From an uncultured delta proteobacterium (GTDB lineage Bacteria; Desulfobacterota; Binatia; DP-6): DNA of 64,000 bases. Below are positions 1 to 64,000 of this stretch, piece by piece. The stretch covers positions 384,001 to 448,000 of the forward strand of contig CAWFFN010000009.1 in the NCBI GenBank assembly GCA_963815115.1, in the 5' to 3' direction. How positions within the stretch are numbered: position 1 is the stretch's first letter; every line of letters starts with the position of its first letter. The translations under genes and the position numbers were made by a program. The notes under the pieces are model-generated. The model had not been told where the DNA came from, did not search any database, and saw nothing but the letters and a program-made list of their open reading frames with translations.

Positions 1-176
1 TCACGGGCTCACGGACCGGGGAGTGCGACCGCCGGCGCGCTCGGTAGGCCGATCGGGCCGCCGCTGCGAGGCCGCCGGCGAAGTAGCGGTCCGCTACCCG
101 AAAAGTAGCGGAAACAGAGAGATCGACCGTGAGGCGGGGCGGTCGCTCCCCGGACCCCGGCCGATCTGGAGGCACC

Positions 177-1415
177 ATGAGACGTCTCGACACATCGATG
201 CTCGGCCCGCTCGGGGTCGCGGCACTGCTCGTTCTGCAAAGCGGCATGGCCGCGCTGGCCTCCACCCCGCCGACGATCTTTATCGACGACTCGCGGGACG
301 GTGTGCAGTGCCCCGGGGCGCTAGACGTCGTCGACCTGTTCACGATGAACCCCTTTCCGGTCCAGGACGGCCAGACGATCACGTTCTGCTCCGGCGAGTA
401 CAACGGGACGCTCGGCATCGACGGCGCGCACAACGTCACCATCACGGGCATGGTCGACCCGATGCTGGGCCCGCCGCGGATCATTCCGGCGCGGTTGGCG
501 GGGAGCCTCGGCAGCGTCCTCCCGGACATTGTGAGCGTCAAGAACTCGACCAACGTGACGATCCGCAACCTCGGCCTGGACGGCGCGCCCAAGGGATCGA
601 CCACGGCCAACTGGAACCCGGCCCTGACCGACGTGAACGGCATCCACGTCGTCAACTCCTCGGTCACGATCACCGACAACGCGATCTCGCGCATCCGCCC
701 GCAGACGCCGAAAACGCAAGGTGGCACGGGGATCCTGGTCGAGGGCACCGCGTCGGCCGTTCAGGCGATCAACATCACCGACAACACGATCTATGACTTC
801 AACGGCGCGGGTGTGGTCGTGAAGGGCTTCGCGGCCCGGTTCCACCCCATCATCACGGGGAACTTCATCTGGAGCGTCTTCGACGGCACCATGATGTCCG
901 GGGTGCACCTGAGCGACGTCAGCACGGGAACGGTCTCGGGGAACTCGATCGCCGCCACGTTCAACTACGTGGATCTGCCCAACTGCCTCCTGTGCGGCAT
1001 CGGCGTCGAGCTGGAGCAGACCCAGCACGTGAAGGTCACCAACAACGACATCAGCTACGTCTTCGAGGGCATCCTGGTCGGTACGATCGGATCGCGTGAC
1101 GTGATCGACAACACCGTCACCGGCAACACGATCCTGGGAGCGCAACAGGGGATCGAGCTGTTCACCGGCGGTGCGATCCAGGTCGCGGACAACCAGATCA
1201 ACAACAACAAGGTGATCAAGTACGATCAGCAGCCGTCGCATGGCATCAGCATGTTCAGCTTCGACCCTGCGGAAACCATCCGCAACAACACGATTTCAGG
1301 CAACACCGTGCTCGGCTATGGTCCTCCCGATGCGGCGATAACGACCTTCGACCCGGATCCGGCCCACTTCAAGATCAAGAGCAACAAGTTCGGCTTCGCG
1401 ACCGGGGTGCAATGA
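177..1415 (+). CDS. Secreted right-handed parallel beta-helix repeat protein (NosD/PbH1-like)
   Basis: ATG at 177 with GGAGG upstream. Signal-peptide-like N-terminus and many repeats of the type GI.v......v.i.dN.i (e.g. 'GIHVVNSSVTITDNAI', 'GIELFTGG...NQINNNKV'). Confidence 0.8.
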   Translation: MRRLDTSMLGPLGVAALLVLQSGMAALASTPPTIFIDDSRDGVQCPGALDVVDLFTMNPFPVQDGQTITFCSGEYNGTLGIDGAHNVTITGMVDPMLGPPRIIPARLAGSLGSVLPDIVSVKNSTNVTIRNLGLDGAPKGSTTANWNPALTDVNGIHVVNSSVTITDNAISRIRPQTPKTQGGTGILVEGTASAVQAINITDNTIYDFNGAGVVVKGFAARFHPIITGNFIWSVFDGTMMSGVHLSDVSTGTVSGNSIAATFNYVDLPNCLLCGIGVELEQTQHVKVTNNDISYVFEGILVGTIGSRDVIDNTVTGNTILGAQQGIELFTGGAIQVADNQINNNKVIKYDQQPSHGISMFSFDPAETIRNNTISGNTVLGYGPPDAAITTFDPDPAHFKIKSNKFGFATGVQ

Positions 1416-1845
1416 ACGGAGGCACCAGAGAGGGTGATCGAGGCATCGGTCGGAAGATAGTGTGGACACGCCGCGCCGGCAGGGGCTCCGGGGGGACCGT
1501 CGCCAGCGGGTGACGTACGGGGCCCAAGCCGAAGGCCGCCTCTCCCCAGGGCGATGCTCCGCCGCGAAGACGGCGGGAGGTTGGAGCGCCGGCTACGACC
1601 GGTAGGTCGCCGAACGGATCTGCCACGGATCCGATCGGCTGGTATGCGTAGCCGCGAAACTCACCGGGCCGTCCGGTGGCATCCTTGCCGATCACTTTCG
1701 TGCCGCTTGTCTGCTTCTTGTCTCCGGGTCCGCAGATATCACACGTCATAGCGGGACTCCCTACTGCACCGACCCGATCGCGCTCACGACGGAGCCCGCT
1801 GCTTCAGCTCGTCGAGCAGGCGCGCCGCCGCGGCCTCGGGTACAC

Positions 1846-2118
1846 CGAGCAAGCGGTGCGCGACGCCGGTCCGCAAAACGTCACCATCCTGCGGCCGTCG
1901 CTGCTCATCGGCGAGCGCGCCGATTCGCGGCCGATGGAGCGCCTGGGAATCCTCGCGGCGCCGCTCCTCGACACCATGCTCCTCGGCCCTTTCGCCAAGT
2001 ATCGTTCGGTCAGGGCCCGGGACGTCGCCCGGGCCGTGAAGACTCTGGCGGCCTCACCCGCCGGCTTCGCATCGTCGACTCGGCGGAGATCCGCCGCATC
2101 GCGGCGACGGGCTCCTGA
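1846..2118 (+). pseudogene. C-terminal fragment of NAD(P)-binding oxidoreductase (YraR/TIP30-like)
   Basis: 'EQAVRDAGPQNVTILRPSLLIGERADSRPMERLG...KYRSVRARDVARA'. No Rossmann N-terminus. Frameshift near 2070 to 'IVDSAEIRRIAATGS*'. Confidence 0.6.
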
Positions 2119-2519
2119 CGATCCGTTTGGATCATTCCTTGTTGAGATAGTGCTTTTCCAGGAACTCCGAGCGGAATATCTGCGGCGGCACCGGCCGGTC
2201 CGGCCGCCCTTTCCATGACGCGGCCTTGGGCCTGCTCGGTTGGCTGCCCTATGATGTTGAGGTCGGCTGCGCCAGCCCGCGGTCTACGGTGCGAGACTGT
2301 TCGCCGCATCCCTGTTCGAGCAGGTGTGTACCGCGGTGGTTGACCGGCTTCGTCGTCCGCGTAAGTTCCTTTCGCAGAACCGAGATCTGCGCACGAGGAT
2401 GGACGTGTCACCTGTCCGGCGCTACGCTGGCGACCACGCTGGAGAAACGGGGGTGCCGCGTGATGCACCGACCGCCTCCTGTGATGTACTCGACCGAGCT
2501 TGATCGATCAGTTGCGGGA

Positions 2520-2993
2520 ATGGAGCGAGGCGACACCGTGTCGGACGACGTAGCGGGCGCGACCGAGATGGTCGAGACGCCCTTCGGTCAAGCGCCGCGC
2601 TGCGCCGGCGTCTCCAAGACGACCGGGAAACGGTGCGGCAAGGCTGCCCGCCAAGGCGGGAAAACCTGCGCCATCCACGGCACGGCGGGCTCCGGCTACT
2701 GGTCGCGCGACGGCAACCCCGAAGACCCACGGCTGTTTGCCACGGCCGGGGGGGCGTACCGCGCTGACCCGAGCGAGGTCGTTGTCAGCTTCCTTGTTGC
2801 CCAGGAGCGCGCGCTACGCATCCGCCGCCAGGCCGCGGAGGTCGATGCCATCTCGATCGATCTGGTGGGGGGTCTTGTCGCGGGCATGCTGGATGTCCTC
2901 GCCAGGTACGTCCCGCGGGAGCGCGAACTCGAAGCCCTCGGCGAGCTGTACTCATGGCAAGCGACCTTGGTGCCGGGGCTCGTCAGGCTCTGA
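2520..2993 (+). CDS. Small Zn-knuckle protein of HGGxSTG-like type (phage/island associated)
   Basis: 'RCAGVSKTTGKRCGKAARQGGKTCAIHGTAGSG' gives a C-x9-C-x10-C-x2-H-G pattern. Lies directly upstream of the integrase. Start uncertain. Confidence 0.55.
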   Translation: MERGDTVSDDVAGATEMVETPFGQAPRCAGVSKTTGKRCGKAARQGGKTCAIHGTAGSGYWSRDGNPEDPRLFATAGGAYRADPSEVVVSFLVAQERALRIRRQAAEVDAISIDLVGGLVAGMLDVLARYVPRERELEALGELYSWQATLVPGLVRL

Positions 2994-3082
2994 GACGTGG
3001 GGTTTGTGCGGCCGAGGGTGAGGGGCATCGTCGTCGGTTCCGGGAATCGGGAGCCCCTTCTGTTCCCTCGAAGTCAAGTCTA

Positions 3083-3100
3083 TGAGAATGACGATTCTCA
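3083..3100. promoter_or_regulatory. Perfect 7-4-7 palindrome abutting the integrase start (candidate recombinase binding or operator site)
   Basis: TGAGAAT-GACG-ATTCTCA, AT-rich in a GC-rich context. Confidence 0.5.
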
Positions 3101-4096
3101 ATGACCATGCCCCGACCCACCCATCGACCGACCGACCCTCCCCACGAGCTCGTGCCAGGCGCCCGCGTCGACCACCTGGTCGCGAAGCTGCCCCGCGGCA
3201 CCCGGTCGCCCGCCGAGCGCTACGTCGCCGGGCTCGCGCCGGGTAGCCGCCGGGCACAGGCGGCAGCGCTCGTTCGGCTCGCCCGCCTGCTCGGCAGCGA
3301 CGACCCGCGGGCGGTCGCGTGGTGGAAGCTCACCCCCGACCTGATCGACGCCATCCGGGCGAAGCTCGTCGACCACGGAGCTCCGGCGACAGTTAACCGC
3401 GTTCTGTCGGCCCTTCGGGGTACCCTCCGAGCCGCATGGCGGGCCGGCATGATGGATGGTGCCAGCTACCACGCGGCACGCGACGTCCGCGGCGCTCGGG
3501 GCTCGCGGCTGCCGCGGGGGCGCGCCCTCGGGCCGGAAGAATGGCGACGCCTCTTCCGCGAGATCGGGCACGAGCGGTCGCCGATGCGCGAGCGGGACAC
3601 GGCGCTGGTCGCGCTCGCGTATGCAGGCGGCTTCCGCCGTGCCGAGCTCGTGGCGCTCGACCTCGCAGACTACGACCGTGACTCGGGGCGCCTGCGCGTC
3701 ATCGGGAAAGGCAACAAGGAACGCGCCGTGTTCGTCGCCAACGGGGCGCGGGATACGCTGCACGCGTGGCTGCGGGTGCGCGGCCGGGAGCCCGGTCCGC
3801 TACTGTTGCCCGTCGATCGCCACGGGCGTGTGCTGTCCCGCCGGCTCACCGAGCAAACGGTCTACGATCGCCTTCACTACCTCGCCGGGCGCGCAGGCGT
3901 CGCGGCCTTCTCGCCCCATGACTGCCGGCGCTCGCTCGCAGGCGATCTGCTCGACGCGGGCGTGGACCTGGCGACGGTGCAGGCGCTGCTCGGGCATGCG
4001 AGCCCGGCGACGACGGCGCGCTATGATCGCCGCGGCGAGCGCGCCGTGCGTCAGGCAGCCGACCGGGTGCAGGTGCCCTACGTAGGCATCGCATGA
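3101..4096 (+). CDS. Tyrosine recombinase/integrase (XerC/D-like)
   Basis: Catalytic motifs 'GFRRAELV', 'GKGNKER', 'PHDCRR', 'LLGH', 'TARY' are all intact. Confidence 0.93.
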   Translation: MTMPRPTHRPTDPPHELVPGARVDHLVAKLPRGTRSPAERYVAGLAPGSRRAQAAALVRLARLLGSDDPRAVAWWKLTPDLIDAIRAKLVDHGAPATVNRVLSALRGTLRAAWRAGMMDGASYHAARDVRGARGSRLPRGRALGPEEWRRLFREIGHERSPMRERDTALVALAYAGGFRRAELVALDLADYDRDSGRLRVIGKGNKERAVFVANGARDTLHAWLRVRGREPGPLLLPVDRHGRVLSRRLTEQTVYDRLHYLAGRAGVAAFSPHDCRRSLAGDLLDAGVDLATVQALLGHASPATTARYDRRGERAVRQAADRVQVPYVGIA

Positions 4097-4279
4097 CGCC
4101 GCGGAGGGCGACCTTCCTCTTCGGCTGGCGGCGGACGGAACTACCACCGCGATACACCTTCGTCGAAAGGCAGCCGGACTCAGCTCCCTCGTCCAGACAG
4201 TCTGGGCCCGCGCTGGAGTCTGTGAGGCCGCCATTTCCTCTTAACCGCTTCCCCGCGATCATCGGATAGACTTTGCGCA

Positions 4280-4438
4280 ATGTCGCCGATCCACGAAGCA
4301 GTTCTACACGCGCTGTATCGCTGTGAGGTGACCGCCGAGGAGCACCTTGCGCATCTCACGGGACTTCCCGTCGACACGGTGATCAGAGTGCTGCGCGACT
4401 TGGAAGCGGAGGGGTTCGTTCAGCCGGAATCGGATTGA
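4280..4438 (+). CDS. Small winged-helix protein (52 aa), below the ORF-track cutoff
   Basis: Manual translation MSPIHEAVLHALYRCEVTAEEHLAHLTGLPVDTVIRVLRDLEAEGFVQPESD*, with a wHTH pattern 'LA..TGLP..TV.R.L..LE..GFV'. Confidence 0.6.
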   Translation: MSPIHEAVLHALYRCEVTAEEHLAHLTGLPVDTVIRVLRDLEAEGFVQPESD

Positions 4439-4462
4439 GTGGGGGCGGGGGAATCGAACCCC
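4439..4462 (-). other. Degenerate tRNA/tmRNA 3'-end remnant (candidate att site)
   Basis: Minus strand GGGG-TTCGATT-CCCCC-GCCCCCAC resembles a T-arm plus acceptor 3' strand. No 5' half of a tRNA is recognisable. Confidence 0.45.
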
Positions 4463-4879
4463 AACCGCGGATGCGCCGCTCGAAGCCTGAAGTGATCGAA
4501 ACACAAGCGGATTCCAGCGCTTGATCACTCGCCTCCACGGCGACCCCGAGCCCAAAACGGCCCGCCAGGACCCCGCGAGAACCCCAGGATTTCGGGACGA
4601 GTCCCGATCTGTTTTGGGACCGGGTGCCCTCCCCGGCCATCGTCCGCAACGAGGAAGCTCAGCACCGCAACCAGTACAGTGTCCGTTGCTTCCGAAGCGC
4701 CGCGTCGATCGATCGTCGCTCCGGACACGAGCCGCTCGACGACCGTGAGTGGGGCTCCGCGTCGCTCCGGCCGACCGAGCCCTCACGGCAGAGACTGACC
4801 GAAGTCGGGGTCGAACGGCTGGCGGTCGGGTTCGCAGACGGTCCAGAGCCTCCTCGCCCCGGCTCACACGCTCGAGCGA

Positions 4880-5158
4880 AGACCGTGTCGGCATCGACCT
4901 CGTCTGCTCCCCCGAGGCGCTTCACGCCGAATCCCTTCGCGTAGATCACCTCGTCGTCCTTACGATCGCGATCGCCATGCCCGGGACGTCCCACTGCTGC
5001 TGCGCCGCCCGCGCGAAGGTCTCGAGCCGGGCGAGGCGGTCGGCCTGCTGCGCCGTCGGCTCGGCACCGATGCCGTCGCGTGCTCCTGGGAGCGTCATGG
5101 CGACGATCACCATCGCCGCCGTCAGCGGACGACCACACCTGAACGAGCTTCGATGCAT
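4880..5158 (-). pseudogene. N-terminal fragment of serine hydrolase/beta-lactamase family protein
   Basis: 'QQWDVPGMAIAIV' plus frameshifted 'KDDEVIYAKGFGVKRLGGADEVDADTVF', truncated just before the SxxK motif. Confidence 0.75.
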
Positions 5159-5169
5159 CACTTTGCTCG

Positions 5170-8100
5170 CTATCCGGCGCAGAACTGCGCCGGCGGGATG
5201 GGCGTGGTCGCGCATGCGCCGAGCAGCTCGTCCGGGGCCCTGATCAGGGGCGCGTTCCAGCCCGGGTCGCTCTGGCGGAGGCACTGCGGCACGGGTCGAT
5301 GGTCCTGATCGTCGGCCACGAAGCAGCCGCGTTGCCCTGGGCTTTCACAGGCGGGCGGGAACTTCAGGCCGAACGCGTACGCGCCGCCGTACGGATTTGT
5401 TCCCGACGGCCAGTCGACGTCCTTCCCGGCCCATTTGGCGCACAGGTCGTTGTCCTTGCAGATGTCCACGAAGTCGCTGCTCGGGTTGCACTCGCAGCCC
5501 TTCTTGCCGAGCATGCAGAAGCTCGCCGGCTGGCAGAAGTCCTGCTGCGCCTTCGCGAACTCCGTCTTGAACTGGTCGAATCCCATGTCGATCGTGACGG
5601 TCAGGATGCCGCTGCCGGGGTCGTACGTGCGCACCCAGCCCGGCGGCCACGTCATGTGATCCTCGGCGACCTGGAAGTTGATGGTGCTCGGGAACACGCG
5701 CGCCAGGAAGACGTTCTGATCGGCCCAGTTCGCCGCCAGGCGGGTCCCGAGCCAGAGCTGGTAGGTCTGGTGGGTGGTCGGCGTCGCGTAGACGAAGAGG
5801 ACGTAGTACGTGCGGTCGGCCTCGAAGATATTCTTGTGCGGGCTGCCGGCCTGCGTGGTCGGACCGGCCGCCGTGTCGATGTAGTAGACGCCGTTGTTCG
5901 CGGTCAGCGTGCTGCGCTGCCAGAGGTCGCCGCCCATCATCCGGATCGACTGCTCGCGGCCGGGCTGCTGCTCGGCGCTGGTCAGCCCCTGACGATAGAG
6001 CGGCACCCCGTAACACATGGGGTTGGCGCAGTCGCTGTACCAGTTCGGATTCTGGTACGGGGGCGGGTCCGGGGGAGCGTTCTTCCCGCACGGCGGCTCC
6101 CCCGGCGGCGGCCCGTTCAAGCGCGCGCATGCCGGATACACCGCGGTCGTCAGGTACTCGTACGGGCTCGTCTTCGCCGTGCCCGGCGGAAAGCCCGTGG
6201 GGGGGTTCGCGATGTCGGAGGCACACTCGAGCGCCTCGTTCGGCACGTCGAAGTAGGTGTCGAAGTTCACCGAGATCGTCTCGCGCGTTGCCCCTTTCGC
6301 GCCGTTCGGATTCGCGAGCAGGCCGGTCAACGAGCCGTCGTCGTCGTTGAGCACCGTCTGTCGATCCACGTCGGTAAACCCCTTGAACAACCCCTCGGCC
6401 GGGTCGGTCGGCGTGGGATAGGTGCAGTAGCGCTCCTTCACGCGCGTGGGGTCGGTGTCCTGGGTGCCGGGAGTGAACTCCGGCAGGATGACGAAATGGC
6501 GGATATCGGCGTTGTCGAAGAACAGTTTCTGGGAGTGGAACGCCGGGGGATAGAAAAAGCCGTTGGGCTGCTTCCACCCGATCGATGCGTTCGGCAGGTA
6601 GCAGGTGCCGGTCGCGTCCTTCGGCATCCCGCCGAGGCGGCCGTACAGCTTCATCGCGCCGGGGCACGAATTGCCCTGGGTCTTCTGACACGTGGCCGGC
6701 GTCAGGTCCGGGAGCTTCGTCGGCACGATGTCGAGGTAGGCGTTCGAGTCCTGGTACGACGGTCCGTCGTAGACGCTGAACAGCCGCTCGTTGGTGGCGA
6801 AGTTCGAGACGTTGAAGTTGACGCCGCTCTCCGGCTCGATGCAATGATTCGGGACGGCGTTCAACGTGGCGTCGTTGATCGGGCATTGCAGCCCCGACTT
6901 GGGATTGAACGGCCCGACGTCCGCCGCGAACGGGTTCGCGTTCGGGTCCTCGCTCGGGTCCGGCTGCGTGCGGCCCACGAAGGCGCTCTTCGCCGCCACG
7001 GACCACACGCCGTCGATGACCGAGGACCGGGTGTAGTCGCCGCCGGTGACGAAGGTGAGGCCGCCGTTCTGCACGTCGGTGATCGCGCTGTTCGACAGCA
7101 CGAACCAGAACTGTCGCAGCCAGACCGCGGCGAAGTTCGTATCTGCCCAGTTGAACGACGTCGTGTAGTGGTCGAGCACCGTGACCATGCAGTTCCGGAG
7201 CTGGCTGTCCTTCGGAAGCGGGGGCGGGAAGCCGTTGGAGGCGCATTTGGGGAACAGGGCGACGTTCCCGCAATCGAAGTCGGTCACCTTGGTGGGGTCG
7301 TCACCGCAGCGGGTCGCCGGCCGCGACGCACCCAGGTCCACGCGCGGATAGTACACGTCGAGCGCGGGGTTGCCCTGCGGCGCGGGCCCATTCGGGATGG
7401 GCTCGAGATGCTCCTTGTCCTTGTCCTTCGGATCGGAGCGGGGGGCGACGCCGAAGCACTGGGCGAACTGCCCGACCGTCTGGAACGAGTTCATCGCCGA
7501 GACGCACGTGTTGCCGATGAAGCTCTTGAGCGGCGTCGTTCCGGCGTTGCCGACGCTGCTCTGCATGGAGGCGTATCCCGTCCAGGCCATCTTCGAGTAC
7601 GGCGCGCAGATGAAGCCCGCGCCGTTCGATAGCTCGCACTCGGGTTTGCCAGGCGGTGGCGGCGGTGGCTGATTGAGGCACGCCGCGCCGCGCTGTTTCG
7701 TCGTCGGGTTGTAGCAGGTGAACGAATTCTCGGTTCCGCTGTTGTATCCCGGGACGAGCCAGTAACAGACGCCGCAGCTGCCCGCGCCGGCGGCGAAGTT
7801 GTACTGGAAGTCGTTCCATCCGTTCATGATCCAGAACACGCTCGGCGTCTCGGCATCGGAGTGATACGGCGTGAGGTGCTGGTGGTCCGGAAACGCCGCC
7901 GAGAGGATGCCCGGCACCTTGCGGGGATTCGGCGGCCCCTCGACTGCGGCGCGGGCGAAGATGCCGATGTTCGAGTACAGCTTGTTGTCGGTCTCCGTGC
8001 CGTCCTCGATGTAGTAGCCGTGGCCGATGGAGAGGTACCCGACGTTACGCGCGAGGAGGACGCCCTGGGTCGCATGCAGCGTGTACCAGCGCGTCATCGA

Positions 8101-9387
8101 GTCGTGCACCGAGCAGTCCTTCACGAACGTGTCGTTCGAGGCGTTCCGGACCATGTGGAAGTGCACCGGATAGTGGCCGATCCGTCCGCCCTGTCCGGCC
8201 TGGAAGAGCTCGACGCCCTGCATCTGGTAGGCCTTGTACCCCTGGCGCACCAGCGTATGGACGCCGAACGAGTAGCCGGTGCTCTCCGGCAGGAAGTCGT
8301 CGTCCTTCGTGTCGCCGCCCGAGATGATGCGCACGCTGCGCGAGAGGAGCGCCACCGCGGCGCGGGTATCGACGGTATCGATGTTGAGCTTCAGGCGCTT
8401 GATTCCCGGATGCGCCTTGTTGCTGAGAGAGTACTCCTCTCCCCAGTGGTGAAACATGACCCCGCACTCCGCCGAGCCGTCGAGGCAGGTGGCCCGCGTG
8501 AACTCGAGCTTCGTGCGTTTCTTCGCCAGATTCACGATCGTCCCGGTGATGACGAGCTCCTCGGAGTGCGACGGGAGGTAGTCCGTCGTGGTGACGACGA
8601 TGTGATCGCCCTCGCGCCAGTCGACCACGCCGTCGACGAAGAGCGTCGTGTCGCCGGGCTTGAGCGATCCATCGAGCCGCCCCCAGCTGCGTCCGGAGTT
8701 GGCCGGGTTCTTGTCCCCCGCGCCGTACAGGGCACCGCGCTTGCCGAAGATGCGAAGCGTCCCGCCGTAGGAGACTGCGAGGACCTTGGAGCCGAAGTAG
8801 CTGGGCGCGTCGTTCGCCGTCCCCGTGGTGAGCGGCATGACGTCGTAGTTGTAGAAGTAGTCCATCCCGCCTGGCAGCATCGACTGCACCGGCGGTTTCG
8901 TGGGATCGGCGTTCGAGTTCCAGATCGCCGGATCGACGCCGCACGTCGGTCCCGATTTGCACTTGATCGGCTCGTCGCCGTCCTTGCCGTATATCTCGAT
9001 CGTGAGCTTCGAGTGCGGGCGCGTCCCGATGGGATGAGGCTCGTGCCTCGACGACGACCAGCCGGCGAGCAGATAGCCGTAGTTCTCGACCAGGATCGAA
9101 TGCGCCTTGAAGTCGATCGTGGCGTCCCTGAATCTGAGCGTGGCGGGCGCCTCTGCGGTGCCGTAGATGTTGACGTTGCCGTAGTTGTAGTGGCCCGCGC
9201 CCACCGTGCAGGTGCCCAGCACCTCCAGGTCGTCGCCATTGCCGCCATGTGGTAGCGCGGCTTTGCCCTCGCCTTCGGGAGGACACATCACCGTGGCGTG
9301 GACGTCGCCGGTTGCCGCGATGACGATCGCTCCCACCATCAGCGTCGCCAGGAGTGCGTGGCACGTTGCTCTGCGGCCGTGGTACAT
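5170..9387 (-). CDS. Large secreted G8-domain/beta-helix protein (TMEM2/CEMIP/fibrocystin-like)
   Basis: ATG at 9387 with GGAGG and a signal peptide. Motifs 'GRIGHYPVHFHM' and 'VHDSMTRWYTLHATQGVLLARNVGYLSIGHGYYIEDGTETDN'. Cys-rich. Confidence 0.8.
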   Translation of the reverse strand: MYHGRRATCHALLATLMVGAIVIAATGDVHATVMCPPEGEGKAALPHGGNGDDLEVLGTCTVGAGHYNYGNVNIYGTAEAPATLRFRDATIDFKAHSILVENYGYLLAGWSSSRHEPHPIGTRPHSKLTIEIYGKDGDEPIKCKSGPTCGVDPAIWNSNADPTKPPVQSMLPGGMDYFYNYDVMPLTTGTANDAPSYFGSKVLAVSYGGTLRIFGKRGALYGAGDKNPANSGRSWGRLDGSLKPGDTTLFVDGVVDWREGDHIVVTTTDYLPSHSEELVITGTIVNLAKKRTKLEFTRATCLDGSAECGVMFHHWGEEYSLSNKAHPGIKRLKLNIDTVDTRAAVALLSRSVRIISGGDTKDDDFLPESTGYSFGVHTLVRQGYKAYQMQGVELFQAGQGGRIGHYPVHFHMVRNASNDTFVKDCSVHDSMTRWYTLHATQGVLLARNVGYLSIGHGYYIEDGTETDNKLYSNIGIFARAAVEGPPNPRKVPGILSAAFPDHQHLTPYHSDAETPSVFWIMNGWNDFQYNFAAGAGSCGVCYWLVPGYNSGTENSFTCYNPTTKQRGAACLNQPPPPPPGKPECELSNGAGFICAPYSKMAWTGYASMQSSVGNAGTTPLKSFIGNTCVSAMNSFQTVGQFAQCFGVAPRSDPKDKDKEHLEPIPNGPAPQGNPALDVYYPRVDLGASRPATRCGDDPTKVTDFDCGNVALFPKCASNGFPPPLPKDSQLRNCMVTVLDHYTTSFNWADTNFAAVWLRQFWFVLSNSAITDVQNGGLTFVTGGDYTRSSVIDGVWSVAAKSAFVGRTQPDPSEDPNANPFAADVGPFNPKSGLQCPINDATLNAVPNHCIEPESGVNFNVSNFATNERLFSVYDGPSYQDSNAYLDIVPTKLPDLTPATCQKTQGNSCPGAMKLYGRLGGMPKDATGTCYLPNASIGWKQPNGFFYPPAFHSQKLFFDNADIRHFVILPEFTPGTQDTDPTRVKERYCTYPTPTDPAEGLFKGFTDVDRQTVLNDDDGSLTGLLANPNGAKGATRETISVNFDTYFDVPNEALECASDIANPPTGFPPGTAKTSPYEYLTTAVYPACARLNGPPPGEPPCGKNAPPDPPPYQNPNWYSDCANPMCYGVPLYRQGLTSAEQQPGREQSIRMMGGDLWQRSTLTANNGVYYIDTAAGPTTQAGSPHKNIFEADRTYYVLFVYATPTTHQTYQLWLGTRLAANWADQNVFLARVFPSTINFQVAEDHMTWPPGWVRTYDPGSGILTVTIDMGFDQFKTEFAKAQQDFCQPASFCMLGKKGCECNPSSDFVDICKDNDLCAKWAGKDVDWPSGTNPYGGAYAFGLKFPPACESPGQRGCFVADDQDHRPVPQCLRQSDPGWNAPLIRAPDELLGACATTPIPPAQFCAG

Positions 9388-10086
9388 CTGCGTACCTCCC
9401 CCGATTGCTCCGAACTGCTGCGAGCGTCTACTCCTCGCGATCCAACCGGCCGCGATCCGGCCACCCCCGCCGCGGAAACCCGCCTTGGCAGCTCCCGGGA
9501 ACACCGAGCTGAGCCTTCAGCGGTGTATCATGCGGCTCACTATCGTAGAGGGATTCCCAGGAACTCCCGCATCCACCGAACGACGTCTGCCTCGTTGGTG
9601 GAGTAGATATAGTGCGGAGCGCCGTGCTCACGCCGCGGGATGGTAGACCAGTGCATGAGAGGAAGCCACCAATTGCGACTGTCATAGCCTCCTCCCTCGG
9701 AATCCGGCTCGCACCCTGACCTGCCCCGGACGACGGCGCTTGCCTGACGTGCGTTTGCCAGGCGGACGCATGCCCCGCTACTCCTCCGCCCCATGGTCGC
9801 CCCGATCCGCCGTCTGCGGGCACCCGAGCTCCTCGGCGAGCACAGCTTCATGCTGCCCGGGTGCTCGTCGCGGCGTTCGTCGTTACCCGAAGCGGCTCCG
9901 CCATGCTCGTTGCGACTCCAAAATCCGAGAGGCCGAGAAACGGAAAAGACGGGAGGGAAACAAGCGGTGGTTGGCCCGTGAGCCCCTCAACAGCACACAC
10001 GCCGCCCCCGGTCACAGGCGATGAGGCGACCGTCCGGGCTGCCTACTCCGGCCTTCCGCAACCTCGAATACATCGGGTGTCGTACC

Positions 10087-10457
10087 GTGCGGATAGATCA
10101 AGACGTTGAACTGCCCGACAACTTGATTCGGGCGCAGCGCGACGGCGGACTTGTTGTCTTCGCGGGCGCGGGCGTCTCAATGGGCCCCCCGTCAAACCTC
10201 CCAAGCTTCGAGCAACTCGCCCGGGAAGTCGCACAGGACGCGATCGAGCGAAGACCAAACGAACCCCTCGATCGGTTCTTGGGACGCGCGGAGGGCATCG
10301 GGGTCAGAGTTCAAGAGCGTACGCGCGCAGTGATCGGCGCCTCGGTTTCGCGCACTACGTCGCTCCATCTCGACCTGCTGGCATTGTTTCCCAGTGCCGA
10401 CCGAGTCCGCCTCGTAACAACGAACTTCGACCGCCACTTCACCACAGCCGCCCGCAG
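10087..10457 (+). pseudogene. Truncated SIR2-family (Dsr-like anti-phage sirtuin) N-terminal fragment
   Basis: 'LVVFAGAGVSMGPPSNLPSF' and 'RLVTTNFDRHF'. Ends by running into the antisense PPOX gene. Confidence 0.75.
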
Positions 10458-10901
10458 CACCTCGCCGCCCGTCGCCACGACACGGAGGTATCCGGCACCG
10501 CCCTTCACCTGGGCGTAGTAGCGCGCCCGGAGCCCCCACTTGGTCGCGTTCGACAGCTCAACCGCGAGCCCGCCGGGCGCCGCGTAGTATTTCGCGGCGA
10601 TGCGGAGCAGGACGCGCCACGGCGGCAGTCCCGGCTGAATCGTCGCTGTGCCGTTCAGGCGCAATACCTCGCCAGGGCGTGTCAGCCGCTCGCCGGTCAG
10701 GAGCAGCGCCACCTCCGGCTGCCGCGCGACGTTCCGCGCCGCCCACGTCGCGGTGCCGGTAGTGAGGTAGAGCATGCCACCATCCACCACGAACCAGAGG
10801 GGGGTGACGAACGGGCGGCCCGTGGCCGACAACGTGGCGACCAGCGCGACCATCGAGCCGCGCAGGAAGTCGACGACGACGGACGCGCTCGGTGGCAGCA
10901 T
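10450..10901 (-). CDS. Pyridoxamine 5'-phosphate oxidase-like split-barrel protein; 3' end fused into the SIR2 remnant
   Basis: 'VALVATLSATGRPFVTPLWFVVDGGMLYLTTGTATWAARNVARQPEVALL'. The ORF reads through to 10311 in antisense SIR2 sequence. Confidence 0.75.
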
Positions 10902-10917
10902 CGTCTCACGCCTCGCG

Positions 10918-13288
10918 TGTGCTGTCCCCCTCGTTTCCGTACAGCTCAGGCCGCTAGTGCACCGCCGTCGAGATGCGCTCAAGCATTCGACGATGCGACC
11001 GGATGATCGCCGCGGCAGGTTTCGTCCAGGCGAACGGCGTCGGGTTCTTCTTCCAGGCGCGCATGTAGGCGTTGAGATGATCGCGCAGGGCCTTCGCCGA
11101 GTGGAAGTCCGTCAGGCTCAGGGATTGTTTGCCGAGAATGCCGAAGAACCCTTCCACTTGATTGAGCCACGACGCGCTCGTCGGGGTGTAGTGGAAGCGA
11201 ACCAAGGGGGGGCGTATCGAGCCAGGCGCGCACGGCGGGGGTGCGGTGGGACGACGAATTGTCGAGAATGACGTGCAGTTCGCGGCCCGGATACGCCCGC
11301 ACGACTTTCTCCATGAACGCGAGGAAGTCCGCGGCGGTGTGCCGAGCGCTGAGCCGATGCGTAACGTCGCCGGTCGCGACTTCGAGGGCGGCGTACAGAT
11401 CGACGACCCCGTGGCGCTTGTAGTCGTGGGTGTGCCGCACGGCGCGGCCGGAGCGCAGCGGGAGCGGCCGTTGCGTCCGCTCCAACGCTTGGATCGACGT
11501 CTTCTCGTCCACGCTGAGGACCACGGCGTGCTCGGGGGGATGGAGGTAGAGCCCCACGATGTCGTGCACCTTCGCGACAAAGTCCGGGTCGCGGCTCACC
11601 TTGTACGTGCGCACGTGATGGGGCTTGAGCCCGTGGCGCCGCAGGAGATCGGACACGCAGCCACTCGTCAGGCCGACTTCCTTCGCGAGCAGGCGCGTCG
11701 TCCAGCGGCTGCGGCCCGCCGGCGGGGGCGACATAGCCAGCTCGACCACGCGCTCCACCGTCGCGGCGGGGACGGCGTGATCCGTGCGCCCGCCCTTCGG
11801 TCGCGTGGCGAGGCCGGCGACCCCGCCGTCGAGAAACCGGCGTCGAATCCGCGACACAGCCTCGGCCGACAGCTGCAGGCGGCGGGCGATGTCGGCGCCC
11901 GCCACGCCGTCGGCACTCCACAGCACCACATGCGCGCGCCGGATCACCTGCGCCGAGTCAGTCGCCCGCGCCACGAGGGTCTCCAACTCGCGCCGCTGCT
12001 TCGCCGTAAGCCCCACCACCATCCGCCGTCGTCTCATGCCACATTGGACGCACGTGCGTCATATTGATTCGATGACGACGGCGGTGCACTAGTTTCTCCC
12101 GATACTCCTTCGGCGTGAGGTAGCCCAACGCCGAGTGGGGTCGGTCCCCATCGTAGCGATCCAACCAATCCGCCACGACGCGGAAGGCGTGATCGCGGCT
12201 CTCGAAGCGGTGAAGCCAGACGCACTCCTGCTTCAAGGTCAGGAAGAAGCGCTCGATCATGCCGTTCTGCTGCGGCGTATAGGGGGTAATGTACTCCTGG
12301 GTCAGCCGATGGCGCCGCGCGACGGCGACGAACACCTTGGCGCCGAAGACGAGGCCGTTGTCCGACCGCAGGACGAGCGGCCGGGACGTGAGGTCGATCC
12401 GGCGGCTGCGTAACGCCTCCTCGCGCGCCGCGGCCGCCACGCCGGCGATGCCCGAGCGCGCCAGCCGCCAGCCGACGATGGTGCGGTCATAGCAGTCGAT
12501 GATCGCGGTGAGGTGGCACCACCCGTCGCGCCCGCAGAAGAGATGGGTCGTGTCGATGGCCCAGCGCTCGTCGGGCCGCGTCGCCCGCGACGCCCAGCCC
12601 TGCACGCGCGGACGATGTCCCTGCGGTTGTTGCCGGACCTGCCAGTTATTCAGCTGCACAATGCGATGGATCTTCTTGTGGTTCACCGGCGCGACACTCG
12701 CGCGCCGCACCCGCGCCGTGATCATCCGCACCCCGGCGGCGGTTCCGCCTCGATGATTGTCCGGATCTGCGCCTCCACGGTCGGATCCACGACCGGGGGC
12801 CGCGGCGCCGGCCGCACGGGCGGGCGGTAGTAGACGGTCGAGCGCGGCACGCCGAACCACCGGCACAGCTGCGCGATCGACACCGTCTGTCCTTCTTCTC
12901 GCATGAGGCCCTGCACCGTCAGAAGGCTTTGTCGGGTTTCCCGGTGAGGGCTTCGAGCTTTTTTCGCGCGTCGAGCTCCAGGACGAGTTCGCCCACCTTG
13001 GCGCGCAGCTCCCGCACCTCGCGGTCATGCGTCGCCTGCTCGTCCTCCGTCCGCGCCTTCAGCCCGCGTTCGCCCGCCTTCAGGAAGATCTCCATCCAGC
13101 TCTCGACCTCGGACTGCTTCAGGTCGTGCTCGCGGCACATTGTCCACGAGCTTCGCCTCGCCCTTGATCAGCTGCAGCAGCAGCTCGCCCTTGCGACGCG
13201 CCGTCCACCGCTGAAAGTCTTTCTCCATCGTCTCTCCCTCTGGACCCGGGCACTATGCCCTGTCCAGTCTGGGAGGGGGACGGCCTCA
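10918..13288 (-). mobile_element. IS3-family element (orfA DUF1153-like + orfB rve), frameshifted and interrupted by IS630
   Basis: TG..CA ends with imperfect IRs (TGTGCTGTCCCCCTC / TGAGGCCGTCCCCCTC) and a 4-bp flanking duplication CGCG (10914-17, 13289-92). orfB has 'WAIDTT', 'RSDNG', 'PQQNGMIERFF'. orfA spans 12919-13228. Confidence 0.88.
10954..12092 (-). mobile_element. IS630-family element; transposase 10954-12037 with frameshift near 11210
   Basis: 17-bp IR CTAGTGCACCGCCGTCG at both ends, with a CTAG/TA target. DDE motifs 'SVDEKT', 'ILDNSSSH', 'SWLNQVE'. The frameshift lies in a G7 run. Confidence 0.92.
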
Positions 13289-13664
13289 CGCGCACGGCGC
13301 CGTAGTCCCATGCGAGCACCCGCCGCGTGTCTACGCCGTACCAGGCGAGTGGCGCCGCCTCCGCGTCGGCGGGCGGGTCGACGCGGTGGGCGATGCCGCG
13401 AACGGAGACGCCGCGGAGTTGGAACCAATACCACCCGTCGTCGATCATGAGCACGACCTCGCAGCGATCCAGGGCAGGCGCCGCGTCGGCCGCGACTGCG
13501 AAGAGGTGACGGTCCCCGTCGAGGCGGGCGCGCGCGGGGAGCACGGCCGCGCGGTCGCCGTCAACGAACGCCACGGTGGCGCGCGGCGGATGGTCGAGGA
13601 GACCGCGCAGCGCGGCTGGCTCGACGTCCCGGGTGACGCGCCGCGCGGACGGGGGGTCGGCCAC
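13289..13664 (-). pseudogene. Split-barrel (PPOX-like) hypothetical protein, last codons separated by IS3
   Basis: 'EVVLMIDDGWYWFQLRGVSVRG...VLAWDYGAVR'. Removing IS3 and one CGCG restores 'GAVREA*' 4 bp before the ATG at 10901. Confidence 0.7.
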
Positions 13665-14133
13665 GGCCGGCGCGTAGCACACGCGGCGCTCGGGAACGAG
13701 CCACCGAGGCTGCCCGGGCGCGGCGCACCGCGCACGCTGGGAAGTAGATTCTACGCGGTCATGCCGCCCGTCGCCGGGGCGCATTCATCACCGCGACTGC
13801 CACCAACGTCATGGGCACGCGCCAGGGTCTCGGCGGCGGTCGTCGCGGAGATGACGACCACCACCACGATGGCAACCGTCGACGACGGCGGCGACCACGT
13901 CGTCGACGGCCACGGCCACGAGCAGCACGCGCGGCGAGACGATGGACCCGGCGGCGGTGCTACTGGAGCGGCTCCGTCGCGCTCGCGGCGCGCACGGCCC
14001 CCTCCAGCTCGTGGAGGAGCCGGGCCGACCCCACCATGGCACCCTCGATCCAGCCGCAGCTACTTGGGGCCCTCCGGCGGGGACGATCATCACTACCGCG
14101 TCGCGGCGGCTTTCTCGCGCGCGGCCGCGGCAG

Positions 14134-14466
14134 CACCAGGCCGGGCGCGGGTTGACGGAGATCATCCTTGCGCTCGGAAATGCGACGAGCATCCGGGCGA
14201 ATGGCGGTCGACAGAAGCTCGTCGAGGCCATGCGGCTGTTCATCCGGATGTACCGGCCGCACGAGGCGCGCGAGGACACCGTGCTCTTTCCAGCATTCCG
14301 TACCGTCGTCACGTCAAAGGAGTTTCTGGCGCTCGGCGAGCAGTTCGAGGACAAGGAGCACGAGCTCTTCGGAAAGGCGGGCTTCGAAGGCATCGTGGCG
14401 CAGGTGGGGACGCTGGAGCAGACGCTCGGAATCTACGACCTTCACCAGTTCACGCCGGCCGCATGA
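14134..14466 (+). pseudogene. C-terminal half of hemerythrin-domain protein
   Basis: 'FIRMYRPHEAREDTVLFPAF...LGEQFEDKEHELFG'. The N-terminal half is replaced by unrelated sequence. Confidence 0.7.
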
Positions 14467-15698
14467 GCGTTCGACCGGCAGGGTCATCGCGGCCCCTGGC
14501 CGCCGGCAAGGGCTATTTCGCCGGGCTTTCGGCGAACACGTTCCTCCTCGCCCTGGCGAGCCTGTTTGCGGACACGTCGACGGAGATGCTCTATCCGGTC
14601 CTGCCGATCTTCTTGACGCAGACGCTGGGCGCGAACGCGGCCGTGGTCGGGCTCGTGGAAGGCGTGGCCCCGGCCATCCAGAACATCGCCCAGGGCGTCT
14701 CGGGTCCGGTCTCCGATCGCTTGCGACGGCGGAAGCCCATCGCTGTGCTCGGGTACACGCTCGCGGCCGTGGCGAAGCCGCTGATCGGCCTTTCCACCGC
14801 CTGGAGTGGCGTCCTGGCCGCCCGGTCGCTCGACCGGCTCGGGGCTGGCACGCGCTCCGCGCCGCGCGACGCGCTCGTCGCGGCTTCCGCGGACGATGCC
14901 CACAGGGGCAAGGCGTTCGGTCTCGAAGGCTTCGGCGACAACATGGGCGCGTTCCTGGGACCGCTGCTCGCGATCGCTCTACTCAGCGTCGGCCACGTCA
15001 GCCTGCGGTCGATCTTCCTCTTGGCCGTCGTGCCGGGGGCGCTGGCAGTCGCGATGGTAGCGTTCGTCCGGGAGGAGCCCGCCGTCTCGGCGTCGAAGGG
15101 CACGCTCGACATGAGCTTGCCACGATTGCCGAGGAGCTACTGGAGGTACGTCACCGCGACGGCGCTCTTCGGACTCGGCAATTCGAGCAACTCGTTCCTC
15201 ATCCTGCGGACCGAGGGGCTCGGCGCTTCGCTGACGCTGACCATCTTCATCTACGCGCTCTTCAACCTCGTCGCGGCGCTCGCCTCGTATCCCGCCGGTT
15301 ACCTGTCGGACACGCTTGGCAGGAAGGGCGTCCTGCTCCTCGCTCTGCTCGTGTTCCTGGTGGTGTACGCGGGCTTCGGGCTCACGGCGAACGCGCACGT
15401 CATCGGCGTCCTCTTCGTGCTCTACGGCCTCCATCAGGGCGCGTTCCGCTCCGTCGGAAAGGCGCTGGCGGCCGACTTCGTCTCCGCCGAGCTGCGCGCG
15501 AGCGCCGTGGGTTGTTACGCGGCGACGATCGGGCTGACCGGCCTCGTCGCCAGCATCGTCGGTGGCGAGCTCTCGACCCGCGTCGGCCCCACGGCCACGT
15601 TCCTGCTCGGAGCCGCCTCCGCCTCGATCGGGAGCATCGCGCTCGCGCTGGTGGTCACGCCGGAAAGGAGGGGCGCCGCGCCGAATGCTGCCGGTTGA
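14463..15698 (+). CDS. MFS transporter
   Basis: ATG overlaps the upstream TGA. About 12 TM segments. Motifs 'GPVSDRLRRRKP', 'RSAPRDAL', 'GYLSDTLGRK'. Confidence 0.9.
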   Translation: MSVRPAGSSRPLAAGKGYFAGLSANTFLLALASLFADTSTEMLYPVLPIFLTQTLGANAAVVGLVEGVAPAIQNIAQGVSGPVSDRLRRRKPIAVLGYTLAAVAKPLIGLSTAWSGVLAARSLDRLGAGTRSAPRDALVAASADDAHRGKAFGLEGFGDNMGAFLGPLLAIALLSVGHVSLRSIFLLAVVPGALAVAMVAFVREEPAVSASKGTLDMSLPRLPRSYWRYVTATALFGLGNSSNSFLILRTEGLGASLTLTIFIYALFNLVAALASYPAGYLSDTLGRKGVLLLALLVFLVVYAGFGLTANAHVIGVLFVLYGLHQGAFRSVGKALAADFVSAELRASAVGCYAATIGLTGLVASIVGGELSTRVGPTATFLLGAASASIGSIALALVVTPERRGAAPNAAG

Positions 15699-15732
15699 TC
15701 GTACGGCTCCGGCCGCCTCACCCAGGAGTGCG

Positions 15733-16325
15733 ATGAACTGCGCCCGGGTGACAATCTGCGATACGATCGCGTTGCTGGGCGCCATCCTCGCCATTGCCGT
15801 GGCGTGCGTCGGCGCGTCGCCCTCGCGGGAGGTGTCGTTCCCGACGGCGGACGGAGGCACCGTGGTGGCCGACTTCTATGCTGCGAACGGCTCCGGCGCC
15901 GTCGTGCTGGCGCACGGAGCGGCGTTCGACAAGGCGAGCTGGGCACCCGTCGCCACCTGGCTCGCCGGCCGCGGGCACCAGGTGGTGGCGATCGACTTCC
16001 GCGGCTACGGACACTCCACGGCGGGAAGGGACTCCCGGGCGCTGTTCGAGGACGTGCTCGCGGCGGTGCGCTATCTGCACACCCACGGCGCGACGCGGGT
16101 CGCGGTCCTCGGCGCGAGCATGGGAGGCGGGGCTGCCGCGGAGGCCGCCGTGCGGGCGGCTCCCGGAGAAATCGACCGGGTGATCCTGCTCTCCCCCGTG
16201 CCGGTTGCCGACCCGGAGCATCTCCGGGGCCCGGTGCTCTTCATCGCGAGCGAGCAGGAGCCGATGGCCGCTCAGGTAACCGAGCTGTATCGGCGTGCGC
16301 CCGAGCCGAAGCGGCTCGTCCTGCG
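15733..16325 (+). pseudogene. Secreted alpha/beta hydrolase, C-terminally truncated
   Basis: 'VVLAHG', 'IDFRGYG', nucleophile 'GASMGG'. Breaks after 'PKRLVL', before the catalytic His. Confidence 0.7.
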
Positions 16326-16445
16326 AACCTGTCGGGCGGGTGGACGACCTACGAGGCGCTCCGCGCGGCCGGACTGGTTCCCGATGGAGGAAGAGGCTGT
16401 CTGTGAGGACACGGAGCGCGAAGGCTCTGTGCGAGTGATCGCAGG

Positions 16446-16871
16446 TTACCGCACGCCGCGGGGTGGCGGGTTCGACTCGAACGTCGCCATGTCCTCTGGA
16501 AGGCTGATCCAGGCGTGCTTGTCCTTCGTCCAGACCGACTGCTCAGGTTGGGGAAAGCTCGCGTCCGCGAATGCGCCGAGAGCGACGCCCAGGAGGTCGG
16601 GCATCCGCGCCGGCTCCCAATACACATTCGCTCCACATCGGCCGCAGAAATGGAACCTCACGGGAAAGCCACTCGCGGACCCGCGCTCGAAGACTCGAGA
16701 TGTGCCACGTTCGACGCGCACGCTGCTGCGCTCGTAGAAGACCGCGACGCTGAAGGCGCTGCCCGTCCGACGCTGGCATTCGAGACAGTGACACATGGAG
16801 ATCCGCCTCGGATCACCAGAACAGATGAGTTCGGGCTGCCCGCAATGGCAGCGAGCCGAGCGAGATTTCAT
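16446..16871 (-). CDS. GFA (glutathione-dependent formaldehyde-activating) family Zn protein
   Basis: 'CHCG', 'CHCLECQRRTG', 'FCGRCG' motifs. Confidence 0.9.
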   Translation of the reverse strand: MKSRSARCHCGQPELICSGDPRRISMCHCLECQRRTGSAFSVAVFYERSSVRVERGTSRVFERGSASGFPVRFHFCGRCGANVYWEPARMPDLLGVALGAFADASFPQPEQSVWTKDKHAWISLPEDMATFESNPPPRGVR

Positions 16872-16999
16872 TGGCGCGTCAACTCCTGGACCATCCGGTT
16901 GCATCTGGGCTCACGCGGCGAGTCGATCCTTCCCATGCGCGTGGCTCGATGCCCTCAATGGGCTGCGCGAGCGGGATGGTGACCCGAACCGTAGCACCC

Positions 17000-17247
17000 T
17001 TGCCGATCCCCCCGATCTCACGCGTCTCACGTCCAGTGTCCAGGACCTCATGCGGCAGATCGACGGATCGCGCACCGTCCGCGCCCACGGCTCGGCGGCC
17101 ATGCCGGTTTGGGGTGAGGTGTTCGAGCAGTCATTGATCGACGAGCCACACCACCGCCGCACGGCGCTGCTGCACGTGCAGGCGCTGGGCGGACTACGTC
17201 TACCGCTTACGCCGCGCCGAAGCGCGAAGCGGCCCGTAGCCCAATAG
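17000..17247 (+). pseudogene. Cytochrome c paralog remnant lacking the heme-binding N-terminus
   Basis: 'DLTRL...IDGSRTVRAHGSAAMPVWGEVFEQ' is near-identical to the cytochromes at 21350 and 30723. No CxxCH. Confidence 0.7.
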
Positions 17248-19899
17248 CCGGGCCACCAGTTTGCGGCCCTCCTCCAGAACCAGCACGCTCGAGGCAACGC
17301 CGGCGCACATCGCCCAGTCGTATGCGTTCAACGCTGTCGTGCGGAAGATCGCCTGGGCCGGGGGCCAGTGGACAGCGACTCCCTGCAACACGACGACGCC
17401 GGCCAGCGACCACCAGAGCATCGGGTTGGTGAAGAGATGGCGGTTGAGGAACGAGGCCCGCTCGACACGCGCGTTGAACACGTTGAAGAACTGGAAGAGC
17501 ACGAAGGTTGTGAAGGCGAGCGTCAGGGCTCGTGCCCGGGTGCCCGTCTGCAATCCGAAGCGTTGGACGGCGAGTGTGCCGATCATCATGAGGAGGCCGA
17601 ACGTGACGACGTGGACCAGCCGCGACAAGGGAAGAACCGACTCACTTCTTTGGCGCGGCGGCTCGTCCATGATCCCCGGGCGGGCGGCGTCCAGGGCTAG
17701 TGACACGGCCGGCGGCCCGTCCATGATCATCGCAACCCACAGAATCTGAATCGGATTGAAGACGTCAGGCAGGCCGATCAACGGCGAGAAGAAGAGCGTG
17801 AAGATCGCCCCCATTGTCGTGGACAGCTGGAAGCGGACGAACTTAAGGATGTTGTCGTAGAGCGTACGCCCCTGCCGGACTGCGCCTACGATGCTGGCGA
17901 AGTTGTCGTCCGTGAGCACCATGCTTGCGGCTTCGCGGGCGACCTCCGTGCCACTAGCGCCCATCGCCACCCCGATGTCTGCACACTTGAGCGCCGGCGC
18001 ATCGTTCACGCCGTCTCCGGTCATGGCGACGACATGCCCCTTGGCCTGAAGCGCGCGCACAATCCTGACCTTGTGCTCGGGTGCGACGCGGGCGAACACC
18101 GCGACTTCCCCGAGGACATCGGCAAGGCCAACCTCGTCAAACGCGTCGAGCTCGACGCCGGTGATCGCTCTGCCGTCGATGCCGAGCTCGCGGGCAATGG
18201 CCGTGGCAGTGTCCTTGTGGTCGCCCGTGATCATCTTGACGGCGATGCCTGCGCGACGGCACAGCGCGATGGCGTCGCGTGCCTCGGGGCGTGGGGGATC
18301 TGCGAGCCCCGCCAGCGCCACGAAGGTCAGGTGCGAGAGGTGGGCACCCAGGTCTCCGGTCGGGTCAAATCCGTTCGCCGCCAGCGTGCGGGAGGCGATC
18401 AGCAAGCCGCGCAGACCTCGCTCCGCCATCGACCGATAGGCCTCCTGGATCTGGTGAACTGCTACGACGTCAATTGGGGCCTCGCCGCCGGCGGAGAGGG
18501 TGCGGCTGCATCGCTGCAGAAGTACATCGGGCGCGCCCTTGACGAATACCTGAACGCCGTCAGCGCGCCGATGGAAGGTCGCCATGAACTTGTGGGCGGA
18601 GTCGAACGGGATCTCCGCCACGCGGGGGAGCCTCGCGACCACCGCGGCTGCGTCCGCGCCCCCCTTAGCAGCCAGGATGAGAAGGGCCGCCTCGGTCGGA
18701 TCGCCGATGACCTGCTCGTCCTGCACTCGGCTGTCATTGCAGGAGACGAGCGGCTCCAGCAGGGCCGAGAGGTCGGGTGATGTAGCTGACCCGCGCTCGA
18801 CGCGGATCGTGCCTTCTGGTCGGTAGCCCTCACCCGATACACAGAACTCCTCCCCGCGGTAGTAGAAGGCCAGCGCCGTCATCTGGTTGAGCGTCAAGGT
18901 TCCCGTCTTGTCGGAGCAGATGACGGTCGTGCAGCCGAGCGTTTCGACGCTCGGCAAACGTTTCACGATCGCGCGCTGGCGCGCCATCTGGCGCATCCCG
19001 AGCGCGAGCGTCACCGTGACCACGACGGGCAGCCCTTCAGGTACGGCGGCCACCGCGAGCGCGATTGCGTCGAGGATCTCCTGGACGAGGTTGGAGCCGC
19101 GCAGCAACTCGAGGACAAAGAGCAATCCCACCAGGCTGACCGCGACCGCTCCCAGCCGCTTCCCGAGCTGGTCGAGCTGCGCCTGCAGCGGGCTCGCGGT
19201 CTCGGCTGTGGCGGCGAGCTGCTGAGAGATCCGTCCCATCGCGGTGTGCATGCCGGTTTCGGTGACGATCATCTCGCCGCGGCCGTGCGCGACGACGGTG
19301 TTCAGGTGGGCGAGGTTAAGCCGATCCGCCAACGGCGTCTCTGCGGCGACTACGGCGGCCGCGTCCTTTGCGGCCGGGGCCGACTCGCCGGTGAGAGCGG
19401 ACTCGTCGATCGTCAGTCCGACGGACAGCGTCAGCCTGCCATCGGCGGGTACGCGGTCCCCTGCTTCGATTAGAGCGACGTCGCCGAGCACGAGATCCTC
19501 GGCGGGGACATCGAGCTTGGTGCCGCCGCGACGCACACGAGCTCGCGCGGGTAGCATCTTCTTGAGGGCGGCGAGACTCTGCTCGGCCCGATGCTCCTGA
19601 TAGAAACTCACGAGGGCGTTCAGGAACACGACCAGCACGATCACAGCCGCGTCCTTGACGTTCCCGATCGCCGCCGCGAGGGCGGCGGCGAAGAGGAGCA
19701 CGAGAATGAGCACGTTCCGGAACTGCCCGAAGAAGAGCAGCCACACCGACCTGGATGGCTGCTCCGGCAGGCGGTTGGCGCCGTACGCCTCTCTGCGAGG
19801 TGCCACTTCGATCGGATCGAGCCCCGTGGCGAAGCCGACGCCGAGCAGCGCCGCCACCTCATCGCAAGGCAGCGAGTGCCACTCGCGCGAGTCCACCAT
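17200..19899 (-). CDS. Cation-translocating P-type ATPase (type II, Ca2+-like)
   Basis: 'LTGES', 'VPEGLP', 'CSDKTGTLT', 'KGAPD', 'MTGDGVNDAPALK'. Alternative start at 19956. Confidence 0.95.
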   Translation of the reverse strand: MVDSREWHSLPCDEVAALLGVGFATGLDPIEVAPRREAYGANRLPEQPSRSVWLLFFGQFRNVLILVLLFAAALAAAIGNVKDAAVIVLVVFLNALVSFYQEHRAEQSLAALKKMLPARARVRRGGTKLDVPAEDLVLGDVALIEAGDRVPADGRLTLSVGLTIDESALTGESAPAAKDAAAVVAAETPLADRLNLAHLNTVVAHGRGEMIVTETGMHTAMGRISQQLAATAETASPLQAQLDQLGKRLGAVAVSLVGLLFVLELLRGSNLVQEILDAIALAVAAVPEGLPVVVTVTLALGMRQMARQRAIVKRLPSVETLGCTTVICSDKTGTLTLNQMTALAFYYRGEEFCVSGEGYRPEGTIRVERGSATSPDLSALLEPLVSCNDSRVQDEQVIGDPTEAALLILAAKGGADAAAVVARLPRVAEIPFDSAHKFMATFHRRADGVQVFVKGAPDVLLQRCSRTLSAGGEAPIDVVAVHQIQEAYRSMAERGLRGLLIASRTLAANGFDPTGDLGAHLSHLTFVALAGLADPPRPEARDAIALCRRAGIAVKMITGDHKDTATAIARELGIDGRAITGVELDAFDEVGLADVLGEVAVFARVAPEHKVRIVRALQAKGHVVAMTGDGVNDAPALKCADIGVAMGASGTEVAREAASMVLTDDNFASIVGAVRQGRTLYDNILKFVRFQLSTTMGAIFTLFFSPLIGLPDVFNPIQILWVAMIMDGPPAVSLALDAARPGIMDEPPRQRSESVLPLSRLVHVVTFGLLMMIGTLAVQRFGLQTGTRARALTLAFTTFVLFQFFNVFNARVERASFLNRHLFTNPMLWWSLAGVVVLQGVAVHWPPAQAIFRTTALNAYDWAMCAGVASSVLVLEEGRKLVARLLGYGPLRASARRKR

Positions 19900-20268
19900 G
19901 CGCCACCTTTGCCAGATGTCGTGCGGCGTACGCGAGGGGAGTTGGTGGTGCGCCATCCCTCCAGCGACCTCGACGACGGCGTGCGGGTCCGAATCAGTCC
20001 AGGCGGGGCGGCAGTCGGCGGGCCCGCGCCCGGATCGCGTTGATCACCTCGAACACCGCCGGGCTGCCCACGTCGCTCGAGGGCGCGCTTGTCCGGCAGA
20101 TCCAGCAATCAGGCCGGGGGCCGGCGCTTCACGCGAACCGTCCCGGGCCCCGATCCACAACTGTTTGCTGTTCGCGATTTTCGTCGATGGCGTTCTCAGG
20201 GATGCGAGGAACACCACGTCACCCGGCGTACTCGTTCACTGCTGCGGGCAGTCTCGCCACGAGACCAC

Positions 20269-20284
20269 GGGCACGGCTGTTGCT
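20269..20284 (+). promoter_or_regulatory. Sigma54 (-24/-12) promoter candidate
   Basis: GGGCACG-GCTG-TTGCT with correct GG-N10-GC spacing, just upstream of the ATG at 20298. Confidence 0.55.
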
Positions 20285-20297
20285 TGTGCGATGAGGC

Positions 20298-20783
20298 ATG
20301 TGGCCGCCTCCCAAACTCATCGCCAGCGTGATCACGTGGCGGGGCTGGAACCCCAGCGTGATTCGCGCTGGAAGCCGGCTTCATACCGCTCTTTTACGAC
20401 GATTCCGGGGGGCGAAACTAATCGGCGGTGATGCGCTTATCCTCACCAGCCGCGGGCGGAAGACAGGGAAGGAAACCTCGACGCCGCTCTTCTACGCCAG
20501 GGATGCGGACCGTCTGCTCATTGCCGCCTCCTTCGCAGGCAGCGGTGTTCCGCCCGGATGGTATCTGAATCTGGTCGCCCACCCCGATGTGCAGGCGACG
20601 ACCAGGGGTCGCACGGAATGGTATCGGGCTCGTACGCTTAGCGACGCGGACGCCGAGGCCGCCTGGCCGAAGCTGCTCGCGGTCTACCCGACGTTCGCAC
20701 GCTACCGGCGGCGCGCAAAGCGCACGATACCGGTCGTCGAGTTGCGCCGCAGTGTCGGCGACGCCTCGCCGCCTCCCACGTGA
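20298..20783 (+). CDS. Deazaflavin (F420)-dependent nitroreductase (Ddn) family protein
   Basis: 'LILTSRGRKTGK...TPL', 'AASFAG...PGWYLNLVAHP', 'RTIPVVEL'. Confidence 0.88.
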   Translation: MWPPPKLIASVITWRGWNPSVIRAGSRLHTALLRRFRGAKLIGGDALILTSRGRKTGKETSTPLFYARDADRLLIAASFAGSGVPPGWYLNLVAHPDVQATTRGRTEWYRARTLSDADAEAAWPKLLAVYPTFARYRRRAKRTIPVVELRRSVGDASPPPT

Positions 20784-20866
20784 ACAGCGGATCGGCGTAG
20801 AAGCTCGAACGATTCGGAACCCGCGCGCGATCCACAACTCTTGACCCATTTCTCGAGGACGTTGCC

Positions 20867-21220
20867 ATGAGTGGTCTTCGAGGCACCGTCTATCTCTCAC
20901 GAGCAGGTCTCGTGGCGCTCGCAGTGGCGTGCCTGGTCGCGTGCGAGAACGACACTCAAACCTACTATCCGATCAAGTTCTGCTACACGCGCTGCGATGA
21001 ACCCGGCCGTACCGGACGCACCCACAAGCGCTTCGCGGTAGCTCTTCTACGGGAGCGCTATACCGCGATCCCCGCGCAACAAGACGTCATCCTCCAGATA
21101 GGCGACTTCGCCATGGAGTCGCTCACCAAAGATCACCATCTCGACCGCCGGGTTCAAGATCAGCGCAACTGGCGGTGCGCGGGCGAGCCGATGCCGGGGA
21201 GGGGATCTGAATTGGGATGA
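20867..21220 (+). CDS. Hypothetical lipoprotein
   Basis: GAGGA RBS. Hydrophobic N-terminus ending in lipobox-like LVAC. Confidence 0.45.
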   Translation: MSGLRGTVYLSRAGLVALAVACLVACENDTQTYYPIKFCYTRCDEPGRTGRTHKRFAVALLRERYTAIPAQQDVILQIGDFAMESLTKDHHLDRRVQDQRNWRCAGEPMPGRGSELG

Positions 21221-21349
21221 TCTGGTCCGGGCGGACCATCACAAGCTCCTTCTCCGGCGTCGGGTGTAGCGGAGTGCCGGGTCGCCGAGCACGTTTCCCC
21301 CGTCGGGCTCGCCGCCGCCTAGATGCATCTTGCAATCGAGCGCAGATGG

Positions 21350-21757
21350 TCAGTGCGAGGAAGGCGGGGCAGTCTGCAAGGAGCGCACGTAGCTCGCGAT
21401 GGAGACGACCTTCGCGTGCATCGCGAGCTGCTGCTCGGGCGAGGAGTGATCCGTCCGAAACACCTCGCCCCACACCGGCATTTCGGACAGACCGTGCGCG
21501 CGCACCGTGCGAGTTCCATCAATCGCTTCGACGACGGCTGGCAGAGGAAACTGGCCCCCATTTGCAGCGGCGATCTGCGTCAGATTCGTGGGCTGCTGCC
21601 CCAGTGCGGGCGCCACGAACCCGTCCCCTTGCCCACTTCGGCCGTGGCAGGCGGCGCAATAGCGCAGATAGAGCGTCCGGCCCGTCTGGTCGGCCGCGTA
21701 CACCGTTACGACGGAGCACAGGGCCAGCATCACAGTCATTGAGAGCGTCCTGAGCAT
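21350..21757 (-). CDS. Monoheme cytochrome c
   Basis: Signal peptide, 'YCAACHG', distal 'EMPVWG'. Confidence 0.9.
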   Translation of the reverse strand: MLRTLSMTVMLALCSVVTVYAADQTGRTLYLRYCAACHGRSGQGDGFVAPALGQQPTNLTQIAAANGGQFPLPAVVEAIDGTRTVRAHGLSEMPVWGEVFRTDHSSPEQQLAMHAKVVSIASYVRSLQTAPPSSH

Positions 21758-21954
21758 CGTGAGGTCACCTCGATCGGCTGGTATTGCAAAGAGCGTTGCC
21801 AGTTGTCGAACCACCGGCGTCGGCCGGTGGGGTCTGCGGCGAGCGCGTCTGTGAGCAGCTCGCGCAGCAGCCCCGACCTCGTCACGCGGCGGGCAGGGTG
21901 GCGCTCCCGTTCGCGCTTGACCATCGCGTCGATGGCACCAAAAAGGCTACCCAT
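21736..21954 (-). CDS. Small ribbon-helix-helix/CopG-like protein
   Basis: 'AIDAMVKRERERHPARRVTRSGLLRELL' resembles the RHH 'sRS.liRe' helix. Lies downstream of the terminase-like gene. Confidence 0.4.
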   Translation of the reverse strand: MGSLFGAIDAMVKRERERHPARRVTRSGLLRELLTDALAADPTGRRRWFDNWQRSLQYQPIEVTSRCSGRSQ

Positions 21955-22035
21955 CCGCGAGGTCGCGGAACAGGATCCCCCGGGCGCGTCACGGCGTGCT
22001 CTGCTCTGGGTCGGCGGCTAGCACAGCCTCCACCA

Positions 22036-22338
22036 TCAGGGCGAATCGTCGTCCCATTTCGCCCCTTGCGCGTCAGCCCGGCGGCAGAACTCGCGCCAGA
22101 TGTAGTCCGACAACTCCGTTTCTGGATCCAACCATGGCCTGAATTCGCGCGCCCGTTCAGGACGTTGCAACAGCGAGTGCGTGGAGGCGCGCCACTCCTC
22201 GAGGGCGCTCACGCAGTCCCATCTCCCGTCCTCCTGGCGCGTGATCTTGCCGCACTGCTCGGCCTTGACGATGGCGGTCCGGGCCACGCCGAGCACGCGC
22301 GCCAGTGCGGCGTCGGTCTCCACGAGCGCTCTGCTCAT
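22036..22338 (-). CDS. Putative terminase small subunit (gpNu1-like wHTH)
   Basis: 'DAALARVLGVARTAIVKAEQCGKITRQEDGRWDCVSALEEW' fits a Nu1/MerR-like wHTH. Lies about 135 bp downstream of the cos-like site. Confidence 0.55.
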   Translation of the reverse strand: MSRALVETDAALARVLGVARTAIVKAEQCGKITRQEDGRWDCVSALEEWRASTHSLLQRPERAREFRPWLDPETELSDYIWREFCRRADAQGAKWDDDSP

Positions 22339-22472
22339 CGGGGTGACACCTTTTCGTGGAACATGCGCTGCCATCAATCGTCCCGCAACGCGAGCACGGT
22401 CAATCCTTTACATCCGCCGAGCGGTCGGTCGTGACACCCCGATTTTGGGGGTGAAATAGGGTCGAACGCCGC

Positions 22473-22514
22473 GCGCCCACGCCCCGCATCGCTTCGGGCC
22501 TCCTGGAAGGACCC
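22473..22514 (-). other. Lambda-type cosQ-cosN-like packaging site
   Basis: Minus strand GGGTCCT + 23 nt + GGGCGTGGGCGC. Lambda (from memory) has GGGTCCT + 23 nt + GGGCGGCGACCT. Confidence 0.6.
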
Positions 22515-22596
22515 GCCGGGACGCTTTTTTTTCTCGGCCTCTTACCCCTTTGGCGGCTCTAGAGGGCTCCCAGCCCAAGGCGCGCCCAGCAGCCTA

Positions 22597-23080
22597 TCAA
22601 GCCCTGCCTCCTGTTGTCCGACCGTCGATGGGTGCGGGGGATGTCCCGGAACCTGCACGGGGCGCCGAGGCGGCCGCAAAGGAGCTCATCCGGGAGTCGC
22701 GCTCGTGTGCGCTCCGGCTACGTCCGGATCCGGCTCGCTCGACGCGACTCACCAGCGGAGCGGCCGCGAGGGCAAGCACGGCCACCAAGCCGACGATACC
22801 GAGAGCGAGGCGCACACCGGAGCCCTCACGTGGCTGGCCGCGCACGATACACACGATCCACTTCCAATGCAGGAGTACGTGCACCGACAGCGCCCAGGAG
22901 CGCCGCGGCCATCCAGAAGTGGACGCCGCCCCAGTCGTGGCGGTCGAGCCCCCAGATCGTCATGCGGTGGCCACTCCCTGGCGGCAGAACGAAGCGGAGC
23001 AGGACGCCGCTCGCGGTCATGAAAACGAAGCCGCAGAAGGCGATCGCGTCGACGACGAAGTTGAGCGCGGGGCGTCTCAC
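22597..23080 (-). pseudogene. DUF4405-family membrane protein (cytochrome b-like), frameshifted
   Basis: 'LNFVVDAIAF..FVFMTASGVLLRFVLPPGSG..WGLDRHDWGGVHFW', then frameshift to 'HVLLHWKWI'. Confidence 0.75.
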
Positions 23081-23202
23081 AAGCGCCAGGACATCTTCTT
23101 CGCAACGCCCGGCGGGGCAAGTCGCCCTGCGTGGCCTCACCGCGGACGTCGACGGCGGCGTCGCGCTTGCGGCGCGCGCCACGGAAGAGGTACGCGACGC
23201 GG

Positions 23203-23919
23203 CTAGCGAGCGCCCGTTCGAGTTGCCGGGAGCGCCATTGGTCGCGCGTCTGGGCCGCGCAGGTGCTCACGCGCGCGCTGGGCACGATTGATCCACGCCG
23301 CACGTCCGCGAAGCAGCAGAAGCCCCGAGGCGACGACGACCGCGGCAAGGTAGACACCCCGCATCCACCCCAGGTGGGTGTCGCTTCCCGCGAGGACGCC
23401 ATGAGCGGTCGCCAGGACGAAGACGACGAAGGTGAGGTGGTGCAACCGCCTCCAGGTTCGCGCGCCAATGCGGTGGCGCAGCTGGAAGCTCACCTGCACG
23501 ACGACGGCCAGAAAGGTGGCGAAGACACCGAGGGCGACAGCAGTGGGACGGTACGGCGCGATGAAGGGCACGAGCGCATCCAGGACATCGAAGCGCACGA
23601 AGCCGTCTCCCGTGAGCAGCAGCGCGTGGGTCGCCACCAACATGAGCGTGACGCTGGAGAGCCAGCGATGCACGTCGACGCTCCGGGCGCGGGAGATCCA
23701 GCCATCCGCGGCGCCGGTGGAAAGGAAGAGACCGAAGGTCACGTCGAGTGCGAGCGCGACGAACGCCGTCACCCCAGCTGCGCGGGAGGCTGCCCAGAGA
23801 AACGGGCCCGTGCTTCGCGGCATGACGCCTGCGACGAGGCCCGCCCGTGCGGCCAGCGCGTCCGCCACGGCGAGCAGCGCGAGGCCCACCACGACCCCCG
23901 TGACGGTGGCGCTACGCAT
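23203..23919 (-). CDS. Ferric reductase-like transmembrane protein (MsrQ-like)
   Basis: 'WAASRAAG', 'DVHRWLS', 'ATHALL', 'WRRLHHLTF..FVLATAHG..AGSD' His heme ligands. Confidence 0.85.
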   Translation of the reverse strand: MRSATVTGVVVGLALLAVADALAARAGLVAGVMPRSTGPFLWAASRAAGVTAFVALALDVTFGLFLSTGAADGWISRARSVDVHRWLSSVTLMLVATHALLLTGDGFVRFDVLDALVPFIAPYRPTAVALGVFATFLAVVVQVSFQLRHRIGARTWRRLHHLTFVVFVLATAHGVLAGSDTHLGWMRGVYLAAVVVASGLLLLRGRAAWINRAQRAREHLRGPDARPMALPATRTGAR

Positions 23920-24811
23920 CGCACACCACGACGTCGCCCAGCAGTTCGACGCCGCCGGTCTGCTTCACGAGCACTGCGCCGACCTCGCGCATGCGCGCGA
24001 GAAAACACCGCGCCGCTCGGCTGCCGAGAATGAAGGCCGTCTTGGCGAGCACGTCGGCGAGCTCCGTGCTTCTGGCGACGACGGTTACCTGTGCCAGGTC
24101 GGAGTCGGCGGATCGCCGTGCGCGCGGATCGATCAGGTGGTGCGCTTGCCTGGTCCCGACTCTCCACCGGCGCCGATTCGGTGCGCTGGTGGCAACGGCG
24201 CGATCGCGCACGCGCAGCGCCAGGACGACGCGGCCGGGGTCGAAGGGATCCTCGACCTCGACGACCCAGCCGGCGCCATCGGGTCCGTCGCCGCGGGCGA
24301 GCGCATCGCCGCCGGCGTCGATGAAGCCCGGCACGGGAACGAGCGATCCCGCGAGGTCGACGGTGCGGCCCTTCACGAACCCGCCGAGATCGATCTGGAG
24401 GTCCGGCGGGCGACACACGGTGCCGGTCGTCTCATCGAGCACGACATCGAGGATGCTCAGAGGCCGCGGACGGTGCCCGGTCCCCTCCCGGTCCAGCGCG
24501 CCCGGTGAGAACGACCGGTCGTAGCCCAGTGCAAGGAGCGCCGCACCGACGGCGGGATCGAACACGCCCCCGGTGAGCATGGTGTAATGGTGCGTGCGGC
24601 GCAGGACGCCGAACATCTCCGCCGACACCGTCACCGGACCCGTCGCGCGGTTGACACGTGACAGCTCGCTGTCGGGGCGGAACCGGCTAAACCTGCGCTC
24701 GCTGGCGGTGAAGACCGCGGCGACGCGGCGGGCGACGGCCTGTTCGTCGGCCGGGGAGAGTCGGGGCGCCGCGACGGTGACGTCGGTATTCATGGCCCGG
24801 AATGTCGGCAT
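23912..24811 (-). CDS. apbE: FAD:protein FMN transferase (ApbE family)
   Basis: 'FRAMNT', 'FSRFRPDSELSRVN', 'FDPAVG', 'IDLGGFVKG', 'DAGGD', 'VATS', 'HHLIDPR'. No signal peptide seen. Confidence 0.92.
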   Translation of the reverse strand: MPTFRAMNTDVTVAAPRLSPADEQAVARRVAAVFTASERRFSRFRPDSELSRVNRATGPVTVSAEMFGVLRRTHHYTMLTGGVFDPAVGAALLALGYDRSFSPGALDREGTGHRPRPLSILDVVLDETTGTVCRPPDLQIDLGGFVKGRTVDLAGSLVPVPGFIDAGGDALARGDGPDGAGWVVEVEDPFDPGRVVLALRVRDRAVATSAPNRRRWRVGTRQAHHLIDPRARRSADSDLAQVTVVARSTELADVLAKTAFILGSRAARCFLARMREVGAVLVKQTGGVELLGDVVVCDA

Positions 24812-25146
24812 CACGAGCTCCGCGTCCGGATCCGCACCGGGCGCGACCGGGTGGCACGCACCAGGGTCGGTGTCGGCTCGCGCGCGACCGGTCCCGCAAC
24901 CGTCCAGCCGGCCGGCAGTTGCACGGTCGGGCGTCGCGACGGGGGAATATCGGCGAGCCAGACGAACTGGACGTCGTCCCGAGCGGCCGCGGATTGCCGG
25001 CTCGACGGCGGTGGTGCCGCGTCCTGCAAGGTTGGCTGCACGGCGAACCACGCCAGCAGATACGTGCTCGCCAGTCCCGCGGTCAGCAGGAGACGCCATT
25101 CGAGGGGAGACAGGTCGAGGCGCGGTTCGGGTCGGTCAGTCTTCAT
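24811..25146 (-). CDS. Small membrane-anchored protein ending in 'RIRTRSS'
   Basis: One TM segment and a Pro/Ala-rich linker. Its stop overlaps the apbE start (TGATG). Confidence 0.7.
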   Translation of the reverse strand: MKTDRPEPRLDLSPLEWRLLLTAGLASTYLLAWFAVQPTLQDAAPPPSSRQSAAARDDVQFVWLADIPPSRRPTVQLPAGWTVAGPVAREPTPTLVRATRSRPVRIRTRSS

Positions 25147-25468
25147 CGTCGTCCTCGTGATGGACCGCGCGCGGACGGGTGCCGGCTGATGCGAGCCGCG
25201 TGTGCGTGGGAGCCGGTGACTGGACACCTCGCGCTGCGGGCGGTGCCGGTTGGACCGGCACCAGGACCACCGGAGACACCTGGTCCGGTGGACTGGAGTC
25301 CGCTATCGGCGCGTTCACCGCGCCCGTCTCGAGGGGCTCGAGCTGCCGCGGCGGGTGAACGTAGCCAAGCAGCGCGCCCAGCGTGACGCCGATGGCCAAG
25401 GTGACGGATGCCGAGGCGACGGCGATCGCCAGCCCAAGGCGTGGGTTCAGGGGTCCTTCTCGTTCCAT
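25136..25468 (-). CDS. Small membrane-anchored protein with His/acidic tail
   Basis: GGAGG RBS, one TM segment, C-terminus 'HHEDDDED'. Confidence 0.65.
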   Translation of the reverse strand: MEREGPLNPRLGLAIAVASASVTLAIGVTLGALLGYVHPPRQLEPLETGAVNAPIADSSPPDQVSPVVLVPVQPAPPAARGVQSPAPTHTRLASAGTRPRAVHHEDDDED

Positions 25469-25541
25469 GACGATCCTCCATTGGTCGCGAGTTCTTCATT
25501 GCGATACATCCTTCGAGGCCCTGGCTCCGTCCATTCCACGG

Positions 25542-26132
25542 ATGTCAGAGACGAACGACTTCCAAGGGTTGCCGCGCGTGGATCGTACGGATGACAGAAG
25601 CGAACGGAGCCTGACGGCCGGCCTGACCGCGGTCTTCGCGCTGGTAGCGGTGCTGACCGCCGTGGACCTGGCCACGGACGTGAGGGAAGGCACGTGGCTG
25701 CGCCACGTCCTGATCGAAGGGTCCGTCACGCTCGTCGGGCTCACGGGGTTCGTGTGGATGGCTCTGCGGTTCCGCGCGATCTCGTCGCGGGCGCGCCGCC
25801 TCGCCGAGCATGCGCAACATCTGGAGCAGTCCCTCGAAGCTTCACGCCGCGAGGCCGAGAAATGGCGCCGCGAGGCGGGGGATCTCATTGCGGGACTGAG
25901 CCAGGCCATCGACCGCCAGCTCGAGCGCTGGGGGCTCTCGGCGGCCGAGAAGGAGGTGGCACTCCTGCTCCTGAAGGGTCTGAGCCACAAGGAGATCGCC
26001 GGAATACGCGGCGTGGGTGAGGCCACGGTCCGCCAGCAGGCGATGGCGCTCTACCGCAAGGCGGGACTCGAGGGACGCCACGACCTCGCGGCGTTCTTCC
26101 TGGAGGATCTGCTGGAACCGCAATCGCGCTAG
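25542..26132 (+). CDS. Membrane-bound LuxR-family regulator
   Basis: Two TM segments, a coiled coil, and 'LSAAEKEVALLLLKGLSHKEIA..R.VGEATVR' HTH. Divergent from the apbE operon. Confidence 0.88.
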   Translation: MSETNDFQGLPRVDRTDDRSERSLTAGLTAVFALVAVLTAVDLATDVREGTWLRHVLIEGSVTLVGLTGFVWMALRFRAISSRARRLAEHAQHLEQSLEASRREAEKWRREAGDLIAGLSQAIDRQLERWGLSAAEKEVALLLLKGLSHKEIAGIRGVGEATVRQQAMALYRKAGLEGRHDLAAFFLEDLLEPQSR

Positions 26133-26208
26133 CGTCTGGATCCGCGGGACGGCGAAGCGCCCGCTCTACGGCCGTCCGCGCCGGACTCGAGCGCGTGTCG
26201 GTCGTACG

Positions 26209-27417
26209 TCATGGGCCAGGGCGCGGTCGCACGCGCACCCCGTCGGCGATGGCGTCGCTCGGGTAGACCACCACCTGGCTGCCTTCAGCGAGCCCCGTGT
26301 CGATCACGGACTCGCGCTCGCCGCGCGCGCCGACCGCCACGGCGCGCCGCCGCGCCCGGCCGCCCTCGACGACGTAGGCGGCCCACCCGTCGCCGTCGCG
26401 GAACAGCGCTCCGGACGGCGCGACCAGGGCATCGTCCCGCTCCTCGACGGTGATCCGTGCATCGACCCGGAACCCGTCGCCCAGAGACCGCCAGCGCTCC
26501 GCGGGCGAGACGATGTCGACCACCACGTTGACGCGTTGCTCCTCCACCCCGAGCGCCGACAGCTTCGTGAAGCCGGACGGCTCCACGAGCCGCACCCGCC
26601 CCTCGAGCGGCATGTCTCCGCCCCAGCGCTCGATCGACACGCGTGCCCCGGGCGCGACCCGGACGGCGTCCACCGTCAGCAGGTCCACGACGACTTCGAT
26701 GTCGTTGGGGTCGGCAAGCTCGAGCAGCGGGGTGCCCGCGCTGACGACCGCCTCGCTCTCCTGGAGGACGCGCAGCACGCGGCCCTGCACCGGCGAGCGG
26801 ATCTCCCACGGCTCGCCGCTTGCCCCCGATTCCCGCCGCGGGTCGCGCAACCGGAGCAGCGCGGTGCGCGCCATCTCGAGCTCGTGCTCGGCCAGGTGGT
26901 GTCCGAACTCCGCGGCGGCCATCTCCTTGATGCGCATGTCCACTGCGAGCTGCGCGCGCTCGATGTCGGTCTGTGAGAGGCCGGCCGCCGTCGAGAGCCT
27001 CTGGACACGAGCCAGTTCCACTTGCTCCTGGGCGAGGTTGATGCGCGTCCGCTCGAGCACCGCCGCGGCTCGCCTGGCCGTGGCTTCCGCCGCCCCGACG
27101 CGCTCGCCGAGCTCCTGACGCGACCGGGCGTCGAGCAGCGTGGGCGCCGTGGGAACGATGGACAGTAGAAGCTCCCCGCGCGACACCTCCTCTCCTGCAT
27201 GCCGGTCGACGCGGAGGACCGTCCCCATCACCGGCGCCGAGACGACGTAGCGCTCACGCACCCGCGTCGTGCCGTCCTCCTCGACCGTGAGCTCGAAGCG
27301 GCCGCGCTTCACCGTGGCAACGTCCACCGGGACGCTGCGAGGCCACAGCAGGGCGGCCGCGATCGCCATCCCGAGGAGACCCGCCACGACGAGCAGGAAT
27401 CTGCCGAAGTGTCGCAT
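26209..27417 (-). CDS. Efflux periplasmic adaptor (MFP/HlyD family)
   Basis: N-terminal TM, 'VVSAPVMG', 'IRSPVQGRV', 'KLSALGVEEQRV'. Confidence 0.9.
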   Translation of the reverse strand: MRHFGRFLLVVAGLLGMAIAAALLWPRSVPVDVATVKRGRFELTVEEDGTTRVRERYVVSAPVMGTVLRVDRHAGEEVSRGELLLSIVPTAPTLLDARSRQELGERVGAAEATARRAAAVLERTRINLAQEQVELARVQRLSTAAGLSQTDIERAQLAVDMRIKEMAAAEFGHHLAEHELEMARTALLRLRDPRRESGASGEPWEIRSPVQGRVLRVLQESEAVVSAGTPLLELADPNDIEVVVDLLTVDAVRVAPGARVSIERWGGDMPLEGRVRLVEPSGFTKLSALGVEEQRVNVVVDIVSPAERWRSLGDGFRVDARITVEERDDALVAPSGALFRDGDGWAAYVVEGGRARRRAVAVGARGERESVIDTGLAEGSQVVVYPSDAIADGVRVRPRPGP

Positions 27418-27423
27418 CGCTCC

Positions 27424-30515
<3,092 letters not shown>

Positions 30516-30722
30516 CGCCCGGCGATCAGGCCAGAGCACCGCCCCGCCGGTCAAACCCGGTCGGTCGATTCTCGGCGATGCGACGCTTCGCGCGATCGGT
30601 TCGACGTGCATCAGGGCACGGCCCGGGATCCAGCGTCATCGACACGGAGGTGTCCTGGTTGAGTAACTCCCCGGGCTGCGCCGTCGACACCAAGCTGGCA
30701 CTAGCTGATATATGCCGATCCC

Positions 30723-31112
30723 ATGGTCCGACTCCTCGCTGCTCTCGGACTGCTCCTCGCCGGTTGCGCGCACGAACCGAACTATCCGCGGCACGGGGAA
30801 GCGATGTACGTCCGGTACTGCGCGTCCTGTCACGGGGTCACGGGGAAAGGCGATGGGCCCGCCGCCGCGCTGTCGCCTCCGCCGACGGACCTCACGAAGT
30901 CCGACCTGAGTCTCGCCGAGTTGATGAAGGTGATCGACGGCCGCCGCACCGTACGTGCCCACGGCACGGCGGCGATGCCGGTGTGGGGTGAGGTGTTCGA
31001 GCAGACGGCGGCGGATCCGGGACGCGAGCATCGCCAGGCCCTGCGGGACGTGCAGGCGGTGGCGGAGTACGTCCAGGCGCTCCAGGCGCGCGCCAGGCAA
31101 GGGGGGACGTGA
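30723..31112 (+). CDS. Monoheme cytochrome c lipoprotein
   Basis: Lipobox LAGC, 'YCASCHG', 'AMPVWG'. Confidence 0.9.
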   Translation: MVRLLAALGLLLAGCAHEPNYPRHGEAMYVRYCASCHGVTGKGDGPAAALSPPPTDLTKSDLSLAELMKVIDGRRTVRAHGTAAMPVWGEVFEQTAADPGREHRQALRDVQAVAEYVQALQARARQGGT

Positions 31113-31117
31113 CGCGG

Positions 31118-31440
31118 TTAGCGAGCAGCCTGCTCGGGTTCGCCGGAATCGCCATCGGTCGAGCACCTTGACGACCTCGAGCCACCCGACGCTCGCGATC
31201 CCAGCGGCGAAGCAGAGCGATGTCGGGAGGATGCAGCGGGGAGATGCGGAACAGCGTCCGCAGGACGGGAACGTAGAGGACCAGACCGACCAGGAGGAAT
31301 GTCCGCCGACGATCCACGAGAGGGCGCGGTTCGGCACCCGCATGGCTTCGAACGCGGGGCGGGTCGAGGACCGGTTCACGAAGATCAGGCCGAGGTTCGC
31401 GACGATGAGGGTGGTGAAGCCGACGGCGCGCGCGTTCGCC
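31118..31440 (-). pseudogene. C-terminal fragment of a second P-type ATPase
   Basis: 'ARAVGFTTLIVANLGLIFVNRS..PNRALSWIVG', 'YVPVLRTLFRISPLH', 'WLEVVK' read across frameshifts. Confidence 0.7.
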
Positions 31441-31500
31441 CGGCACGGCCGGCGGTAAGCAGCCGACCGGGCAGGTCGCTCGATTCCTAGGAGCGGAGGA

Positions 31501-32564
31501 TCACTTCATGACGCAGTTGACCGTTGACTCGACAACGAGGCCGCCGCCAACGGTCAGGATCGCGCCCGTCACCTGCGGCGGAGTCCCCTGGATGAATGCC
31601 GCGGCGATCGCCGTGGCGCCGGCGGCGATGTCTCCGCCGTCGCTGTCGAAGTCGAACTGTGCCTCGTTGCCGATGGTCGGGCGCGCCGGCGCGGTGGCGA
31701 TGTTGCCGCCCGAGATCGCGCGCGCCTGATAGCTGCCGACGGCGAGGTTGTTGCCGTCGACCGAGATCTTCGAACGATTCGCCCGCTGCTCGCACTTGAC
31801 GATCACGGTGGCGCTCGCTGACGGCGGTGGGAACGACGTGCAAGGATTCGGGGTGCAGGTGCCCGTCCCCGCGTTGATACCACCCTCGACGGCGCACGCC
31901 GCGGAGGTTCGGTCGTCGCAACTCGGGCCGCTGTCGTCCGCGAGGCAGCACTGAATGTCGTCGTTCGCGGGCGCTACGGACGACCCACAGGGGTTCGGGA
32001 CGCACGACACCGCCCGGACCACGACGCCGCCCTGCACCGCACAGTCGTCCGTGGTGCGATCTTCGCACTCCGGGCCGCTGTCGTGCGGGATGCAGCAGAT
32101 CACGTCGCCACCCGCCGGCGGCGATCCGCCCGCACACGGGTTCGGTAGACACGACGTCGCGGTCGATACCGTCCCCCCTTGCGCCGTGCACTCGGCCGGC
32201 GCCCGGTCCTCGCACTCCGGGCCGCTGTCGTGCGGGATGCAGCAGATCATATCGGACCCGTTGTCGGCGAGCGCCACGGCGAGGACGTCGCGTCCGGAGT
32301 CATCGCGAACGACGAGCAGCGCTCCGCGCGGGTCGAAGCCGAGCAGCACGTCCTTCGCGGAGCGCGGGCGGCTGCGGAACCGGATGCGGCCGATGCCCTT
32401 GGCGGTCGTCGTGAACCGGCCGACCAGAACGCCGTCGACCAGCACTTCGTACGGCGCACTCGAGACGAGTTTCTGCGCCTTGACGACGAGGCGGCCGTTG
32501 GAAGCATCGCGAACCTTCAGCCTCACTGTGCCGCGTGCGTTGTCGTCGACGCCGGTCGACGAGC
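31501..32564 (-). pseudogene. Cys-rich repeat extracellular protein; N-terminus removed by the 89-bp element
   Basis: Three units of 'I(C/Q)CC..DSGP.C.DR...C...GG......C.PNPC'. The ORF-track start at 32634 lies inside the 89-bp element. Confidence 0.7.
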
Positions 32565-32653
32565 TGATAGGCACGACGAAGGGCCTTTTGCCGCGGAGGC
32601 TTACAGAACGCCCCATCCCGGACCTTCGCCGCATTTTCGCACGCTCCGTAACA
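32565..32653. repeat. 89-bp TG..CA element, copy 1 (MITE or IS-end remnant)
   Basis: TGATAGGCACGACGAAG...GCTCCGTAACA. One mismatch to the copy at 44604-44692. Confidence 0.85.
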
Positions 32654-33436
32654 GAAGAGCTCGAGCATGATCAGCTCGAAGACCCCGAGGCCTCCCGGCA
32701 GGTGACTCGCGACACCCGCCACCTGCGCCACGACAAAAACGATGACGAAATCGCTGAACACCGGCCGGTGCGCCGGGAGAAGCACGAAGAGTACCCCTGC
32801 GGCGAGCACCCAGTCGACGGTTGACAAGCAGACGTGTGTCAGCGCGAGCTGCACTGAAGGCAGCCGGACCCGCCAGCGCCGCCGGCCGAGCCGGGGAGGC
32901 GCGAGCGCGCATACTAGCAGGTACGCGCCAACGGCGATCAGGCAGGCAGCGCCGATTGAGGGCAGCGACAGCTGGGCAGGCAGCCCGGTGGCCGGGATCG
33001 AAGAGGCAACGAGGAACGAGAGTCCCAGTAGCACGAGGATCCCGAGCCAGAACGTGACGGAGTTCAGTCCCGCCACGCCCGCCACGGCGCGTGGTGACAG
33101 ACCCCATCCTGTATGGATGGGGAGGCGCATCGCCGTGCCGCTGAGAAACGAAGCGCCGACGCTGTGCGCGAAGGCGTAGCTCACGAACGACGCGAAGGCA
33201 GTCCTGCGATACGGCAGCGGCTTGCCGACGAAGCGAAGCCCGAGCACGTCGTGGATCGTCAGGATCAGATAGTTGAGAGCGGTCAGCACGATCGCGAAGC
33301 CGACGGAAGACGCCGGCACCACACGCAGCCCCGACATCACCTGCGGCCAGTGATATTCGCGAAGTTGGTGTGAAAGGAGCACCGATGTCGCCGCGAGCAG
33401 CAGCAGGCTGACGACCACGTTCGCCCGGTGCCGCAT
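32654..33436 (-). pseudogene. Lysylphosphatidylglycerol flippase domain (MprF N-terminal/UPF0104), truncated
   Basis: 'LNYLILTIHD', 'SFVSYAFAHSVG', 'SHLPGGLGVFE'. Ends at the 89-bp element. Confidence 0.8.
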
Positions 33437-33636
33437 CCGCACTATCCCGTTCCATGCCGCATGCCGGACCCCGACCGCTTTCGCTCGATGAGAGATCCGT
33501 GACCGCCAGAGTGACGACCATGACCCCGCGTGACCGTCCGCGGAAGGGGTACGATTGGCGCGCACGCCGATCCCTCGTTGAGCTGCATGCTGGGCCGGCA
33601 CGTACTCGTGATCGGCACGCCGCGATGATTGACCCA

Positions 33637-34716
33637 TCATCCTCTCGCGTTCCGGCGGCCGCCCCCTACAGCTCCCGCCAGTGCCGTGGCTCGGGCGAGG
33701 ATCTCGCGAGAATGCACGTCGGCGACTTCCCGCAACCGATCCAGCTTCGCAGTGATGCTCCGCACGAAGGCGGACGCATTTGCTCCGAGGTGCATACGTC
33801 CCGACTCCCTCGTGGCGATTCGCTTGAGCCGGGCGACCTCCTCGAAGACCGGGTCGTTCGTCCGCTCCCGGTATGCGGACACGACGGTTCGCGGAGCCGC
33901 TACGGTGAACAGAGCCAGGTAGGACTCCTGTGCGGCCGCGCGAGCGGCGAGGGCCACGTCTTGGCGCGGCGCGCGGGACCCCGTGCCGAACGCGCATACC
34001 AGCTGCGCGCCCTCGAGCCCCGCCTCCTCCTTCGCCTGGAGGAACGCAAAATGGGGCACCGTCAGCCGTACGAACTCGGAGTCTTGGGCGGTCCGAACCA
34101 CCGCGGCGACGACAGCCAGCAGCTCCGCGTCGATCCGTGAATAGTGGGCTATGATGTCTTCCGCGGATCGCTTCAGGCCAGCCGCGTCTGCGCGAACGGA
34201 GTCGATCGCGGCGAGCAGGTGCGCCGACTGGTCGGCGTGATGCAGGACCTGTTCGGGGAGGTCCTCCCTCTGAACGGCAACAAATGTCGCGAATCGCGCC
34301 ACGGCGCGATCGGTCTCCTTCGCCTGGGTTCGGAACCGCTCTGCCGTCCACTCACCACCGCCAGATGCCGCCAGAAGTGACACGAGAACCCGCTCCCTCT
34401 GCAGCTCGTGCAGAAAGCTCCTCACCGCGACGATGAGTCGGGTGGACGGGCACGACGCGTTGCTCCCGGACGGGGCCGCGCTCGCTGGCGGGACGGGTTC
34501 CTCGTCGCGACCCTGGTCCCGACTCTCACGCAGGACCGAGACTCCGACACCCGCAACCCGGAGCCGTTCGAAGACTGCGTCGACAGACCGAAGATCCGAG
34601 GCGGGCGTCCCGACGGGGACCGCGATCTGCAAACGAGCCGCTCGCCCTGCACGCTTCCCATCTTCGATGATTGTCTCGAGCCCGTAGGGGGTGAGCAGGA
34701 GCACCCGGCGCACCAT
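33637..34716 (-). CDS. NIT (nitrate/nitrite-sensing) domain protein
   Basis: 'LHELQRER', 'Q..ETDRA', 'IIAHYS', 'FLQAKEEAGLE' as in NasR-type NIT domains. Confidence 0.7.
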   Translation of the reverse strand: MVRRVLLLTPYGLETIIEDGKRAGRAARLQIAVPVGTPASDLRSVDAVFERLRVAGVGVSVLRESRDQGRDEEPVPPASAAPSGSNASCPSTRLIVAVRSFLHELQRERVLVSLLAASGGGEWTAERFRTQAKETDRAVARFATFVAVQREDLPEQVLHHADQSAHLLAAIDSVRADAAGLKRSAEDIIAHYSRIDAELLAVVAAVVRTAQDSEFVRLTVPHFAFLQAKEEAGLEGAQLVCAFGTGSRAPRQDVALAARAAAQESYLALFTVAAPRTVVSAYRERTNDPVFEEVARLKRIATRESGRMHLGANASAFVRSITAKLDRLREVADVHSREILARATALAGAVGGGRRNARG

Positions 34717-34855
34717 CGCGCGACCCTCACGGTCGAAAGTGACGGTTCGTGCTGGAACGCTGTGACTGCGGGCGGCCGCAGTTACTCGCCGGCGGTCGGC
34801 GAGAAGACCTCGGACGAAGGTGACCATGTCAGCGTACGTTGGAAGCCTCCGCTGC

Positions 34856-35160
34856 GGTAGCTCTCGGCATCTCTTCTGACGTCACCAGTCGCAGGCAGTA
34901 CGAGTAGCGAGACGCTCCAGGACTCGCGGCTCTCGACGGGCGAGGTGCGGAGGTGGGCGGCGGTGAACCAGAGGCCGTGACTTGAGGCCGACGAACCGCG
35001 TGCCGCACGGCGCAGAGCGCGAATGAGCTCCCGTGGCACTCGGGATCGCCCGGATCGAGCTGGCACTGAGTCCCGCGTCGCGCCGGGCGAAGAAGACCGC
35101 CTCGTCGGCGCGTTCCATCTCGGCAAGCTTCGCGCGCAACGAAGTGACTCGGTCGGCCAT
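34856..35160 (-). pseudogene. Degenerate zf-TFIIB-like protein (paralog of 42165-42502)
   Basis: 'SLRAKLAEMERADEAVFFARRD' and, in another frame, 'HGLWFT...RESW'. Confidence 0.55.
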
Positions 35161-35164
35161 ATCC

Positions 35165-35178
35165 TATTGGGGCCAATA
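35165..35178. promoter_or_regulatory. Palindromic operator TATTG-N4-CAATA (candidate MarR site)
   Basis: TATTGGGGCCAATA. Related sites at 35240, 42592, 42793 and 42807. Confidence 0.6.
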
Positions 35179-35255
35179 TATCTTCGATCGTCGGGTTTGG
35201 CCACCCACAGGGAGCCTTGATTCGCACGGGTGCGGATTGTATTGGTACTCATGAG

Positions 35256-35819
35256 ATGGAGGCCGTTCCACGGCGGACTGGGGGGAGGGTGCGCGCCAGG
35301 CAGGCCAACAGGGTGCACGTCCGAGCGGTGGTCGATTCCCTCCGGCGTATCGTCCGTGCTTTCCGCATCTCCGCGCGGGCGCTGGAGAACCGGCTCGGGA
35401 TCAGCGCCGCACAGCTCTTTGTGCTGCACCAGCTCAAGGAGGATGACGCGACGTCGATCGACGAGCTGGCTGCACGAACGATGACCCACCAGAGTTCCGT
35501 GTCGGTCGTGGTCGGACGCCTTGCTGAGCGCCGGCTCGTGACCAGGCGGGTGGCTGCCGACGACGCCCGGCGCACCGAGATCGCCCTCACGGCCAACGGG
35601 CACGCGCTATTGCGGAAAGCACCAGAGGTCATGCAGGAACGGCTGATCGGAGCGCTCGCACGACTCGGCCCTGATCAGCTACACAGCCTCGCGCAGCAGC
35701 TGACCGCCCTCGTTCGAGAGCTCGAGATAGATCGGGGCGAGGCAGGGATGTTCTTGGAGGAGGAGTCCGCCGTCGCGAGCGGCAGGGCGGTGCGGCGGCA
35801 GGCGCTACATCCGCGTTGA
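35256..35819 (+). CDS. MarR-family transcriptional regulator
   Basis: 'ISAAQLFVL', 'SIDELA..T.THQSSVS.VV.RL', 'DARRTEIALTANG'. Confidence 0.9.
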   Translation: MEAVPRRTGGRVRARQANRVHVRAVVDSLRRIVRAFRISARALENRLGISAAQLFVLHQLKEDDATSIDELAARTMTHQSSVSVVVGRLAERRLVTRRVAADDARRTEIALTANGHALLRKAPEVMQERLIGALARLGPDQLHSLAQQLTALVRELEIDRGEAGMFLEEESAVASGRAVRRQALHPR

Positions 35820-35909
35820 CACGAGCCGTCTCGAAGCTTCGCGTCGCGACGCAGACCTACCTCGCCGAGCGAAGCCGCTCTGATCCAGGATAGCTGTGAC
35901 CGAGCGCCT

Positions 35910-36545
35910 TCAACGCCGCAGAGTAGGGTGGGGCGTATCTCCCCGGCCGATGAACCGCTGCTCCACGATCGGCCAGTTCACGTTGGCGAAGAATGCGTCG
36001 ATGTAACGACCTCGCTCGGTCGCCCTATAGTCGACGAGGAACGCGTGTTCCCAGACGTCGAGGACTAGGAGCGGATGAAAGCCGGCCGGGTGTCCGTGTT
36101 CGTGTAATGTGATCCAGTGGTTGCTCAATCGTCCAGTCTCGGGATCCTCATAGAGAATCGCCCAACCTACTCCCCGCATCTTCGCCACGTTGATGAAATC
36201 TCGGCGCCATGCCTCGAAGCTCCGGAAGTGCCTCGACAGCTCGCCATACAATGCCGCATCACGATTCTCGCCCTGCGCTGGGGAGGCCAGGTTCTCAAAA
36301 TACAACTCGTGCAAGCGCATCCCGTTGTACTCGAATCCGAGACGGCGAGTGAGTTCGCTGTATGCAGGAGTGCCGGCCTTGCCCTCCTGGACCAGTGCAG
36401 CGAGCTGTTCGTTGAGCTGGTTCGTGTTCCGGACATATCCGGCGTACAGCTCCAAGTGAGTTTCGATCTGCAGATCTGAGATCCCCTCGAGGTCTTTGAG
36501 CTTGAACACCTTGATCTGGTACGCCTCGGCGGCGAGTTCCTTCAT
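35910..36545 (-). CDS. Fe/Mn superoxide dismutase-family protein (ChrC-like)
   Basis: 'THLELYAGYV', 'LHELYF', 'GVGWA', 'DVWEHAF'. Confidence 0.88.
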   Translation of the reverse strand: MKELAAEAYQIKVFKLKDLEGISDLQIETHLELYAGYVRNTNQLNEQLAALVQEGKAGTPAYSELTRRLGFEYNGMRLHELYFENLASPAQGENRDAALYGELSRHFRSFEAWRRDFINVAKMRGVGWAILYEDPETGRLSNHWITLHEHGHPAGFHPLLVLDVWEHAFLVDYRATERGRYIDAFFANVNWPIVEQRFIGRGDTPHPTLRR

Positions 36546-36906
36546 CGCCTGCCCCCGTCTTTCGGAGGGTGAAAGCATTGCCAATTCTCCTTTGATCCTC
36601 GAGCGACACGTTGTGTTGCACTTCACACAACCGGTCGGTGATGAGCTCCTGGCTAGTGAGACGTCGCGGTCCTTGGAGGCTTCATCGGCGGTGAGGACCG
36701 GCTTCCTGAGATGTGTCGTTCGCCTCTCGTGCTCCTTCGGAGACCTATCGGATGAATGATCCCGTGAATGATCCCGGGTTTCGGCTCGTCAGATCATCAG
36801 GGAAATAGCGCTCGTGCCCCGGGGTTCTCGACGGCCGATGGAGAGCTCTGGCGCCGGACGGCAAATTCCTTGTCTCGATCATCGGGACAACGTGGTCGGG
36901 AGAGAC

Positions 36907-37893
36907 ATGCGAAGCGCTGCCCTCCGGAGCATGTCGGTTGTTGTCGCCTCGATCGTCCTGGCGAGCACGCCGATCCCTGGCGCAGCGCCCAAGGCCTCCG
37001 CCCTGAAGGGGCTGCGGAGAAGCAGCGCGCGGGTGCTGATCTTCGCACCGCACCCCGACGACGAGGTGCTCGGCGCCGCCGGCCTGATCCGGCGCGTCGT
37101 CGAGGGGGGCGGCAGCGTGCGCGTCGTCTTCATGACCAGCGGAGACGGGTTCGCTGCCGGCGTCACGCGCGAGACGCACAGCCCGCATCCGAGCGCAGAT
37201 GACTATCGCCGGTATGCGCAGCAGCGCGAGGCGGAGGCGGTTCGTGGCTTGGCGACCCTCGGCGTCGGGCGCGATCAGATGGTCTTCCTCGGGTTCCCCG
37301 ACCGAGGCTTGTGTCCGATCCGCCGTCTCTATCAGATCGATCGCGCACCCTACTATCGCTCGCCGTTCACGGCGGCCGACCGTCCGCCGCCCGCGGAGGC
37401 CCTCATCCGCGATACCGAGTACGATGTCGCCGATCTCGAGCATGAGCTGCGACGCCTGATCCTGCACTTCCGGCCCACGCTCGTCCTCGTCCCCCATTGG
37501 GCGGACACGCATCCCGATCACTGCACCACGTTTTTCTTCGTACGGGACGCGCTCCGCAACGTCGAGGGAGAGCTCCCGGGTTTTCATGCCGATCTGGTCG
37601 CGTACCTGATCCACTTCGGTGGCTGGCCCGAAGGCGCCACCTCCGCGCTGGCGCCTCCACACGACTTCCCGGCTTCGGCCAAGTGGGTGAAGTTCCCGCT
37701 CACGCCTCGCGAGGCGACGCTCAAGCGGGACGCGGTGGCACAGTATCGGACCCAGATGGACGTCATGGCGGGCTATCTCCTGGGTTTCGCGCGCTCCAAC
37801 GAGCTCTTCGTCCTCGACCCCGAGCGACTTCCCACCGACGCCGAGCGGCGCTGCTGCGAGCCCCCGACGAGCCCGGAGGGGAGGGGATCATGA
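36907..37893 (+). CDS. PIG-L family deacetylase with signal peptide
   Basis: 'APHPDDE', 'TSGD', 'LGFPD', 'DTHPDH'. Confidence 0.9.
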   Translation: MRSAALRSMSVVVASIVLASTPIPGAAPKASALKGLRRSSARVLIFAPHPDDEVLGAAGLIRRVVEGGGSVRVVFMTSGDGFAAGVTRETHSPHPSADDYRRYAQQREAEAVRGLATLGVGRDQMVFLGFPDRGLCPIRRLYQIDRAPYYRSPFTAADRPPPAEALIRDTEYDVADLEHELRRLILHFRPTLVLVPHWADTHPDHCTTFFFVRDALRNVEGELPGFHADLVAYLIHFGGWPEGATSALAPPHDFPASAKWVKFPLTPREATLKRDAVAQYRTQMDVMAGYLLGFARSNELFVLDPERLPTDAERRCCEPPTSPEGRGS

Positions 37894-39017
37894 CGAGCCA
37901 GCCGGGCAGGGGCGAGCGAATGCGTCTGGTCTCGCTCGACGTCTTCCGGGGCGTGGCGGTGGCGGGCATGATCCTGGTCAACCATCCCGGCGACCCGGAG
38001 CGAGTGTGGCCGCCGCTGGCTCATGCGGCATGGGACGGCTGGACCGCCGCCGATCTGGTGTTCCCCGGCTTCCTCTTCATCGTCGGGGTGGCGATCGCGC
38101 TGTCGCTCGGCCCGTGGGAAGGTTCCAAGGGCATCCGGGGGCCGCTCGTGCGCCGCATCATCCTGCGTACCCTGAGCCTGGTCGCTCTCGGGCTCCTCCT
38201 GAACGCCTTCCCGTCCTTCGATTTCGCCACTCTGCGGATCCCGGGGGTGCTCCAGCGCATCGCGCTCTGCTATCTGCTGGCGTCGCTCGCATTCCTCGCT
38301 CTGGACGTTACCGGGCAGGCGGTGCTGCTCGTTGCGTTGCTGGTAACCTACTGGCTCCTGATGACGCGCGTCCCCGTGCCCGGGACTGGACCCGGCGTGC
38401 TCGAGCCGGGAGCCGACCTGGCAGCCTGGCTCGATCGCCTGATGCTGGACGGACATCTCGGGCACGGGTCGTGGGACCCCGAAGGCTTCCTTTCGACCCT
38501 CCCCGCGCTCGCGAGCACGCTCATGGGCGTGCTTGCAGGCCAGTGGATGCGCGGCGCGCGCAGCATGAGCGCGAAGAGCGCCGGCCTCGTCGTCGCTGGT
38601 CTGGCGGGAGTGGTCCTCGGCGAATGGCTCGGTCGCTGGTTCCCGATCAACAAGAACCTGTGGACGAGTTCGTTTGCGGTCCTCACGGGCGGAATGTCGG
38701 CCCTGCTGTTCGGCGTGGCCTGTTGGCTGGTCGACGTGAAACGACATCGCCGCGCCGCCATTCCCTTCCTGATTTTCGGCCGGAACGCGATTGTCCTCTA
38801 CGTTCTCGCGACCCTCGTCGCGAAGCTCCTCGACGCCGTCAGCGTCGCAGAGGGTGATGCGACCAGGTCATCGCTTCGTGAGGTGATGTACCACGAGGGC
38901 TTCGCGAGCTGGGCGGGCCCCACGCTCGGTTCGTTCCTCTTCGCGCTGGTCTTCGTCGCGGTATGGCTGCTGCCCATGGCCGTGCTCTACCGCCGTGGCG
39001 TATTCATCAGGGTGTGA
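37890..39017 (+). CDS. Heparan-alpha-glucosaminide N-acetyltransferase-like membrane protein (NagX/DUF5009)
   Basis: 'RLVSLDVFRG', 'H..WDG.T.ADLVFP', 'GVLQRIA', 'DPEG', 'PINKNLWTSSF'. Confidence 0.9.
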   Translation: MTSQPGRGERMRLVSLDVFRGVAVAGMILVNHPGDPERVWPPLAHAAWDGWTAADLVFPGFLFIVGVAIALSLGPWEGSKGIRGPLVRRIILRTLSLVALGLLLNAFPSFDFATLRIPGVLQRIALCYLLASLAFLALDVTGQAVLLVALLVTYWLLMTRVPVPGTGPGVLEPGADLAAWLDRLMLDGHLGHGSWDPEGFLSTLPALASTLMGVLAGQWMRGARSMSAKSAGLVVAGLAGVVLGEWLGRWFPINKNLWTSSFAVLTGGMSALLFGVACWLVDVKRHRRAAIPFLIFGRNAIVLYVLATLVAKLLDAVSVAEGDATRSSLREVMYHEGFASWAGPTLGSFLFALVFVAVWLLPMAVLYRRGVFIRV

Positions 39018-39020
39018 GCG

Positions 39021-40076
39021 ATGGCCGAGCATCCCCTGCACGTCGGTCTGGTGGCCCCGCTCTGGTACCCGATCGAGCCGGATCGTGGCGGCATCGAGCA
39101 GGTCGTCTCGCTACTTGCGCGCGAACTGCGCACCCGAGGGCACCGCGTTACCCTGATCGCCGCGGGCGGCTCTGTTCCCATCGGGCGGCTCGTTCGCGTG
39201 TGCCCGGAGGGGATTGCCACCGCGATGGACCGGGGCACTGCGTGCGAGTATCCGCTGTACGAGGCCGCCGCCGTCGGACGCGCGCTGCGAGTCGCGCGGG
39301 AGGTCGACGTGCTGCACAGTCACCTCGGCGCGCGGCTGGTACCGATCGCGGCCTTCGCGCAGGCACCGATCGTCCATACTATCCATACCTCGATCAGTAG
39401 CGACATGCGCTGGCTGCTCGGTGAGTTCCCCGGTGCCCAGCTCACCGTCGTGAGCCGGGCGCAAGCAGCAGCGCTCGGCAGCGTCGGCAGTCCAGAGGTG
39501 ATCACCAACGGGATCGACATGGAGGCAATGTCGTTCTCAGCCGTGGCGGACGACTACCTGCTCGTGCTCGGACGGATCGAAGCGCGCAAGGGTGTCGACG
39601 TGGCGATCGACGTCGCACGTGCCACACGGCGCCGGCTGGTCATCGCAGGTCGAGTCGCCGACCGGGCCTTCTTCGAGGAGCATATCCACCCCCGCCTGAA
39701 CGACCAGGTCCGCTGGATAGGTCCCGTGGGCGGTACGGAGAAGATGCGCCTTCTCAAGCGCGCCCGTGCGCTGCTCTTCCCGGTGCAGTGGGAGGAGGCG
39801 TTCGGCCTCGTCATGATCGAGGCCATGGCGTGCGGCACTCCGGTCGTCGCGCTGGCGCGGGGGGCGGTGCCGGAGATCATCACGCCGGGAGAGAACGGCG
39901 CCTACGCCGGTGATGCCGGAGAGCTGCCGTTCCTGGTTGACCGCGTTGCGGCGCTCGATCGGGCACGCGTTCGTGCAACCGTCGAGCAGCGCTTCTCTCA
40001 CCACCGCATGGTGAGCGCATATGTCGACCTCTATCGGCGCGTGTTGACCGAGAGAGCGGCGAATCGGGAGGTCTGA
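39021..40076 (+). CDS. Glycosyltransferase family 4
   Basis: 'GGIE', 'LGRIEARKG', 'EAFGLVMIEAMACGTPV'. Confidence 0.92.
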   Translation: MAEHPLHVGLVAPLWYPIEPDRGGIEQVVSLLARELRTRGHRVTLIAAGGSVPIGRLVRVCPEGIATAMDRGTACEYPLYEAAAVGRALRVAREVDVLHSHLGARLVPIAAFAQAPIVHTIHTSISSDMRWLLGEFPGAQLTVVSRAQAAALGSVGSPEVITNGIDMEAMSFSAVADDYLLVLGRIEARKGVDVAIDVARATRRRLVIAGRVADRAFFEEHIHPRLNDQVRWIGPVGGTEKMRLLKRARALLFPVQWEEAFGLVMIEAMACGTPVVALARGAVPEIITPGENGAYAGDAGELPFLVDRVAALDRARVRATVEQRFSHHRMVSAYVDLYRRVLTERAANREV

Positions 40077-40096
40077 TCCGGGCGTAGGGGACCGTG

Positions 40097-40870
40097 TCAG
40101 CCGCGCGGTGGCAGATCGGATCGCAAGCGCGCCAGGCCCTTCGTCGCGAGCCCCCGCACACCCGGGTCCGATGCGCGTGCCGCCAGGAGCGAGAGCGCGT
40201 CCGTGGCATGCGCCCCACCCCACGAGCGCGCCAGCGTGACAACCTTTCGGTCGTCGAGCGCAAGGAATGAGGTGCGGAGCGCGGGTACGGTCTGGAGAGT
40301 ACGCAGGAAAGTGCCGACCACCTCGCCCCGGAGGGCTGCGTCATCGAGCCGGAGCCCGCGCAGGACCCGGGCCAGGGGAAGCGGTCCGTGGACGGCGCCG
40401 AGGGCAACGGCGAGCCGATCGGAGATGGTGACCGGCGGTTGCCGCGCCACGACGACCTCGAACGAGGCACCGGGCGGCATTTGCGACCCGCGTGTAACGG
40501 GAAGCGCCGGAATCCCGAGGAGCTTCACACGCTCCGGCTGACCGCTCGCGCCGTACACGAGGGTGAAGTTCTGACGACCAATCAAGCGGCGGAGCGCTTC
40601 GGCGAGTGGGACGTCGTCAAAGCGCTTGAATACGTCGCGCTCGTCGAGAGGCGTCCCGTCGAAGCGCAGGCCGGTCTCCGCCGACACCGCGTGCAGGACG
40701 TCATCGAGCGGCAGGCCGTGGATGCGGGCGCTCAGGCGGCCGTCGTGGTAGCGGATGACGGGTGCTGACACGTCGTCGGCCTGCGCCGGCTCGGCCGCGA
40801 AGACGTCAGCGGCGAGGAGGAAGACCGCTACGGCAGCGAGCCACGGCGCGCGCCGGATCGGGACCGGCAT
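40097..40870 (-). CDS. Secreted hypothetical protein with an STN/secretin-N0-like domain and helical C-terminus
   Basis: Signal peptide, 'LSARIHGLPLDDVLHAVSAETGL...FDDVPLAEALRRL'. Confidence 0.6.
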   Translation of the reverse strand: MPVPIRRAPWLAAVAVFLLAADVFAAEPAQADDVSAPVIRYHDGRLSARIHGLPLDDVLHAVSAETGLRFDGTPLDERDVFKRFDDVPLAEALRRLIGRQNFTLVYGASGQPERVKLLGIPALPVTRGSQMPPGASFEVVVARQPPVTISDRLAVALGAVHGPLPLARVLRGLRLDDAALRGEVVGTFLRTLQTVPALRTSFLALDDRKVVTLARSWGGAHATDALSLLAARASDPGVRGLATKGLARLRSDLPPRG

Positions 40871-40951
40871 GACACGACGATGCCCCGTCCGGCTGCGGGG
40901 CGCAAGCGGTTTTCGGCCGCGCGGCGGATCCGATCATCAATGCTGCCAGGC

Positions 40952-42112
40952 TCATTCAGGTTCGACGGCAAGTAGGCGTCTCAGAAGCGGCGCGACGAGA
41001 GCCGAACCCGCCATGCGCATCACGAGGTCGCGTACGGCAAGCCGGATGCGGCCGTCGGGCACGAACCAGCGTGCCATGGTCCGGCCCGCCTCCTGCGTTC
41101 GCTCGACAGCGGGCCTCATTCGGCGTTCGTAACGCTCGAGGGCACTCTCGATGTCATGGCCAGCGCCGCGGAGCTCGGTGGCCAGGGCGTCCGCACCGGC
41201 AACCGCCAACGAGGCACCTTGACCTGCCAGCAGCGAAACGCACTGACATGCGTCGCCCACGAGCGTCACGCGACCTGAACTCCACCGGGGCATGACGATC
41301 TGCGACACCGCGTCGAAGTACAGACACTCCGGATTGCACCGCACGAGAAGTTCGGGAACGATCCAGTCGAGGGTCCGGTAGGCTCGTCGCAGCTCGTCCA
41401 CCGCGGCAACGGTCGTCAGCGCGCCGAGGCGGCGGTGATCCTTGTGCAGGAAGAACGTCGCGAGACGACCGCCTCGGATGGGATACACGCCGACCTGGCA
41501 TCCGGGCACCGTCATCAAGGAGAACACATCGGAGGCGACCGGGAGTCCCGAGGGATCATCAACGATGAACGCCGCAGTATAGTGATCCAGGAATCGTGCG
41601 AAGCTCTCCTCGGTGCCGAAGGCGAGTTCGCGGACGTTCGAATGGACGCCGTCGGCTCCCACCGCGAGGTCGACGCGCCGGCGTTCTCCGTCTGACAGGC
41701 TCACCTCCACGCTACCACCGTCGTCCGTGAGGGATTCGATCTTGGTCGCGAACCGAGTCTCGATGCGCGCGCCGACCCTGTCGCGAAGGAGCCGTTCGAG
41801 GTCTCCCCGCATGAAATTGAAATGGCGGCCGCCGAACAACCGCCTGAGACGCGGATATGCCACCGAGTACTTCTCGCGGCCGCGACCGTCGAGGAAGGCG
41901 AGCCGCGCGATAGAGTAGTGGATGTCCTGCAGAGCCGGTAATAGCCCCCAGGCTTCGCACACGGCATAGCCGGGCCCGAAGAAATCGACCATGTAGCCCG
42001 CGTCGCGCCAGGACGGTGCCTGCTCGATGAGTGTCACGGCATGGCCATCGCGCTGCAGTGCGAAAGCCAGGCTCAGACCGGCGATTCCCGCCCCCGAGAT
42101 CAGAACGTTCAT
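40952..42112 (-). CDS. FAD-dependent monooxygenase
   Basis: 'ISGAGIAG', 'GADGVHS', 'LVGDA...GQGASLA'. Confidence 0.92.
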   Translation of the reverse strand: MNVLISGAGIAGLSLAFALQRDGHAVTLIEQAPSWRDAGYMVDFFGPGYAVCEAWGLLPALQDIHYSIARLAFLDGRGREKYSVAYPRLRRLFGGRHFNFMRGDLERLLRDRVGARIETRFATKIESLTDDGGSVEVSLSDGERRRVDLAVGADGVHSNVRELAFGTEESFARFLDHYTAAFIVDDPSGLPVASDVFSLMTVPGCQVGVYPIRGGRLATFFLHKDHRRLGALTTVAAVDELRRAYRTLDWIVPELLVRCNPECLYFDAVSQIVMPRWSSGRVTLVGDACQCVSLLAGQGASLAVAGADALATELRGAGHDIESALERYERRMRPAVERTQEAGRTMARWFVPDGRIRLAVRDLVMRMAGSALVAPLLRRLLAVEPE

Positions 42113-42164
42113 GAGCCGGGCAACACGTCCTGAGCGCTGTGCGTCGGGCGAATCCCGCCCGCGC

Positions 42165-42502
42165 TCACTTCTCCTTCAGGCGCGGCCGGAAGAAGTACCG
42201 GCCGATCCAGGAGTTGCGCTCGCGCTTTGCCAGCGCGTGGAGCTCCGACTCGGTCATCCACAGGCCGTGCCCGTCGGGTAGTGCTCGACAGTGACGCCGT
42301 GAAGTGCCACCCGATCCAGCGCCTTCCCGCAATCGGGACAGCGCATGTGCACCAACTCGCGGATCTCCCGGTGCTGTGCTTCCTCTCGCGCCCCGCGCAG
42401 GTGCTCCACGAGCGCATGGTCGCGCTTTCCGAAGAACACCGCCTCCTCCGCCCGTTCCTTCTTGCGGAGCTTCTCGTCCAATGAACCGGTTTCGTTGTGC
42501 AT
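42165..42502 (-). pseudogene. zf-TFIIB-like Zn-ribbon protein, frameshift near 42270
   Basis: 'KERAEEAVFF..RD', 'MRCPDCG', then 'HGLWMTESEL' in another frame. Confidence 0.65.
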
Positions 42503-42669
42503 GACTCCTCTGTCCGTTCGCGCGCGACTCGGCCGCCCGCCCGGCGGCGCCACTGGCGGTCAGCCGATCGCCGGCCCGTCGCCCTGCGATGTATTGACTC
42601 CAATATAACACAGGACGCGGGGGAGTACAGTGACCAAGAGCCAACGGGCATCCCGCCCGGATGCAAAAC

Positions 42670-42725
42670 GGCACGGACGTGCGTGCGGTGATGGATGCGC
42701 TCCGGCGGATCGTGCGGCGCCGTCT
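42670..42725 (+). pseudogene. MarR N-terminal remnant
   Basis: 'DVRAVMDALRRIVR' versus 'HVRAVVDSLRRIVR' in the MarR at 35256. Confidence 0.55.
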
Positions 42726-42918
42726 GAATCGCCGCGAACGCGCCGCGACCGGAGCTCCCTGGACATCCGCGAGTTTCCCCTATTGACCGTTACATGGGTC
42801 TCAATGTATTGGGGACAATGTAACTACGCGCCGACGTGCGACGCCACGTGGCACGGCGTCGACCGCGAGAACCCGAAGAAGCCCTCATGGCAATGGATCC
42901 GTTCGGTTTCAGGGAAAC

Positions 42919-43560
42919 GTGTTGAAGCAGCCGGCGGCGCGAGAGTACAAAGTGAGGCTCTTCGAGCTGAAGGGCCTCGACGGCATCTCCGATCTGCAGA
43001 TCGAGACCCACCTCGAGCTCTACGCCGACTACGTGAACAGCACGAACCGCTTGAACGAGGAGCTCGACGAGCTCGTCCGGAGGAGGAGGGCGAGTACCCC
43101 GGCATATGCCGAGCTCACGCGCCGCCTGGGCTTCGAGTACAACGGGATGCGGCTACACGAGCTCTACTTCGAGAACCTCGCGCCGCGCGCCACCGAGCTG
43201 GGCAGGGGCTCGGTTCTCCATGAGCGGCTGTCCAGCGCCTTCGGACGCTTCGAGAGGTGGCGGCGGGACTTCGTGACGGTGGGCCGGATGCGCGGTGTCG
43301 GCTGGGCGATCCTGTACGAGGATCCCGAGACCCGGCGGCTCAGCAACCACTGGATCACCCTACACGAGCACGGCCACCCGGCGGGATTCCGGCCGCTGCT
43401 CGTGATGGACGTATGGGAGCACGCGTTCATGGTCGACTACGGCCCGACCGAGCGCGCCAAGTATGTCGACGCCTTCTTCGCCAACGTCGACTGGGGTGTG
43501 GTCGAGCGCCGGTTTCGCGCGTCAGGGGAGGCCGATGTGCGCACGGCGGTCCAGCGTTGA
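42919..43560 (+). CDS. Fe/Mn superoxide dismutase-family protein, paralog 2
   Basis: Same motifs as 35910-36545, with long identical peptide stretches ('ELTRRLGFEYNGMRLHELYFENLA'). Confidence 0.88.
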   Translation: MLKQPAAREYKVRLFELKGLDGISDLQIETHLELYADYVNSTNRLNEELDELVRRRRASTPAYAELTRRLGFEYNGMRLHELYFENLAPRATELGRGSVLHERLSSAFGRFERWRRDFVTVGRMRGVGWAILYEDPETRRLSNHWITLHEHGHPAGFRPLLVMDVWEHAFMVDYGPTERAKYVDAFFANVDWGVVERRFRASGEADVRTAVQR

Positions 43561-43602
43561 GCCGAACCTGCCGCTCGGTGCACACCGCGTCCGGGCGGAG
43601 CG

Positions 43603-44118
43603 ATGACACGGATCGTGCTGCCGCTCCTCGTCGTCCTGCTGGCGGTGGGCGCGGGCACCGCAGCACTGTCCCAGCACCCGTGGTCGCCCCGGCGCGACGT
43701 CGTGCAGCCCGTGCCGTTCAGCCACCGCGTGCATGCGGGCGAGAACCAGATCCCCTGCCAGTACTGTCACGAGTACGCGCGCCGTTCGCAGACCGCCGGC
43801 GTGCCTCCGATTCAGCGCTGCGTCGGCTGCCACGCGCACGAGGGGCGGGGCGGTTCGCTCGAGGCCGTGACCCAGCCGTGGAGCGACACGCGACAGCCAG
43901 CGTCCGAGATCGTCTGGAACCGCGTGTACACCCTCCCCGACTTCGTGCGCTTCGCGCACCGTCCCCACGTGCTTGCCGGCGTGGAGTGCCAGACCTGCCA
44001 CGGGCCCGTCGAGACGATGGACCGCGTGGTGCCGGTCCACGACATCAACATGGGGTTCTGCATCACCTGCCACACCGAGCGCGGGGTCACGAAGGACTGC
44101 TCGGTGTGCCACTACTAG
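43603..44118 (+). CDS. Pentaheme cytochrome c (ActA/QrcA-like)
   Basis: Five CxxCH motifs, plus 'QPVPFSHRVHAG', 'WNRVYTLPDFVRFAH', 'NMGFCITCH'. Confidence 0.88.
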   Translation: MTRIVLPLLVVLLAVGAGTAALSQHPWSPRRDVVQPVPFSHRVHAGENQIPCQYCHEYARRSQTAGVPPIQRCVGCHAHEGRGGSLEAVTQPWSDTRQPASEIVWNRVYTLPDFVRFAHRPHVLAGVECQTCHGPVETMDRVVPVHDINMGFCITCHTERGVTKDCSVCHY

Positions 44119-44603
44119 GAAGCTCTACGCCGCATGCTTGATGTCGACCTCACAGCCGAGATCGCGCAGCCGCCGCACGAGGCGGCCGATGGTCTTGGCT
44201 GTGTCGCGGCGCGCGCAGCGAGCCGCGCCGAGGTCGCGGTACGGTACGGCGTCGCGGAGCATGTAGTAGCACGCGCCGAGCATGGAGGCCGCAACGGCGA
44301 GGATGGCTCTCCTGGCGCCGCGGCGGGCTTTGAGGCGCAGGAATTGCGCCTGGAGATAGCAGTCCTTCGTGCGGACGGCGGCCCAGGCGGCGGTGACGAG
44401 GGCATCGCGACATGCGTGCAGCCGTGCGCCGTGAGCCAGTCGGCCAGGGCGAGCAGGCGGGTGGTAGCCGTCGCGAAACTCCGGACCTCGTGATGACGCG
44501 GCTCGGACATGCAGCGCACCGCTGTGACGACGGTGTCCTTGTGCACGTCGAGTCCTGCGCACCGCGGATGCAAGATGTCCATCGCGTCCCTCCTTGCCGC
44601 GGC
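44112..44603 (-). mobile_element. Internally deleted IS110-family element
   Basis: 'CAGLDVHKD...GCTHVAM' joined directly to 'LVTAAWAAVR..YLQAQFLRLK..RG..AI.AVA'. Its right end CCTAGTAG resembles CTTGGTAG of the intact copy. Confidence 0.85.
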
Positions 44604-44692
44604 TGATAGGCACGACGAAGGGCCTTTTGCCGCGGAGGCTTACAGAACGCCCCATCCCGGACCTTCGCCGCATTTTCGCCCGCTCCGTAACA
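44604..44692. repeat. 89-bp TG..CA element, copy 2
   Basis: Direct repeat of 32565-32653 with one mismatch. Confidence 0.85.
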
Positions 44693-44694
44693 AG

Positions 44695-44905
44695 TTCCCA
44701 CCGACCCCGGGGGTCGACCCGCGATGGAGGAAACTGGTACGGCGCCGCTGCCGGCACCGAGGTCGAGCAATGTCTGGTGCGCGAAGCCCGCTAACAAGTT
44801 GGACCCGACGTCCCGTGCGCACCCGTGATTGTCGCCACGGACCGCGCGGTCCGCGAGCACGCTTGGTAGACTGCTGCCCCCAGGGACGTCACGCCGGCAG
44901 AACGG
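44695..44905 (+). ncRNA. Putative IS110 bridge RNA
   Basis: Structured 5' non-coding end containing TAACAAGTT (44792-44800, equal to the left junction) and CTTGGTAGAC (44862-44871, equal to the right junction). Boundaries approximate. Confidence 0.7.
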
Positions 44906-44917
44906 GAGGACGTGACG

Positions 44918-46144
44918 ATGGAGGTCATCCATGCCCAGTGCGCGGGGCTCGACGTACACAAGCAGACCGTGGTGGCCTGCGTGCGGATCACGGGCGCGGG
45001 GGGCGTGCGGCGCGAGGTGCGGACGTTTGCGACGACCGCCGCCGAGCTGCTGGCCTTGCAGGAGTGGCTGGTGGCCGCCGGCTGCACCCATGCCGTGCTG
45101 GAGTCGACGGGCGTCTACTGGAAACCCGTGTGGCACGTGCTCGAGGACCACCTGACCCTCGTGCTGGCCAACGCGACGGCGGTGCGCAATCTGCCCGGGC
45201 GCAAGAGCGACGTGAGCGACGCGCAGTGGCTCGCGGATCTGCTCGCCCATGGGCTGGTGCGCGGCAGCTTCGTGCCGCCCGCGCCGATTCAGGCGTTGCG
45301 CGAGCTGACGCGGACGCGCAAGCAGCTCGGGCGGGAGGTCACCGCCCACAGTCAGCGGATCGAGAAGGTGCTGGAGAGCGCGGACGTGAAGCTCGCCGCG
45401 GTGCTCCGCCCGCTGCTCGGCGTCAGCGGGCGGGCGATCATCGCGGCCCTGGCGGCGGGCGAAACCGATCCCGAGCGCCTCGTGGCGTTAGCCCACCCGC
45501 GGCTGCGGCCGAAGCGGGCCGCGCTGCGGGCCGCGCTGCCCGGGCACGTCCGGCCGCATCATCGCGTCTTGCTGGGTCAGCACCTGCGGGTGGTCGAGAC
45601 GCTGCGGGCGACGATCGCGGAGCTGGATGCCGCGATCGGGGCCGCCGTCGCCCCGTATCGCGCCGCCGTCGACCACCTCGTGACGATGCCCGGCGTGAGC
45701 ACGACGGCGGCGCAGATCCTGGTCGCGGAGATCGGCACGGACATGAGCCGCTTCCCCAGCGCGGGGCATCTCGTCTCCTGGGCGGGGCTGTGTCCGCGCC
45801 AGGACGCGAGTGCGGGCAAGCACCGCTCCACGCGCCTCCGCAAGGGGGCGCCGTGGCTCAAGCCCGTGCTCATTCAGGGCGCGTGGGCAGCGGTGCGAGG
45901 CCGCGAGGGCTACCTCCGCACCCAGTTCCTGCGCCTCAAGCATCGCCGCGGTCCGATGAAGGCCATCGTCGCGGTGGCCGCCTCCATGCTCACCGCCGCC
46001 TATTACATGCTGCGCGACGACCAAGACTATCACGACCTCGGGGCCGCCCACTTCCAGCGCGGCGACCACAACCACCTCGTCGCCGGACTCACCCGCCGCC
46101 TCCACCACCTCGGTTACGAGGTCACGCTCCGCCCCGCCGCCTGA
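44918..46144 (+). CDS. IS110 DEDD recombinase/transposase
   Basis: 'GLDVHK', 'LESTG', 'KSDVSDA', 'EIG.D..RF', 'SAGK'. GGAGG RBS. Confidence 0.95.
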   Translation: MEVIHAQCAGLDVHKQTVVACVRITGAGGVRREVRTFATTAAELLALQEWLVAAGCTHAVLESTGVYWKPVWHVLEDHLTLVLANATAVRNLPGRKSDVSDAQWLADLLAHGLVRGSFVPPAPIQALRELTRTRKQLGREVTAHSQRIEKVLESADVKLAAVLRPLLGVSGRAIIAALAAGETDPERLVALAHPRLRPKRAALRAALPGHVRPHHRVLLGQHLRVVETLRATIAELDAAIGAAVAPYRAAVDHLVTMPGVSTTAAQILVAEIGTDMSRFPSAGHLVSWAGLCPRQDASAGKHRSTRLRKGAPWLKPVLIQGAWAAVRGREGYLRTQFLRLKHRRGPMKAIVAVAASMLTAAYYMLRDDQDYHDLGAAHFQRGDHNHLVAGLTRRLHHLGYEVTLRPAA

Positions 46145-46173
46145 CGCCGCGTACCGAGCGAGTTACTTGGTAG

Positions 46174-46394
46174 ACGGCGGGCGGGTCGCGGTGATGCGGC
46201 AGCGGCTGCGGCGCGGCGGGTGGCGGAGTCGCTATCGCTTGCGGAAGGGGACCGTAGAGCCGGTGTTGGGGATCGTGAAACACGTGCGCGGCTTCCGCCA
46301 ATTCCTCCTGCGCGGCGCGGCGAAGGTCGCCGGCGAGTGGAGCCTGGTCACCACGGCGCACAACCTGCACAAGCTGGCGGCCGCATGGGCCTGA
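46174..46394 (+). pseudogene. IS1182-family transposase C-terminal fragment
   Basis: 'YRLRKGTVEPVLGIVK..RGFRQFLLRG..KV.GEW.L...AHNL.KL'. Confidence 0.8.
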
Positions 46395-46500
46395 AGAGGG
46401 GCGCCGAAGAAATCGGGCAGCGAGGGCGGGGTGCCAGCAGGCCATGGTAGACGACCGAGTTGATGCGCGGGCGAGGAGTCAACGCCGCAAGCGTCTCGAG

Positions 46501-46544
46501 GAGCTAGACCAGAGCTAGACCTGAGCTAGGCCAGAGCTAGGCCG
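46501..46544. repeat. 11-bp tandem repeat x4 (GAGCTAGRCCN)
   Basis: GAGCTAGACCA GAGCTAGACCT GAGCTAGGCCA GAGCTAGGCCG. Confidence 0.85.
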
Positions 46545-46800
46545 GCGTGAAGACGAGGTAGGTCGTTCCGTCGTGCCACTCACCCTTCAGGGTGGCGAGG
46601 ACGAGGCCGTCGGGTGTGAGGCGAGAGACGGTCCCGTGCAACCCGCGGGCGGAGCACGTAGCGACAGAGGCGCTCGACGCCCGCGCGGTCGTCGGCCGCG
46701 ACCGTGACGTTCATGTGGAGGTCGAAGCCCTCGAGGTGTGCCTGGCACGGGCCGCGGGAGGTGACCCCCACGGCGTCGGGCTCGCGCCCCGCCTGGAAGA
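46545..46800 (-). pseudogene. IS91-family (Y2) transposase fragment
   Basis: 'GFDLH..V...DR..VERLCRY..RP....RL', then 'WHDGTT.LVF.P' in another frame. Confidence 0.75.
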
Positions 46801-46815
46801 CGCGGGTGCCGGCAC

Positions 46816-48924
46816 CTACCGCGGCGTCGCGTCCGGCAGGCCGCCGTCGACCGGGATCGTCGCCCCCGTCGTGGGCGTCTGCCGGGTGGCGAAGAACAGG
46901 ACGGCGCGGGCCACGTGGTCGGCGGTGATCCGCGCCTTCAGGAGGTTGCGGCTGCGGTAGTATTCCTCGAGGCCCGCCTCATCCAGCCCGCGGGCCCGCA
47001 TCCGGTCCGGACCCACCTCGGCCCAGAGGCCCGACCTGCGCGCCCCGTGCGAGAAGACGGCGTCGGGCGCCACCATGTTCACGCGCACGTCGATCTCCGC
47101 CAGCTCGAGGCTCGCGATGCGGGCGAGCTGGTGGGCCGCGGCCTTGGTCGCGCTGTACGCGCCGAACTTGGCGCCCGGCGCGAACACGTTCTTGGTCGAC
47201 ACGAGCACGATGTCGCCCCCCGTTCCCTGGCGCTTCAGGTGGCGCGCCGCCTCGCCGAGCACGGTGAGCGTTCCCTCGACGTTCACCCGCTCGACGCGCC
47301 GGAACGCCTCGAGCTCCAGGTCCGCGAGCCCCGCGACGTGCGCCACACCCGCGTTGACGACCACCAGGTCGACCCCGCCCCAGGTCGTTGCGATGGTCCC
47401 GAACGCCTCGGCGACCGAGGTCGGGTCGGTGACGTCGAGTGGCACCGCCCTGACGCGCGGCCCGAAGGTCGCCGCGAGCTCCGCGACCAGCTCGTCCAGC
47501 GCGTTCCCGGGGAGGTCGGTGGCCGCCACCACGCAGCCCTGCTCGAGCAGCGCCCGGCAGAGGCCGGAGCCGATCGCGCCCGCGGCGCCGGTGACGATCG
47601 CCACCTCGCCCTCGAGCGCGGGCCCTCGCGCCGTGCCCAGCTTGGCGTGCTGGAACGTGTGGTACTCCATGTCGAAGAGCTCCGCTTCCGGCAGGCCTTC
47701 GTAGGTGCCGATCGCGGCCACCTGGCTCTTCACGGCGAGCGTGTGGGCGGTGACGTCGCGTGCGATGGTCGCCGCGCGCAGATCGGGCGCGGCGCAGAGC
47801 GCGCCGAGGCCCGGCAGGAGGACCACGCGCGGCAACGCGTCGATCCGGCCGACGCCGTGGCCGAGCCGGTTCGTGTGCCGCTCGAGGTACGCCTGGTAGT
47901 CGGCGGCATAGCGCCGCACGGCTGCGCGGATCTGCTCGGCCAGCGCGGCGTGGTCCTGGTACGCCGGTGACTCGATCCAGAGGGGGAACGCCTTGGTGCG
48001 GATCAGGTGATCCGAGGTGAGCGGCGGCGTCAGGGCGGCGGCACGACCGCCGTCGCCGTCGACGAACTCGAGGACCTCGGGTGTGACGAGCGGGAGGACG
48101 ATCACGCGACGATGCGGCCGGTCGGGATCGCCCGTGGGCTCGGCCAGGGCCCCGCGCAGCACCGGGGCCACCGCGCGCACGCGCGCCAGCGCCGTCTCCA
48201 ACCCGCCCGGGATCGCGACGATCGAACGTCCGGTGCCCTTCCGCGCCAGGTACTCCTCCGCGCGCGTCACGAGGTCGATCATGGCCTCGTAGGAGGCCCG
48301 TGCGCTCGGCCCCCAGGTCACGAGCCCGTGCCGCATCCACACCATGGCTCGAGCGTCCGGGTGCGCCTCGTACGCATCCGCGACGGCGCGCGCGAGCTGG
48401 AAGCCCGGCCGCACGTAGCCCAGCACCGCCACCTGACCACCGAGCGCCTCGCGTACCACCCGCTCCCCGTCCGTCTGGTTCGTCAGCGCCAGGACGGCGT
48501 CGGCGTGCGTGTGGTCGACGTACCTGGCGGGGAGGAACGCGTGCACGAGCGTCTCGACCGAGGGCGTGGCGCTCCGCGCGTCGAAGAGGTGCGTACGCAG
48601 CTCGTTCGCCATCGCTTCGTCATCGAGCCGCGGCAGCGCCCGCAGCCTCCGCAGGTAGCCGAGGTCGAGGCCGGGAAGCCCCTCCGGCTCGATGGTGGCG
48701 AGATCGTGGCCCGAGGCCTTCACGTAGAGCGCGGGGACCTGCTCGCCGAGACGGTTCACGAACGTCCCCTTGACCGACGTGTTGCCGCCGCCGTGGAGCA
48801 CGAGGCGGTCGTCGGCGCCGAGCAGGCGGCTCGTGTAGGTGCGGAGCGCGAGGTCCTCGCCCCAGCGCGCGCCGTAGCGCGCGACGAAGCTCGCGGCCTC
48901 GTCGTCCGACCAGCGTGAGCGCAT
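46816..48924 (-). CDS. Bifunctional class II aldolase/short-chain dehydrogenase (RhaD-SDR type)
   Basis: 'VLHGGGNTSVK', 'PSVET.VH', 'DHTH'; SDR 'TGAAGAIG', 'NAG', 'YSATK'. Confidence 0.92.
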   Translation of the reverse strand: MRSRWSDDEAASFVARYGARWGEDLALRTYTSRLLGADDRLVLHGGGNTSVKGTFVNRLGEQVPALYVKASGHDLATIEPEGLPGLDLGYLRRLRALPRLDDEAMANELRTHLFDARSATPSVETLVHAFLPARYVDHTHADAVLALTNQTDGERVVREALGGQVAVLGYVRPGFQLARAVADAYEAHPDARAMVWMRHGLVTWGPSARASYEAMIDLVTRAEEYLARKGTGRSIVAIPGGLETALARVRAVAPVLRGALAEPTGDPDRPHRRVIVLPLVTPEVLEFVDGDGGRAAALTPPLTSDHLIRTKAFPLWIESPAYQDHAALAEQIRAAVRRYAADYQAYLERHTNRLGHGVGRIDALPRVVLLPGLGALCAAPDLRAATIARDVTAHTLAVKSQVAAIGTYEGLPEAELFDMEYHTFQHAKLGTARGPALEGEVAIVTGAAGAIGSGLCRALLEQGCVVAATDLPGNALDELVAELAATFGPRVRAVPLDVTDPTSVAEAFGTIATTWGGVDLVVVNAGVAHVAGLADLELEAFRRVERVNVEGTLTVLGEAARHLKRQGTGGDIVLVSTKNVFAPGAKFGAYSATKAAAHQLARIASLELAEIDVRVNMVAPDAVFSHGARRSGLWAEVGPDRMRARGLDEAGLEEYYRSRNLLKARITADHVARAVLFFATRQTPTTGATIPVDGGLPDATPR

Positions 48925-48931
48925 CCGTCTT

Positions 48932-49657
48932 CTACCCGCCCCGCAGCGCTGCCAGCATGTACCGGGCGTTCTCGGTCGGCGTCTTGCCGTCGAAGACCGC
49001 GCTGCCCGTCACCACCAGATCGACGCCGGTGCCCGCGACGCTCCGGATGTTCTCCTTCGTGATGGCGCCGTCCACGCCGAGGAGGATCCGCCGTCCCGCC
49101 GTCTCGAGCATTCGCCGGGCCCGGGCGATCCGGCCGATCGTCGCCGGGATGAACCGCTGTCCGCCCCAGCCCGGGTTGACGGCGAGCAGCAGCACGAGGT
49201 CGACGTCGTCCAGCAGGGGCTCGATCGCCTCGAGCGGCGTGCCGGGATTGAGCGCGATGCCGCGCACGATGCCGCGCGCGGCGTCGTTCGCGTTCTTCAT
49301 CGTGCCGAGCTGCTGGAGCACGCGGTGGACGTGCGTGCACGACTCGACGTGCACCGTGACCACGTCAGCGCCGGCCGACACGTAGTCGGCGAGCTTCTCG
49401 AGCGGGTCGCTGATCATCAGGTGCACGTCCTTCAGCAGCGGCGTCCGGAGCGCCTTCACGAGCGGAGGCCCCACCGTCATCATGGGCGTGAAGCAGCCGT
49501 CCATGACGTCGACGTGCAGGAGGGGCACACCCGTGCCGTCGAGACGCGCGAGATCGGCCCCGAGCGCCATCAGGTCCGCCGTCAGGATGCCGACGCTGAT
49601 CGTCGGTGCGAGGCTTGCGAGGCGCTCGAGGGTGCTAGCCGGCGGCGCGTCGCCCAC
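48932..49657 (-). CDS. Ribulose-phosphate 3-epimerase family (LsrE-like)
   Basis: 'HVDVMDG', 'DVHLM', 'LNPGTP', 'VNPG.GGQ', 'VDG'. Confidence 0.9.
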
Positions 49658-50540
49658 GCTGCTGCTCGTGCCGCAACGTCTGGTACAGGTCGTAGGCCTG
49701 CTCCGGCTTTGCCTTCTGGTGGACGACCGACGCGACGGCTTGGATCATCGCCACAGGTGCCTCGGACTGGAAGATGTTCCGGCCCATGTCGACCCCGGCG
49801 GCGCCCTCGGAGATGGCCCGGTACGCCATGGTGAGCGCCTCGAGCTCGGGCAGCTTCTTCCCGCCGGCCATGACGATCGGGACCGGACAGGAGGCGGTCA
49901 CCGTCTCGAACCCGTCCTCCACGTAGTACGTCTTCACGAAGTGTGCGCCGAGCTCGGCGCAGATGCGGGTTGCCAGCCGGAAGTAGCGCGCGTCGCGCGT
50001 CATCTCCTTGCCGACCGCGGTGACGCCGAGGGTCGGAATGCCGTAGCGCAGACCCAGATCGACGAGCCGGGTCATGTTGTGGATCGACTGCGTCTCGAAC
50101 TCGCCGCCGACGAAGACCTGGACCGCCATCGCCGCCACGCCCAGCCGCGCCGCATCCTCGACGTCGACGGCGAGCTGCTCGTTCGAGAGCTCCTTCAGGA
50201 TGCTCGGGCCACCGCTCGCGCGGAGCACGACGCCGCTCGCGAGCGTCGGCGGGATGGTGGTGCGGAGGATCCCGCGGGTGCACATGAGCGCATTGCCGTA
50301 GGGCAGCAGCGGCAGGATGTTCACGTCGACGCGCTCGAGACCCGCGGTCGGGCCCTGGAAATACCCGTGGTCGATCGCGAGCATGAGCGTGCGCCCGGAG
50401 GCGGGGCTGAAGATGCGAGCGAGGCGGCTCTGCATGCCCCAGTCGAGCGCGTTCGAGCCCTTCAGGAAGAAGCCCTCCTGCCTGACCGGCACGTCGAGGT
50501 GGAAGTTCTTGGTGTCCTTCACATCGTCCAGGTCGGCCAC
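49635..50540 (-). CDS. lsrF: 3-hydroxy-5-phosphonooxypentane-2,4-dione thiolase
   Basis: 'MADLDD.K..K.F', '[18 protein letters not shown]', 'DHGYFQGPT', 'FVKTYY', 'MGRNIFQ'. Confidence 0.92.
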
Positions 50541-50714
50541 GGTGGGTCTCTCCTCTGCTACGGCGGCCGGTCCGGCCGTCTGGGACGCGGACGATTGCAG
50601 GAAAGGTCCGCGTGCGTCAACCTTCCCCGGTCCTCACCCGGTCACCGGGTCCAGGTCCTGCAGTATCTGCCGCCTCTGGTGCGCCCGGCACACAGCGGTG
50701 ATACACGAGTTCGC

Positions 50715-51716
50715 ATGGGCGCCGTCCGCTGGGTCTGCCTCGATGCCGACGACCTGATGCACGAGAACACCGGCGAGGAGAACTACAACGAGAGCGCGTA
50801 CTACAACTTCTACGACCCAGCGCAGCGTCTGGGCGGCTTCGTGCGCATCGGCAACCGGCCCAACGAGGGCTACGCCGAGATGACGCTCTGCCTCTACCTG
50901 CCCGACGGCAGCGCCGGGTTCATGTTCGGTCGCCCCAGGATCCCGGACAACGCCCGCTTCGACGCCGGCGGCATGCGCTTCGAGGTGCGCGCGCCGATGC
51001 GCGAGCACGCGATCCGCTACGAGGGGACGGCGTGCCTGCTCGAGCGGCCGCTCGACCTCCTCGATCCCCGGGCGGCCTTCACGCAGAACCCGCACGTGCC
51101 GGCACGGGTCGCACTGGACTATCACGCGCTCTCCCCTGCCCACGGCGGCGAGCTGCGCGAGCAGCGTGACGGACGCTGGGTCAGCGTGCGAGCGGAGCGC
51201 GCCGGGCTGGAGTTCGCACGCGGCCATCTCGAGCAGCACGGGCGCGCGACCGGCAGCGTCGCGGTCGGCGAGCGGACCTGGACGATCGACGGCCTCGGGC
51301 TGCGCGACCGGTCGTGGGGGCCGCGCTACTGGCAGGCGCCGCGGTACTATCGCTGGCTCACCATGAACTTCGGCGCCGGCGCCGGCATCGCCGCGGCGCT
51401 CACCGTGCAGCGCGACGGCTCGCAGATCCAGGGCGGCTATCTCTACGCCGACGGGCAGGCGAACCGCCCCATCGGCCGGGTCGAGGTCTCCAGCGACCAC
51501 GCGGGACCGGAGCAGCTGCACTGGGGGCTGCGGGCGCGGCTGCACCCGGCCGACGGCGGAGCGCCCGAGGATGTGACCGGGCGAGTGCTGTCCATGGTCC
51601 CGCTGCGCAACCGTCGCAACGGAGTCACCACGCGAATCGCCGAGGGGCTCACCGAATGGCACTGGGCCGGCCGGGTGGGCTACGGCTGGTCGGAGTTCCT
51701 CGATCACGTCGACTGA
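50715..51716 (+). CDS. Hypothetical beta-rich protein (CrtC/lipocalin-like fold candidate)
   Basis: 'NYNESAYYNFYD', 'HLEQ.G', 'GLRDRSWGPR', 'GYGWSE'. Confidence 0.7.
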   Translation: MGAVRWVCLDADDLMHENTGEENYNESAYYNFYDPAQRLGGFVRIGNRPNEGYAEMTLCLYLPDGSAGFMFGRPRIPDNARFDAGGMRFEVRAPMREHAIRYEGTACLLERPLDLLDPRAAFTQNPHVPARVALDYHALSPAHGGELREQRDGRWVSVRAERAGLEFARGHLEQHGRATGSVAVGERTWTIDGLGLRDRSWGPRYWQAPRYYRWLTMNFGAGAGIAAALTVQRDGSQIQGGYLYADGQANRPIGRVEVSSDHAGPEQLHWGLRARLHPADGGAPEDVTGRVLSMVPLRNRRNGVTTRIAEGLTEWHWAGRVGYGWSEFLDHVD

Positions 51717-52707
51717 TCTCGCCGAGCGGCTCGCCGCGAGCGTTCGCGTCCGGCTCGGCGCCGACGTCACGGTCGAGGGTCTCAAGCGGCTCGCGGGAGG
51801 CGCCTCCCGGGAGATCTGGCTCTTCACGGCGTTGCATCCCGACGGCCGTCGCGAGCCGCTGGTCCTGCGGCGTGATCCGCCGGGACACGTGATCGAGTCC
51901 AGCCGTGCCGGGGAGTTCGCGCTTCTCGAGGTGGCGGCGGCCGCGGGCGTCCCGGTGCCGCGGGTGCGCTGGTGTGCCGAGGAGACGGAGGGCCTGGGAT
52001 CGGCGTTCGTGATGGACTTCGTCGCCGGCGAGACCATCGCCCGCAAGCTGCTGCGTGACGCCGAGTACGCGCCGGCGCGGGATGCACTCCCGGAGCAGCT
52101 GGCAGGGGCGCTGGCGTGCATCCACGCCATGGATCGCGACGCCTCCACGCTCCGCCACCTGACTCGCCCCGAGACCGGGACAGCGCCCGCGGCCGCCGAG
52201 CTGGCGCGCTTCGACGACATCCAGCGCGCCATCGCTCCCGATCCGCACCCGGCGTTCGAGCTGGCCTTGCGATGGCTCGCGGCGCGCATCCCGCCGCTCG
52301 AGCGCCTGACCGTGGTCCACGGAGACTACCGTGTGGGCAACGTCATCGTCGGGACCGAGGGGCTGCGCGCCGTGATCGACTGGGAGCTGACGCACGTGGG
52401 CGACCCGATGGAAGACGTCGGCTGGCTCTGCGTGCGCTCGTGGCGCTTCGGCGCCCCCTTGCCGGTGGGCGGACTGTGCGAGCGCGCGCGCTTCTTCGCC
52501 GCCTACGAGCGCGCCGGCGGCGCGCCGGTCGATCCCGAGGTCGTGCGCTGGTGGGAGGTGTTCGGCAACCTGCGATGGGGCATCATGACCGTCATGCAGG
52601 CGCAGACGTTCCTCGGGGGCGTGCGCAACGTCGAGCTGGCGAGCCTGGGACGGCGGACGTGCGAGATGGAGCTGGAGCTGCTCGAGCTGATGGAGGGAGG
52701 AGCCTAG
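51706..52707 (+). CDS. Phosphotransferase (APH/ACAD10-like) family protein; probable start is ACG at 51706
   Basis: 'LAGGASRE', 'VHGDYRVGN', 'IDWE', 'GDPMED'. The conserved N-terminus lies upstream of the first standard start. Confidence 0.85.
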   Translation, partial: TSTDLAERLAASVRVRLGADVTVEGLKRLAGGASREIWLFTALHPDGRREPLVLRRDPPGHVIESSRAGEFALLEVAAAAGVPVPRVRWCAEETEGLGSAFVMDFVAGETIARKLLRDAEYAPARDALPEQLAGALACIHAMDRDASTLRHLTRPETGTAPAAAELARFDDIQRAIAPDPHPAFELALRWLAARIPPLERLTVVHGDYRVGNVIVGTEGLRAVIDWELTHVGDPMEDVGWLCVRSWRFGAPLPVGGLCERARFFAAYERAGGAPVDPEVVRWWEVFGNLRWGIMTVMQAQTFLGGVRNVELASLGRRTCEMELELLELMEGGA

Positions 52708-52709
52708 CG

Positions 52710-53141
52710 ATGCAGGATCGGCCTTCGGCGCTCGAGCTCCTCCGTGCGGTGCGCGAATTCCTCGAGGACGATCTCGTGCCCGCGCTGGAGGGGCGCCGCC
52801 GCTTTCATGCGCTGGTGGCGGGCAACGTGCTCGGCATCGTCGAGCGGGAGCTGCGGGGCGAGGAGGAGCAGCTCGCACGGCAGTGGGACCGGCTCGCGGA
52901 GCTCTTCGCGCTCGATCACGCAGCGCGCCCGGCGGCGGCGAGCACGCTGCGGGCCGCGGTCCGGGACCTGGAGACCCGCCTCGCCGGGCGGATTCGTGCG
53001 GGCGAGGCGGACGCCGACGACTTCGCCAGGCGCGTCCGTGCGCACGTCCGCGCCACCGTGGCGGAGAAGCTCGCGGTCGCGAATCCGAGGTATCTCGAGG
53101 CCGTCGGGCGTGAACCGGCGCGGACGACCCGCTCGAGCTGA
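52710..53141 (+). CDS. DUF6285-like protein
   Basis: 'MQDRPSA.ELL.AVREFL', 'KLAVANPRY'. Typical partner of the APH gene. Confidence 0.8.
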   Translation: MQDRPSALELLRAVREFLEDDLVPALEGRRRFHALVAGNVLGIVERELRGEEEQLARQWDRLAELFALDHAARPAAASTLRAAVRDLETRLAGRIRAGEADADDFARRVRAHVRATVAEKLAVANPRYLEAVGREPARTTRSS

Positions 53142-53187
53142 TCTCCGGGACCACCGCCTCCAGCGGCGGGCGTCCGCGACGCTACGG

Positions 53188-53643
53188 TTACCGCTGTTCT
53201 CCCCGGCGCTGGTGGTCAGCGACGAGAAGCAACACGGCCACGGCAAGCATGACGCCGGGCAGGACGAGGTCCGCAGGGGGGTTGTCACCTGCGACCACAT
53301 GCCCGATGCGCACGAGAGCATGACCACCTTCGGCAACGACGCCCACGGGAATGATGATCGCTGCATAGCGCTGGACATCTGTGGCTGCCGCAAGGAACGC
53401 CGTCGCCATCGAGAGGTCGAAGACGCCGGCAATCTGGATCTGTCCGACGTGGAGCGGAGGCCATGGCGGAGCGGCGCTGAAGAACCAGCGCGGGAGTGCC
53501 ACTCCAGCGATACCCACGACGAGATGACCGAGCCCCAGCAGCACGAAGAAGATCCTCAAGAACGGCTCTCGTCCGAACACTCCGACTCCTCTAGCGCCTG
53601 ATGAGAGGGTACGCGAGCGTCGGGGATCGGATCGAAGAGGCAC
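53188..53643 (-). CDS. Hypothetical membrane protein
   Basis: Four hydrophobic segments. Start uncertain. Confidence 0.6.
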   Translation of the reverse strand: MPLRSDPRRSRTLSSGARGVGVFGREPFLRIFFVLLGLGHLVVGIAGVALPRWFFSAAPPWPPLHVGQIQIAGVFDLSMATAFLAAATDVQRYAAIIIPVGVVAEGGHALVRIGHVVAGDNPPADLVLPGVMLAVAVLLLVADHQRRGEQR

Positions 53644-53708
53644 CGGGCGATCGGACTCGCGGATACGCGACCCGAGATCGACGGCCCGCCGGGCGAGGAT
53701 GAGCGGCG

Positions 53709-55125
53709 CTAGTCCTCGAGGCCGCGCAGCAGGTGCGCGCGGCTGCGGTGGCGCAGCTTGCGCAGCGCCTCGCCCTCGATCTGCCGGATGCGCTCGCGGG
53801 TGATGGCGAAGTGCGCCCCGACCTCCTCGAGCGTGTGGTCCCTGCGCTCCCCGATCCCGAAGCGGAGGCGGAGCACCGTGGCCTCGCGCGGCGTGAGGGA
53901 GCCGAGCGCGCGCAGCAGGGCGCGGCGCACGCTGTCCTTCGCGGCGATCTCGGCGGGACCGTCGGAACGCTCGTCCTCGAGCGCGTCGGCGACGGTCCGC
54001 GAGTCGTCATCGCCCATGGGCTCGTCGAGCGACACCGGCTCGTGGCCGATGCCCAGCAGCCACTGTATCTCGGACGCCGGCAGCCCGGCCCGCGCGGCGA
54101 CCTCTTCGGGCGAGGGATCGCGCCCCAGCTGCTGGCCGAGGTGGCGCGCCAGCTGGGTCACGTTGCCGAGGATCTCCGTCACGTAGACGGGAACGCGGAT
54201 GGTGCGCGCCTGATCGGCCAGTGCCCGGGTGATCGCCTGGCGGACCCACCAGGTGGCGTAGGTGGAGAAGCGATGGCCGCGCCGCCAGTCGAACTTGCTG
54301 ACCGCGCGCATGAGGCCGATGTTGCCTTCCTGGACCAGGTCGAGGAGCTGGAGGCCCAGGTGGGCGTAGCGCCGGGCCACCCAGACGACGAGGCGCAGGT
54401 TGGCCTCGACGAGCTCCTGCTTGGCGGCCCGTGCCCGCCGGTCGGCATCGCGGACGTTGGACAGCAGCCTGGCGACCGCCGGCTGTGTGAGGCCGCACTG
54501 GCGCTCGAGCGTGCGCACCGCACCGGCGCCGCCGGGCAGCCCGCGCTGGCGCGCCATCGTCTCCGCGAGCCCCTCGAGCTCCGCGGCGAGCCGGTCGACG
54601 TGAGACTCCGCGATGCGGAGCGCCAGCAGCGCGTGCGCGAGCGGGTCGCGAGCGTTTGCCCGGCGACGGCGCGCGGCGCCGTGACGCACGAGGCCACGGA
54701 CGCGAGCGATGCGACGCAGGAGACGGCGGCGTACCTGCGCCGCGTCCTCCTCTTCTTCCCCTTCGGGTCCCTCCGCCAGGACGTCGAGGAGATCGAGACT
54801 GCCGTCGCGCTCGGCGGCGGGAAGGCCGAGCACCCAGCGAAGTCCGGGCGGTGAGCCGAGCACCGCCACGATGCGCTCGCAGCGAGCATCGTCGATCCGA
54901 CGCGCGATGGCGAGCTCCTCGTCGCGCTCGAGCAGTCGCGATCGAGCGGCCTGGCGCATGTAGAGCCGGACCGGGTCGAGCGCCTCCCAGTGTTCGCGAT
55001 CTCGCGCCTCGGCTGGCCGAGGCGCGGTCGGCTCGGACCCTCTCGCCGATCCTCTCGACGTCCAGCATGAGCTCGCGCTCTGCGGGAAGCTCGTGAGCGA
55101 GGGCGTTTCCGTGGTCGTCCGACAT
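53709..55125 (-). CDS. RpoD-like (group 2-type) sigma70 factor; apparent frameshift in the N-terminal extension
   Basis: 'DPVRLYM', 'EANLRLVV', '[14 protein letters not shown]', '[13 protein letters not shown]', 'TRERIRQIE'. The main ORF is 53709-54959. Confidence 0.88.
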
Positions 55126-55194
55126 CACGTGATTGCCAGGCACCAACTCGCACGTCGAGCAAACTCACCGCAATTGTGAACATTCCGGACGGAA

Positions 55195-55818
55195 CTACGG
55201 GTTTTCCCTGATGGCACCTGCGAGGAGCGCGATTCGGATCAGCTCCGCCAGCGAATCGACTTGCATCTTCGACATGACGTGGGCCCGGTGAACCTCGATG
55301 GTTTTCGGGCTCACCCCGAGCTCGAAGGCGATCTCCTTGTTCGCCTTGCCGGCGACCACGAGATGGAGCACCTCGCGCTCCCTGGCGGTGAGCGCCGCCA
55401 GGCGCTGGCACGCGTCCTCGCGCCGACTGCGCACCTCGCGCGCGCCGCGGTCGAGGGCGAGCGCCTGGCGCACGCGATCGAGCAGGAGCTGGTCGCTGAA
55501 GGGTTTCTCGATGAAGTCGATCGCGCCCGCCTTCACCGCGCGCACCGCCATCGGCACCTCGGCGTGCCCGGTGATGATGATGGTGGGGAGCTCGACGCCG
55601 CGACGGGTGAGCTCGGCCTGGAGATCGAGGCCGCTCATCCCCGGCATGCGAACGTCCAGGATCAGGCAGCCCGGCTGGGCCGGATCGTGATCCGCCAGGA
55701 AGTCCGCGGCCGTGGCGTAGGTGCGCACGGGGAGGCCGACCGAGTCGAGCAGCCAGCGCAGCGAATCCCGCATGGCTCGATCGTCGTCGACGACGAAAAC
55801 GACGGGCTCAGGCGGCAT
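55195..55818 (-). CDS. FixJ/TtrR-type response regulator
   Basis: 'VVDDD', 'LDVRMP', 'FIEKP', LuxR HTH 'NKEIA.ELGVSPKTIEVHR'. Confidence 0.93.
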   Translation of the reverse strand: MPPEPVVFVVDDDRAMRDSLRWLLDSVGLPVRTYATAADFLADHDPAQPGCLILDVRMPGMSGLDLQAELTRRGVELPTIIITGHAEVPMAVRAVKAGAIDFIEKPFSDQLLLDRVRQALALDRGAREVRSRREDACQRLAALTAREREVLHLVVAGKANKEIAFELGVSPKTIEVHRAHVMSKMQVDSLAELIRIALLAGAIRENP

Positions 55819-57118
55819 CGCGCCTTCCTCGTGCTGCGGGGAGAGCGACGTGGAACGCGGCACCCAGTGGCGGGTCCTGCGAAGCCCACAGCCGTCCCCC
55901 GTGCGCCTCGACGATGGAGCGGCTGACCGGGAGTCCCAGCCCGAGCCCGTCGCGCTTGGTGGTGAAGAAGGGCTCGAACAGCCTCGCCGACACGTCGTGA
56001 GAAACGCCGACTCCCGTGTCGCGCACGACCAGCTGGACGGTTCCCTCGTCCCCCTCGCCGGTCTCGATCGAGAGCTCGCGCGGCCTGCCGTTGTTGTCCG
56101 CCATGGCCTCGAAGCCGTTGCGGACGAGATTGAGGATGACCTGCTCGAGCTGCATGCGGTCGACCTCGACCTCCAGCGGTCCGGGGGCGAGGTCGAGCCG
56201 CAGCGTGATGCCGAGCTCGTCGGCCTCGCCCTCGGCGAAGTGGAGCGCTTCGCGGACGAGGGCGTTCAGATCGGCGCGCGAAGGCGCCACGTCGCCGTGA
56301 CGGATGAACTCCCGGATGCGGCGGAGGATCTCGCCCGCCCGCAACGCCTCGTCGGCGATCAGGTCGACCGCGTCCAGGAGGGCGGCGGCGCTCATCTCCC
56401 CGGACCGGATGCCGCGCGCGCTGCCGCTGGCGTGGCTGACGATCGCCGTCAGGGGCTGGTCGATCTCGTGCGCCAGCCCCGCTGCCATGCCGCCGAGCGT
56501 GCTCAGCCGCGCCGCGTGGGCGAGACCTGCCTGGTGCTGGCGCGCACGGAGCTCGCGCTCCGCGGCCTCGACGCGCTGGCGCTGGCGCTGGTAGCGCTCC
56601 GCGGCGTGGGCCGCGTACACGGAGGCGAACGAGCCCACGAGCAGCGCCAGCGGCAGCGACGAGAGCCGCGACCCGCCTGCGATCGCATACCGGTTCCAGA
56701 TGACGCAGCTCACCACGATCGCCTGCACCGCGAGCTGCGGCAGGACCCCCCACGGGAGCAGGGTCGCGGTCCCCATGCTGAGCACCATCAGGAGCACCGG
56801 CGTGGTCGCCGGATCGTCGGTCACGACGCCGGAGGCGGCGGTCATCACCGAGAAGACGGCGACGGCGAGCAACACCGCGCTCACCACCTGGGTGCGCGTC
56901 GCGGGACGTCGCAGCACCCGGAACAGGCCGATGGTCACCGCGATCATGAACGCCTTGAAGACGTACAGCGGGCCCAGGAGATCGGCGTGGAGGAACGGGT
57001 CGACGAGCGCGAACAGCGTGATCGACGTGAGGCTGAGCCAGAGGCCGACGCGCGCGCGCTGGGCGAGAAGCGCGACCGACTCGGACGGCTGATGACCTGC
57101 GGTTTCGACCGTGGGCAT
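55808..57118 (-). CDS. Membrane sensor histidine kinase (FixL-like transmitter, no PAS)
   Basis: About 5-6 TM segments, 'LAHEIDQPL', 'NLVRNG', 'DTGVG', 'FFTTK..GLGLGL'. Confidence 0.9.
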   Translation of the reverse strand: MPTVETAGHQPSESVALLAQRARVGLWLSLTSITLFALVDPFLHADLLGPLYVFKAFMIAVTIGLFRVLRRPATRTQVVSAVLLAVAVFSVMTAASGVVTDDPATTPVLLMVLSMGTATLLPWGVLPQLAVQAIVVSCVIWNRYAIAGGSRLSSLPLALLVGSFASVYAAHAAERYQRQRQRVEAAERELRARQHQAGLAHAARLSTLGGMAAGLAHEIDQPLTAIVSHASGSARGIRSGEMSAAALLDAVDLIADEALRAGEILRRIREFIRHGDVAPSRADLNALVREALHFAEGEADELGITLRLDLAPGPLEVEVDRMQLEQVILNLVRNGFEAMADNNGRPRELSIETGEGDEGTVQLVVRDTGVGVSHDVSARLFEPFFTTKRDGLGLGLPVSRSIVEAHGGRLWASQDPPLGAAFHVALPAARGRRDAA

Positions 57119-57172
57119 GGGCGACGTCGGCAGCCGAGGACTACCGCGACGCCTCCTTTATGGCAACGCCGT

Positions 57173-57880
57173 TCAGTGGCTCTGATCGAGCAGGACGGTA
57201 CGTGCGTCGTTCAGGATGAGCGCCGGATGGAGGAAGCCAGTGCTGTAGACGTTGCGTACCCGGTGTCGTGCATCGACGAGGAACACCTTGAGCACGTGGC
57301 GGTAGAGACCGGTCCACGAGCCGTCCGCGAAGCGCAATCGTGCCACCGGCTGGCCGAAGTCCGCCAGCAGGGGCGTCAGCTCCGCCTCGTCTCGGGTGGT
57401 CGCGAAGGCCCAGTCGGTGCGCGGCTCGTGCAGGGCGCGCGCCGTCGCGAGGCGTTGCGGCGTGTCGCGCGCCGGGTCGAAGCTGACGGTGATCAGCCGG
57501 ACCCGTCGTGCGAGCGCCGCGTCGGCGGCCAGCTCGCGATCGAGCTGGTGCAGGACGCCGAGGCTGACGGGACATCCCGTCGCCTCGGCGCAGCTGGTGT
57601 AGATGAAGGCGACGACCGCGACGCGCTTCCCGGCGAGGGCGTACAGGGTGGTCCGTCGGCCGTCGCTCCGTAGCAGGGGATGGTCGGCGATGTCGTCGAT
57701 CGGCGGCAGCTGGTACGAGCCCGGCGGCGGCGGTGCGTATTCGGGCACGAAGCGACCGACGCCGTAGACGTACGCCAGATCGCTCGGAGCGACGCCGTGC
57801 TGCTGGCCCGGCGCGCCCCCGCCCGGTGACGCTCCGGCGAGCGCCAGCAGGAACGCCGCGGCCGCCGTCGCCCGCGTCAC
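57173..57880 (-). CDS. SCO1/SenC family copper chaperone
   Basis: 'FIYTSCAEATGCP', 'VSFDP.RDTP', 'H..KVFLVD'. Confidence 0.88.
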   Translation of the reverse strand: MTRATAAAAFLLALAGASPGGGAPGQQHGVAPSDLAYVYGVGRFVPEYAPPPPGSYQLPPIDDIADHPLLRSDGRRTTLYALAGKRVAVVAFIYTSCAEATGCPVSLGVLHQLDRELAADAALARRVRLITVSFDPARDTPQRLATARALHEPRTDWAFATTRDEAELTPLLADFGQPVARLRFADGSWTGLYRHVLKVFLVDARHRVRNVYSTGFLHPALILNDARTVLLDQSH

Positions 57881-59197
57881 GGCGCCGTCGTGCCGGCGCG
57901 TGCCAGGCGAGAGCCGGCGGCCGAGTAGATCTGGTTGCGATAGAAGGCGTCCTGCCCGAAGTGCATGATGTGCGGGCGACCGAGCTTGGCCTCGAGGAAG
58001 TCGACGCTGAAGAGCGGGGCGAGACGTTTGCCGTCCCAGCGATACGCCTTCAGGTACTGCTCCCCGTCCGCTCCCTTCTTGTCCCAGTTCGCCAGCAGGG
58101 ACGAGGTGACGTACAGGCGCTCCCCGTCCCAGGTCTCGGACACCATGTTGGCCTGTTTCCCGATCTTCTCCTTCATCGCCTCCTTCGGATGCTTCGGGGT
58201 CGGAGACGTCGAAGACGTGGAGCGTGCCGTCCATGAAGGTCGTGACGAAGAGCCAGCGGTCGTCGGCCGACAGGCTGATGTCGACCGCGAGCGGCGTCTT
58301 CTTCGGGTCGCCGATGTCTCCCACCGCCGTGGCGGCGAACGTCCCGTCGGGCTGCTGGGCGATGAGCCAGATCTTCGACGTCAGCGCGGTGGCGGTGAAG
58401 GCGTAGTTGTGCCGGGGCTGGAGAGCCCAGCGGATCTCGAGCGGGGCGCCAGGAACCTGCAGGGTCTGGATCGGCTTGCGCGCGTGGAAGTCCCAGACGA
58501 CCATGGTGTTGCCGAAGTGCTTCATCGCCTCGGCGTCGCCGATCAGCTTCCCGAGGTCCGCCATGTAGTTGGTCTTGCCGGTGAAGGACGAGGTCAGCAT
58601 GCGGTTCAGCCGCGGCTGCACGCGGACGTCGTAGCCGTACTCGGCGTTCTCGGGCATCCACACGGTCTGGATGAACTTGCCGTCGTTGTTGTACTCGACG
58701 AGCGCGGTGCGGCCGCCGTCGTCCTTCGAGTTGGAGAGGGCGGCGATGAGCATCCGGCCCGGCAGGGCGAAGAAGGTGTGCGGACCGACCACGCCCCCGC
58801 TGTCGGCGACGAACGTATCGATCGTCCTGACGAGCTTCGGGCCGGCGGGATTGCTGGCGACGTCGAAGACGTAGATCACGCTGTCGTCGAGGCCGCCCAC
58901 CCAGAGATAGCGGCGGTCGTCGGTGAAGCCGGCATGGTGTGCCTCGTGGCGGCCGCCCACCGGGGTCGAGGACACCACCTTGCCGTACGTCGGCGAGCCG
59001 GGCCTGGCGCCGATCGTCACCAGCTTGTCGGCGCCGTCGCCCACGCCGTCGACGCCGAGCGTCCAGACGTAGACGTAGTCCTCCTGTCCGGTGATCTTCG
59101 GCAGATAGGGGGACATGCAGGTCTCGTCGGCCGGCGCGATGCGCGGGCCGACAACCACGGCCATCACCACGAGGAGCGCGACCCATCGTCGTGCCAT
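57877..59197 (-). CDS. mtoX: Methanethiol oxidase-like SBP56 protein; single-base frameshift near 58197
   Basis: 'DETCMSPY', 'EAHHAGFTDDRRYLW', 'GPHTF', 'APLEIRW', 'NMVS', 'ANWDKKG', 'GRPH.M.F'. Removing one C from CCCC restores 'SDPKHPKEAMKEKIG'. Confidence 0.85.
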
Positions 59198-59255
59198 AGA
59201 CGTCACCTCCGCCGCCGACCCTACGCAGGGACCGCGGGCGAAGGCAATCCGTCGG

Positions 59256-61577
59256 TCAGCGCGCCGCGACGCCGAGCGCGGCGTCGGGTGCCGTCTCCTC
59301 GGCGAAGATGAACCGCGGCCGGAAGCGCAGGACGAGCACCGGCATGACGCTGAGCGCCGCCAGGCAGGACACCACCATGGCGGCCGGCATGAGCGTGCCG
59401 AACAGCCGCATGCCGAGGTACGGGGACCAGGCCATGCAGGCGAACCCCGCGGCGATGCTCGAGGCCACGAAGAGGACGGCGCGTCCCGAGGTCTGGAGCG
59501 CGACGCCCACGGCCTGGGCGTCGTCGCCCAGACGGTGGTGCTCCTCGCGCAGGCGAAAGAGGAAGTAGATCGCATAGTCGGCGCCGACGCCCGCCGCCAT
59601 GGCGATGACCGACGCCGACCCCATGTCGAGGCGCACGCCGGTCCAGCCGAGCGCGCCGAAGAGCACGATCATGGTGACGACGATCGGGGTCACCACGTAC
59701 AGGCCGGCCGCGGCCGAGCGCATGATCAGCGACGACACCAGGTAGATCACCGCCAGCACCACCAGCATGTTGAGCAGCTTGCCGTAGGTCGTGTGCTCGT
59801 TCACCGCCAGCACCGTCGGAGCGGCGCCGCCGGCGATGAGCACGTGCTCACCGGCGGGCGCGGGATGGGCGTCGACCCACTGCTGCAGGTGGCGCACCAG
59901 CGGACCGACCAGGGCGGAGTCGTCGGTGCGGAGGTACGCGGTGACCACGGAGCGCGACTGGGAGCGTTCGACGAAACGCTCGAAGGCAGGCGAATCGCCC
60001 AGGAACAGGAGTTGCGACACCATCTCCTGGTCGTCGGGCAGGCGATAGGGATGTGGGTCGTCGCTGACGAAGGTCTTGTGGAGCGACTTCACCAGGTCGA
60101 CCTCCGACGCCGTGCGCACCACCAGCGGGTCGCGCTCCATCTCCTCCTGGAGCGCCGCGATGTGGCGCAGCACCGGAAGCGACTTCGTGCTCTCCGGGGG
60201 GCCGTCGTACAGCACGGTCATGGTCACGGTGCCGGGAAAGTGCTGCTCGAGCGCTTCCAGGTGCCGGCGCGACAGGCTGTCGGGCGGCATGTACTCGCGC
60301 GTCGGTCCGAAGGTGCGGATGCGCAGGACCCCGACGGCGGAGAGCGCGAGCACGATCGCCGTGCCGATCAGGACCGCCCGGCCGTGCCGTCGCAGCACGG
60401 CACGCTGAAGCGACGCGAGCACGCGCGCCGTCCAGCCGCCCTCCGTCGGCGCGTGCCGCGGCGCCGGCAGCACGGCGCGCAGCGCGGGGATGAAGGTCAT
60501 CTCGAGCAGGACGGCGCTGCCGATGCCGTAGGCGCACGAGAGGCCCAGATTGGCGATCGAGCGGACGCCGAAGAGCGCCAGCGAGGCGAAGCCGAGCGCG
60601 GCCGTGAGCCCGGCCGCGACCATGACCGGACCCATCTTGACGGTCGACTCGATCACCGCGGCCTGGTTGTCGCCGGTGCGCACGACCTCCTCGACGTAGC
60701 GCTTGAGCATCTGCGCCGAGTGGGCGGCGGCGACCGCGATCAGCAGGATGGGCGCCGCCACGTTCCAGGAGTCGATCACGATGCCCGTGTGCCCCATGAG
60801 GCCCAGCGACCACACGGTGCTCAGCACCGCGGTGAGCATCGGGATGAGCATGCCCTGCACGTTGCGAAACGACGCCAGGAGCATGAGGGAGATCACCAGG
60901 AAGACGAGCGGGATGCGGCGTCCGATGAGGGCGGACTGCCCGAGATCGATCAACGCCATCATGGGCTCACCCGCGACGGAGAAGTCGACGCCGCGATTCG
61001 CGAAGGTGTCGGTCAGGTCGAGGACGCGTTGTGCGACGACGTGCGACTGCGGGCCCTCCCAGAAGTCGAGCACCACCAGCGCCGCCCGCTGGTCCGGCGT
61101 GACGAGCATGCCGCGCAGCTGCGGTTCGTCGTCCACCAGGCCGCGCAGCCGCGCGATCTCCTCGGGCGTCTTCGGCGGCTCGCGCATCAGGTAGTCGACA
61201 CGCGTCGAGCCGCCGGTGTCCTCGACGTGGCGGACGCTGGGAGCCGCGAGGCTGACCACGTTCTGCGCCATGACGTCGGGAAGCCGGAGCGCGTCCAGGG
61301 TGAAGTCGTGAACCACCGCGAGGACCTCGGGCTGCCAGACGTCGCCGGTCCGGGGCACGATCCCGACCAGCAGGGTGCGGCGTCCGCCGAACTCCTTGCG
61401 GATCGCCTGATCGATCTGGACGAAGGGATGACCGGTGGGCAGGCTCGCCTCGACGCTGAACTCGGTGCGCAGATGGCGCATGCCGGAGGCGACCACGACC
61501 GTGGCAGCGACGACGAGGGCGAGGACGAGCCAGGCGCGGCGGACGAGCCAGCGGGCGTAGCGGTCGAGGAGGCGCAT
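59256..61577 (-). CDS. MMPL/RND family transporter
   Basis: Two 1+5 TM repeats, 'GVGADYAIY', 'TSGRAV'. Confidence 0.92.
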   Translation of the reverse strand: MRLLDRYARWLVRRAWLVLALVVAATVVVASGMRHLRTEFSVEASLPTGHPFVQIDQAIRKEFGGRRTLLVGIVPRTGDVWQPEVLAVVHDFTLDALRLPDVMAQNVVSLAAPSVRHVEDTGGSTRVDYLMREPPKTPEEIARLRGLVDDEPQLRGMLVTPDQRAALVVLDFWEGPQSHVVAQRVLDLTDTFANRGVDFSVAGEPMMALIDLGQSALIGRRIPLVFLVISLMLLASFRNVQGMLIPMLTAVLSTVWSLGLMGHTGIVIDSWNVAAPILLIAVAAAHSAQMLKRYVEEVVRTGDNQAAVIESTVKMGPVMVAAGLTAALGFASLALFGVRSIANLGLSCAYGIGSAVLLEMTFIPALRAVLPAPRHAPTEGGWTARVLASLQRAVLRRHGRAVLIGTAIVLALSAVGVLRIRTFGPTREYMPPDSLSRRHLEALEQHFPGTVTMTVLYDGPPESTKSLPVLRHIAALQEEMERDPLVVRTASEVDLVKSLHKTFVSDDPHPYRLPDDQEMVSQLLFLGDSPAFERFVERSQSRSVVTAYLRTDDSALVGPLVRHLQQWVDAHPAPAGEHVLIAGGAAPTVLAVNEHTTYGKLLNMLVVLAVIYLVSSLIMRSAAAGLYVVTPIVVTMIVLFGALGWTGVRLDMGSASVIAMAAGVGADYAIYFLFRLREEHHRLGDDAQAVGVALQTSGRAVLFVASSIAAGFACMAWSPYLGMRLFGTLMPAAMVVSCLAALSVMPVLVLRFRPRFIFAEETAPDAALGVAAR

Positions 61578-61685
61578 CGGCCCGCCATCTGTCCCGCTTC
61601 GCGCGTACGATGCAAGCCGCGCGCGATCCAGCCGGATGCGCGCCGTCGCGTCGGAATCTCGCGGTGTTACCTGGACGATGCGCCA

Positions 61686-62486
61686 TCAGGGAGTGCCGTG
61701 GGCGAGCCCCTGGCGCACGCGGCGAACCCGCCGGCCGCGCCGGTAGCCCTGCACCGCGGCGACCGCCGCGCCGCCGAGGACGGCGGCGATGACCCACAGG
61801 CCGCCGTGCGCGAACACCGCGTCGTGTCGCGTGCGCAGCAGGAGGGCGACGGCGATGCCCGCGGCGAGCGATCCGAACGGCAGCTCGCGCCAGACCAGGT
61901 GCTGGCGTCCCGACAGGATGGCGGCGAAGGGGATCATCGAGGTGACGGCGAGGTAGGCCGCGTAGGGCTCGCCGCGCAGCCGCAGCAGCTTGCGGTCCTG
62001 ATGCCATCCGCCGACCAGCCCGAGCACGGCGAAGCCGGCCGCGAAGACGGCTCCGGCGAGATGCGGCGCCAGCAAGGCATGCGCCGTGCCGATCAGCGCC
62101 ACGGCGGCGAAGAAGGAGTGCCGCGTGATGCGCTCGAGCCCGCGGGGCGCCCCCGCGCCCTCGGCGAAGACGGCCATGGGCGAGCGCGGATAGACGACCA
62201 GCGAGGCGGAGCCGAGGGCGAACCCGACGACGATCAGCGTCACCAGGAGCCCGTGCAGCAGCGGCACGCCGGCGAGCGCGAGCCCGGCGGGCCCCTCCAT
62301 CCGGTGCGCGGCGTAGAAGCGCACCAGCGCCGTGAAGGACAGGGCCGCCACGAGCGAGAACGCCGTCAGGTAGCCCTGCTCGCCCAGGCGCCCGACCAGG
62401 GCGTCGCGCGAGCGACGGGAGGCGAGCCCGAGGTGTGTCCCGATCAGGACGAGCCAGAGTGTGGTGGTACCGAGCACGGCGTCCAT
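61686..62486 (-). CDS. NnrU-family membrane protein
   Basis: 'GLERITRH', 'HQDRK', 'TSMIPFAAI', 'H..VF'. Confidence 0.85.
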   Translation of the reverse strand: MDAVLGTTTLWLVLIGTHLGLASRRSRDALVGRLGEQGYLTAFSLVAALSFTALVRFYAAHRMEGPAGLALAGVPLLHGLLVTLIVVGFALGSASLVVYPRSPMAVFAEGAGAPRGLERITRHSFFAAVALIGTAHALLAPHLAGAVFAAGFAVLGLVGGWHQDRKLLRLRGEPYAAYLAVTSMIPFAAILSGRQHLVWRELPFGSLAAGIAVALLLRTRHDAVFAHGGLWVIAAVLGGAAVAAVQGYRRGRRVRRVRQGLAHGTP

Positions 62487-62553
62487 GACGACCTCCTGCC
62501 TTCAGCGGCGGCGCCGGTCGGGCATCTGACGAGCACCGCGGCGAGCCATGATG

Positions 62554-62589
62554 TACTGAACGTTTAGTAAATTCTGAACGTTCAGTCAA
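62554..62589 (-). promoter_or_regulatory. Tandem palindromic operators overlapping a sigma70 promoter upstream of the NnrU gene
   Basis: TACTGAACGTTTAGTA (62554-69) and perfect CTGAACGTTCAG (62574-85). Minus strand TTGACT-N17-TAAACG. Confidence 0.6.
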
Positions 62590-62624
62590 CACGTCGGGTG
62601 CGAGAGGCGCCGCCCTGGTGCGGA

Positions 62625-64000
<1,376 letters not shown>

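What the first reader, a model, noticed from the sequence alone, without database searches (positions are those of the whole stretch)
44688..46177. IS110 whose 5' non-coding RNA contains exact copies of both of its own insertion junctions (bridge RNA readable from sequence)
Seen: the left junction TAACA-AG-TT (44688-96) recurs at 44792-44800. The right junction CTTGGT-AG-AC (46166-75) recurs at 44862-71. The first copy lies in a loop closed by GGTGCGC/GCGCACC. CCGT (44813-16, reverse complement of right-target ACGG) and GGGA (44883-86, near reverse complement of TTCC) follow the two copies. Known: IS110 bridge RNAs carry target- and donor-binding loops, a 2-nt core and handshake bases. Inference: target TAACA-AG-ACGG, donor CTTGGT-AG-TTCC, core AG on the transposase strand. 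The 2-nt extensions match the recombination products (handshake-like), and the guide order appears mirrored relative to IS621. An intact DEDD enzyme makes this a candidate new programmable recombinase.
Basis: partly seen in the sequence, partly recalled or inferred. Interest (0 to 1): 0.72.

Follow-up and report, generated by a model that had tools for sequence, protein, structure and literature searches.

The report
IS110 insertion sequence with readable bridge RNA
This is an intact insertion sequence of the IS110 family whose upstream non-coding RNA carries short guide segments that match its own insertion site and its own ends. It is a well-supported new member of the known RNA-guided "bridge recombinase" class, not a new kind of system.

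Summary
Both exact repeats exist at the stated coordinates and exceed chance. The element is 44695-46173 (1479 bp): a 217-nt non-coding left end, an intact DEDD/Ser recombinase gene and a 29-nt right end, with AG at both junctions.

Across 32 homologous families, the RNA segment aligned with TAACA-AG always copies that family's own left flank. The segment aligned with CTTGGT-AG copies its own right end. So these are a left-target guide and a left-donor guide.

The TT after the first guide covaries with the first bases of the element, which is handshake-like. The AC after the second guide does not covary.

They sit at or inside a strongly covarying RNA helix (44807-13 with 44884-90). A right-target guide lies 5' of the left-target guide, at about 44770-75. 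This supports the "mirrored" order relative to IS621. That order is reported for IS1111-type seekRNAs, and AG ends for ISPpu9.

All four genomic copies sit at the 3' end of a 93-nt dispersed repeat (44602-44694). The repeat may travel with the element.

Verdict: new member of a known kind; moderate interest.

The parts
44602..44694 (+). 93-nt dispersed repeat unit (starts GCTGATAGG, ends CCGTAACAAG). Its last 7 nt supply the left target arm plus core. It contains the inverted repeat GCGGAGG-N24-CCTTCGC.
   Evidence: nhmmer finds 18 strong copies in two genome regions: 4 linked to the element and 14 solo. Diverged copies occur in same-genus genomes.
44693..44694 (+). Left copy of the AG core dinucleotide.
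   Evidence: AG precedes the element start in all 32 families.
44695..46173 (+). The IS110-family element (1479 bp), with the right AG core at 46172-73.
   Evidence: Boundaries come from homologous multi-copy families, from fragment C8:54100-54333, from same-genus homologues L100 and L101, and from a right-end-to-left-end junction in a metagenome contig.
44695..44911 (+). Left-end non-coding region that encodes the bridge RNA.
   Evidence: Conserved scaffold with hypervariable guide segments in 33 aligned sequences.
44748..44755 (+). Helix H1, 5' strand. It pairs with 44893-44900 and encloses both guide loops.
   Evidence: 7 of 8 pairs show changes on both sides; 83.7% of cells are paired.
44761..44764 (+). 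Helix H2, 5' strand (GGTC). It pairs with GACC at 44802-05 and is the proposed outer stem of the target-binding loop.
   Evidence: 98.5% of cells are paired; the helix is mostly invariant, with one compensatory change.
44765..44775 (+). 5' side of the target loop. The right-target guide is about 44770-75 (TGTCT), complementary to AG plus the first 2-3 right-flank bases.
   Evidence: Own-site complementarity scored 118 against 98.2 +/- 4.8 in permutations, reached in 1 of 3000. Anchored per-position matches were 19, 17, 15 and 12 of 32, against 10.1, 8.3, 8.7 and 7.3 expected.
44775..44790 (+). Proposed inner hairpin of the target loop (TGGTGC / GCCCG).
   Evidence: RNAalifold pairs; one pair changes on both sides in 2 related sequences. 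This is weak support.
44792..44798 (+). Left-target guide TAACA plus AG, with the same sense as the left flank.
   Evidence: Identity to flank positions -5 to -1 is 0.87-1.0 in 30 sequences. The guide-to-flank match is 7 nt in 24 of 32 families.
44799..44800 (+). Handshake-like extension TT, equal to the first two bases of the element.
   Evidence: Equals element base +1 in 29 of 32 families and +2 in 32 of 32. It equals the right flank in only 5 of 32 at each position.
44807..44813 (+). Helix H4, 5' strand (GACGTCC). It pairs with GGACGTC at 44884-90 and is the proposed outer stem of the donor-binding loop.
   Evidence: 100% of cells are paired; 5 of 7 pairs change on both sides, in 11, 7, 2, 13 and 2 sequences.
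44838..44853 (+). Hairpin CGGACC-GCGC-GGTCCG, the proposed inner hairpin of the donor loop.
   Evidence: All 6 pairs show changes on both sides, but only 71-80% of cells are paired because the alignment is gappy there.
44862..44869 (+). Left-donor guide CTTGGT plus AG, with the same sense as the right end. It is followed by an invariant A at 44870.
   Evidence: The match to each family's own right end is 6-8 nt in 32 of 32 families. Identity to end positions -4 to -2 is 1.0.
44912..46144 (+). Recombinase gene (410 aa).
   Evidence: PF01548 at 1.2e-24 and PF02371 at 1.8e-21. NF033542 scores 257.8 bits against a cut-off of 140. A family profile hits the IS621 recombinase 8wt6 at 7.6e-16. D14, E64, D100, D103 and S300 are invariant in 26 homologues.
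46166..46173 (+). Right end: left-donor arm CTTGGT plus the AG core.
   Evidence: The same end is followed by eight different flanks in this genome.
44115..44582 (-). Remnant of a different IS110-family recombinase gene. Its own left end was replaced from 44602 onward.
   Evidence: N- and C-terminal pieces only. A contig of run X2 continues beyond 44603 with a donor-loop-like sequence of the same RNA family.
46174..46394 (+). Right flank: C-terminal fragment of a DDE transposase.
   Evidence: PF13751 at 1.6e-12.

Best explanation
Positions 44695-46173 are an intact IS110-family insertion sequence. Its 217-nt left end encodes a bridge RNA with two guide-bearing internal loops enclosed by a common stem.

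In the target loop (about 44761-44805), a short 5' segment ending in CT (about 44770-75) can pair with the transposase-sense strand at the AG core and the first 2-4 right-flank bases. A 3' segment (44792-98, TAACA-AG) has the sense of the left flank, so it pairs with the opposite strand. Two further bases (TT) match the element's own first bases, that is, the recombination product.

In the donor loop (about 44807-44890), the 3' segment CTTGGT-AG matches the element's right end.

By homology with IS621, the DEDD/Ser recombinase would use this RNA to recombine a circular right-end-to-left-end junction (CTTGGT-AG-TTCC) with sites reading TAACA-AG.

Read on the opposite strand, the core is CT and the layout equals IS621's arm-core / arm-core-handshake arrangement. 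So the recombination site is inverted relative to the RNA and gene.

What is shown: the boundaries, guide covariation for three of the four guides, intact catalytic residues, and the helices.

What is inferred: transcription, circle formation, strand order and activity.
For: - The exact repeats are real and non-random.
- There are four full copies in the genome. Three are identical over 44602-46173.
- In G000, 5 of 5 left junctions read TCCGTAACA-AG.
- The same-genus homologue L101 has flank TAACG-AG and guide TAACG-AG, a matched change.
- In 32 of the 34 sequences examined, the boundaries could be set from the guides. The left-flank match is 7 nt in 24, 8 nt in 3, 6 nt in 3 and 5 nt in 2. The right-end match is 8 nt in 12, 7 nt in 9 and 6 nt in 11. 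Mutual-information analysis ranks these guide-to-DNA pairs highest.
- The extension equals the element start in 29 of 32 (+1) and 32 of 32 (+2) families.
- The right-target guide is supported by permutation: 1 of 3000, and 0 of 5000 on the anchored total.
- The proposed structure pairs in 90.4% of cells. 19 of 30 pairs change on both sides, and 0 of 500 shuffles reach this.
- Protein family and catalytic residues are as expected.
- A contig of run X2, from a relative about 90% identical, joins the right end to the left end through CTTGGT-AG-TTCCCACC.
Against: - No right-donor guide was found. Permutation tests of the 3' halves against the element start are null or negative: 840 of 2000 (target-loop 3' region) and 1930 of 2000 (donor-loop 3' region) permutations reached the observed value.
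- Right flanks of the eight right junctions in this genome are diverse: AC, GC, AA, CT, TC, AA, CC, AG. Right-side recognition is therefore weak.
- The outer target stem H2 and the inner hairpin are nearly invariant, so the exact loop topology is not proven.
- No promoter-like site was found in 44450-46300, and no Rfam family matched.
- No RNA data were laid.
- The junction contig cannot tell a circle from a tandem pair, and it comes from a relative, not from this genome.
- All four copies carry the same 93-nt unit on the left, so the unit that last moved in this genome may be longer than 1479 bp.
Confidence: 0.9

Rival explanations
1. The unit that actually transposed in this genome is the 1572-bp composite 44602-46173 (93-nt repeat plus element), in the modular manner of ISPpu9-ssr9. 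On this reading the junction at 44694/44695 is internal, a relic of one ancestral insertion. This is compatible with the bridge-RNA reading of the guides.
For: - All 4 full copies share 44602-46173, with unrelated DNA on both sides. Copies 1-3 are identical across unit plus element.
- Among units ending in TAACAAG, 4 of 5 of the near-identical subfamily are occupied, against 0 of 6 of the second subfamily, although their last ~30 nt are the same.
- One copy is followed directly by another unit, giving the junction CTTGGT-AG-CTGATAGG.
- Unit left junctions read RG|C(T/C)GATAGG, a core-like dinucleotide.
- ISPpu9 forms circles of the element alone, of element plus module and of module alone, all at AG dinucleotides (PMC12288879, section 15 read).
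Against: - The left flanks of the composite (GCCGC, CTGTG, GCACT, CTCGT) do not resemble the target guide.
- The unit's left end does not resemble the element's left end.
- Homologues in two same-genus genomes and the fragment on C8 share only 11-22 nt of unit-like sequence.
- The other families start at AG|TT with no unit.
- At copy 3 the right flank is a methylase gene cut at the element end, and its other half is absent from the genome. Flanks have therefore been rearranged and empty sites could not be recovered.
Confidence: 0.35
2. The layout is IS621-like and not mirrored: a loop closed by GGTGCGC/GCGCACC, a left-target guide on the 5' side, CCGT as right-target guide and GGGA as right-donor guide.
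For: GGTGC/GCACC pairs in 98.8% of cells. CCGT is complementary to the ACGG flank of this one copy.
Against: - That stem has no compensatory change and crosses helix H2.
- The local hairpin it needs (GGAC/GTCC) pairs in only 81.8% of cells, has 0 compensatory changes and is no better than shuffles, 470 of 500.
- CCGT and GGGA abut or lie in the covarying helix 44807-13/44884-90.
- ACGG is not shared by the other insertions.
- The 3' halves show no own-site complementarity: 103 of 2000 at best.
Confidence: 0.06
3. The repeats are chance, or leftovers of duplication at insertion, and have no RNA-guide role.
For: The single-sequence fold is no more stable than shuffles: z = 0.91, and 162 of 200 shuffles fold as well. 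No Rfam family matches.
Against: 0 of 100 shuffles reproduce either repeat. The same two RNA positions track flank and end in 32 families with different sequences.
Confidence: 0.02

Closest known systems
IS621 bridge recombinase and bridge RNA (E. coli; PMC11208160, PMC11208158, PMC13626964; passages read)
   Same: - DEDD RuvC-like domain plus Tnp domain with a catalytic Ser; a family profile hits 8wt6 at E = 7.6e-16.
- RNA encoded in the left end, with two internal loops, one for the target and one for the donor.
- Guides include the 2-nt core.
- A 2-nt handshake follows one guide and matches the product.
   Different: - The core reads AG on the transposase strand, against CT in IS621.
- The same-sense guide with the handshake is on the 3' side of the loop, and the complementary guide is on the 5' side. 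IS621 has the reverse.
- The left arm is 5 nt, against 7 nt in IS621.
- No right-donor guide was found.
- The protein is 410 aa, against 326 aa.
ISPpu9 / ISPpu10 of Pseudomonas putida (PMC12288879, sections and passages read; bioRxiv 10.64898/2026.03.19.712850, abstract and section 6 read)
   Same: - AG dinucleotide at both ends.
- Insertion into a dispersed intergenic repeat.
- A palindrome close to the left end.
- ISPpu9 has an adjacent small module with solo copies elsewhere and modular circles.
[quoted passage not shown]
   Different: - The module here is 93 nt and lies on the left of the element. ssr9 lies downstream of the gene.
- The unit's ends do not resemble the element's ends, so there is no A'/B' box equivalent.
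- Relatedness of the proteins was not tested here.
IS1111-type seekRNAs (ISEc11, ISPa11, ISKpn4; PMC11187229, passages read)
   Same: The segment complementary to the top strand precedes the segment that matches the bottom strand.
   Different: Here the RNA lies upstream of the gene, the IS110-type location. The left end is 217 nt and the right end 29 nt. Only a 5-8 bp sub-terminal inverted repeat is seen (GAAAC / GTTTC).

Membership tests
IS110 family RNA-guided (bridge) recombinase element | DEDD RuvC-like N-terminal domain | tested here: met
   PF01548 at E = 1.2e-24, residues 11-156. D14, E64, D100 and D103 are invariant in 26 homologues. The E and D-x-x-D motifs align with those of IS621. 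D14 itself lies outside the printed alignment.
IS110 family RNA-guided (bridge) recombinase element | C-terminal Tnp domain with a catalytic serine | tested here: met
   PF02371 at E = 1.8e-21. S300 is invariant and aligns with the serine of IS621's Y-E-S-G motif in 8wt6. Equating that serine with S241 rests on my own count, which assumes a 2-residue tag offset.
IS110 family RNA-guided (bridge) recombinase element | Curated family model score | tested here: met
   NF033542 'IS110 family RNA-guided transposase' scores 257.8 bits against a cut-off of 140.
IS110 family RNA-guided (bridge) recombinase element | No terminal inverted repeats; the same 2-nt core at both junctions | tested here: met
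   AG lies at 44693-94 and 46172-73, and at both junctions in 32 of 32 families.
IS110 family RNA-guided (bridge) recombinase element | Non-coding end RNA whose loop segments covary with the target and with the donor ends | tested here: met
   Left-target and left-donor guides covary. The right-target guide is supported by permutation. A right-donor guide was not found.
IS110 family RNA-guided (bridge) recombinase element | Circular intermediate with abutted ends | tested here: inconclusive
   One contig of run X2 (a relative about 90% identical, depth 2) joins the right end to the left end via CTTGGT-AG-TTCCCACC. A tandem pair would look the same.
IS110 family RNA-guided (bridge) recombinase element | RNA expressed and recombination RNA-dependent | not testable with these tools
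   Only Logan contigs were available, the single read-laying run went to DNA runs, and there is no assay.
IS110 group (as opposed to the IS1111 group) | Long left end carrying the RNA and a short right end | tested here: met
   The left end is 217 nt and the right end 29 nt. The family's left ends range 212-283 nt, median 231.
IS1111 group | RNA in a long right end; sub-terminal inverted repeats of 7-17 bp | tested here: not met
   The right end is 29 nt. The longest end-to-end inverted repeat is 5-6 bp in 27 of 32 families; the recurring one is GAAAC/GTTTC.
IS621-like guide layout | Same-sense (left) guide on the 5' side of each loop; complementary guide plus handshake on the 3' side | tested here: not met
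   The complementary right-target guide is at about 44770-75. It lies 5' of the same-sense guide plus extension at 44792-800.

The most novel reading that the evidence does not exclude
The element belongs to a subfamily with a left-end-encoded bridge RNA whose whole recombination site is inverted relative to IS621: CT core on the antisense strand, complementary guide first, same-sense guide plus handshake second. In this genome it also travels as a module with a 93-nt hairpin-bearing repeat, and the 3' end of that repeat is the element's own preferred landing site. On this reading the repeat would be a non-autonomous satellite that both rides with the recombinase and seeds new targets for it.
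Probability: 0.3. Interest if true: 0.6.

Novelty: new member of a known kind. Interest (0 to 1): 0.4.

Why it matters
It shows that a bridge RNA's guides can be read straight from one genomic copy and then confirmed by comparison. It adds a well-delimited, apparently intact recombinase/RNA pair from a high-GC soil bacterium, with short guides (5+2 and 6+2 nt) and the opposite strand layout to IS621. That layout, and the constant association with a small repeat, bear on two open questions: how IS110 elements choose strands, and how they pick up neighbouring DNA. As an editing tool it is one candidate among thousands and is untested.

Tried and rejected
- Single-sequence folds of the left end and of the 93-nt unit (both strands) were no better than shuffles. 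This is uninformative at 70% GC.
- Rfam gave only two weak, sub-threshold matches (E 2.2-5.6, far below gathering score) inside the recombinase gene.
- The promoter and terminator scan found nothing.
- phmmer of the single protein against PDB found nothing. A 26-sequence profile did.
- Guides in the 3' halves of the loops were sought and not found.
- A right-donor guide was sought by eye in 44814-44834 and was not convincing.
- Empty sites were sought for copies 2, 3 and 4 in 4 same-genus genomes, and for copy 3 also in 26 further relatives. None was recovered. At copy 3, the missing half of the interrupted methylase gene is absent from the genome.
- A Tn3-type inverted repeat, an IS200/IS605 end and a bridge-RNA fragment were considered as identities for the 93-nt unit. 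These rested on recall or on inspection by eye and had no supporting result.
- The depth and coverage tables of read laying are contigs only and say nothing about expression.
- The contig of run X1 that joins 46172 to 44602 is explained by the tandem locus at copy 4, so it is not evidence for a composite circle.
- Supplementary files of the papers were not seen. Durrant et al.'s Supplementary Data and Extended Data Fig. 10c may already show this subfamily's layout.
- No search was made that would justify saying this subfamily is not in print.
Full report
**1. Observation**

The 9-mer TAACAAGTT lies at 44688-96 and 44792-800. The 10-mer CTTGGTAGAC lies at 44862-71 and 46166-75. Neither occurs elsewhere in the 64-kb window. 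No dinucleotide-preserving shuffle (0 of 100 each) gave two matches.

**2. The gene**

The ORF 44912-46144 (410 aa) carries PF01548 (DEDD_Tnp_IS110) and PF02371. It scores 257.8 bits on NF033542, 'IS110 family RNA-guided transposase', against a cut-off of 140.

A single-sequence search of PDB found nothing. A profile of 26 homologues hit the IS621 recombinase (8wt6, E = 7.6e-16) and ISCro4 (9t56, E = 1.9e-12).

D14, E64, D100, D103 and S300 are invariant in the 26 sequences. The E, D-x-x-D and Ser motifs align with those of IS621.

**3. Boundaries and copies**

The window is C9:384001-448000 of a 6.89-Mb genome with 70.4% GC. The genome holds four full copies and five fragments. Copies 1-3 are identical over 44602-46173. 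Copy 4 has 8 one-base deletions and 2 substitutions.

All four copies share sequence from 44602, not from 44695. However, 44602-44694 is a separate 93-nt repeat. nhmmer finds 18 strong copies, 9 in C5:1.376-1.419 Mb and 9 in C9:318-429 kb. Four are linked to the element and 14 are solo, with unrelated DNA on both sides. Diverged copies occur in same-genus genomes.

Four lines of evidence put the element's true left end at 44695.
- A 93%-identical left-end fragment on C8 shares only TCCGTAACAAG with the unit.
- Same-genus homologues L100 and L101 share only about 12-22 nt of the unit.
- In three unrelated multi-copy families, similarity between copies starts exactly at AG|TT... and stops at ...AG|.
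- A contig of run X2, from a relative about 90% identical, joins the right end to the left end through CTTGGT-AG-TTCCCACC. A tandem pair would look the same as a circle.

**4. Guides**

The search for related loci returned the best 80 of 391 relatives, giving 78 loci. These formed 29 clusters. One representative per cluster, four loci with short upstream sequence, and the window made 34 sequences. L074 (no scaffold) and L094 (no match) were dropped, leaving 32.

The RNA scaffold is conserved and two short segments are hypervariable. The first follows GAGCCCG and copies that family's own left flank plus AG. The match is 7 nt in 24 families, 8 nt in 3, 6 nt in 3 and 5 nt in 2. The second follows GAGCACG and copies the family's own right end plus AG. 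The match is 8 nt in 12 families, 7 nt in 9 and 6 nt in 11.

Mutual information ranks these pairs highest. For example, identity is 1.0 for 44794-96 against flank positions -3 to -1, and for 44864-66 against end positions -4 to -2 (30 sequences).

In L101 the flank and the guide both read TAACG instead of TAACA. In G000, all 5 left junctions read TCCGTAACA-AG.

**5. Extensions**

The two bases after the first guide equal the element's first two bases in 29 of 32 (+1) and 32 of 32 (+2) families. Five families have non-TT pairs that match fully: TG, TC, TG, CG and GT. The same two bases equal the right flank in only 5 of 32 at each position. This is handshake-like, because it matches the product.

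After the second guide the A is invariant. The right flank starts with A in 13 of 32 families. The next base matches the flank in 10 of 32, which is chance level. The AC of the window copy is therefore not a covarying handshake.

**6. The other halves of the loops**

Segment 44807-13 pairs with 44884-90 in 100% of cells. Both-sided changes occur in 5 of 7 pairs, in 11, 7, 2, 13 and 2 sequences. The window's GACGTCC/GGACGTC is a compensated version of the consensus GGAGTCC/GGACTCC.

The local hairpin GGAC/GTCC is not supported: 81.8% of cells are paired, there are no compensatory changes, and 470 of 500 shuffles do as well. The 3' halves of the loops show no own-site complementarity.

Instead, the variable segment between GGTC and GGTGC (44765-75) is complementary to the family's own AG-plus-right-flank. 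It scored 118 against 98.2 +/- 4.8 in permutations, reached in 1 of 3000. When anchored on its last C (opposite the core G), Watson-Crick matches to flank positions +1 to +4 are 19, 17, 15 and 12 of 32. The expected values are 10.1, 8.3, 8.7 and 7.3 (p = 0.0002, 0.001, 0.007, 0.02). The total is 76 against 51.7 +/- 5.6, reached in 0 of 5000 permutations.

For the window, TGTCT predicts a right flank of A-C-(A/G). Among the eight right junctions in G000, 4 start with A and 4 have C second.

Right-flank consensuses of families P and D agree, by eye, with their own segments as printed.

No right-donor guide was found.

**7. Architecture**

The nested model has four parts.
- H1: 44748-55 with 44893-900.
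- Target loop: outer stem H2 (44761-64 with 44802-05), an inner hairpin, the complementary guide on the 5' side and the same-sense guide plus extension on the 3' side.
- Donor loop: outer stem H4, an inner hairpin at 44838-53 and the same-sense guide on the 3' side.

The model pairs in 90.4% of cells. 19 of 30 pairs change on both sides, and 0 of 500 shuffles reach this.

H2 and the inner target hairpin are almost invariant. They show one compensatory change, and one pair changed in 2 related sequences, respectively. The alternative stem GGTGC/GCACC pairs in 98.8% of cells, has no compensatory change and would be a pseudoknot across H2. It cannot be excluded.

**8. Comparison with what is known**

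In IS621, the left guides lie on the 5' side of each loop and pair with the bottom strand. The right guides lie on the 3' side, followed by 2-nt handshake guides that pair with the non-cognate DNA after top-strand exchange (PMC11208160, PMC11208158 and PMC13626964; passages read).

Here the order is reversed and the core reads AG. Read on the opposite strand, the core is CT and the layout is the IS621 one.

This is not unprecedented.
- IS1111-type seekRNAs have the top-strand complement first (PMC11187229, passages read).
- ISPpu9 has AG at both ends (PMC12288879, section 15 and passages read).
- ISPpu10 guides are described as pairing with the reverse strands (bioRxiv 10.64898/2026.03.19.712850, section 6 read).

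What I did not see described is this order in an RNA that is plainly left-end-encoded. I made no search that would show it is absent from print, and figures and supplements were not visible.

**9. The 93-nt unit**

The genome has 29 TAACAAG sites. Five are the guide copies inside elements. Of the other 24, 11 are unit ends (4 occupied), one is the occupied site on C8, and 12 are other sites, none occupied.

All 5 occupied sites are preceded by TCCG. Among the 24 non-guide sites, 12 have this prefix and 5 of those are occupied; none of the 12 without it is occupied (my hypergeometric estimate, about 0.02).

Occupied units all belong to the near-identical subfamily: 4 of 5 units ending in TAACAAG, against 0 of 6 in the second subfamily (my estimate, about 0.015). 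Copies 1-3 are identical across unit plus element.

This fits movement of unit plus element as a module, as shown for ISPpu9 and its ssr9 module (PMC12288879). Half-match boundary shifts in IS110 elements are also reported (bioRxiv 10.64898/2026.08.14.744561 and 10.64898/2026.08.31.748434, abstracts read).

Against this, the composite's outer left flanks do not resemble the target guide. No empty site could be recovered. I leave the question open at about one in three.

**10. Limits**

Only contigs were available, not reads. No RNA evidence was obtained. Only 32 families were analysed.

**Verdict**

The core interpretation is supported, with corrected guide positions. This is a new member of a known kind and of moderate interest.

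Noticed in passing
window 44115-44582 (-): Remnant of a second IS110-family recombinase gene (N- and C-terminal pieces only). Its own RNA-bearing left end is cut off at 44602. A contig of run X2 continues there with a donor-loop-like sequence of the same RNA family.
   Followed up: partly
window 46174-46394 (+): C-terminal fragment of a DDE transposase (PF13751), directly right of the element. No other copy was found in the genome by blastn.
   Followed up: partly
G000 C9:354250-355226 (locus L003): A type I restriction-modification methylase-like gene (it carries an NPPYG motif; the name rests on my recall). It is cut exactly at the right end of element copy 3. Its C-terminal ~320 codons, present in G012 and G025, are absent from this genome.
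   Followed up: yes
loci L023, L065, L066, L077, L083; L031, L034, L039, L048, L075: Related elements are often inserted exactly at the right end of another family member (left flank GTTTC-N5-AG) or lie head-to-tail with one (right flank equals a left end). They therefore form tandem or nested arrays in long-read genomes.
   Followed up: partly
window about 44729-44735 and 46158-46164; same places in homologues: A short sub-terminal inverted repeat: GAAAC about 31-36 nt inside the left end, against GTTTC 6 nt before the right end. There are matched variants (GAAGCT/AGCTTC, GAAATG/CATTTC, AATGAAAC/GTTTCATT). In the window copy the match is imperfect (GAAAC against GTTAC).
   Followed up: partly
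G000 C5:1376330-1419081 and C9:318221-428695: The 93-nt units are confined to two regions of about 43 kb and 110 kb. These regions also hold several IS110-family genes and fragments, and look like mobile-element-rich islands.
   Followed up: no
32 families, left flank position -6: Position -6 of the left flank, just outside the guide match, is C in about 20 of 29 flanks, counted by eye. It is often part of TC or TTC, as at the same position of the donor's right end. This hints at recognition beyond the guide.
   Followed up: no
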